DNA of 64,000 nt, from the NCBI RefSeq assembly GCF_000150275.1, contig NW_002060962.1:186001-250000 (forward strand). The letters run 5' to 3'. Shown here one piece after another: positions 1 to 64,000 of this stretch. The stretch comes from Trichoplax adhaerens (Eukaryota > Animalia > Placozoa). A model generated the notes under the pieces. That model did no database searches and was not told the DNA's origin. It saw nothing but the letters and a program-made list of their open reading frames with translations. A program made the translations under genes and the position numbers. Every line of letters starts with the position of its first letter. The stretch's first letter is position 1.

Positions 1-1914
1 TTCTTCTTTAGCAAAGGAAGATAATAATCCAACAGCAGATGCTGATGATAAACTCGATGAGATTCAGAGTCAAAATGATCCCAACTCAAAAGGCCACCCA
101 ATAGAAAAGCAATTTCAAGTCCTAAACACTGTAGGTTCTATCCACTAGGATCAAAGACGACAACCAAAATGCTACATAATTTTGGATTGCTTTGAATCAA
201 AATTACTTATGCTTAATACTGTAATCCAATATTCAATCACGAATAACAAGTAGAGATATTGTATCACTAATTCTTGAGTTATACTTTTTGCAATTATATA
301 ATGTAATGAATTGCTAAAATCTAGCTTGCATCATGTCATATGTAGGAAGAAATACGTCATATTAAAAGCATACAACGATGAAAAGGTGCTATATTTTGGT
401 ATGAAACAAGTTTCTGAATGGATAAAGTTAGTATTGCAGTTAGCTAGAAAGCGAGGAAACGCTCCTGAGCTATTTGTTATTCGCAAAGTAATGCTATTTA
501 AAAATATATCTATTTCTATTTATATAATCGGAGATAGATATTATGTATGATTCATAATGTCTTAGAAACATGGAGAAAATAGTATTAATACTTATCTTAT
601 CTTATTTGAAGGCTAATCAATATAAAGATGTAATTTTACAACCTCATAATTACGTTCTGTTGATCCTGGAAGTCATCTATTTGTGGGGAGCAATTAGGAT
701 TTGTGGTGATCACCAGCTTAGACAGTTCTTAATTGGTAATGCTACGCGGAAGAGGCAGCATATTAATTTTACAAAGTGACTTATTGGAACTACACAATAT
801 ATAACTTATACCCATAACAAGCATTCCTCTATAATTTATTAGAAACTGAAAGATCTCAAGAATCATACATATCCTCTCTACAAGTATTTATGCTGGGTAT
901 TTTACATTTACAACTACGAGATATTCAGCTGGCTGAGCAGGTAAACCAATTTTAAGACTACTCGTATACATTAGGGATTTAAATATACGTGCAATGCGAG
1001 TGTACAAATATTGTACTACTTATACGAGTATTACTGTAAACTTACAGTAGAGCATACTAATAAGGCGTCTGTGCAGTTTTAATAGATTTAAGGTATTTAC
1101 AAACAGCTATTTCTCTCGAGGTTTTAATTAATTCCTATTAAATAATTGTATGCTCCTTAGTATTTGAAAGAAGCAGTTCGTATCTCCAAGAAATCTCGGC
1201 AAGATAACTATATTGCACCATATGCTACTTACGAGTTAGGATTACTATTAACCGAACATGCACAGGTACGAATCATTATAATTATGATATTATCGCCGTC
1301 GGGTTTACTAACCCTGATGTATCGGCATTTACTTAAGTGGATACCTCCGTGGATGGAGGTGGTAGTTGAGAGTCCATCGATACTGTAGCACACAAATTAT
1401 TATGGAAGAAGAGTATACTTATTCTGAATAGGAAAAGAGAGATAACCGGGTTCTAACATCCGCTGGAGGGGATAGCAACAACTGAACTCCTCGTTCAACT
1501 ATAGATACACTACATATATATATATAAAATTGTTACATAACACAGTATCTACATTGTGGCATACTACATGCGAGTAAGAGAATGAAAAGCATTCTAGCAA
1601 ATACTGTAGTGAGTAACATACTACAATAATAAATACTTTTTTGAAGCTATACAGTAAGAATCAAACGTAGTTAAATTACGTAATAACGATAATAAATCTG
1701 CCATTTTACTTGATAATTAGGGTGTCAGTCAAGGAAAATCACTTTTAAATCAAGCAAAGGTATATTTATCTACTTCTAGAATCTCTTAATAACGTAATTT
1801 CCATATCAATACTAACATGTCACTGTAACGTATATCAAGGACAATTATAGCGGCTACGACCTGGAAAATCGATTACATTTTAGAATTCATTCGGCTTTAA
1901 GCAGATTAAAATAG
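1..1914 (+). CDS. TTC39C: Tetratricopeptide repeat protein 39C-like, 3' part (multi-exon, 5' end outside window)
   Basis: Spliced exons read ...KRGNAPELFVIRK|ANQYKD...LILEVIYLWGAIRIC...LYKYFMLGILH...YIAPYATYELGLLL...|GVSQGKSLLNQAK|DNYSGYDLENRLHFRIHSALSRLK* (TAG 1912-1914). This matches the TTC39C C-terminus (EVLYLW, PYACYELG, YDFENRLHVRIH). Exon boundaries upstream of ~346 are uncertain. Confidence 0.85.
1294..1515. other. GC-richer, multi-hairpin element inside a TTC39C intron (possible structured ncRNA)
   Basis: Stems GCCG..GGGTT/AACCC..CGGC, ACCTCC/GGAGGT, TAGTTGA/TCAACTA and CTTATT/AATAGG lie in an otherwise AT-rich intron. No known family was recognised. Confidence 0.35.
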
Positions 1915-2399
1915 AAACAAGATAAAGAATCTGTATATTTAATTCTATACTCTGTCTGCTATGAAAGTATGCATATTCTATTCTAAAATTTTTTCAAATT
2001 TTGGATTGTTTCATTACATTTAAATGATTTAATAATCTTTATTACACCCAGCTTTATAATCTATGTGAAGGAGGAAATATTTCACTCACTATTAGCACGG
2101 AATTATAAGAAATCGTACGAATTTCACTTATTCCTATTTTATACAGTATGTCAGGATTGGTAGTCTATACATAATTTATGTAAGCTGTATATCACGTTGA
2201 TAAATGCTTACATTAATCAATATATCAAATTAGCGAAAGGACTTATTTATCAAGATTTTTTTTATAGTTCGACAATATATTGTCATTACGGTAATAGTAA
2301 TATTTAATATCAGTAAATCAGCGTGATAAATAATGTTTAGAAGTGTAGATTTTATCTATTTATATTATCAATATAAAATAAGGATAATCTTGCTTTCTA

Positions 2400-4817
2400 T
2401 CATAAAAATATATCCCATTTTGTACTAGTTATATCGTGATTTCCTGGTCCAGAATTCTCATTGCCGGGCGTTTGCGTTCGCAGTGAACGGTCTTGAACTT
2501 TTTTACTTTTATTAGCAGCGACATTGGCCAGTTCGTTATGTCCACCTCTATCATTGTCGTCATTATCAAACTTCGATCTTTTATTCTGAAGTGGCCTGAA
2601 TATAGGTCAAACCTAAATTAGTCAGTTTCTCCTGAGATGCTTGATAGGTGTCTATCTAATATCTATTAAAGTTAATTTTTGCTAATGGCCGCGTCGATCG
2701 TTAATTCATCTACACCTAGAAATACTATTTATTTATTTAGCTACAGAGCTGCCAATGTAATATAAAAAGTATTTACAATTACATCACATCAAGATAATCA
2801 TACTGTATTGTAGTATTTAAGCTATTTACTGCTTGGACAAGTTAAATAGCATCTCTTTATGTTGGTAAAAATTCCTACTTTAATTTAAAGCGTGTTGTAC
2901 AAGCTATCACTTATAACGTAACTGTTTGCTAGTCGATTTTGTTTTCTTTTTGCGGGCATTATGAAAGATTTGTGGATCTGTCGTCACTTCGATTCCTTCT
3001 ATAGTATCATTGTCGTGAGCAGTATTTTCGTCCTAATATGATAAAGACAGTAGCTTACACCATCGAGTATCGAGTAGAGAATACGACTAAAAAATAAATT
3101 AAATGGATTGGCACTGTCGTGACAATTATCGAAAGATGTTAATTTTGTAAATGTTGATAAACAAACCTAGTTACATGCGTATTGCATGTTAGCGCAATGT
3201 TAAGCTAGCTATTGGATCTACTTTATGAGTAGACGCCATCTTGTCATAATATACAGTACCGACCGTATGATGATATTGTATCAATTGCTATTTCGATCGA
3301 TGCGATTGTATAAATCTTAAATCTGTCTTGATCGTGACTGATAAATTGATCCCATGAAATACAATGAGTTCGTGGTAGTGGTATCTAAAGGTGTATTTAG
3401 TACGATTAATAATAGCTAGTGTAGTATTAAATGGTTCAATCTCGTTATACATGAGTTTACAAAATTCAGTCTACGTACATCATCAGCATTGGAAGCTGAC
3501 TGAAATTCCTGTATAGTACGATAATCGCATTCAGAATACTCTTCCGGAGATTCCTGTATACTGCGACAATCATTTTCAGTATGCTGTTCCGACAGTTTTC
3601 TAATTAATGTGTGACACCAACATGAGCTCTAATGAGCTAAGGCTCTAATTATGTATTTAAAATAGTAAATAAATAAAAAAAACTGACGAGAGTATAGCAG
3701 CTTCTCTTTCACCCCTCATCATATTTAATTTTTGGACGTGATTTCTGCAGTCAGCAGCGCTACCATTACCATAAATCTGCAATAAAGAGCAAAGTAAAAA
3801 CACAACTATAGTTATATGCATGTATAATCATGTTGATGTTTATAATACTGAATGCAATGCCATTTAATTTTGAAGTAATTAAGTATTTTTATTATGGTCT
3901 TTCTAGTAATTACGGTATTTCCCTTTTCATCATAATATAGCTAAAATTTAAAAATTTCATAATGGATATCAAGAATATGTAGTATTTAATTGTAATTGTA
4001 AGGTGTTGCTTACTTCCGCAAAGCATCGAGCACCGTATTTTACTGTTGGATATTGAGATAGGAAAAACGCGAGCCTAAGTCAATTGATATACTGTGCTAT
4101 CCTTAATTACGCAAGGAAATCGATTTTGGAGGTAGACACTGTCAACTTGACAGTATGTATAAAAATATTATGGCTTGTGACTCATCAGTAGTTAAGATAG
4201 AGGGTCGTGAAATGCTACAGGATATTTTTAAATATTCAACGTTTATTTGGCAATCTCGTCTGGTAATGTACAGTATAACTGTGTTGGATGTTGCTAACAA
4301 GTGTCCTTTTCGATCGCATATCTTTGACAACATTATCTTGAACTGGTATTACCTTATAAAGTCATGAAGAACTATTTTCAACACTCCATTTGCATTAACG
4401 AGTCTGACTACAGTACGTTTATGACAATAACAGTGACAATTTGGATTGAAGTACTTCAGTTAAATTGGTTACCTTTACAAATGATTGCTTCCATCCGCAA
4501 ACCTTACAGCTCCATTTTTTAGCTTTTACTTCCTATAGAAATAGAAGGATTTCATATCCATTGAAGTTGTAGTATAGCATGATCTTGGTTATAAGGCGTG
4601 CATGATTAGACATAGATTTAGATATTTTTAGCTGAATGAAATACGCTCTCCTATTGACTTTCTAGCACAGTCTTGTACTGTACTCTGTCTATACGAGTAC
4701 AGTACCTGAGCTTGAGATGGCTAGACTGCTAGACACTGATTTGAAAAAGCTCCTTACTTGTTGAACTTGAAATGTATGACAGCTAAAGCAGCGAAGGACA
4801 AGAAATGTTCGACCCAT
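2400..4817 (-). CDS. MRNIP: MRN complex-interacting protein (C5orf45/UPF0544 family), multi-exon
   Basis: Exons give MGRTFLVLRCFSCHTFQVQQ|EVKAKKWSCKVCGWKQSFVK|IYGNGSAADCRNHVQKLNMMRG, the CxxC..CxxC N-terminal domain of MRNIP. A low-complexity tail follows, with RKRK and a terminal TKWDIFL* (TGA 2400-2402). The middle exons are less certain. The gene is not visible in the ORF track. Confidence 0.88.
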
Positions 4818-5499
4818 TCTTGACTGCAATTAGGCTAACCATCAAGTTAGAATTTGGTTGATGATGGCGATTTATTATTGCGATTTACTCGACGTCTTTC
4901 AACTGGTTTGACTTTGGGATTTTCGAGCGTGCTATGTGCTACAGTACAGTACTGTAGAAGTGTAGTGCAGTTACACTGTAAGGGCGAGATTAACTTGGGT
5001 ATCACGAAGGAAAATAAACTATGTAGGCTCAATCAAGCCCAAAGTAGATCAAATGTTATATGTAGACGTAGCCCAATAACTGAGGGATGTGAATTTAGCT
5101 TTTATTTCTATAAATTTGTTCTCATTTTCACGTAAAATCTGTCAATAGTCTAAAATTGCTGCAGTGGTAAATGAAAATTGCTTACAGTACTGGACGCACA
5201 AATCCCGCCCATTCTCTACTGTAGTAGTGCACAGTACAGTAGTGTAATTACGGACAGACGTCCAATAGACAAATCTTCGTCCAGTAGTGTACATGTACTG
5301 GACTAATTAATTAATGAATTCATTCATTATAATTAATTATTATTATCAATCAATTTCACATACTGTACTGTACTTTAGTGGGGGGGTAATGACGTCATTC
5401 TTATTACTGTCCAGTATGGCGTCACTATTATTCAATAACAACTCTCAAGGGACACACAATACAATGTATGACATGTATACTGTACACTGTACAGTACTG

Positions 5500-5763
5500 C
5501 CCATCAGCAACTTTGAATGACAATATCTCAAGCATGCAAAGTTCTACAAAATGGCCATTTCTCCTTCTTTCTTGAAGAAATGGCGTTCTTCCATGAAATC
5601 GGTACCACTCGGTAGCTTTCGCCGAGCTGAATACGTACATAGCAAATTTGGTGCATTGTATTAGGTGCTGATGAATTCTGACTTCATTGAAAAGCTTTTG
5701 GTATGGGATTGACCCATCAGCAACTTTGAATGACAATATCTCAACCGTGCAAAGTTCTACAAA
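5500..5763. repeat. ~51-bp direct repeat pair (5500-5550, 5713-5763)
   Basis: CCCATCAGCAACTTTGAATGACAATATCTCAA..TGCAAAGTTCTACAAA occurs twice, 213 bp apart, with about 2 mismatches. Confidence 0.85.
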
Positions 5764-6462
5764 TGCGTAGTTGTATCTGGGACATTCCCCAAGGTATAAC
5801 GACTATACTAGTATGCATGAAATGTCCATCAGGGATATGATGTCGCCATACGAAAGATTCTACTGCTGTCGGCAATTGCCGTCATCCAGTATTAAATGGT
5901 CAATAATTGACCTCTGATCGTTAACAAAAATTAATTATTCTGGGCCAGAACTTTCTCTTGATAACCTCATCATCAACGGATTGGATTGACTACTAAAAAC
6001 AGGATACGGATCAATATAGGTGTCTATGTACTGTAAGAATACATGTTGGTCCAAATGAAAGGTGAAGTCGGAGGAGGTTAAGCAACAAGGTCACCTTAGT
6101 AATACGATTTGTTTTTTCATTCATTGGCCTGATTCGCCCGTAAACAATCAAGGAAATAATTAGGCTAAGAAAATTGCTTTGGGATGATATTGAACATTGT
6201 GAATTGAGATTCCCGGATTTCCGGGCGGGGCCTCAGGTTATGCATCAAGACAACAAGAAATATTTGTTCCTTAGCCTGATCTTTACAATTTTTCTACTTT
6301 CTTTTATCGGTGTGGAGATCAGGACAATGAACAAATGTTAACTGTTGTCTCGTCGTCTTGCAAATATACCCGATTCAAGCTAAATCAAACCGTAAACAAG
6401 TTGCACACAACGTATCGAGATTGCACCTTTTCAATCGACGCCAAATCAAACAGCCCCCCAAA

Positions 6463-9400
6463 ATGGCTAAAAATACTACAACTGTCTTAGATTTACGCCA
6501 GGAAAGATCCAATCCACCATTTTCTATCAATGATATGACAGAATTTTATGATGGAGGGTCGGAAGCAACGAAAAAACGCAAATTGATATGTAAGTCAAGC
6601 CACGTTACTGTACTGTACTTCGTCAATTCATCATGCTTTCATACTTTGGACGGTAACGTTCTTTCACACCTCTTATTCACAATCAGAAAAGTTCTGCTAG
6701 AGTGCTTCTACTGTAATTTCTTCCACGGAAAGTAATGGAGTATTACAGATAAAAGATAGCAAGCTTGCTTGATAAGCTCAAAAGAGAACAAATTCAAAGT
6801 AATGCAGTATTGCAGATCAACGATAGCAAGCTTGCTTGATAAGCTCAAAAGAGAACAAATTTAAACTAATGCAGTATTGTAGATCAATGATAGCAAACTT
6901 TCTTGATAAAGCTCACAAGAGAACAAATTCGTTCACTGGTTTTATGCGCTCTTTACGTATTGTATCCAATCACCACCTGTATTGAAAATAAAATGGATTA
7001 AATCGATCACGCAACTTAGGAGAGCATCATCAACCAATAATTCCAATATCGATTTCATGATGCCATAATACGTTTCATACTTTACCTTGAATTATTAATC
7101 TCTCTTAGTCAATATCGTCATTTGTTGAATCTGGAAATGATAGTACAGTAATAATATCGGAAATATCCCAAGGCGTAACTGAACGTAATAGTAAAACTGC
7201 TATACAGATACCAGCAGTAATAATCAAAAGTAATTTCTGCACAAATTTTCGATATCAAGCAGTGGTCTGTAATAATATACTGTACTGTATATTCACGATG
7301 TTGCACTTTGCCAATTCATGAATCTATCAAATGTAAATGTATATGCTAGCATAATGTACATACTAGTATATTAACGTTTCTAACGATACTAACTACATAA
7401 TTACAGCCTCTTTGATATTAAACAACCCCGCATTTAAATGGCTGGAACGCCATTATTGGACTCGAGACGAGGCATACAGCAGCAATGTTCAATGTTTAGC
7501 AGAAGTTGCAAAAATTCTAAGAAAGCATAAACTCAATGTTGATGATTTCATGCATTACTACTGGCTTGTCAGGTAATCCTATAATTTAAAATTTAGTCTC
7601 AGTAATCATAAAAATTGAATTGCTGTATGGATATACGTCGACTAAATTTTACTAGCTTTTTATATACCTGCAAGTAAAAGTTGGTTACCGTATCGTGATA
7701 AAGTCGTTGGTTGGTTAAGACTAAATAATGGATAATATTACTAATCGGGCACGATACTTTTATATATTATTCTTTAGCACAATAGGAGAGATTGTAAGTT
7801 TCGAAATGCATCTTACTACATGGAAATCTGCTTTGCAGGTATTCTATTGAGATATTCATAAATACACACTCGTATACGTTTTTACTTATCCAATACAATC
7901 AACGTTGACACGTTGACAGTCACGAATGAATACTATTCACTGTTTGTTACTGTTCGCGTTAAACATGATCTTGAAATCGGCAATATACTATACTATATTT
8001 TTTTAGATATATACTATACTGTAGTATACTGCTATTAGTGCTATACTGTACATTGGTAATGCATGTGCTATACACTGTGCGGTATTATTTTACGCTATGT
8101 CGAATTTGTTTTGTGTAAATCTAATGCATTAGCACATTCTAGAATATAAAATAGAATAGCTAACATGATAGTTCTCAGTAAGTAATTTTCCTCGTAAAAA
8201 TATCAACGCAGGATCAAGGTACACCTGAACAACGAAAGAAATGGTTACCGTTAGTTGAAAATTTTGAAATCGTCGCAACCTATTGCCAAACCGAACTTGG
8301 TCACGGTAATCAACTATTAAATATACTATACAATCGTATTTCAACATCTGATATCCTACATTAAAATAATACAGTTGCTCTTATTTATTTACTTGTTTCG
8401 TGATTAATTGAAGCAATTTATTCTTATTCTTAACGCTAAATGGATATTCGTATTTTACTTGTATTGGAATTAGGTACCTTTATTCGAGGATTTGAAACAA
8501 CTGCTACATATGACCCGAAAACTAGAGAATTTATCTTAAATACTCCTACTTTAACGGCTACAAAATGGTGGATTGGCGAAGGTAAGTAATCAATACCATT
8601 ATCTTATCCCTGCCCAATTTTAACGAAGAGAACGCAATCACTAAGTTAAATTTATATGACGCAAGTAACAATATTAGGTCCCTTATTTACGTATTCATGT
8701 TTTGTTTAGTGGCTAAAACTGCCACTCATGCGCTTGTGATGGCTCAATTGTGGACTCAGAATAAGTGTTATGGCCCACACTTATTCATTCTCCAGGTTCG
8801 TAGTCTAGAAGATCATACTCCTCTACCTGGAATTACCCTAGGAGAAATGGGCGATAAATTTGGGTATAACAGCATTGATGATGGCTTCATGCAATTGAGT
8901 AATGTAAGAATACCTCGCGATCAAATGTTGATGAGGCATTCAAAGGTAAGTAAAGATATACAGTAATCTGTATACGAAGGTAACTCGACCCGCGTTATGA
9001 TTTATGTAAATATTTTATATATTGTTGTATTGTAGGTTACACTTGACGGAAGCTTTATCCCTCCTAAAAATCCCAGACTAACTTACGTAGCTATCACTTT
9101 ATATAGATGTCAATTATTGATGTTATGCTCTAACTATTTAGCACGAGCATCTACGATTGCCGTTCGCTACAGTGCAATACGCCGTCAGACTGAAACAAAA
9201 CCTGGGTGCCGTACTTATTTTCATACTCTTTTATGACATAGGATAGATACCATTAACGATATACTAAGATTATTATATAAATCTGTTTTAGTTACGAACC
9301 TAAAGTCTTAGATTATGTAACTCAACAAAACAAACTATTCCCTCATATCGCTGGCGCTTATGCTCTTGCATGCACTGGTCATTACATGATAGATTTCGGT

Positions 9401-11031
9401 AAAAGAGCTACTGAACGGATAAAACTGGAAGATCTAAGTGTCCTAGCCGAGGTTAGACAAATTTCTGATTTCATAGGATATATAGAAATGTTAAATAATA
9501 CCTACATAAATGAACAAAGTAATAACGATTTTGTTTTTATACTAGTTCCATGGAATTAGTTCTGGTTTAAAAGCCTTTTGTACAGAGATGAGTGTATCTG
9601 GTATTGAGGTATAGTAAAAGAACAAACGCTATATGTATAACTTCGAGTAGCCCAATTCTAATTCTTATTTACGAATCTCGCTATTTCGTACTACTACATT
9701 TAGGAGTGTAGACGAGCTTGCGGCGGGCATGGTTATTCATCGGCCTGCGGTATAGGTCATATTTATAATAATTGGTTAGCGTCTTGCACATACGAAGGCG
9801 AAAACACTGTTATGTACCTTCAGTCAGCTAAGTAAGTTTGTAAATTAAATAGACTAAGAAAGACATTTATAAAAGTAAGAGAATACATTAAATTAACAAT
9901 TTTTTAGATATTTACTTCGTTGTGTCAAGAATCCAAAGTCTGCACCTTTAGGTGTATCAGCAGTCTTACATAATCCACCATGTAAACATTGGGATATTAA
10001 GAATATGCAAGATCTAGAGAAGACGAATACAGTACTAGAAGCTTATAGAGCTAGAGCATATAAGTAAGTAATCGACACAAATACCGTAACTAGCTCTATT
10101 ATATCATTAACTCTGCAATCTTTGACAGAAAAGTAGCTATTGCTGATAAATACCTTCGCGAATTACAATCTGGTGGCGATACTAGTTACGATGCTTGGAA
10201 TAAATCTGGAATTAAATTAGTGGATTGCGCAAAGGTACTTACAACTGTTTAAAATATTTTAGTTAATCTCGGCTTTAAGTTTTTTCTTCACTATTTTTAA
10301 ATACTAAGTCTATACTATTTTCTGCTCGTTCTACAGGCATTTACTCACTATTTCGTAATAAAGACATTTTTTAATATGATTGAGAAATCGCGCTTGGGAC
10401 AATCTTGTCATCTACAGTTACATAGACTATCTATTCTGCTAGCTTTACATGGCATAGATCAAAATACTGGCGATTTTATGCTCGTAAGTATTCTGAATAA
10501 ATTTACTATTAACACAAACATAATATACATAATTATCGTTGGCGATAAAGATCGTATCATTGTACTTTATTAATCGTCGCAAGTTAAAACTAAGCGAGCA
10601 CTAATTGAAATTATAACATGTATTTTATCAGGACAACTTCATCGATTTTGAACAAATCAAACTCATTCGAGTAAAAATATTAGAATTATTTAGTGAAATT
10701 CGACCGGTCGCAGTTTGTTTAGTTGACGCATTCGATATACCGGATCAGACGCTACTATCTGTTCTCGGTAGATATGATGGCGACGTTTATAACAAACTAT
10801 TCGAATGGGCAAAAGAGGCGCCTTTGAATAAAACTCAAGTTCGTTATCTATTAGTAGTAGTCATAGATTGTGTGTTCGTTTATTTAGCTTAGGAAAAAAC
10901 ATGGAAGAAAAACTTTCATCGCTATTAATTAAACAGTTATTATAATTGATTTGATTTAATTGTTATTTGTATTGTAGGTACATTCATCATATGATAAATA
11001 CCTTCGGAACCTGCTTACAAGCAAGTTATAA
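6463..11031 (+). CDS. ACOX1: Peroxisomal acyl-CoA oxidase 1-like, multi-exon
   Basis: Exons encode DLRQER..., [13 protein letters not shown]...[10 protein letters not shown]|[13 protein letters not shown]...[16 protein letters not shown], catalytic CTYEGENTV and LGRYDGDVY. The C-terminal PTS1 is ...LLTSKL* (TAA 11029-11031). Confidence 0.95.
6733..6930. repeat. 67-bp tandem repeat, 3 copies, in ACOX intron 1
   Basis: Units GTATTGCAGATCAACGATAGCAAGCTTGCTTGATAAGCTCAAAAGAGAACAAATT... start at 6740, 6807 and 6874. Confidence 0.9.
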
Positions 11032-12268
11032 AGAGTTTATGTCGCTGAATTATCTTCGGATAATATTTAAGATAGATCTCAAGTTATCTGTTATCTTTGG
11101 TCACTCAGCTAAAGGCTTGATCTTAGTGATCATACTCGTATGGATTACATCGTACAACAAAATATCTCGATGTAACTCGATATCTTAGATACAAATAGCA
11201 CATTTACGTTTAAGTACTAGCGATACTGTTAGCCTTTTGCATTAGCCTAATTGTGGTATTTCTATACAATTTGATGAGTTAATAGTTATAATCTATTGAT
11301 TGAGCATGGAAGTATTTACGCTCTCGTTTACGTTTTTTATCCTGTCATTATCCACTTATAATAATAATCTTAATAAAGAGAATAATTCAAGTATAGTTTT
11401 TCTTATACTTGTATTGAATGATTGCACCCGTTGCATCTATTGCATCTGTTGTATATGGACCGTTAATATCAATAATACAATAGTACTTTAAACATGTCTT
11501 TCTTAAATTTTTTACTTATTAAGTCGTTCTTATAAGTCATAAGTGAAATTTAATCTAACAATGATAAATGCATGTATCTGTTTATACCAGTATAAATATA
11601 TTCCATATCTTCCAGTGAACTCTGTATACGTGTTTTATTGGTATGAATAGTAAATGTAGTAGAATTACTATGACTTACTATCGGGAGAATTGAAAGCGTT
11701 TGTATAACTTTACCTCATGAATATGGTAGAATACGCATATATATAATTTGATATCGTTCAGGATTAAGCGGTTAAATACTGTTAGCAACTATATAACCTA
11801 ATAGTTAAAAATTACGATAGCATGTATTGTAATCCTTCTGTTTTGTATTAGATGAAATATCGCGTAAGGTCGTTGTGGTTAAACATACTCATATCTAATA
11901 AATAATTTTAATATCAAGTTTACTATTTTCACGACTTGGAAGTACTAATTATAATTAATGTAATACTAACTCTATGGAGGAAGCTCTATTCGTGCATTGT
12001 AAATGAGCTTCTTTACAATTAGATTTTTGCAGAATATACTGCAGTAATTGCTTGATAAATATAGAAATATATACTCTATAGGATCAAAAACTGGCTATCA
12101 GTTTATTCATTCGATATAAAACAGGAACATGCTTGCAACTACTGATCACCAACGCATACCTTAGATTGGTTAGTCTCGTTATAGAAATATCCCCTGCCTA
12201 CGTGTAAAAAATATAATCATCTATAGTTTGACTCCATTTATTACAATCATGAGAATCCAAATAGAGTC

Positions 12269-12274
12269 AAAAAA
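12269..12274 (-). terminator. Pol III T6 terminator
   Basis: AAAAAA on the + strand lies immediately after the 3' strand of the terminal stem. Confidence 0.65.
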
Positions 12275-12417
12275 GCCATCGGTGACGGCGCAGTGCGTTT
12301 ATCCGGTTCCAGTTGATTAGAAGTACCGAAGAGTACGTATCAACGGATTCGGGAAGTCACTATTTGCCAGAGTAAATAATTCACATGAACGAAGTAACGC
12401 AATAGCTAAGCACCGAC
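12269..12417 (-). ncRNA. Candidate RNA polymerase III ncRNA, vault-RNA-like (~143 nt plus U tail)
   Basis: The minus-strand transcript reads GUCGGUGCUUAGCUAUUGCGUUACUUCGUUC...GAACCGGAUAAACGCACUGCGCCGUCACCGAUGGC-UUUUUU. It forms a terminal panhandle with two internal hairpins, and has TATA at -31, a PSE-like box at about -65 and a T6 terminator. The 5' part resembles vertebrate vault RNA (UUAGCU..GCGGUUACUUCG). Confidence 0.7.
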
Positions 12418-12438
12418 AAAAGTATAAAGGGTCGATTG

Positions 12439-12496
12439 TATTTATATATTTTCTTATAACGTTAATTGCTTTAGTTATGGGATTCGCATGACGTCA
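12439..12496 (-). promoter_or_regulatory. Type-3-like Pol III promoter: TATA (12439-12448), PSE-like TCCCATAACTAAAGC (12468-12482), CRE TGACGTCA (12489-12496)
   Basis: The motifs are read directly. Their spacing from the inferred start G at 12417 (TATA -31, PSE about -65 to -51) matches snRNA-type Pol III promoters. Confidence 0.65.
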
Positions 12497-13256
12497 CAGC
12501 CGACAGTTTAATGCCGGACAGTAATTTTTACTTCTGTAGGAGCTGTACACTGTACAGTACTGTACAGTTCGGTAGCTCGCCATTCGTATTGAAGTACTCA
12601 AAATTTCGTTCAGCAAATCTCGACTGTAGGTTAAAGATTCATTTGGCAATCGTCGATACTATCTAACTGTTCTGTACTTGAGTAGCCCCACATGCCGTGG
12701 AAGTAAAAGTATAGATCGATAGCGTGTAGCACTGTCCAAGGACTATCGTATAAAAGTATTGGTGACTGCGCCTAGCGTTCAAACTAATCCAAAGATCAGA
12801 AATTGTTTCCCATAAGCAATTTTTGTTTGTTTTTGATACGAAGTAACGCTTTGGCAATGAGCACTAACGATGGGGAGCGAAGTTTGTTGTTATTATATAT
12901 TGAGTTTGAATATATAATTTACTTCAGTTATTATACGATATGAGGTGAATGGCATACAGCATAACCTCCATTTGAGGTTGCCATGGAAATAAGAGAGTAA
13001 GCGCCTGAGACTTTATCCTGTACTGTATACAGTACAGTATGTATTAGTTAGCACTGGATGGAGATCAAGAATGTAAGTGAAGTAATATTGCAACGCACAG
13101 GACGTCTAGTGAAATGAAGGATCGTAAGTTATCATACATGTATTAGAAAGGAAATTAAGATTGCCATAAAATAAAGTAATAAAATCAGTGTCTTTTTGAG
13201 CTACATCCAGTATAAGAAAAAGTGACATTCCAACATCTTTGCTTTTTCCGTTCCTC

Positions 13257-13320
13257 TACAGTAGCATGTACACTAGCACATTGTTCTGTACAGTACAGTA
13301 TTAGTGTACATGCTACTGTA
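13257..13320. repeat. Perfect 19-bp inverted repeat upstream of Ku80
   Basis: TACAGTAGCATGTACACTA (13257-13275) pairs with TAGTGTACATGCTACTGTA (13302-13320). Confidence 0.9.
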
Positions 13321-13726
13321 AAGTAGCGCATGTCAATAGACTGCTTAAAACCAGAGTCCAATTTTCACTATTTGCTATAGGCCTAGCTTTCAAAAGGTTC
13401 AGTTTGCCCAGGCAACTTTTCTGACCATAGGGCATGTCAACACTTGCCCGGCCCAGATGTGGGAGGTCCAACAATGACATGATGACTAACCTAGTAGAAT
13501 TTCCAAGCCAACCGCCAGCATAGCACACAGTATAGGCTTTTACCAGTGTTTTGCTACACAGAATACATATCATGGGATAGACCAGTGTAGGCTTAGTTTA
13601 CAGGTATTAGTACTCTGCTTGCACAGCTCAGTAGCATCGATTGCACATTCTTGCTGCAAAGGTTGCTGTCCACATCTTGGTTCTTGATCGGTTTATTTGT
13701 CATATTGGCTCTAAAAGGATTGAAAA

Positions 13727-16700
13727 ATGGCATATTCAAAGGTAATAGCACGATTTTAAGCATAATAAATCAATTGTTGATTCTGTAGTTTACAGTTATA
13801 ATCGCAATACACACGATGGCTTAGAGGATTGACGAGATCGAGAAGGAGTGATTGCGACCAGCGGATCTGGTCTCAATTTTGCTCGAAATTGCTAATAATG
13901 TTAGCAAGATATTAATGTAATTAAGCTTAAGAAGGCTTATAAGTAGGGATTCTAATAATAATTTTATCTTACATCTTTGTACAGTTTTGGATAGTTGTTC
14001 TTTGTATAATGGAATGTTGTTTTTCTACACTTATCAATCATCATCAGGAAGCTATTGCTATCTGCCTGGATGTAAGCCCTTCTATGTGCTATGCACCTCA
14101 AGGCCATGCTAGCAAATTGGAAACTTCTGTCAATGCGATTAATATGATCGTATCTCGAAAGGTATACATTTAAAAATGGTATTGGTAGAATGCAATAGAA
14201 ACTAAATCAACTCTTATTACTCTATTTTTAGATGTTCTCTCAAGGTCATTTAGCTAATAAGGATGAATTTGCTTTAGTCTTATTTGGAACCCAAGGTAAG
14301 CAATACAGCAATGTAATTCCGACCGGTCTCTTCCCACATAATGGATGCCAGTGACATACTCTATTTTCTATCTTACTCTTGATGAATAAGATACAAAGTA
14401 CTCATGCACTGTCTTACCTATATGCTTAGATTGAGATAATACTAATTGGTAGCTAATGGAGTTCTTGCAAATTGCATGTATGGCGATTTTATCGATAGAG
14501 CTAATCGACGAGATTACTATTACTGTATAAAACTTTGGAAAGCACAACTTGTATTGCAATAGAGTATTAGATACAAATTAAAATTCTACAATACTGTACT
14601 GATTATACTACAGTCGCCTTGAAAGAAAATGAAAACTAATCTACATCTATTTTTGCATTCATATTGTGTTCTATTTAATTACGATTTTCTGTCGTAGCTA
14701 GAAAGAGAATTGACAATTATACTGCCTGTTCTACTAAAAATGCCCTTAGTGTAATCGACATTTTCGTGTATTGCTTAGAGAGTGATAATGATCTATATGA
14801 AGATGGTCAATATGAAAATATTAGTGTGGTTAGACCACTTGGACCACCTGATTTAAATTTTCTACGATACATTCAAACCAACATAGCACCAGGTAAGAAT
14901 AGAAGCCATTCTATTTCAATATTTATCAAATCACGAAGTTACTAGTAATGGTACAAAATTTATTATTACGGTAATATTCAAACTAGATATACATGTTTTA
15001 TTATATTTATAGGAGATGAAGACGCAGATTGTATCCCACAAACGCATGACATATTTGCAACAGTTAGCATCTGTAAAGTTTAGATTAAAAATGAATGTAA
15101 CAGTATTAGGCATACTAAGAATAAATATGGACACGATTGTCTAATAAACACGAGGATATTTGATAATGTCCATTGCAGTCATTACGTTGTTGGTGGTCCT
15201 GCTGTACTTGTGCAACTTTTCTTAACCTTATTCGCTTATTTATAGTCCTGGATTCCATAATAGTTGCTATGGATTTACTTAAAAAGTCAACCAGGTACAA
15301 TAGCACTTTACTTTATCGTAAATGATAAGTACATAGGTAATGATGCTGATGAGCTACAATCTCCGAATTGAAATAGGAGTTGACTATCTGTCTCTTTCAA
15401 TATTGTAATTTACTATATTCCATCATTACATATTTTCTTGTCTATGCTACATGTTATATGACGATATATTAAAATGAGTAAGTTACTTTTTTTAAATACA
15501 GTGGGAAGAAGTTTGGAGACAAGCGAATAATCCTCTTTTCTGACCTCGGTTCCCCATTTGCTGATGACCAAGTAGAAGCAATTACCGAGGGTTTGAAGAC
15601 TTTAGGCATACAGTTGACCGTAATGTGAGAGATATGTATAAATTTATTAAAGTCGTATCATGAAAAATGGACTTTAATATCAAAATATAAAATTATTTTC
15701 TCTAAATTACTGTATTTGCTATATTGTATTCAGAGGCCCTGATATTGACGACGACAACGAAAATGAAGATGACGACGGTGATGATAATGATGATAGCCAG
15801 AATTATACTAATAACGACGGTGCACAGAGTTCTAAATCTCAAAAGAAACATCTTACCTTTCATGGGAAAGAAAAAACTCCTCAGCAGGTAACTTAGAATT
15901 AATGGTAATAACATAAATTACCAATGATATACTGTAAGTATTACAATGGACTATGTGCTCTTTATAACATTGCAGCATAAACTTATCTTAAAATAATCAA
16001 TATTATGGTTTTAGATTGCCGGCGAATCAACACTGAAAAAGATATTAGAAATAGTTGATGGAGATTCTCATTCATTAAGGTCAGTTTATATGGTAGATAA
16101 CTATCAATTAAAAACTGCTCGTAGCTATTGGCTGTCCTATCAATTGTGCGAGCTATTGGCTAACCTTTGTTTCCGATATATATTATATAGGAGTGCGTTG
16201 TCGACCCTTAGCTTTTTTCAAAAGCGGTCAATAAAAATGACCACTGTTTTCCGAGGGCCTCTAGAAATTGGATCGAAACTTAAAATTAATACCTACGCTT
16301 ATATAAAGGTATTATCACATCTAACACCTGAATACAGTACTCTGATTCACAATCATATCATTAAAGTACATGAACTGTACTAGTCATTTTCTGTTTTTCT
16401 GTAATTATGAAAAGGTACGAGAATCTAAACCAGAATCGTGGAAGAAACTATCAGCAATATCCGAGGCGTCAAATCAACCCGGTGATATGAAGGTAAAAAT
16501 TGAAAGATCATATCACTTAAATGATGAAGATGAGACGGAAATTGAAAGAGAAAATTTAGCTAAAGGTTAGTTATATTGTAGTAAATGTTAAGATTAAATA
16601 AGGTAAGACATTTTCAAAGTAATAACTCTGAATGTTCTTATTAACAATTAATTTGTTATATAACACTATAGGCTATAAATATGGTAAAACCATTGTTCCA

Positions 16701-19536
16701 TGGCTCAAAATTGACGAAGAAAGTATGAAGCTAAAGGCTGCTAAATGCTTATCAGTACTTGGATTTACAAAATCTGAAAATGTGTGTGTGACTATGTACC
16801 CATACACTTGAATTCCTTGTCATTGTTAATCTTTTCATCTACAGTTGAAAGTGTTGAACAATTTTTTGTATTCCGCAGGTAAAAAGACATTGGTTAATGG
16901 GAGATGGTGTAGTAGTTTTTATGCCTGCACCAAACGATGAAGTATGTTCATCTTTTTTCATATCTGGTCGTATGATTTGTGTTAAAATGTGTCATTCATG
17001 CTTAAATTTTTAGCCTGCTGGTGTTGCATTTTCGGCCTTGGTTCAAGCTCTATATGAAACTGATAAAGTAGCTGTTGTGCGCTACGTCTATCGTAATAAT
17101 TCTCAGCCGAAACTTGGAATTTTATTTCCCCAAATAAAGGCAACTTATCGGGTAATCAGAAAAGCTAAATTGAGATATATTCTATTTCCATACAGCAACT
17201 GCAACTCGCTGACTTCTTTATACAGTTACAGAATTGTAGATTAAAGTCTTGTAATTATAACAGAGCCTCTTGTTTATCCAACTGCCTTTCATGGAAGACA
17301 TTCGCCAATATACATTTGCTTCGTTAACCACAAATAAGAAAAATGTACCTACAGGTATGTTTATTACTAATGCACAAATATATAAATTTACGATCTATCT
17401 CTCATTTACGTGATGTTCTCTATGCGGAAGATGACTTCTCGTCTACTTTTTACCAGATGATCAGTTGGACCTTGTTGATGATTTAGTAACTTCCATGGAT
17501 TTATCTCGAGCCTATCGGTACAGTATAGACTACATTACATTGCTATTATTTGTAATAGATCTATAGGATAGCGATCGTTGCACTGAAATCAATTGACTAA
17601 AATCGATTTCGCATTAGTGATGACGATGGAGAACTTATCGAAGCCCTTAAGCCTAAGTTGACTTTCAATCCGGTTCTACAACGTTCTTATCAGGTATGTA
17701 CATATAAAATAATACAATTTTTAAAGCAGTTATTCTTGAAAATAAAGTTATTTTGCACTAAACTATGACCGTACCGTTTAAAGTAGCATCCTTAAATTTT
17801 ATGCCTATTTGTTTATTATCTGAAAGTGTATACAACACCGCGCCCTCAATCCTGATGATGCGCTTCCTCGACCTGATCCAGTTATAACGAGGTACTAATT
17901 AAGATTATTTCAACCACAATATAAAATTTCATCTTAAAACATCGGGGTTTCTTTATCTTAATTGTTGCTTCTTAATATACAATTTGACAGGTATTTATCT
18001 CCTAGTCAAGATGTAACGGCAACCTGCGCTTCTCATTTTCAGAAAATAAAAGTTCGTATCGTTTCGCTATTCATTCATCCTTTCTCTGGAATTCTGTAGT
18101 ACTAAATCACTCCATATATTTAGGATTCCTTTGGTATAGTTCACGTACAGAAGAAAAAAAAACGCGACGATGGAACGGCGGCTAGTATATTTAAAGATAA
18201 GTAAGTTGCCAGATGCAAGATGCATATGTTTAAGATCGTGCTGTCAGATAACACACTTGCTGTATTGAATATATTACATGACGTTCAATTTAGTTAGTAT
18301 TTGTCAATTTCAGTATTGACCTCGCATTGGAACTCGATACGTCTTCTAAACGTGCTAAGGATTCCAATAGTACTGCAGATGTTGACTTTAGTATTTCAAG
18401 TTTATCAAAAGAAAATGTGACGGAAGTAAGTGTATCATCCTTATAAGAATGCAAACTAAAAGCTGATATACTAACCTCAATACTAATTTCGTATTTTAAG
18501 GTCGGTACCGTTCAACCAGTGCAAGATTTTAAGGCCATGATAAATCAGAAAGATGAAGATCGATTCGAAGAAGGTACAGATTATCGACCGGTATTAATTT
18601 TGATATTTAGGGTCTTTAAATGCTATATTAAGAATTGGTACCCAATGAACACTTTAGCCTGCAAACAAATGAAAAGTCGCATCTGGCAGCTTGTGATGGA
18701 TTCAATTGGTTCGCAGTTGTTCCCTAAAGCTATGGATTGTTTAAAAGCTTTAAGAGAAGAATGTGTTAGGGTAAGTAATAAATTCTAATATTGCCTTGCA
18801 TACTGTATGTGTTTATATAATTGATAACTATTGGATTCTATTACTGCTATTTAGCTTGGCGAGCCTGCTGTATTTAACCAGTTTTTACAAGATATGAAAG
18901 ATAAACTTTCTAACGCATTTGGAAGAGATTTCTGGTTGCTTGTCGTTGAAGGTTGTGACCGGCTGTATTTACTATAGTTATTACAGAACTTACATGTCGT
19001 AAAGAGATGACTATGAATTGGCTATTGCTTACATTAAAACATACGATAACGTTTCGCTATACAATGATTTTTAAATTATAGGAGAAATTACGTTGATTAG
19101 CGTTCAGGAGTCTTCCGAAAGTGACGTAACTGTTGCTGATGCAAAATCGGTATTTTCACATATTTACTTGTACTATACTGTAACTTATTCACCATAGTTC
19201 TAAATTTAATCATATTCCATCTTTATGCCTTGGAGTTACTATTTACAGAAGTTACTGGAGTGACTAATTTGTTTATGGTTCTGAGTTGTAATCATAATTA
19301 CCGATTGGCTTTCAATTTTAAAATAGTTCCTTAAAAGCACTGACACTAAGGTTGAAGATAACACTAAGGAGACTACTGAAGAGGATGCTGATGATTTGGT
19401 AGGTGAAATTTCGATACCATAATGCCTAAGTGTTCTCTTTAAGGCCAATAGTTAATTAATCTACAACATAATTGTCGCCTACATTCGTGAATTTTTCTAA
19501 AATGTATCTTTGTTTCATTAGTTGGAAATGATGTAA
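13727..19536 (+). CDS. XRCC5: Ku80 / X-ray repair cross-complementing protein 5, more than 20 exons
   Basis: MAYSK|[13 protein letters not shown]..., [14 protein letters not shown]|[75 protein letters not shown] and the C-terminal EEDADDL|LEMM* (TAA 19534-19536) are all colinear with Ku80. Confidence 0.96.
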
Positions 19537-21642
19537 AAAAGCGCTCAACGTGTGAATACGACGAAATTACTTGTTATGAGTTACCTAGAGCAGGAATTGC
19601 ATTGATATCAATTGTACCATTCACCTTTACCATTGCCATTACTAGCTAGTTTTTTACTTAACTACTTTCTAATGTATCATTTTATTAGTAATATTTCAAT
19701 ATCGAAGAGTAAAAAGTCGGATTACTATAGTATTCCGATTTACATTATACTTCTAGCTTGTTATGAGTTATCCTAACATATATTACAAAAACTTGTAATC
19801 TGGAACTGAATTAGTTTTGTAGTTGCAGCTTAACGAATTCTGCTTATACTGTATGGTCATCAAAATCTATTGCTATGTAACATGTAAATGATCGGCAGCA
19901 ATGCATGCATGCCAATATGTAGTTTTTATTATTTCGATAGAACTTCGTTCAAAGTAAGTATTAGGCTGTTTATTGATGTTTTTTCCACTACGTTGAATTG
20001 ATATTTGCTGACGATGGATGGCATGCATATGTTGTAAGATACTACAGTATATTGTACCTAGCACAAACAAACAAATAAAAGAGCTGCCAAGACTTTACTC
20101 CTGTAGTCGTAAAGGCTTATGTTTATGTAAGTACGAATTCTTGACCCAGTGACAATCGAATGATGAAGTAGAATTGTTTCATTACGTTTCTCGTTGTAAT
20201 TCAAGCTGATTTATGCCTAACACTGGACAAGGTATGGACTTTTGCAGCTTAAAGTGAAAATCTAGTCTTAGTACAATTATTTGTCGATCCCTTGACTTCT
20301 TTATACCATCTTGCTATCAAGATACAATACAAAATCTTGTAAACCTATCACGACTAAGATAAGAGATAAATTAACTTTGTAGGGGCTCTATGACTAAATA
20401 CGTATATCATACATGCATAGGTTCATTTTGGATCAAGTAATTCTTATTTGATAATTAGTTATTAGTGAAAAGTTTGTTAAATTAAATAACATAAGCGTAC
20501 ATATATACGCGCATGTTGCGGCTAAAACTATGTTATACGTATGTGATGTATGAATATATAATATACCGGTAATTTATCAGAGAAACATGGCCCACCGCCC
20601 ACGTAATAACTAAATCATTGATAGTCCTATACAACCTGATAATTTAGTATCCGAGAATACCACACAAGCAACTAATTTTCAATGTTACATCACATAAGTC
20701 TATGCAACAATTTCCATCTTGTATTGATATGTGTGTAGAGACAGGAATAGAACTAATAACCTTCAATTGGTAGACACTATGGGTAGATATACGTAAGTTG
20801 TCGTATGTAACTGCACAATATTATATCATATTACGACTTATTTCTATTTGTTAGTCGTATACTATATAATCTATGATATTATATTGATATACATCTATAC
20901 ACATTGCACCTACGTAGTCGCCCAAATAATGCTTCTTTAGGTTTACGAAAATTTTAAATAATTTAACAGTATAGAATTATGTTTAAATTTATTAAAGTTT
21001 ACCTACTTTAAATTGTTTATTATAGAAATAGAAACCAAAACAGTACTGATACTATTATTATTGAATATGCGTATTTAAAATAAAAGGCATTTCAACTAAA
21101 ATTTTAGAGGCATTAGAATTGGTACTATAAAAGAAGAGACTATAGTAACGATATCATTACTACTGTAGCTCTAAGTAATAAAATGCTGGTAAAAATTTTT
21201 AATATAAATTGGAAACTAACGTGTATATACGTTCCTTAAAGCATTATATTGCTTACCAGGTCTGTCGCTACTAATTATCGATGAATGCTTATCTGAGTTA
21301 AATACCCAATTTTTAAAAATACAATATCAATAGAATACTATAAGTATAATAGCTTATGGTACAGTTGACAATGATTAGATGATATTGATATTCTACGATA
21401 CTGTACTCATGTTTGAAAGGCGTCACAGTAAACACCTACGTATCTCTGTATATATTTTCTACCATAGTGCGAGTATATGATGTACAAAGATTAGCATATA
21501 ATTAATTTTTGGTATGAATTCAGTCACGACTGTAATTTAACTTTCTAAATATTTTACTAAAATGCGCATATCTAGATATATTGACAGCTTAATGACACGA
21601 ACATTGCAAAGACTAACACTCGCACGCTAGGGTTAGATACAG

Positions 21643-24133
21643 TTATACCGTCGATGAATTTAAATCGATTGTCATGTTGCAATAACATACAGTCTTATCG
21701 CCTTTCGTCAACAAGAAGTGAAGCTTTTGTGGATCTTCATGATTTTGGAATGTAGTTACTTCAAGTTGTTGGTTTTCTCGACATTGATTTACGTAACAAA
21801 TGTCAAATTCTCTAACACAATTTGGGTTGAAATCATAGGTAAACCCGGTATGATAAGCTGGTGAACGCTTATAAATTGCATTTGCCGCTGTATCAAAGCA
21901 GAAAGTTATATAGCGAGTGTTCGTAATTATATGGTGGTGATCTAAATCGTCATAGCGTGAATAAAAGGTGTGTTTATATGCATCTTTAGGTATTTTTGAT
22001 GGCACATCAACCTATTTGTAAAGCGATAAGATAAAATGAAAAGATAATAATTAGTATAGTATACCTAATTTTAACAAGTTCGTTCACCCGCATTTATTAT
22101 TCATATAAAAAACGACGAGCATCTTATGTCTACTTAATTCTTCTAACTGAGAACACTACTTGCAAGTATCATAATATTGTTAATTATAAATATTAACTAT
22201 TTATTAAAAGACTGATAACATCCTAACCTCATGTGGTTCGAGTTTGTTGCGATACTCTGAAAATGTTTTCTGATGCCAATCAGTAAACGGAACACCTTTA
22301 CCATCTTTCATACTAAAGTTAACGATGTTACTTGCAACGGATATTAATACTTTATCATGTAGTTGGAGATCTGTATTGACAATAAAGGATGACTTGCCTA
22401 AACTGAGTAGCTTCAAATCATGCTTAAGATCTTGAAATTGGCCGATTTTGAATAATTCGGGGTCGATTTTTACCCGATGAGTAAAGATAATTTGTATAGC
22501 ATTTTCAAGAAGATGACCTTTCAAGTAGCCTTGAGCAAGATAACAGTTTAATCGTGAATTGGAAATTGCCTCCTTTACATACTGAAGAATTACATTGTTA
22601 AAGCGATCGCGATGGAAGCCCACTGAGGGAATGTCAGTATAGACACGAATATCTGATTCTGTGTGCATCGGTAATTGCCATTGTGGCAATTCGCCAGCAA
22701 TTTCGCGATCTAAGTCTAGATATCCTTTGCACACAATCTCTTCTCCACATTTACCAATACATAGAATACGATTAAGTTCTGCATTCTCATAAACAGAAAC
22801 ATCAACGGTATCGCCAACAGAAACTTTTCCGGTAACATCTAGGTGTAACTCTTTAATTTGAGCTAAAGAACTCATTCGTGTAGCCACCTGAAATTTTTTT
22901 GACAACATAGCGCTGCGAATGCCGTGTTGGCAGTAACTTAACATCTGAGCCCAATTTACGTTTCGATTTTCATCCAAGTCGCTAGGTCGTACCTCCACGG
23001 ATGATATCATGCATGGTTCGGATGGCAAACCTAATTTTTCTAGATTTATCAAGCTATGTTTAAGGTCATCACGAATTTGAGAGCTACGCAATTCCTCTGT
23101 TACATCATCCGATATTGCGTGCAGTTTATGATCTTGAGTAACTTCAGTCGTGGCTTCAACTTTACATAGCAAGCTTTTATCATCGCCAAGAGTCATTTCA
23201 CATAAGGTCTTGAAGGCATTCTTGTTGAAATTTGTCAGCTTAACCATTGCGTTACCAAGTAAACCATAGTGAAAATTATAAAAATTGGGATCAATCGTCA
23301 TTTTCACTGATTTTAAGAGAGGTTTGGTACCATCTTTAAATAGTCCAAAAGTCTCATTCATAAAACGAGAACTTAAGGCACCAGCAAGATGGCCAGTATT
23401 GGGTACATTGGCCTTGCGATTTTGATCAAAGAAAAAGTTGACGCCAGACAATGAGCCGGGATACTCAGCGGAGGTGGCTGCAGACCGAAGACCGTAAGCA
23501 CTCCATATCGATGGCGTGAGCCTGTTGATTTTGCCTGCAAATTGAGCATCATTCTATGTGTTATTGAGGGTGAGCATCGAAAAGCTTGTTGGGATATTTC
23601 TAGTATTATTGTTAATAAATGGTATAGTACGTGAAGTAAAACGAGCCTGAATATACTGTACTAGTAATTAATTGATTAATCGATTGATTTGAACTTTAAG
23701 TGATATTCTTATTGGTCATCATTACATTATTCAATTGTAAGAAATAAACTATGATGCGTATCATTCTTTTAATTATTATGGTAAAATAACTAACCGTACG
23801 TAGAAGAAACATACTAACATAATGATCTTGTAATAAGAAAATAAAGATAGCGTAATATCAATGACCAACTACTGTACTGTTTACCGTACGTTAGATGTGG
23901 CCTACGTGCAATGAAATTTCGTATAATTTGATATGATACATAGTGTTAACACTGTAAATAGTATTGGTATACTACGGAATAGCATAAGATAATATAACAG
24001 AAGTAAAAAGTAAATATTACTGCTAACAGATGAAGATCATAAAAGGATTTGTTTGATGGTCGAAAATAATCTAACCTCCAGAAAGGCGATAAGAGAATGG
24101 AAGGACGACGGTAGACGCTCGCAACACTTGCAT
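21643..24133 (-). CDS. Tandem acyl-ACP/acyl-CoA thioesterase-like (hot-dog fold) protein, ~577 aa, predicted mitochondrial presequence; exons 24133-24076, 23534-22228, 22011-21643
   Basis: The GT-AG junctions join in frame. Two motifs, VRPSDLDENRNVNWAQMLSY and SRYDDLDHHHIITNTRYITF, resemble the R.sDlD.n.HvNn..Y motif of FatA/FatB-type thioesterases. The N-terminus MQVLRASTVVLPFSYRLSGGKINRLTPSIWSAYGLRSAA is R/S/L-rich and has no acidic residues. Confidence 0.7.
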
Positions 24134-27100
24134 ATTTCAAACAAATCGAAACGGTCTATAGTTATACTTCACAAAACTGTTGCTGAAACTGAAAAGATAA
24201 AAAACAGTGATATTCGTTAGTTATCAATAGATATCCTAGCCAACTTATTATAAGTTGTAACGGTGTGATTATGATTTGATATTAATTCATCGTTTGGATC
24301 GAAGCGTCAATCGTAGTAGCAGTCTTGCTATGATGAATTCAACTATCCTCTAGGATATGGTTTGTAAAGTTGATATTTTGAAACGAGTTGTAATATCTCT
24401 AATGATGTACAGCCTAATTGTAGACTTTAATCGGAGTCGATGGGATTAATAAACTCTCTCTTTTCCTTTTAGTCATCCGTGAAGGGAGAAAGCCTCCGTC
24501 TCCTTTTTGTCGCTGTCTATTTTAGTCTCCTGATACGTACTTTGGTGGTCGAAAGCTAGTAACTTTGCCCGCGACTGTAATGGCGTGTTGTCGTACTGTG
24601 ATATGTATCTATCTGCTTGTCTATTCTGCAATTTATAAGTCCTAAAACCAAGAATTTATCCATCATCGCAGTGACTATTGGAAAATTGTTCAATTTTTGA
24701 CTTGCACTCAAAATAATCATACACAGTTTATCGATAGATTTATCTTTGATAATAATAATACTATCGACTACTTAGTCGCTAACGATCGATACAATAGAAT
24801 TCCTTTACGTAATCTTGACGAACGCCAAGCCAGCAAGAATTTTAATGACAACATTGGTATCGAAGTGGACTCTGCAATATGATTCTATTTGTGCATTTAA
24901 ACCAGGCCATGTAAGAGCTGCCGCAGACTACCAGAAGGTCTTCTATTAACCCGTGGAGCTGCTAACATACTGTACAATACAATATGAGAGATATACAATG
25001 CCCATCGGATCAGCATGACCATTAGCCCTAACCATTTTGCATAAATTACTTTGTCACTGACCTCTAACAATTGGCTTTCTATCCTCAGGGCTTTAATTAA
25101 TTTATTTACTGTAATTAGCGACGGGTAATCGCAATCAATTGGACAGTAAAAAAAAAATGGAGATTACATCATCTTAAGCATCATGAATAGAGTGGACTAA
25201 ATTTTTTTTTTTGGGGGGGGGGAAAGACAAAGATTGCAGGGATTGTCTAGTGGTTACTCTATTTCAAAAGCTACAGTCTTTCTCTATACTGTAAAGAAGT
25301 ACGAATGCGGCAAAGCCTAATGTTTGATTAAACAATTTCATCGTATTTGCTTGGTTACTAAAATAAATAAATAAAATTCAAAGAGAGCAGATCCTTCCAG
25401 TACCGTACTTAACAGCAATGTCCATATATTCGTAGTGCAATAATATTTTGGTACTGACCATGAAGAAAATCCTCTACCACTTTGAGTTGACAGTGAGTAA
25501 AATACAGCGCTAATTACGCGCTATGTAATACTACTACTGTACGATAGCAATTGCAAAAGAAATAACATACGGTACAATGATCAGTTATATAGACAGGTAC
25601 TCATTGCAACTGGAATAGCTAATCAATGTAAATTTCATCTTGACTTGCATATTGAGAAGGGAGTCACTCATGAGCTGATCAAAGAATAGCAAAATTCTGA
25701 AAATGAAAAAACTTTTGCAATCAAGTCCAAAAGACAGACCACCGATAGATATATCTGTAGACTTGCGATTAGAGAAATGGTACAATTGATTGTATTACAA
25801 ACACATTAAGGGCCGTTCATTTACCCATAAAAATAGAAAATAGACCGAAGAAATTTCTTGCAAAATGGTTTGTTGCCTGCTCACCAATCAATCCGTAATG
25901 TGCCAACGTATGGAGTAATGTCGACCTTATTTGATGGTTCTTAAGCAGAGAAGAACATCACCACCCACTCCATGTCCACCATTATTGCATTGACAGTTGA
26001 AAAACAATGACAGCAAATTCAATCTCTCCAGGGATTTGCAACACTGAGTAGGAAATCATTCAAAAGTAGTGGAATAACGTGAATAATAATAGTGATATAA
26101 TTGCTAATTGTTGGACTTTTTGTTCTCCTAGTCCGTAACAGCAAAGGGGCATTTCCATCCTTGTGTACACACAGCGCATTGTGTGTTAGGATACATTACA
26201 ACAGGCTCTAATCAATTATTATACTGGAAATGTACAAGATTGCCAAGCACGACAAAGAAAAAATATTTTTTTCAGGGCTGCTAATTAATCCAAGTTGGGG
26301 GAGAGAAAAATTTTTTGACAAGCGTACATTCAACTTTCTTGTCAGAATGTAAAAAGAATGTCGTGGTTTCCAAGAGTGCTTGCTTGGACGACAAATCAGC
26401 CCAAGCTTACAAGGTTGCTTATTTTAGCGACTGTTAAAATAACATACTGGCCGTGTCAATTTTAACGGTTCAATATATCCTTCTTACTCTATGGATGCGT
26501 GTCATCAACGATGGCATAAATCAAAAAAGTTTTTTTTTGAATACAAATAAAAAAATACCTAGGTCGCGAAGTAGAAAGTTCTCCATCATGCCATGACGGA
26601 CGGCTACATTTTATCATTATCAACAAGATAGGTTTTTCTTGACTCTCAAGTGGATGAGAAGTATTTAGTGGTGTTGTGAAAGCAAGTGGTGAGGATGCCA
26701 TGGTGATCGCCATCAAGTAATGTGCTATGAAAGCAAAAAATGATGATCACGTACTTGTAAAATCCAAGGAGAATCTTCTTCAAACTCATATTACCATGCC
26801 AGGCATTACTGTATCACGCTCAAAGGATCTGTTGCATCTTGGCGATGCGATTAGACTTGCAAATTGGCCTACCCCCAAAACGATAATCACCTCTATGACA
26901 TGCGATCGGAAACTTGGGGAAAAAGAGCAAGTTGCTAGACGAATACAACTCGATACTTGCTGATATTTTATCTGCTTCTACTCGCAATCCCAACAGTCGC
27001 AACCATTTGCAATCGCTTCTACAGTACTCCGCAATCATGATCGAGTTTACTGTAGGCGCTGGCATCCGCAAACTACCCCCCCTCCATTTTTCCTCAACAA

Positions 27101-28334
27101 GAGCGACACGGACTCCTGTAGCTTGCAAGTGTTTCTCAAAAAAAAAATGAACTAATCCAACACAGAAAAAGAGTTGAAAATAGCCACTACTAGTATCAGA
27201 CCTGTAAGAAGTTAGCCGTTAGCTTGAGGAAAGTTGAGAAAATGAAGAGAGATGGCAATTTCAATTTTCAAACTTGCTACCCGCTTCCAAATTTTCCCAG
27301 CTGGATCTTGTGCCGACCAATGCCGTACCTTCCGTGCGACTGTCGCTGGTCCTGAGACAGATCGGTTGAAATACGGTGCCGTATGTCACATCCGTCTGTC
27401 TGTTGCTGTGGAATGGGCGAAACTATGGGACTACAGTACAGTCTGTACTAAAAGGAAAGAAAGAGGGAGGGACGCCAAGGGAATCGCTTTACGTCCCTGT
27501 CGCTTCTTTCTTTTTCTTTCTTTCTGTTTTATGCTGTAGAAGTGCAAACCAATCAGTTTCATCTTTTCCAGGGGCTATATGTACCGTACTAGACTGTATG
27601 GAGACATACTACCATCTGATTATCTTGTCTTACTGTTATTTTACCACATCGTTTTCAATTTTTATTGGATGGCAATCGATCGATACGACAGCTTGAATAG
27701 AAAAATAGGCAATGAGTTCTTTTCCAACGTAGCAACTACGCAAGGCCTATCCGTATATCAGTTCTTTGCACGGTGATTTTTAAGGAATACCGCCCCAGAC
27801 CAGACTTGGGGAAATTTTGATGGAGTAATACAGTACAGCAGTAAATGACGTTGGAGACATTTTGACATATAAACACATGAACAGTAGCGATCCATTCAAT
27901 TTGCTTTCAAACTGTCCCTACAGTGAACTTCATAGTAGTCGTATCACTAGATGCAGTATAGTAGTGCTACCGCAGAGCTTGTCAATGCATGAGGTGAAAA
28001 ATAGACGGAAACGATATCGCAATGCGTAGCAAGCAGCAAGCATGGACTGAATACGATCAGAATTATCAAGAGCCTTGGGGAATTTTGTTTGCTTTTATTG
28101 GTGGGCTGTCCATTACCTGACATCAGTAGTGGATCTGGTATTCCTAGTCTATTTCTTTGTCATTCACTAGTATAGTTGAGACGGGCTACTATTTACTGAT
28201 CTTGGTATTGGATTTACCAATTGTAATGTTCTCAAGGTAGCATCCTCAACCTTCCTCCTCATAATAATTTAGAAATTCAAAATTCCCGACATTCTACTCC
28301 CGACTAGGTAGAACATCGTTGTGTCATACTGTCG

Positions 28335-28740
28335 CCATAGTCCTTCTTTGCCTCTGGTATAAGTCTGTTTGCACCATAGTTTGTACAGACTGTATGGACT
28401 AATACAGTACAGTATAGGCAATGTGGAAAATATGTGTCCTTTGTAGTATAGGTTGTACACTACACTGCAGTGAAACATCTTCTGCTCACATTACAGTATT
28501 GCGAGCCAATACAAAAGTGGACACCTTTTGTACATACTGTAACCGTAGTCCTTCTAGTAGAAGTCTGTTTGTACTACCATGGTTTGTACAGACTGCATGG
28601 ACTAATACAGTATTGGCAATGTGGAAAATATGTGTCCTCTTTAGTATAGGTTGTACACTACATTGCAGTGAAAAGTCTTCTGCTCACAGTACAGTATTAC
28701 GAGCCAACACAAAAGTGGACACCTTTTGTACTGTACTGTA
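28335..28740. repeat. ~198-bp tandem duplication, followed by a TACTG/CAGTA microsatellite
   Basis: AATGTGGAAAATATGTGTCC...CAAAAGTGGACACCTTTTGTAC recurs at 28420 and 28618. The pentamer run extends over ~28726-28890. Confidence 0.85.
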
Positions 28741-29744
28741 CATCCTGTACAGTACTGTACGACTTGTACTGTACAGTACTGTACGACTTGTACTGTACAG
28801 TACAGTGGATGGCTGTACTGGTACAGTACAGTACTGTACTGTACAGTACAGTACTATAAGTACAATGAGCAGTACTTTGTACTGTAGGTACTTTTGAATT
28901 CATTTTTTGCTAATATCATGGTTGATCTTCATTGCATTACTGAAATCTTATGCTCTAGTTATATGCCTGGAGCTTACTGTACAGTACTGTACATGTTTAT
29001 GTCTATCTTGGAAGTTCATAGGCAGTCCATTGTGCAATTGAGGCATAACCTCATAAGCTATAGCGCCTTGACAACACTCTACGAAATAGGAAATTTCAAA
29101 AGGTCTTCTTTTAGTAGTCCGTGACAGTACACTACAGTTCTGTATGGCCGTCTTTAACAGTACAGTACAGTACTGTATACTGTACTCTGCTCTACGCTGT
29201 ACTGTACACTGTACGGTACTGTAAAGTATTTGGGAAATTCAAGTGATATTTTTCTCCATTTTTGAGGGGGAATCAAAGACTTTTTAATAATTACACCTGT
29301 ACACGCTGTACTATTGATCCCTCGCTCGTTATACTTTGCGTTGCGTTTGCCAGCGATACCTTTTACCAATTTCTATGATTCGATTTACAACTACTGTACT
29401 GTAGACTACTGTATCACCGCTTCCTAACAAACAGCGATTGCCATTAATCTCTTTCTTGCAATTTGATCAACTGCAAACTCAGCGTAAAAACAACAATAAC
29501 TCAAGCACTTTCGACTACGGCACATACGGTACTGTATTGCCTGGAGGCATTCAAGAGTATTGCAATCCTTTCTCTCATTCATCAAGCAACGACTACTAGA
29601 AAGAAACCAGCTTTCCTTTCTCAGCAGTCTTGACAATACTGTACTGTACATCAGGTCATCGCCATTACAGTCAACAAGACTGATACTGTATTCGTTGCAA
29701 TGGACCAACCAAAAATGCCAAATATGAATAAGGAGACCGGATCG

Positions 29745-31714
29745 AGCCCGATGACACCACCACAGGCCGCACCACTCCACCAGTGGGTAGTGGGGACTGG
29801 TTGGGACGACTTGGACAATAATAGCCACACGTATTCAGTGTTGCGGGCCCGATGACACCACCACCACCACTCCACCAGTGTTTAGTGGGGACTGGTTGGG
29901 ACGACTTGGACAATAATAGCCACACGTATTCAGTGTTGCGGGCCTGATGACACCACCACCAGTCACTCCACCAGTGGGTAGTGGGGACTGGTTGGGACGA
30001 CTTGGACAATTAATAGCCACACGTATCCAGTGTTACGGGCCCGATGACACCACCGGTGGGCGGGCGGGCACCACCACTCCACCAGTGGGTAGTGGGACTA
30101 GTTTGGAGTACTTTGGACGACTTGGACAATAATAGCCACACGTATTCAGTGTTACGGGCCCGATGACACCACCACTCCACCAGTGGGTAGTGGAGTCTGT
30201 CAAGACTTGTTGGGACGACTTGGACAATAATAGCCACGCGTATTCAGTGTTACGGGCCCGATGACACCACCACTCCACCAGTGGGTAGTGGGGACTAGTC
30301 GGGACGACTTGGACAATAATAGCCACACGTACAATTCAGTGTGGCGGGCCCGATGACACCACCACCGCCACTCCACTAGTGGGTAGTGGGGACTCGTTGG
30401 GACGACTTGGACAATAATAGCCACACGTACAATTCAGTGTTGCGGGCCCGATGACACCACCACCACTCCACTAGTGGGTAGTGGGGACTCGTTGGGACGA
30501 CTTGGACAATAATAGCCACACGCACTCAGTGTTACAGTCTTCAGTCTTCAACAATGACAACCGCCGTATTTAGCCTATAATCCTCGGCTTGGACAATTTA
30601 AGGTATTGTGAACATGCGCATGCTACCCTATCACATAACAAAGTTATGATGACAACGTTGGAAAGACCAATGTGTGCTCAACCCCCCCCTAGGCGAAGAA
30701 TTNNNNNNNNNNNNNNNNNNNNNNNNNNNNNNNNNNNNNNNNNNNNNNNNNNCAATAATAGCCACACGTACAATTCAGTGTGGCGGGCCCGATGACACCA
30801 CCACCGCCACTCCACTAGTGGGTAGTGGGGACTCGTTGGGACGACTTGGACAATAATAGCCACACGTATTCAGTGTTGCGGGCCCGATGACACCACCACC
30901 ACTCCACCAGTGGGTAGTGGGGACTGGTTGTGACGACTTGGGCAATAATAGCCACACGTATCCAGTGTTACGGGCCCGATGACACCACCACCACTCCACC
31001 AGTGGGTAGTGGGGACTGGTTGTGACGACTTGGGCAATAATAGCCACACGTATCCAGTGTTACGGGCCCGATGACACCACCACCACTCCACCAGTGGGTA
31101 GTGGGGGACTAGTTTGGAGTACTGTACTTTGGACGACTTGGACAATAATAGCCACACGTATTCAGTGTTACGGGCCCGATGACACCACCACTCCACCAGT
31201 GGGTAACGGGGACTGGTTGTGACGACTTGGACAATAATAGCCACACGTATCCAGTGTTACGGGCCCGATGACACCACCAGCCCACCAGTGGGTAGTGGGG
31301 ACTAGTTGGGACGACTTGGACAATAATAGCCACACGTACAATTCAGTGTTGCGGGCCCGATGACACCACCACTCCACCAGTGGGTAGTGGAGACTAGTTG
31401 GGACGACTTGGACAATAATAGCCACGCATATTCAGTGTTACGGGCCCGATGACACCACCACTCCACCAGTGGGTAGTGGAGACTAGTTGGGACGACTTGG
31501 ACAATAATAGCCACGCATATTCAGTGTTACGGGCCCGATGACACCACCACTCCACCAGTGGGTAGTGGGGACTAGTTGGGACGACTTGGACAACAATAGC
31601 CACACGTACAATTCAGTGTTGCGGGCCCGATGACACCACCACCACTCCACTAGTGGGTAGTGGGGACTAGTTGGGACGACTTGGACAATAATAGCCACAC
31701 GCACTCAGTGTTAC
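29745..31714. repeat. GC-rich minisatellite array, units ~89-119 bp (8 units left of the gap, at least 10 right), upstream of EF1A copy 1
   Basis: The unit is GGACGACTTGGACAATAATAGCCACACGTATTCAGTGTTACGGGCCCGATGACAC(CAC)nTCCAC[C/T]AGTGGGTAGTGGGGACTAGTTG. Length varies mainly through the CAC tract. The array is split by unique sequence at 30536-30702 and 50 Ns. Confidence 0.97.
30703..30752. other. Assembly gap (50 N)
   Basis: Run of N characters. Confidence 1.
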
Positions 31715-31911
31715 AGTCTTCAGTCTTCAACAATGACAACCGCCGTATTTAGCCCATAATCCGAGGCTTGGACAATTTAAGGTATTGTGAACATGCGCAC
31801 GCTACCCTATCACATAACAAAGTTATGATGACAACGTTGGAAAGATCAATTGTGCTCAACCCCCCCCTAGGCGAAGAATTGTTCTTATGCGAGGCGATTC
31901 AATCGTTCGTT

Positions 31912-31950
31912 CTCTTTCTCTTCGTCGTTCAGTTGCAGCGTGATAGCTTG
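31912..31950 (+). promoter_or_regulatory. Putative non-coding first exon of EF1A copy 1 with a 5'TOP-like pyrimidine tract
   Basis: CTCTTTCTCTTC... is followed by donor GTAAGC at 31951. EF1A mRNAs are classical TOP mRNAs with a 5'UTR intron. Confidence 0.55.
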
Positions 31951-32450
31951 GTAAGCCTTGACGATGTTACTCGTTAAAATCGCATTTCAATCTTTGTCAT
32001 CACCAGTTTTTTTGCATTTTTAACCTTACTTTTTGCGACTATCATGAATGTACGATAGCATCAACGTCATTTTTCCTACAAGTCGATGAGATGAAGATGA
32101 TGGCAATTTTTTAAACTTGACGCATCTTTCATTCTCCACATGTCGCCATCTTTTTTTTAATTGCTAGAGCCTGTAGAGATGCATTTTTTATTGTTCCGAT
32201 GGTAAAAAATCAGTTGGAATAGTCAGCTAGCTTGTATTGTAAAGGATGACACTGGATCAAAGTTGTTTTTCAAGTAGTTGTTTATGTATAAGGAGGAAAG
32301 AGAGGAGTACAGTAGTAGCGTTCCTCCGTGATAGAGATTTTTTTTTTCCCTCTCCTGACCACTTTGTCATCCGGAGCTTAAAATATCCCACTAAAGGTTG
32401 CTATTTTTTCAATCTATAGTACAGTAGGCTGACATCAGACAAATCTTACA

Positions 32451-34103
<1,653 letters not shown>

Positions 34104-35747
34104 TCAATCCTGATGCCCCTGATATATTTAGATTAATAAAAAGTGTAATACAATATCGTAGATGATCATGTGTAATTGTTACAATTTTATTATGCTGTAC
34201 TGCTGTTGCTGGCCTAAGCGTAAATTGACTTATCTTTCAGTCTGACAGAGTTATCAATAAAAAGGTACTGCGATAGTCTTTCGTAATCAATAACTGAGAA
34301 TCTACCGTTGCTGACTGTTGGTTGGTTGTTGAATTCATTTTGAACTTCCTTATTACAGTAATAGCATACTGGTCGCTATTAGAGCGCAATGATATTGATT
34401 GGTTATAGCTATCATATAAGGAAGGATACAGTTACTGTACTATAGTAAAAATCAATTGGACGATAATACGTTTGAAGCGGAATCGCTTTAGCAACCTATG
34501 AAACGTTTAGTGATTACTTATAATTTTTCGACATTATAAAAAAGGCATGCAATATACGATACAAAGGGTATTTCGCTTCATGAAGCTTCACGCAATCCTT
34601 TACTCCAACAATGAATATGGATTGTAATAAGTAGATGATGCCGCGCAAAAGTGCTGGCGTTAAACTACAGTACTGTATGTTGCCTTCATGTAAGTACTAT
34701 CGTAAACGACAGTATCATTAATCATGATTCATGAGCATATAAATACCAGAAAAACATACTGCACTGTAAGCGCGGAACGCCTGTGTACAGTATGTTCGAT
34801 AAAGAATCTTGGTTATAGGGTGTTACTTCAATCAACATCGTGACTGATAATGTCATTACGGTATTAGGCTTTTTTTTCTTTCTTTCTTTCTTTTACAATT
34901 AATTACGAAAGTATCACAATATCAGTATTTCTCACAGCACAATACCCATTGACTGTCATGACTATGTGTAGAGGCAACAGCAAATTTATCGTCAGGACTT
35001 ACTAACCGTACGTAGTGCAAAACACTACAGGCATTGAATTATGTAGTACAACGCTGAATCCTGCAAGCAGTGCAATCTATGATGACTGGACTAGCTGAGA
35101 AATACAATAATATAGGACACTAATTTTTTATTTGAAATGAAAGACTCACTTACGTGTATTTATACGTTATTAATTGATACTCAAATTGAATAGATTGCTA
35201 TCCCATTGTATCACCGTAATAACAACCTGATTATACGCTTATTAGTGTAATCCTATACAAGTATACTGTACATAGAGGAGTCAATATGGACTCTAAAATT
35301 ATCAGAACACTGATACATTGATGTGAGCTGCTACATGCACATGTGTGTCTGTGTTGCAATGCGCTAAAATTCGTTTTACGTTTTACTGTTGTGGAAATAT
35401 AAATCAAAAGAAGTTGCAGAAAATCCGATACGCTAAGTCAATTTGAATGGACTGCATTGAAAGATTGAATACTATAACAATATAATCAGCAAAATAAAAT
35501 TTATTTTGAATACACTCCGGAGCAATCGTAGTTGTACATCATTTTTAAATTCTTAAGACAATTTAATATCGGTTGCTTTATAATTAATTATCACCTTAAC
35601 CAGATTGTAGTTTACAAATTAAGGTTAACCGCAATTAATGTAGACGCCAGATGCCATTTCGATTGATTAGTAATGGCAACCACCACCTGTAGCATGCAAT
35701 CATCGCATCCCTTTCATGCTCTTGGTGAATCGTTGTAGGGACCAGTC

Positions 35748-38700
35748 TTATACCTTCATACCGTAGATTTCTTCCAAGTCATTAATTAATTGTTGCTTTT
35801 CTTCTTCTGGTAAGAATGACGAACGAGCTGCATTAAATGTCTATAATGGGTGTTTTAATATTCGAAATAGACACAGACAACACGTATACAATTAATCAAC
35901 ATTGATTGCAACTGGATATTTTATTCTAAAAATGAATCAAAAATAACTTAAGTATTTAATTTAAAAGATCTACCACAAAAAAAAATCATTTAATCATTGA
36001 CAATTCATCTTACCGCTCGCGTCAGTACTGAAGCACCGTAACCCCATTTATTGTAAACCAATTTATATTCATCGGCAACACCAGAATTACAACACAAAGA
36101 ATCATCGGAGTTTATAGAAAAATTTAGCCCTTCGTTAATAAATCTAGTAGAAGAACCGAAGTAATGACGAAGTTTCAATAAACTTAAATAATTTACAAAT
36201 GGAGATAATTTAGGATCTAAATATGATATAATCAACCGTTTAGCGGGATGATTATCAAAACTTGAACAGGAACCTGTAAGTATACTAGATGTCGGGCAAA
36301 CCTGTAATGATGAGAATAGAATAAATCATCACTATAAAAGATTACGTTAAAATAGTAACAGATTAAGCTAACTTCCAGATGGATTTGTTCTTTCTTGACC
36401 CTTTCAAGTAAACTTTCATCTTCCACTAACTGATATCCATGACCGATTCTTTCAGCGCTTAGCCAATCCAAACTCTACCAATATATCAACATATTATTGT
36501 AATAGAAAAATATCTATTGGTTTCCCTTTCTAATAATGTACACTTTCATATCCACTAATAAATTGATTATCGAGATATAGCAAATACTCAGAATTTTATA
36601 ATACTGTATAGTGTTGCATAAAGAGCTATTAACTCTGTTCAATAGTGGAGGTAATAGTACGAGTGGATTTGATTAAAACCATTAGGATCATTTACTACAT
36701 CAAATGCAATCACAAGATAATGTCTATGTCATATATCTGAATCTTAGACTTAGTTAATGTTAGTATAGTAACGAAAATACACAACAGTCTACATACAATA
36801 TCATGCCAGATATCATAAAATAATTTAAATTATAAATTATATCGACTACAGGATATGCATAACACTTTCAGTCCGATTTGTATAAGATAATTAATTATAA
36901 AATAAATCAGACAATATACTTCATTTACGATATCTCATCCTTTATTCTAGTTCAAACTCATGTTACTATATACTGTACTTTATCATTCAACCATTTTAAA
37001 ACATACACGTTGCCATTTATAATTGTACACTATGGAATACAGTACAGGCTAGCATGCAAAACAATGGTAATTTACCGGACAATTGAGAAAATCGAATGAA
37101 TATTTCTACATTCTGTAGTATTTATCGCTGTAGTTTCCTTCTTTTCGAATACTCTAAAAATAGAGTTCACTTCTAAAATCTTATTTTTAGAAGATAGTAC
37201 CAGTCGCATAAAATTAATAAACTTTCATTTAGAGACCATTCTAATGAATTTTCTAGTGACTCTTGCAATTTTTTAAGATCAGAAATTTGCCTATTATAGC
37301 GAAATTATTAACTATACATCATACACTCTCGGACTCAACCGATAAAAATAGCACTGCCTTACTTAATATGACATTGCAATACGTTGCTAGCGATACTAGC
37401 AGATTACGAATATTCTGCCAATATGTTGTTGATACCTTAATGTACACTAATTCTCTTTATATAGTCTTATGTGTAAATAACGTAACTAACGCCAACCTGG
37501 CGAATATTTTCGGCTGTTCCGGCTTCTCCAGCGTGAACTGTTCTATGAATACCATATCTCTTGGCTTCCTTTAATATTACAAGGAATAACTGTTTTCATA
37601 ATGAGGAAACAAACACTTTCGATCCCAATAACAACATTTGTACAAACTCACTTGAAAAGCTTTACAAAATTCATCACCAGGTTTAATACTATCTTCTAGT
37701 TCATTTCCTTCTATATCAATACCCACAACTCCTTTTCTATGATACTTTTTGCATAGTTCGATAGTTTCAGTAGCTGAGTCTATAACATCGAAAATATATA
37801 GATTATAAACCCTTTCAACGCAGAAACAATGGCGGTAGAGTTTAAAACTATCATGGGACAATAAAATGGAAAACTGTGATCAAGTTTTACAACATAATAT
37901 AATCTATAACAACTGCTACTATGTACCGATATTAATTATTTTTTAATTTTTACCCTGTATATAATAGTATTGTACTAATTAAAATATTGTGATGTTAGTA
38001 TCAACAAATATGACAATTAATAATACACCATATACTTGTATTAATATCGAACTTCAAACCTTGAAAGTAATTTTACCTGGACAACCTCGAAGACAACAAA
38101 GAATACTTTTAACTTTGATTCCGTACCGTCGACATCCCTCCTCTAATCCATCTACTATAGTAAGTAGCACTTGTTCGCTAGTTAATTTATCGCCTTCTGT
38201 CGCGTCATTATTTGATGTTCCGCTGGTCAACAATCCCGGAGCATAACGCGCCTCAGTATATAAGACACCTTGATTTGCCTGATCTTCACAAAATTCTATT
38301 GCACACCGACGAAGGGCATGAGGATCACCACTAGATGAATTTTAATTGAAAAAATTTAGATATTCTATTGTACTAAGAAGTACAGTAATGCATAAATTAT
38401 AGTATTACACCGAAATTTCAAGTTTCTAATGTAGTATAGTGAAACAGGTCATAATTTTGGGCACAGTATACCAGCAGAATAATCAAATGATCTATAAAGT
38501 ATCCCGTTATTATTAAAATTTATAGAGTCGATAACCGCCATAATAACATACGCGTATATCCACTTAAGCTACTCATTTTTAACCCATATTTAGGCTGCAA
38601 TACACCGTATTGTTAAAGTTCAAAGCTTGCCATACCCTATCTAGATTTTCTATTGGTAGCTTGTAAGATAGTAAATATTTATAGAATAACTAAACCATTG

Positions 38701-40017
38701 TTAGTCTCCAAAACTAACATATGTGTATAATGTATGAAGACCTAATAGGAAATATACTACTATTTCACTCGATCAATTTAGTATCTTATAAGAAGCCTAT
38801 GCATAGTTTATGAAAGAAGCGATGGTTGTTAACACTAACTGCTGATAGTATTCATATAAGGCGCATGAATAATGAATATCTTGTAATTAATGTAGATTAA
38901 CCGACGAACTAATGGATAAGAGAAAAAATAGAGATTTTTAGGCTCACCTAATAACCGGTATGAAAACAGCAAATGGCTCCAAAAATTTCTTTAAAGATCG
39001 GTCTGTCTCGTTGGCACAGGAAACGAATTCTTTAAATTGTCTTGCATTGTCTACGGGCAATTCAATACCTTTACTCCTATAATTAAAATCATATTCATCA
39101 GTCATTATTCAAATTTGGTTACTCAATTTACAAATTTGACCGAACTATCTAACTGAAGCTATTAATAAGCAATGCATGTAAAGAAAAAAATAGCATTGTT
39201 CTGAATTATGGCGAAGCAAAATTTAATATTTAACGAAGTATACGTCGTAAAGCTTAAAAGTCTGATACTTTAAATTGTTAAATCCAGTATGGCTATTTGC
39301 TCTCTTGCAACTGTAATCAATTTATAATTTATAAGCAGAATATGCTGTAGTTACCGTAAAAATTTGAAATGTGGTATTTAACCTATTTACGAAAATCATT
39401 TCAAATACTGAATGTTATGTTTAAAATGTACCATGATCACTTATATTTATAGTACTAGTACCTATGATTGTGTCTATACCAACAATCTAAATATACTTAC
39501 CTAGCTAAATCTATTACTGTTTCAGCACGAAGCGCTCCGTCCAAATGATTATGCAGTTCGACCTAGTTGACATACGCGAATATGTATTACATGAGTAGAT
39601 ATGTGCAGCTTCTAAGTTGAAATGGCAAATAATTGTATGTGGGCAATCAATTTTATCAAGACTTTAGAAAATCAGAATTTTATTAAAAATTCAAAAAGAA
39701 TGATAATTATGTACTTTAGATTGCATTTCTCAACGACCGCTCGAAAATTACTATCTGATATTGTACTATGCATAATAGTATGCGGAACTGGGCAATTAGC
39801 CTATTAAATACATCACGAATACCAATCTTTAACTGATATCGCGCAATGTGGTGTTAGTTAACACGCTTGTGACACTAATTACATATGCACAATGTTAAAT
39901 AGAACTTAGATATTACAGTTAATCTTATTTGGATTAAATTAATAAATGATCGTGGAGAATGACTTATACGGTACTTACTTTACACTTTAAACTTTGTGAA
40001 CCTGTAGCAGCCATCAT
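35748..40017 (-). CDS. ADA: Adenosine deaminase paralog A, ~10 exons
   Basis: MMAATGSQSLKCK|VELHNHLDGALRAET, YTEARYAP, RTVHAGE, ERIGHGY, EV|CPTSS, INSDD and FNAARSSFLPEEEK...YGMKV* are present. All metal ligands are intact. Confidence 0.95.
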
Positions 40018-40184
40018 TCTTATTCTACCTCATTTTAAAATATCATGATATATTGGGTTAGTTGAGATCGTTATCTTAACTAAGATGATAAATGCTAGCT
40101 AATGCAATGCAATTAATAATAATTGCTATATTGCAAACTGAGTTTTAGCCATCAGCCGCCCGTACAACACTACTTCAAAAGAGT

Positions 40185-41745
40185 AATTTATTGAAATTAT
40201 TTGCAATCGTCGAATAAAATCTGTTTTTGTAATGGTTGTACTAGGAATTGGAAAAACTGTCAGCAAATGTGAAGTTAACTACCATGAGATTTCATTGCAT
40301 CGTTAGCCCATAAAGTATTGCAAAATGAAGTAATCCATAACGATACCTCACGTATTTGCTAATATAACTATCTCATACGATGATCAGCTATGGAATATAC
40401 GAATTACAGCAGCGCTAACCTTTGCAAAAGTAGTTAACAATCTTGAAATTATTTGCAATTATAAAATAAGACTAGTTTACAGTACAGTTATGCTAGAAGC
40501 CAGCGTTCCATAACAGAAGCTAAAAACTGGCATCACATTTGAAATTAACTACTGCAAGATTTCATGATATTGTATATCCATAGTCAAAATATTGCAAAAT
40601 GAAATAATCCACATAGATACTTGTTACAAAATCTCGATTTGTAACGAGGAAATTTTCCAACAAAGAGACTACACTTTTCTTAGTCGAAACTTTTATTTAG
40701 TGCTTCTACTCTTTATTCTACTACCGTACAGTACTGTAACCTCTAGTCTATACCTTCTTTAAGTATATGACATATTACTATTTATACCTACGCAACATGC
40801 ACACGAACTAAAACAGGTTTAGGTAGCGTTAGCCAATAACAGAACGACAACCCAGCTAAAATGTCGTAAACAAGACTGCAATTACTTAGTTTAAGATCAT
40901 TGATAGCGTAAAATATATGAAAATTAGTAAGAAACATAGCTCAAAGGTTTAATACTGTGTGTTATAGGTAAGATTTGGTAGTCCATGTCTGACTCCATGA
41001 TGCAATGTAATGCAGCAGACCTAACTTTAATTAAGAGCTGGTTGCTGATTTTGAAATTACTTACAATCATAAAATAGAATTCGTTTACAATAATTGCACT
41101 AGGAGTTGAATACTGTCATCCATCTGAAATGAACTACAGACTGTCCTGCAAAGTCTCCTCATAATATCCTGTACAATGTACATTCAAAGGATTGTAAAAC
41201 GGAAAAATCCATATTGATACTTCACCTGTTAGCTAATTCACTCACGGACAGCCTACTCAACTATGCAACTTATTACACATAGTAATCCTTGCTAAGCTGG
41301 CCAATGATTTTGAAAATTCTTTGTAATTGCAAAATAAAACTTGTTTACAACTGTCATCCAATCTGGAATTAACTACTGCAAAGTTAAATCGTATTATATA
41401 ACTATACGAGAAAGGATTGCAAAACAGAATAATCCATATCAATACAGTACTTCATTTCTTTACAGACAATATATTTAACTATGCAATACTATACTGTACA
41501 CTGTATGTACTGTACATTGTATACTTTACTAAGCAACTTATATAATTAATCAGAGTACAGTAGAGCCAACCTTCACTAAAACTAGCTCATAGCTTTCAAA
41601 TTATTTGCAATTGCAAAATAAAACTTGTCTGCAATAGTTGCACTAGGAGCTGAAAATTGTAATCACATCCAAAATGAATTACTGCCAGAATTTATCCTAT
41701 TATACAACAATAACAATATTGCAAATAGAAATAATCTATTTTAAT
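40185..41745. repeat. Degenerate ~150-280-bp repeats, about 5 copies, upstream of ADA-A
   Basis: The blocks GAAATTATTTGCAAT..AATAAAA..TGTTT..CTAGGA..AACTAC..TATTGCAAAA..AATAATCC recur at about 40194, 40445, 41053, 41312 and 41597. Confidence 0.7.
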
Positions 41746-41832
41746 ATTTTTAGTTCATCGTTGACTTACTGTATTTATTCATGATAAAATTTTTACCTTT
41801 AGTTGCAAGAAAGTTGAGTACTAGAGACCCTG

Positions 41833-42048
41833 TACCTAAAGAGAGACTGGTAAAAACTCTCAATTTTTGTCTTCACATTCACAAATATCGTTCCAAAAAG
41901 GTTAACGTATCTAATTGGTGCAGATGGACCCAAAATAGTTGCCAGTCCATCCGTGTCTGCGTCCAATCAGATACGTTCTTGCTTTACCGCCTTTACGATA
42001 TGTTTAGACATGTTTTTAGCCAGGACTTTGCCAGTCTCTCTTTAGGTA
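41833..42048. mobile_element. Putative MITE (212 bp) with 16-bp terminal inverted repeats and flanking TA
   Basis: The arrangement is TA-CCTAAAGAGAGACTGG (41835-41850) ... CCAGTCTCTCTTTAGG (42031-42046)-TA. Confidence 0.6.
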
Positions 42049-42525
42049 AAAGGCATCTTTATTTATTTATTTAATTAATTACCTGAATGCTGCATAGCTC
42101 AAGAAGATTGCAGTTAGACGAAGTTCAGCATCTCCACCATAAAGGTTTTATTACCCCTACAGACGTAAGATCGGTACTATACGGTACAGTGTACAGTACA
42201 CAGTATTGTAGAAACTGTACTGTACTCAGTACTGTACACTGTTCGGTACGGTATGTGGGATGGGACGGACGCGACTGGAACAGCGGCTCTTTCAGCTCCT
42301 GTACTGTACGCTGTACAGTATGCTCCTGCAAGCTTGCACAGTATCCATGGAGAACATGGCTGACCTGGTTAATAAAGGAAATTTCCATTCACCTTAATTA
42401 CATAAGCCTGTTGTAAGTTTTAATTTATCGTCTATATTATCATAGACTAATGGTTGAAGCTAATTGAAGTATATTGTACTACGTGCTGGTTACAGGAGAG
42501 TAGGAAGTATCTTCAACACCACGAA

Positions 42526-44752
42526 ATGGTGCATAGTTTTGTTATCCATAGCCTTTTACCTGGAACTTGCAGAGTATTCTATTCCATCACATTCTGCAGC
42601 GATAGCAAAGCGGTAAGTGATGATCATCGTCATGGTTATTATAATAATTAAAACAAGTAGAATGTAGAGGCAAGATGCTTAGTTGCTTTGGACTACGCTA
42701 GCATTTATATAACATCCATATTCTAAGTTAGTGATGAATTAATCATTGAACGCCGTCGACAATTTGATGCAACTTCCGCTATTTTACGTGTATAATATTA
42801 CTAAACTAGTTGCAATAATATCCTTTACTACATGGAAATATAAGCCTATAGAGTTCAACAACATATGCTACGATGGCCTGTTGATATGCAATACTGTATA
42901 AGAATACAGTAAATTATAACTTCACGAAGCATCTCTACCATCCACATGTTCGCTATTAACCAGAGTTACGCGTACATCGAAATACGTACGCATATCATAG
43001 AATACAGTATAGTAACCAATGACTTCTAGTAACTCTTGTAGTGATCCGTTCAAATTTTCTAAAAATTGATTGTTAATTAATCTTCACTACATGGCATTTA
43101 TTTCGAAGTCCTTTTTGAATGATTGCCACTACTGCACAGTGAGTGTACACGGCTCATAGTACAGTGTACAGTATTCGAGTATAAATTGATTGATTTTATT
43201 CATTTATTAAACATCCTACTGTAATAGGCCAGTTTGCCATGCTAACTGAATTTTCACTCTATTACAATAGAATGGACACGTCGAAGATCGCAGTGGCCGG
43301 AAAGAGAAATTACTAGCCATTGCTCAACGTGTACAATCGGAATACTCATTCAAACGAGTTACACAAAGGAGCGACCTTTATGATGAATTATTGGTGGCAT
43401 CAGCAGAGTATGACTAATTAATTAAAGAATATATGTGTAGTATATTTACTCATACGTAATTATCGATTCGGCTGTTCATTCTATCAGTATTTATATCACG
43501 ACTTATCGGCTACTCTGGTAAAGTATGATGCATTGCGTAATTAGGTATATAACATATCTATATATTATAGTTTAAAATCGATAACAATTTATGTCAAATA
43601 CTAGTCTGTTACGGCCTATAATTAAAAGTATCTCACATACATACTTAGGGAATGCACTTTCGATTGATTAATAGTCATCTGTTGCCTATGATGTGTTGCT
43701 ACTGTTACTATATTCATAAAATTTCAAATATCTTAAATTAATACACAGATATGGTTTAAATTTGGAAGGAGGCGCCTTTCGATCACTTCGTGGGGAACCA
43801 TTCGAAAGCGAAAAGGCTATCCTTTGGCTTGGACGTGACAAGTTAGTATTCCCATTTAATCGAACCATTAATTCTAGCAAAATATTGCTGATTTGATGAA
43901 AATATATAAAATAGATTTAAGATACAATTTAATTGAGCTACGCGTACGAGAATGTTAAATATCTCTTAATATATTAGCTTGCAAATGGAATAATTTTTGT
44001 AGTGCCTTTAACTTCATACCGTACTGGTACTATTGTGTCAACGCTTACGAGGAAAAAGTTCTTTTATGTAGCTACACTTAGTATTCTTATTACCTACCCT
44101 ATCAAAAATTTCAGGTTATATTAATATATCAAATCGTCCAGTATCTCGCCTATTATTTTACTTACAATTTGCTACAGATAAAGAATTAATCAACTATGGA
44201 ATATTTTTTATTATTAATACATGTGGTTGTGAAAAAAGTATTTAATGGTAAAATTGTAATTTCAATTATAACCTCATTAATTTAAAAATAGCAATGGATT
44301 TGCATTGGTATGCGATACTCATGAAAATCGCATGTTGGCTGAAAACACTTTGCGATTGCTTTGCAAATTCCTACAACCCCATATCAAAAACACTTCACAA
44401 GGAACGGAGGTACGTATATGATACTGTAGATTATATTTCTCATTCTTTGCGGTTCTGTATATACTATCTTCTGTATTTTTAACTTAATGTATACAAGTAG
44501 ATGATGATCGTCATACTCAGATTCTTATCTATTTCATAGCCTGTTCTATTGGTGGATCGTATAGCCGCAATAGTTAACCGATTTCTGCCCAACGGGCAGG
44601 TAAGACTGTGTGTGTCCTGGTTATTTCTCTAATGTTCACCGCAGAAATTACGTATTAATTTGAAACAAATATTTCTTCTGTAGCTCTTATTCTTAAATCA
44701 TCGAATAATAAGACACTTTGAAAAAGAATTGGAGATGCTACTATCAGCTTAA
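42526..44752 (+). CDS. AP5S1: AP-5 complex subunit sigma-1 (~187 aa; exons 42526-42612, 43271-43407, 43749-43841, 44292-44409, 44540-44599, 44684-44752)
   Basis: MVHSFVIHSL..CRVFYS, RKEKLLAIAQRV, GAFR...EPF...ILWLG, GFALVCDTHENRMLAENTLRLL and DRIAAIVNRFLPNGQ|LLFLN..FEKE are colinear with AP5S1/C20orf29. Confidence 0.92.
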
Positions 44753-45996
44753 TAAATGTATAAGAGGATTATAATTTGGTATTGACCTCAAATACTGGAT
44801 GTGAAAAAGCTGAAGAAAATTCGTTAAAGACTGTATAGTTTATCATTAGAATAAACCATTTTACAATTTATTACCTTTAGATTGAAATTATGCAAACAAC
44901 AATGTTTGTGCTGATCTGATTTAAAATTCAAGATACTGTACAAACAACTTGAATTATTACTAAAATTTAACGACATGTACTTTAGTTCTATGTACAATAT
45001 ATTATTGATGAGCAGCATTATATATTTTTGAAATGGAGATCAAATTGAAAAAAAATGCCCAACAGTTTGAAAATTTTGCTTTCACATTCAATTGTAGCTA
45101 TTTTGGGAGCTATTTTCGACTGTATTCATTAAAATTATTGATTGCTCGTGTTTCGGTAGCTTCGTACTCGTAAAGAAATTTAAAATTGTAACTAATTGGT
45201 AGCGCAATAATGAAACGTTAAAGTAATTTCGATAAGGCGATTTTAATAAAACAGTATTCCTTGTCTTTATCGAAAACTTTATGTCTAAATCTTCGGCTTT
45301 AAATGATGTATGCGTACAGTATGTACGACGTATTTAGATATCACTGAGCATTCTGTGGTATTCTAAGAGTCGATTTTGTATGTGTAAACTATAATTATTA
45401 AATTTTCAGTAGTTTCTGTTATAGTGCAGTCATACGCATACTACTTTAATCCAAATTTGTAGATACGTCGATTAATAGGTCATAATAAGGCAAATGTAAA
45501 TATCTAAAAATTGAATCCACCATAAATTCACAAAACACCGTTACTAACATTAGAAACATATGACGTATTAAACCATTGTATCCAAGGTAATCGATAAAAC
45601 TTTATTATAAAGTGAATCAGACGTAAATGTTCCTTTCGAAATTGATGCCCTTCAATTCTACTTAAGACATTTGATTACAAAATTATCACTGTACGACACC
45701 ATATCATCACACAAGAATTGAGGCTTTCTAACCAGAAATTGATTATTATGCCCATAATTATAACAAAATGCCATACTTGACTAATTTAGCATCATTTACT
45801 GTGTAATGGTACTGATTGACTAAGAATCATAATATTATTCACCATGTATCCATTAAGAAACATCAGATAAAATCAATAAATCAGCACATTCCGTTTTTAG
45901 ACGCAACATTAAAAATCCAATAAATTACAGGAAAATGATCAAGATAAGGTACAGTACTATATTAGTTCGAGAAACGGTAACTGGTTTCAATGTCCT

Positions 45997-48900
45997 TTAA
46001 CACCTCAATCCATGTATTCTTTCTAAATCTGCGATTAACTGTTTCTTTTCTTCTTCTGGCAAGAAACACGAACGCGCTGCATTGAATGCCTGTAAATTAA
46101 AGTGAAATCAACGCAATTAAGAGATTATATAAATATCAGAAATTCACTAGATATTATGTAAGAAAGATAAATTAATCATACACAAAATAGTACAATCGTT
46201 ATTGCACTACACTACTTATACAGGAATATGGCATTAATTTACCGCTCGGGTTAATATTGGTATATCATAACCCCAATCATTGTAAACCAAATCATATTCA
46301 TCGGCAACTCCAACATTGCAAGACAGCGAACAATCACAATTTAAGGAAAAGTTTAAGCCTTGATCGATAAACCTAAAATTTTAAACGTAGATTATAAGCA
46401 ATATAGGTGCGTACGACAGAGACGTAGAATACAACTGATTATCAATTATATCAAAGATGATTAACCGCTTAGCTGGATGGCCAGTAAAACTATGACATGA
46501 ACCCGTAAGTAAACTAGAAGTTGGACAAAGCTAAAAGTAAAAAGCGAGTATAAAATTGTTAAAACAATCCTTTAATTCAGGAAAAGTAATTTAATTCTAT
46601 TTCTAACTTCAAGATGAATTTTTTCATTTTTGACTCTGTTAAACAATTTTTCATCCTCTACCAAATGATATCCGTGACCTATTCTCTCAGCACTTAGCCA
46701 ATCCAAGCTCTATGCATTGTACATATATATAGAAGATTTGAAAATATAAAGATTCCTGATAGCACTATTGCTCACAAACCATCCTCTACTTAATATTGAC
46801 TTTCTATAACTATATCAACACAGTAATTTTAAAAAATTGTCTACAGAATCTCATACTAAAGTGTATTCCCAATCAGTCAACCAACATCAACAATAAACTA
46901 TAAAATTAAATAAGGATAATCTGATGTTTCGATTTGGTATTCATGTATAATCCTTAACTGATACCTGACGGATGCTTTCAGCTGGACCTGCCTCTCCCGC
47001 ATGAGCGGTCCTATGAATACCGAATTTTTTGACTTCCTACATAATGTATTTATAAGCATAACATTTTTCATGATGCAAATGATTACCAGTATAAAAATGA
47101 CTCGCTCAACCTTCTACACGTCTGGTATCCTGAGAGCTATTGTAAATTTGTAATAATAACACCAACAACGAAAATTTACCTGAAAGGCTTTGACAAATTC
47201 ATCATCGGGTTTAATAGGATAATTTCCTTCATCTCCAGCTAAATCAATACCAACAACTCCTTTTCCATGAAATTTTTTGCATAATTCAGCTGTTTTTGCC
47301 GATAATTCTAGACAGTGAAATATGCAGACCTAATTCAGTTATCGTAGCTTATCGTAATAATAGTTAATCTTTAAAATCTATCTCTATGCATCAATAAACC
47401 ATCTAGATTACAACGTTTGATACCACTCAGTTTTTAACTAGTTTATAATTTAGTTAGTGTAATCTACTTTAGCACTTCATTGTCTAGCAGTGCAATATCG
47501 ATACTGAATATGAGTTAAAACAACAAATATATCGAAGTAGAGTATAGTAAGTTACAAATACTGCATATGTATATCCCAATTATATATACATAGCAAAGGC
47601 AAACTGTTTTAAGGCTTTCAACCATCCAATGTAAAATATTTTTTCAAATGCAAGTACCTGGAAATGGTCGAATGCAGCATAGTAAGCTCCGAACGGTAAT
47701 ACCATAACGTCGAGACCCTTCAGCTAGGCCTTCCAGAATAACCTGCAGTGCTCCTTCATCCGTTAATTGATCGGTATTTTGAATAGTATTTGATGCTTCA
47801 CTACTCAGTAGCTGGGGGGCATAACGTACTTCAGTGTACAAGACACCTTCATTTGCTTGATCTTCACAGAATTCTATTGCACAACGTCGTAAAGCAGCAG
47901 CATCTCCTCTGTATTTGTATATATAAATGCACACATACAAGATAAATGTATCGGTTAAATATAACGACAGAAATAATCAACATTCTTAAAGAGTTTTCTC
48001 AATATTGCATCTTAGGCATGCATTAACACCTTTTGTATGATGCTAAATGAAGCGCTCATTTAATCTGTCCGAGCTAAGTTGCGATATGTGGTAGCTACTA
48101 CCCATTCTTTAGCTTTAAAATTAATGAATTAAATCAATTATATTACCTGACAACTGAAAGGAAAACGGGAAAAGGTTCAAGAAATCTTCTCAAAGATCGA
48201 TCCTTTACATCTACATTCTCGCAAGATACAAGCTCCTTCAGTTGTCTTACATTGTCGAAAGGTAATTCAGCTCCTTTGTTTCTGCATTAATATCATTTTG
48301 TAAAATGTACCATTCAACTTATACCATACTTGTAACGAATGATATAGCATATCAAGGAAAATGTAATGTATCATTAAAAATAAGTATTTATCATACGATT
48401 GAAGTCATCTTTGTACACAATTTACATGCTTGTACTTTATTAGAAATCAATTATAGCGTTACTCCAAGAAATACAAGATTTTACAATTATATAAATAACA
48501 GTATTTATTGACGTAATATTTCATCATTACCTGGCCAATTCGATAATAGTTTCTGCCCGAATGGATCCATCCAAATGGTTATGCAACTCTACCTGTAAGG
48601 TTAGTCAATTTATAGTAAATACGGGTAAACAGTAAATTCGTATACTTTGATACAAATTCTTAATAAAAGTCTTGGTCATTTAAAGTCTGAATCAATGCAC
48701 ACAAGTGTTAAATATAGCTCAAGCATTTCAATGTAATGAAAGCATCATGAATAGCCTTACTAATTACTTATCAATTAAAGTAAGTATTTGTAATATCAAT
48801 GACTGCTATCGCAATCGTGGAGTCTCACTTGTTAGTCGATCAAGGATATTCTAGATACATAGCGATTGATTACTCGATAGTCTATCATTTAGGATTACCA

Positions 48901-49703
48901 ATGTAGTCATTCATTAAAGTGATAGCTATAAGTCGATTATCGATCGGTAGCCATTATAGATCAGTTAGAAAGTCTAGCTTGGAGTAATTATTGCCACAAA
49001 TAACGTACTGTATCAGCTGCCATATCGTACAGGAATAATTGCAGCTATGATACTAGGCCATTGCTATTATTAACACTGCATGTAATAATTGTACGTTACA
49101 TGCATTTATCATAATCAGTCTAGCGTAATTTACAGCAGCTGCTACTCTAAGCAATTTATACTATCACCACAGATTTAGGATTCTAGGTCATCTACGAAGC
49201 CTGTACTTGATCTAGGGTTCCGGCGAAAGCCTTTCAAATGACTACGTACTCCATTAGGCATGATGTAATCGGCGGTCAAAATGAATTACAACACCGTACC
49301 AAAGGCTATGGCCGACAGCATGGCGTACAGGCCCAAACAGTTAAAACTGAAGAGCCCTCCATCCCGCTAATTGAATCAGATTGAAATATTCTATCGGACA
49401 GATCATATTCGGTTGATATCCACCACTACGCGATTGCAGAAATAGTTGGAAGATTTGCTCAATCTGTTTAAAGTATTGCAAAGCAAGTCTTTGCAAGCTT
49501 GTACTATACTGTCATTCGAACTAACAGCTAGCCGTGCACCATCATTGAAGATTATTTACGAGTCAATGTATATCGATCTATACAAGTAAATCAATGCAAA
49601 TCGCCTACAAAGCAGAGACACTCAGACACACTTAAAACCTGTCTTATGCATATTAATGTTTGCTTACCTTCCATTTGAGACTATCTGGACCTCGGGATGC
49701 CAT
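45997..49703 (-). CDS. ADA: Adenosine deaminase paralog B, ~10 exons (NCDC in place of NxDD)
   Basis: MASRGPDSLKWK|VELHNHLDGSIRAET, YTEVRYAP, GIDLAGDE, RTAHAGE, RIGHGY, CPTSS, SLNCDCS and FNAARSCFLPEEEK...HGLRC* are present. Confidence 0.94.
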
Positions 49704-52341
49704 CTTCTGAAAATGTCGAACGTTGAGGAGCTCTTTACTGCAGGACTTGCTCAATGCTCAGCTGCTCACTCTCAATTGTAGTCATTAAGGAAGCTACAGT
49801 ACAGTATGTACTGTACAGTACTGTACTGTACTGTACCGTATCATGGACCACTCGAGTCAGATTATTTCCGATGGCACTCCTTCGTTCAAAAATCAAAGTT
49901 GTATTGCGTAGCTGTAGAATATTTATATATATATATGTATATACCCGTAGAAGGATATCTCCACATATAGAATGTATCTAGTTCGGGCCTGATTGAACTT
50001 ACTCAATTATATCGTTTCAGGCTGCCATCGAAATTAATCAGACTGTCGATGTAAATTAACTACAGTAGTCTGGTGACCGATTGACCGTACCGTACCGCTC
50101 AGTACGGTACGGTACGGTACAGTTCGCTAATGAAACGGACCAGAAATGCAAAATGCAAGATGGCGAAGTTGTTGAAGTTAAAAAGTCGTATCATTATAAT
50201 TCATTAGTATAGACTTGCAAGTCCCTGAGCTAGACATGATATCAAATTCTCTAGCTAAGATTTTTGATAATATCGTGCATTTTGGGTTCGCTCGAGTATT
50301 TACAGTTTGTACACAAGGCTATTTTGCAGCCTTATTTTGCAGATTTCTGTACAGCAAACTACTGATTCATCTCTTACAGCTCGTCAATTTTTTAGCTCTC
50401 TATGCTTGCACTTGTACCATCTTGCATCATGCTTCTAAAGTAGTAAACAACTCCGTGTTACTGTACATGGGGGCGGGTGGGGGGCTGTTCTGGCCACTTC
50501 ATTAATTAATTATACTCGTATTACATACTGCCATATTATTATTTATTTATTTATTTATCGTATATGACATATATACTGTAGACGTACAGTAGTGTATATA
50601 TAACATATAATACGTCATATACACTATTCTATTGATCCAGTAGTAGTACTACACACTGTCATCACTCTCAGACAGACGGACTTTTCTTACTCAATGAAGC
50701 CGGAAATTTCTGTATCGAAAAAGGACTACTGTAGTTAGTATGGATCTTCCATGGCTATTTTTAAATCACTGGTACTAATTTAAGTAGCGTTTAGAATCTT
50801 ACAGAACTATTTTCAATCAGAACTTTATAACAGATAATAATATTCAATGTAGCATTACTTCATTGAGAAAATATCACTCAATCCAAAATCAACCGTCTGT
50901 ATACTAAAGTACTGCCATAACGAAGTGTTGCGTAGTATATCTTGAAGAGATGACTTTGGAAATAAATGTCTGTCTGTGCAACAGTAGTTTTTCTCCTTTC
51001 CACGGCATCTACTGTAGTTCAGTTAAAACAACAAGTACAGAATGGTCGATTTCCCAATGTGATTACACTATTTTCCATGGCCAAATTTGAGTGAAAAATT
51101 AAAATTATGATTCGCTGAAATTTCTTGATAAAATAGATATGTACGGGTAGGAGTATGTCTGCAGAACATGATTACGATGATGAAATCAATGTCAATACAC
51201 AAGTAAATAGTAAGAAAACTTGTTTCAATACTGTGGTATAAAGTCCTTTAGTACACACTTTGATACTTTAATCGAACTGGATTGGATCGTAATTTTAAAA
51301 ATTATTATTATTATGTTTTGGATTTTGGATTGAAGTTGGATTGGAGTCGGATTGGACAAGATGAGTTGTCTTTGGATTTCGGAATGAATAAGAAGGAAGC
51401 GGTAAAACACTGCTGTACAGTAAAATTCTACCTCTAGAGAAAGAGACTAGTGTAATGAATTACACATACCCAATTCTCCATTTGTATCATCATTGCTCAG
51501 CGTCACTAAATCGGGATGTATGGATTACAGTTTAGTATCAAAATTGTTAGAAATGATATTATTATAATAATATTATGACGACATCTATATTTGACACACT
51601 TTGACATGGTCTACTGAGTGTATATATATATATATATATATATATTGTAGCTTGGACTACTAGAAACTGGGACTACCATACTACAGTAAATCTCTTCATT
51701 GAAGAATTAATTGAAGAGTCCCTCTCTCATTCAGAAATTTTCCCACATAAATTGATCCTACTGTTACAGTAGTCCATGACAGTAACATAATACACAAAGG
51801 AGTACACGATTTTGGCACGACAGTGATCGTAGTTGTCGCTATGCCTTCGGGGAATTCCACCTTTCTCTCCAAGCAACCAAAAATGGAAAGAATAGCTTTT
51901 CTTCGATGAAGAATGCCTGTAGAAAGACAGGCAAAGTAATAGAAGACGCTGACAAAAGCAGCACTGTGCAGTAACTAAGCTATTGACGTTTTCTCGCCTG
52001 TGGCTCTATTGAGCGATTGTTATTATCGGCATGACCGACCACTGCGTCGGAAAGCCAAGCATAAGCAGATAGACAGTCGCATAAGTACATCGCATCAGGA
52101 TAAATGGCATTTGGCCGACCGTGGATATATTGTCGTTTTATCAGGGAGTGGTCTTTCCTTTTATACAGAAACCCAAATAAAAGATAGGATATAGGCATCA
52201 AGTCAGAGAAATTTGGGTCCTATTTGCCGCTCTCCGGTTACACGCGACTCCCTGATTGAAATACTCTACCGGTGGTTGTAGTTTTTGAGGGAAAATCCTG
52301 CAGTACCTACACTTGACTGAAATCCAATCAATCCTAGTAAA

Positions 52342-54030
<1,689 letters not shown>

Positions 54031-54400
54031 TCAATCCTAATGCCTCTACATATTTAGACTAACAGAAATAGAATAAGATAATCGTAGATAACTGTGTGTA
54101 ATTGTTCCATTTTCGTTGTGCTGTACTGATGTTATATACAGGCCTGAGGGTAAATTGATTTGTCTTCAGTTCGACAGAGTTATCAATAAAAAAGTACTGC
54201 GATAGTCTTTCGTATTGAATAAATGAGAATCTATCGTTTCTGACTGCTTGTCATTTACCAAATTATATTGGAGTTCGCAAAGTCACTAAAACTTGTATAG
54301 TTATCAATTGATTTGTGATCATTTAATCTACTGTACTCTAGTCAACTTGTAGACGTATTCTATGAAGAGCTTTTCATGCTTTGGCTACTCGAGCGCAACG

Positions 54401-54660
54401 ATCGTAGTAAAATCAATCAATGTGAATGATAGATATAATTAAGTGCGTTAATCAGTATTAGCCACTTGTAAATTATGTATAAAGTATTATTCATTTAATA
54501 GAATTTGCACTATTAATTATTCGTTAACATATCAATAGTGCAAATTATATTAAACGAATAATTGTCTATACGTAATTTACAAGTCGATAGATAATACTGA
54601 TTAACGCATTTAATTAATTATATACTGTATATCATCCACATTGATTGATTTTACTACGAT
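54401..54660. repeat. ~260-bp foldback inverted repeat (long hairpin / foldback MITE-like)
   Basis: ATCGTAGTAAAATCAATCAATGTG pairs with CACATTGATTGATTTTACTACGAT at the ends. Pairing continues inward (TGCGTTAATCAGTATTA/TAATACTGATTAACGCA; AATTTGCACTATT/AATAGTGCAAATT) to a loop at about 54516-54533. Confidence 0.92.
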
Positions 54661-54808
54661 GTTCATTACAGTTCTTACGTCGTGTCATTATGATACAGTA
54701 TAAGTAAGCATTATGTGTAAGAGTACGCTTAAAGTGTCGCACTGTCATAATAGCTTACAATTTCCTTATCGTCGCTCTTAATACTCTGCCTTTTAATGAA
54801 CTACTGGT

Positions 54809-55124
54809 TAATGAATTGATCGTTAACACAATCTACGAGCTAATAATTGTAGGCCTAAATTAAACGTACGAGAAATTACAAAAGGCATCTGCTGGTAGAG
54901 CACCCTTGGTGATACAGTAGTTCTAGAGATATAACGAACGACAAAATAACTACTAATCTATCTAATGAATTGATCGTTAACACAATCTACGAGCTAATAA
55001 TTGTAGGCCTAAATTTAATGTACGAGAAATCACAAAAGGGATCTGCTGGTAGAGCACCCTTGGTGATACAGTAGTTCTAGAGATATAACGAACGACAAAA
55101 TAACTACTAATCTATCCAATGAAT
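54809..55124. repeat. 154-bp near-identical tandem duplication
   Basis: TAATGAATTGATCGTTAACACAATCTACGAGC... starts at 54809 and 54963. Confidence 0.93.
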
Positions 55125-56014
55125 TATTAGACTCCTTTAAACTATTCAAGCAACATAATTTGTATTGGCTTTCATAACATGATGCAAAGCACTGCGCTAT
55201 AGTTTACACGACAGTACTGAATCATATATAAGCAGCAACAACAGAACTAGTACAGTGGGCAAGCTAAACATGCAATTATCGCTTAATTAGAGTCTAATGC
55301 TTATTGCCAATGTTGCATCGTAGACGTGCTGTAATTCTTGATAACTCTACTAAACTAGCTATCGTACATAATCTTCTACACAGTATTTTCAGATTTAATA
55401 CTCGTCTATTTCATCATTAAACACATTGTCTTGGTATTACATAATCCTTATCATGGCGTACGCTGATGTTTATATAGCTATTTAGCACAGTATAAACTAC
55501 AAACATACGTTACGAGTATTCGTATATGGATTCCTAGAAATATACTAAAACTAATTTTAGGTGAAAATTAGCCAAAAACAGTTAGATTAAATCTCTAGAG
55601 TCAAATTTAAATGCAAACATACTCGTATATAAATCATATTTCAACTAGTCAGTAAGTTAACTTAACAACTTCAAAAATATTCCCATGTAGTTGCCGTATC
55701 ATTTAATAACCAGGCTATAGTTACTACAAGATCACGGTAGCTATAGTTACTACTATCGATACTACACTATCTATCATTTAGATTGGGTAACAATGGTAGG
55801 GCATAATTAGTACAACCAGTTAATGTTCTTATGTACTGTAATATGGTACATTTATTGCAACAGCTACTAACGACTTTGATTTTGCTTACATTAATTTCTC
55901 TTATTATACTGTAGATGTATAGAATAATTAAGTAACGCTTGCCTTTTAAGAATATGGCGATTTCCACATCATATAGTTTTAAAATTATGATTGGTGTACA
56001 TTAGTCATTGTAGA

Positions 56015-56960
56015 TATTAGCCCTTTCGTACTGTAGGTATCTTCTAACTCGCTCATTAATTGCTGTCTTTTATCCTTTAGTAGGAATGAAAAAGAAACTG
56101 TACTAAAGACTAACCATACATACAGATATAACAATAATTTCTCATCTTTTCAAAGGTATTAAAATAAAGGTTATTTTCTAAAATTTAGAGAATGTGACTG
56201 ATGCTTAAATAAAAGGCAAACGGTACGAATTGTGTAAACTCAGAAGTCAATCTTTGAAAAACTTTCCGGTTAATGTTTCCCAATAATCCGCAATTCTTTA
56301 ACGATAGGATATTTACTAATTGTAACGAATTTATTAATTACTTATTATGCATTCTTAGACTCAACCGATAGAAATAACACTGCTTCAAGTAATAAGCCAT
56401 CGCAAGATGTTATTAGTAGTACTTGCAGATTATGAATACTTTACCTCTATATTGGTAGTAATTCAATGTAATCCGCCTTTATATAGCCTTACAAGTGAAT
56501 AACGGAACTAACGATAAACTGGTAAATATTTTCAGTTATTTAAGATTCTCTTGCGTAAACTGTAGTATGAATCCCAAATCTTTTTTGGTCTCCTTTAATA
56601 TTACGAAAATGCCGCATTTATAGCAAGAATCAAACATAACCAATTTCATAATAATATTGTTAGAAGACTTACCCGAAAAAGCTACAAATTTTATCACCAG
56701 GTTTAACAGCATGTTCTCGTTCATACCCTTTCGTATTAATAAACACAGCTCCCTTTCCACGATGCTTTTTACATGATTTAAAAATTTCAGGAGCTAAACA
56801 TGTAGCGATTAACTTAACTAGGTGTTATCAGTCTAAGATCTTTTAACGCTAGGGCAATGGCAGTAGTACTTAAAAACTTTCAATGAGCTACAGTAATAAA
56901 ATTGAAGATACCAATCAAGTATTATAACGTAATATAAGCTACAAGTATTATTTATTTGCC
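56015..56960 (-). pseudogene. Decayed adenosine deaminase pseudogene fragment derived from ADA-A
   Basis: 56340-56960 aligns by eye with ADA-A 37320-37910, including intron sequence. One exon remnant reads RFGIHTTVYARES*ITENIYQ versus RYGIHRTVHAGEAGTAENIRQ, with a frameshift, a stop and His to Tyr. 56015-56110 is a last-exon remnant (SFLLKDKRQQLMSELEDTY versus SFLPEEEKQQLINDLEEIY). Confidence 0.85.
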
Positions 56961-59007
56961 ATATATATAAAATATGCGCATACTGCATAACATTCATAAA
57001 TTAGATACCAGTCTGATGTCCTATCACTGTAAAGACGAGTCCTGCTATTCTGCAAAGTCGACAACTGTCTCTTCCTGCTTTAATAGCGTCTACCTACTTA
57101 GACCTTATCTAGACTGAAGTGTCATGGCAATTCGTTGACTGCTCATGATATATGACATTTTTGATCATATTGCTTGAGATTAGTACTTAATGGTTTTGAA
57201 ATGTTGTGGATCGTTTTTCGACGATCATCAATTCATAAACTAATCCCTGTGAAAATGTAACATTTATGTTATGTAGCAATAATTTGTTCAGCCTCTATTA
57301 CTCTCCAGGTTCGATGACCGATAATAACCACAATTTAGAGCTTGCCATGTTTTATCCAGGTTTTTCTGGTAATTTATAAAGCAGTAGATAACGTACTTGG
57401 AGGAGATAGACTCTTTAGTTTTTCCATGGATCAATCTAACCTCTTAAAATAGTATAAAGAAGCAATTAATTTGCTTATAAAAGCAAAATCAATGGCACAA
57501 GGCATTTTTGCGATTTATCTCCCCTTTGCAGAATTGATTTCATAATTCCTAATGTAAATTAAGCCTTTCGAACTCTATTTGTGATGACAAATTTTCAGCT
57601 TACGGAATTTAGTTTGGAATTGGTTTAGAACCAATACAGCCACTTTTAGCGTAGCTATAACCTTTTAATTGGGTTATATGAAAAAAGAAAATATACTCAA
57701 TTTAACCTCGTTAGCGCCGATACTGGCACGGCATATGTTGATCAATATCATAGACTATTAATGCAGTATTCCATGATATTTTGCTATTTAAGTAATCCTT
57801 GCAAATAAAGTACCCCTAGCGGCAACTCATGCTGATTATGGTTGTAATGTTTCTTAAGACACACTTAGAAGATCAGTAAATAGGATCGCAGTCATATAGC
57901 TCCGATTGCCTTCTTGTTGTACGTCCTTAGTCTTTTACCATTAGTAGTCCCTCTACTAACCACAAACTAGGTGTACAATAATTTAATCGTTGCGTCTAAT
58001 CTAATAAGCAGTAAAGAAACACTGCTCTGCGTGCAGCCAAGACTCCAGTCGATTTTGAAGGAAGTAACGAATCAATCGACTGACTGCAGTAAATACCAGA
58101 ATGAATTCTCTCCATGCAGCAAAGTCTCCGGCTGATTTTAAAGGATTAATCAATCATTCTATTCAATGCAATCAATAACAGTATTCATTTTTAGTGGTTG
58201 CTTATATGGATCTAATGAAAAGGCTGGAGACACATTTACAGCGTCTTTGTAGCATGATCCATCCGTATTTTGGATACAACAGCTATAATCAAGTACTAAG
58301 TCAACATTGAAAATGGAATGTTGCTCACTTTCCTTTATTAATAATACGGTACAAGCAAACGCACTTTAGTTAGATACTCACGATAAAACAGCACGGAACT
58401 GAGAACATGCAGAGAGAGAGAGCTCTAAAAGAAAAGAATCCACCGAGCTGTGGTGGTAGTATGGAGGTCGTACGAGAAAACTACACGGAGATGAAAGAAA
58501 AAGCAGGTATGGGAAAAGCCTACTGCTTCATAAGGAACGAGCATCGATCTCAAGTAAGATATTCTACAAAAATTATCAAACACCCTACAGCTGCTCCTGA
58601 TCCTTAGCGTACTTATTGACTAAGTCGAACATTTTTGAAAGTCGATTTGGCACTGAATAGGATAAAGGTACGCCCAACTATCACCAGTAGGATGTTGCAC
58701 TAGTCATATTTACGGGATATTTATTTTATTTTTTTTCTTTATGTAAGTATTGAAAACTCTTCCATAGGCAAAGTATACTGTACTACCACCAGAAAATTGG
58801 CCATCCACTGAATATAACAACAGTGCAAGTCCGCCAAGGGAACGTCTGCTAGTAAGGAATAATATGGCGCTAAAGCCGCTTTATTCTTAATTGCTATTCT
58901 ACTATAATGTAGTACAAAGACGGCCGCGGTACTATTAGCATGTCCATACTACATCCACACCCACCATCTATTTTTACATTATTGATCTATTCCTGGATTT
59001 CGAGGAC

Positions 59008-62000
59008 ATGCGTCCTACGCTTTCCTTAACCCAAAAGGTAAAATCTCCAGTTGCTGTCTCGCATTGCTGCCTTTGAAAGCCCGCAGTTATCTGGAGCATC
59101 GTAGGCTAGCTAAAATCTCATCATCAATCCAAATTGATTGCAACCAAGGACCAATTTACCCATCTTTATGGCTGTCAATATTACAAATACTTTAAAATGC
59201 AAGGTGATCAACTCCAATCTATTGATGACTCATATGGTATTTGCTGTCCACCATTTTGTTTATAAATTGTTTGTTAATCAATCTGAAATCATGCTTTAAA
59301 ACAATCATCAATGCTCATTAAAGACAAGGCTTTCAAAACTGTATGATCTCAATTCCTTACTAGTAATAAGTGAGAAGAATATCTCTACCAGTTTTATATC
59401 GATGGAATGACAACCCATGATTGATATCTGCCTAAAAAAATAAATGAATAATAGTGTCATACCTGCTTAGTGATCGCTTCCATCTTATTTATTTGCTCTT
59501 ATTTCTCTACAACCACGCTATCAAAATGCTTGCATTATCGACAACAGTAGCAATATTCACTTGGAATAGAGTCATGGATTGCTAAATTTGTTTGCCTAAC
59601 CTATACAGTAGTGTAGTAACTTCTTAAAGCTATTGAACCATCTCTTCCAGCAAGTACGTAGAACCTATTGAAAAAAAAATAGAATAGCCTTCCATCGTTG
59701 ATTTACAATCAGCATGAAATGGAGATTCAGTGCTTTTCACATTCCATCATCTCTCTTCACGTAGTACGAGAATGATACTGTACAAGATAGTTGATATTAT
59801 ACTTTATAGATCAATATCTTACACACTTTGCACGTTACACTTATGTTCTCTGATTAAGAAATTAAATAATCAACCTTTCAATAGAGACGTGAAGTAAGTT
59901 TATCGATTCGATTTGAAAGCCTCAATGAAACGACGGCGTTACAGCAAAATAAATAATATCTATCGTTTCACTAAGACGGTCTAAAGTTATGATAAAGTAC
60001 CTACTACCTATTGTAGTAAATCTGATCAATTGCACGAGCTAGTTCGACTCAGCAATTCCATCCTGTTTACTATACTACATGTACTATTAGAGTTATATAC
60101 TCTACACTTTATAAAGCTGCTTACTGAATTTTGTTCCATTATCCTCGTTGCACTTAATAATTCATGAATCTCCAAGTACTCTACAATAGACCTATACAAC
60201 AGTATAGACCAACTATTAGCATATCTGCTCTCAATAGGCTGTACTTATAGTAGAATAAAATAAAAGTAACATAACTACCCCATTAGAAGCTTAATCGTAG
60301 TCTGTGTGACCGATCGTATTAAGATCGATTAAGATTGATCAAAGGATTGGTAATTAACTTTAATCTATGCAATATCAGCAACAGCCGGTGCTGATTCTTT
60401 TACCGACTTGAGTACTTTCAGTATTATTATTTTCCATGAAACTTATACATATATATATATATATCATCCTTGGACTAGGTTGAACTACATACTCACTTCG
60501 ATGGCGCTCTCCGTGCAGAAACAGTTGTAGATCTAGCCAGGTATGGAAGGATAGGCCTTCAACTAAAAACCATAAATAGAGAATAGCTTTATACTAGTGA
60601 TAGTACGCGTATAGGATACTGTATGTGATAAACTGCGATCAAAGTAGAAGAGAAATTTATATCGCTGTTCAGATTTCAATCAAGCTTGATGTTGTAATAT
60701 CTTTAGAATTTGAACTATTCACTTTTCATGCAGCCATGAGCGAGTAGGAATTGTGCTGCAAACTTAATACATAACCGAAATAGATGAAATACAAGTAGAA
60801 CTGCAATAGAGTACAGCTTGAGCTACTATACTGTACTGTGCCCTATATACAGTATCGTGTGATAGATGTCATATATGCCTTAACAAGCCCGTTCATCATG
60901 TAAAATGCGCTGTTTATTTTCGCCGATTTATTCGGTCATTCTCCTTGAATAATTGAATTGATATTTAATTTAAATAGAACCAAAGGTATCGAATTGCCTG
61001 TCGATAATGCTGAACAATTGAAGGAATATGTATCCTGTGCCAATAAAGAAGTAAAGTCTTTAACAGTATTTTTAGAGGCATTTGGTATATTCAATTCGGT
61101 TATCAGGTACAGTAATGCTCTTTTTAAACAGTAAACAGTCATGACCCTTAATGACAAAGCTTACTCCTTTAAACATAAGTGATATCTCACAGCGATAACA
61201 CTACCAAAATGAATAACTGTTTGTTAATGGTAATAATTTAATGCCTGTTCTATCCCCAACTCTTCTTCGCGCTATTTATTCCATACGAGTACGCAATATT
61301 GATATGTATTCTACCTTATCTCGTAATTTTAAATCCCAATTAGAAATTAGCCGATCTACTTTAATCCAATTCTACTTTCATCTAACAGACCTATGCAATA
61401 TTGATTGAATTCAATGTTATGGTTAGAACGTACACTTTTAACGTCTGTAGAATGTAACAGCTAACCAACACATTATTAGCTCATAATGTCTGCATATATT
61501 TGAAATTTAGAGGTGATCGGGATGCCCTACGACGCTGTGCTCTTGAATTCTGCGAAGATCAAGCAAATTATGGTGTTTTGTACTCTGAGGTACGCTATTG
61601 CCCTCAGTTTATGTGTGGTCAAAAACCAAACGTGGAAGGAGATTCAGAGCAATACTCATTAACAAGTGATGAAGTAGTTCAGATTTTATTAGATGCTTTT
61701 GCCGAAGGATCCCAACGCTACGGTATTAAAGTTAGGAGTATTCTCTGTCTCGTTCGACCGTTTCCAGGTATCACTATAATATATGGAGAATGTTAATCTT
61801 GTATTATGAGTCATCCTTAATGAAATATATATGATAATGAATGTGAGGCTAAATACTTTGCTACCCTCACCATGTTTACTTGCAATTCTAAAACTACTTA
61901 TTAGGAATTAAATAAAGTCAATCTATTCCAATATAAGTAGAAGATAATGACATCGTATAATCTTAATTTAATGATTTGACATTTAAAGTGATCAAAAATA

Positions 62001-63243
62001 TCTATACAGTCTTGATAATACGTTTTACTTCACAATTTACCCTTCAGAGTGGGCAGCAGAAACGGTTGCTCTTTGTAAAAAATATTATGGTAAGGGTGTT
62101 GTTGGGATTGATGTTGCTGGAGATGAAACGCTTTACCCGATTGTGGCTAATGATGAATTTGTCAAAGCATTTCAAGTAAGCTACCAAGATCAGAATTTAT
62201 TTTCACGTACGTGTATCGATACTAAGATTGTGTGAACCAGGATTATAACTATTTTACCCTCGATTATACAATTAAAGGAAGCCAAGAAATTCGGTATTCA
62301 CAGAACTGCACATGCTGGGGAAGCGGGACCAGCTCAGAACATACGAGAGGTATAGAATGTATTATTACTATGCTGAAGACTTTGACAATATTGATTAGAT
62401 AATAGATTACTTAGTTCAAACTAAAAAATCCTCCAGGTTTTGGCTAAACTAAACAACTTGTCACAGGATATTTATGTTCGTACTCGATAATTTGTTTCTC
62501 TACCTATTCATTAACACTTATAGTCCTTGGATTGGTTAAGTGCTGAGAGAATAGGCCATGGTTATCACTTGGTACAAGATGAAGAACTGTATAATGTGAT
62601 CAAAAAGGAGAAAATTCATCTTGAGGTTGTAATTTAATTCTTGAAAAACAGTCAAATTGTATGTTATCCTTATATTTGGAATTGTAATTTTACTCTGTAT
62701 TCCACAGCTGTGTCCTACTTCAAGCATCCTTACCGGATCTGTGCCAAGTTTTAAGAATCATCCAGGGAAACGGTTCGACAGTGTTATTAGCTTATAAAAG
62801 TTGAAGTTATTATAAGATTTTATAGAATATTGCAATCATTGTGTTCATTTAAATTTTTACGTCTTTCAGGTTTATTAATGATGGATTCAATTTCTCTATA
62901 AATTCCGACGACTCTTTATGTATTAATTCAACAGTTGCTGACGAGTATAACTTAGTTTATAATGAATGGGGCTACGACTTCCCTGTACTAACAAGAGCGG
63001 TAATTAATTTTTCCACAATAATCGTTACATATAATAAGTATAATAAGACAGTAGGCGAAGATTTTGTCATTAATCTATTACTTACATATTAAAACAGTTC
63101 ATGCCTTGGCATTCTAGTTATTATCAATCTTACCTGTCTGCTATTTTTTACAGGCGTTCAATGCAGCCCGCTCATCGTTCCTACCAGAGGAAGAGAAGAG
63201 GCAATTAATTGAAGACTTAGAGACAGTATACGGAATGCGATAG
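59008..63243 (+). CDS. ADA: Adenosine deaminase paralog C, ~10 exons
   Basis: The probable first exon is MRPTLSLTQK| (59008-59037, less certain). It is followed by VELHTHFDGALRAET, YSEVRYCP, GIDVAGDE, RTAHAGE, RIGHGY, CPTSS, INSDD and FNAARSSFLPEEEK...YGMR* (TAG 63241-63243). Confidence 0.94.
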
Positions 63244-64000
63244 TGTGATGGCTACTGCTGCCCTTCTATTTCTAGAGAAAATCTCTGTTGCTAAATTTTA
63301 GTGATAAAAGTTTATTTCAGCAAGATTTAAACGTCTAGAACCACGTATTTGCTTTTTAATTCTAGTCTGCACAATATCGCTGATACAGATTTATTACTAA
63401 AATAAAAATGTACCAATCTTAAAAATAACATAATGGGAATTATGATTACATTCACAGTTATGCCTACTATGTACGGTATATACTGTATGCCTATATAACA
63501 ATCTTTACATTGTGCGTAATTACTCTCTAAGTTACATGTACGTTTGTAATTTGGTCTTAGTTGCTTTGTGAACTTCACATTACGATATTATAAAGATCCT
63601 AATACGATACTGTATCTAGCCTTTACTATGGTCACCGTCCCAGATAGCCCATCTTCCGTCTTCATCAAAATTTAGAACGTGCCTATACGCACGTCAAGTA
63701 CGTAAAGTGTTATTGCGGAATTCGGAGCAGCATTGCTACATAACTGCTGTAAAGCTATTACTGTAAGCAATACTGAGTACTGTAATTGCTAAGGAAGTTA
63801 TAACTACTATACCGTACATAGAAAACGCCCGTAAAGCTTGATTACTTGCATTAATGTAAGCTAGTAGCGAAACTCTCATCTATCGTAATTGCATTTTATA
63901 TTTATTACAATTGAGCGTATTTTTATACGCCCTTCAATAACATTTTATACAGCATAAAGCAATCGTCCCAAAGACTGTATGTTTCCAAAATTTGTTCAAT

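Follow-up and report, generated by a model that had tools for sequence, protein, structure and literature searches.

The minus strand of one intergenic region in the genome of the placozoan Trichoplax adhaerens carries what is, judging by its promoter and terminator, very probably a real type-3 Pol III gene, whatever the identity of its product, and we favour, with some caution, a placozoan vault RNA as the most likely product. Hertel et al. 2009 (PMC2655684) expected a vault RNA in Trichoplax, as MVP is present, but did not find one, and the locus described here is a concrete candidate for the vault RNA that is missing from that ncRNA annotation. The vault reading, put forward in an earlier note on the same DNA, is indirectly supported by several independent features, namely the 5' block and the register of the 3' end, the proximal cAMP response element (CRE), and the presence in the genome of MVP and a TEP1-type gene; it fails against the Rfam Vault model.

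Within the window (the whole 64-kb stretch of DNA that was analysed), the candidate gene is flanked by two plus-strand genes, one for an acyl-CoA oxidase (ACOX) and one for Ku80. On the minus strand, a perfect CRE, TGACGTCA (12489-12496), stands 7 nt upstream of a sequence match to the proximal sequence element (PSE), CCCATAACTAAAG (12469-12481); a TATA box, TATATAAATA (12439-12448), is found at -31, that is, 31 nt before G12417, the start of a predicted RNA body of 143 nt (12417-12275), and a T6 Pol III terminator follows at 12274-12269. All of these elements had been described in the earlier note, and each is where that note placed it. The CRE sequence occurs twice in the 64-kb window, against 0.6 copies expected, and the sole match to the PSE consensus, CCYATAAYNRAAG, in the same window (0.05 expected) is that of the candidate. 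Upstream of the promoter, at 12543-12568 on the minus strand, there is a cluster of GTACAG-type repeats that may be a distal or general promoter element. Repeats of this type (TACAGTRYWSWGTACAG, at most one mismatch) match 13 times in the window, where 0.02 matches are expected, with clusters at 5478-5496, 12543-12559, 13018-13037, 29168-29218, 41489-41505 and 42180-42315, and similar repeats are located upstream of the U6, MRP, RNase P and U4 genes. Because some clusters lie at other sites, the motif is not specific to small RNA genes; it looks like a general placozoan promoter element.

The comparison proposed in the earlier note, of the candidate's promoter with those of other Pol III genes in the same genome, relied on Rfam models to find U6, U6atac, MRP and RNase P, whose upstream regions were then aligned with that of the candidate. 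The candidate PSE is identical to that of U6atac at 11 of 13 positions, to that of RNase P at 10 of 13, and to that of U6 at 9 of 13; the corresponding upstream segments are aatCCCATAATAGAAG and TATATAAATccaatcga in RNase P and aatCCCATAACTAAAG and TATATAAATAcaatcga in the candidate. From the start of the PSE to the start of the TATA box the distance is 33 nt both in the candidate and in U6, and the start of the PSE stands 64 nt from +1 in the candidate, against 63 nt in U6 and U6atac and 57 nt in the Pol II gene U4. A genome scan for the combination of PSE and TATA box gave 18 matches (U6, RNase P, U4 and the candidate locus among them), versus 2 for a reversed control. Since PSE, TATA box and spacing match those found at U6, U6atac and RNase P in this genome, the candidate has the marks of a genuine type-3 Pol III gene, and with the genome-wide enrichment this strongly supports the earlier reading of the locus as a Pol III gene. 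A clear PSE common to Trichoplax snRNA genes had already been noted (Hertel et al. 2009, PMC2655684).

That the locus might be a silent relic, with promoter-like elements and a foldable stretch left behind after transcription was lost, would agree with the absence of the gene from the published ncRNA annotation (PMC2655684), but the promoter elements are all intact and exactly spaced and the terminator is clean, and we regard such a relic as very improbable.

An octamer, ATTTGCAT or ATGCAAAT, is present a few bases upstream of the PSE in U6, U4, RNase P and at C1413:108096, whereas the candidate, like a further gene on contig C1408, has a CRE adjoining the PSE at the octamer's place. Two near-identical RNase MRP genes (C1411:45142-45422 and C1401:1895392-1895672) are without the PSE consensus and carry instead long GTACAG-type repeat arrays and a TGTATAAAAA box. 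Within 1.1 kb at C1402:438491-439592 (minus strand), five partial, lower-scoring U6atac-like copies come after one full U6atac gene (104.8 bits).

Several other genes with PSE-TATA promoters are unclassified. The C1408 gene (C1408:3456837-3456949, minus strand) has the same CRE-N7-PSE-TATA promoter as the candidate, a body of ~113 nt and a T8 run; its RNA opens with a 9-bp hairpin and ends ..CCCCCUAACG before the U-run, and it has no Rfam match and no similarity to the candidate. As this gene has the CRE-PSE-TATA layout as well, the layout is not unique to the candidate. A three-copy family, with PSE CCCATAATCAAAG and GTATAAA, is found at C1407:1504802-1504839 and C1407:1506357-1506394 (both minus strand) and at C1413:3236672-3236710 (plus strand); in the two C1407 copies the promoter is followed by a stretch of ~67 nt with paired ends (CGAGUG/CACUCG) and a T6 run, the C1413 copy diverges after ~40 nt, and the family has no Rfam match. 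At C1411:8058999-8059039 (minus strand), ~265 nt separate a PSE-TATA promoter from a downstream T5 run; this locus has no gathering-level Rfam match, only weak matches to miRNA families elsewhere in the locus, and it might be a missing longer Pol III RNA such as 7SK.

With several such genes present, unclassified Pol III RNAs are common in this genome, and the candidate could be one more of them: a real type-3 Pol III gene for a lineage-specific RNA unrelated to vault RNA, in which the likeness at the 5' end is due to chance or to a leftover tRNA-like box A. The other PSE-TATA genes, one of them with the same CRE-N7-PSE layout, speak for this explanation, which, taken with the evidence on the RNA itself given below, we consider unlikely.

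The candidate gene is single copy apart from one haplotig. In the genome (105.6 Mb, 1414 contigs), a BLAST search and a covariance model of the locus matched nothing but the locus itself and a single copy on C1307, a small contig, which rules out a SINE or any other repeat. Positions 10937-12674 of C1307 align with positions 10774-12507 of the window, the contig ending 90 nt upstream of the RNA start, and because the two are 98.9% identical over these 1.7 kb (13 mismatches and 2 gaps), C1307 probably represents a haplotig left unmerged in the assembly. No differences separate the two copies in the RNA or in its promoter, but 230 nt of flank are equally identical, and so this identity is uninformative on constraint. 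Searches for orthologues beyond the genome returned no long placozoan contig: a query with the neighbouring hot-dog protein led no further than a 7.7-kb contig bearing a Trichoplax sp. H2 protein and two contigs of ~2 kb, an ACOX exon query gave only fragments of 50-71% identity, none of them clearly placozoan, and a metagenome scan with the 5' motif gave no match.

The sequence evidence for a vault RNA begins with the 5' block, GCUUAGCU..GCGUUACUUCG (RNA 7-28; 12390-12411, minus strand), which contains a half-degenerate box A. In a manual, after-the-fact alignment, without a computed score, to a single vertebrate lineage (human vtRNA1-1, 1-2 and 1-3, sequences from PMC10087102), RNA positions 7-28 are identical to human vtRNA1 positions 7-29 in 19 of 24 aligned columns. 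At the other end, the 3' closing strand (AACGCA, CU, GC, GCCGU, CACCGAU; RNA 119-140; 12278-12299, minus strand), read from sequence and fold, has the same order as in human vtRNA1, namely CGC..GCGC, a bulge of 4-5 nt, and the strand that would close a 7-bp terminal helix. CGC..GCGC and this possible helix stand in the same register as in human vtRNA1; the sequence of the terminal helix itself differs from the human one on both strands.

A reduced 5' motif matches the genome 12 times against 19 in the control, that is, at the background rate, so that the 5' match gains its weight from where it stands, at the beginning of a Pol III transcript; among loci with the PSE-TATA pattern, the candidate is the only one that has the motif. 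The chance of such a match is ~1e-3 by an analytic estimate, not computed by a tool, that allows for gaps, offsets and some ten RNA families. If the likeness were a matter of chance or of a leftover box A, the shared block would not be expected to reach, as it does, well past box A (UUACUUCG) while lying as far from the 5' end as its vertebrate counterpart, and the preserved order of vault elements on the 3' side likewise argues against an unrelated RNA.

The internal boxes are less well kept. Within the 5' block, box A is half retained, UAGC being kept and AGYGG lost. The degenerate box B-like element, UUCCCGAAUCC (RNA 63-73; 12345-12355, minus strand, by reading of the sequence), contains a remnant, CGAAUCC, that agrees with 7 of the 11 positions of the box B consensus, here taken from established knowledge. 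The element follows the box A-like element after 43 nt and is set apart from the 3' strand; the earlier note, too, described the internal B box as degenerate. Boxes A and B are the main conserved blocks of vault RNAs in the literature (PMC7058938), and in this respect, with box A half kept and box B at 7 of 11, the candidate departs from the family. A proximal CRE-like element, a highly conserved feature of vault RNA genes (PMC7058938), is present in the candidate but not exclusive to it, the C1408 gene having a CRE too. In length, the candidate (143 nt plus the U-tail) is within what is seen among vault RNAs (~84-141 nt, and up to ~190 nt in Leishmania). Treating internal hairpin 2 together with its linker (~45 nt) as inserted sequence would shorten the RNA to ~98 nt and bring the box B remnant next to the 3' strand, where it lies in human vault RNAs.

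The Rfam Vault model, which the earlier note had proposed as a check, did not recover the locus. RF00006 (gathering score 34 bits) had no match at E<=10 on slices of 361 nt and 153 nt covering the locus, and it matched nothing in the whole genome, a result that favours an RNA unrelated to vault. At the gathering threshold no Rfam family matched anywhere in the window, and ARAGORN found no tRNA there. At E<=10 on the same two slices, a match to snR64 (E=0.58), which is on the opposite strand, and a 16-nt pseudoknot match (E=8.5) were dismissed as noise.

The predicted RNA folds more stably than its shuffled counterparts: its minimum free energy is -40.8 kcal/mol (z = -3.06), and 3 of 200 shuffles do as well. 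In the minimum-energy fold (ViennaRNA), 5' CGGUGC pairs with GCACUG and a 3' hairpin, GCCGUC-ACC-GAUGGC, forms before the U-run with a pair probability of ~0.98. The panhandle drawn in the earlier note is accurate in its parts, as the segments GUCGGUG/CACCGAU and UGCGUU/AACGCA and both internal hairpins are present, but it is not the minimum-energy fold: at -36.3 kcal/mol it is less stable by 4.5 kcal/mol. Its terminal pairing consists of 7 bp, plus GC, plus 6 bp, and a terminal helix of at least 7 bp is obtained in 4.8% of shuffles; a panhandle in the candidate RNA is accordingly plausible, not demonstrated. Internal hairpin 1 (AUUAUUU/AAAUAGU; RNA 39-59; 12359-12379, minus strand) is one of several alternative pairings in its region, and internal hairpin 2 (GUUGAU..GUACU-CUUC-GGUAC..AUCAAC; RNA 75-105; 12313-12343, minus strand) is predicted in every model. 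An RNA unrelated to vault RNA would presumably work via the more stable fold, whose closed 5' helix and 3' terminal hairpin form a shape typical of La/LARP-bound RNAs, and the difference of 4.5 kcal/mol between this fold and the unlike panhandle counts in its favour.

The protein partners that a vault RNA would call for, raised as a further check by the earlier note, are encoded in the genome. MVP is represented by four MVP repeats on contig C1406, and its presence in Trichoplax is also stated in PMC2655684. All five TROVE-domain matches fall in one gene (C1414:8853736-8864800, plus strand), in which the TROVE domain is followed by DUF4062, a P-loop region, and WD40 repeats that weakly match the TEP1 propeller, an architecture that, as predicted from sequence, is that of TEP1. 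TEP1_N repeats were not found in the gene, an absence given no weight against TEP1, since the remaining domains fit. A second TROVE locus, of the Ro60 type, was not detected in the genome, which argues against a Y RNA; with TEP1 as the sole TROVE protein detected, the candidate RNA may in addition take on roles like those of Y RNAs, a proposal already made for trypanosomes. The presence of TEP1 and MVP in a genome without another candidate for their RNA partner is also a point against an unrelated RNA.

Assignment to some other known Pol III class, be it a Y RNA, a short 7SK, a telomerase RNA or a snoRNA, appears highly improbable. In favour of such a class, type-3 promoters drive the Y RNA and 7SK genes of vertebrates. 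The published list of RNAs missing in Trichoplax also includes Y RNA, 7SK and telomerase RNA (PMC2655684), and a passage of PMC2193651 has TEP1 also binding telomerase RNA. Against these classes, no Rfam family matches the RNA strand at E<=10 (the weak snR64 match being on the opposite strand), and, for a Y RNA, the Ro60-type gene is lacking among the TROVE matches. At 143 nt the RNA is far below the known lengths of 7SK, and no CCCUAA permutation, as would suit the TTAGGG telomere repeat assumed here as usual for metazoans, occurs in the 149-nt sequence.

We hypothesize that, if the candidate is a vault RNA, SNAPc would bind the PSE and Brf2-type TFIIIB/TBP the TATA box, while a CREB/ATF factor at the CRE would modulate output. 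La would be the first to bind the U-tailed transcript, whose 5' and 3' ends would pair as a bulged terminal helix enclosing a variable central domain, which in the candidate would carry an extra hairpin; the TROVE domain of TEP1 would then bind the RNA and carry it to MVP vault particles, and a free pool of the RNA may act on other proteins, as in mammals. It is quite possible, as a tentative proposal, that the candidate is a true placozoan vault RNA whose transcription has come to depend wholly on the external SNAPc/TATA promoter, with the 5' 'box A' block retained. If so, the 5' block would be conserved across animals for RNA function (TEP1 or vault binding) and not for TFIIIC-driven transcription, and one RNA might combine vault-type and Y-type roles.

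Confirmation would show that one of the simplest animals has a vault RNA under a promoter independent of internal boxes, would for the first time separate the nucleotides of a vault RNA that serve the RNA from those that serve transcription, and would supply a divergent sequence with which to improve the Rfam Vault model, which misses the locus. Apart from the vault question, the locus helps to define a small set of unclassified placozoan PSE-TATA genes. The earlier note goes too far in suggesting that the locus would carry vault RNAs back to the base of animals: Rfam Vault matches have been reported in the cnidarian Hydractinia (PMC11067881), homologues in two lophotrochozoan lineages are mentioned by citation in a passage of PMC2770079, and a validated vault RNA exists in Trypanosoma brucei. 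Given these reports, a vault RNA from a placozoan would extend a known family by one new, unusually divergent member and would not be a new kind of RNA.

Among known systems, the nearest in promoter are the U6, U6atac and RNase P genes of Trichoplax itself, which share with the candidate the PSE consensus, a TATA box ~30 nt before the start and a T-run terminator, while the RNA body of the candidate is unrelated to theirs. With the vertebrate vault RNAs (vtRNA1-1, 1-2, 1-3 and vtRNA2-1; RF00006) the candidate has in common a predicted Pol III transcript ending in a U-run, the 5' block GCUU(U)AGCU..GCG(G)UUACUUCG, equally far from the 5' end, the 3' series of CGC..GCGC, bulge and, as a possible pairing in the candidate, terminal helix, a variable central domain, an upstream proximal CRE, and a genome that encodes MVP and TEP1. 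The differences are considerable: vertebrate vault RNA genes have a composite promoter dominated by box A and box B, whereas the candidate has a full snRNA-type PSE and TATA box and a box B that is degenerate and displaced; human vault RNAs are 88-98 nt long and without hairpin 2, whereas the 143 nt of the candidate include ~45 nt extra between the box B remnant and the 3' strand; and the candidate is without a score against the Rfam model. Y RNAs resemble what is predicted for it, as small type-3 Pol III transcripts with pairing 5' and 3' ends that are bound by a TROVE protein, but the candidate lacks the Ro-binding helix motif and has no Rfam Y RNA match at E<=10.

Hydractinia (PMC11067881), compared here by description only, is likewise a non-bilaterian animal with computationally predicted vault RNA genes; these pass the Rfam model and are present in 3-4 copies, whereas the candidate fails the model and is single copy. 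A precedent for how the candidate is assigned is that of the trypanosomatids. For the T. brucei vault RNA (TBsRNA-10), expression, Pol III dependence and TEP1 co-immunoprecipitation are experimental, whereas the candidate is predicted from sequence. The vault RNAs of T. brucei and Leishmania, whose lengths exceed the vertebrate range and reach ~190 nt, were assigned by short 5' and 3' similarities in a bulged terminal helix, by Pol III transcription, and by the presence of TEP1 as the organism's only TROVE protein, a situation resembled by that in the genome of the candidate, where TEP1 is the only TROVE protein detected.
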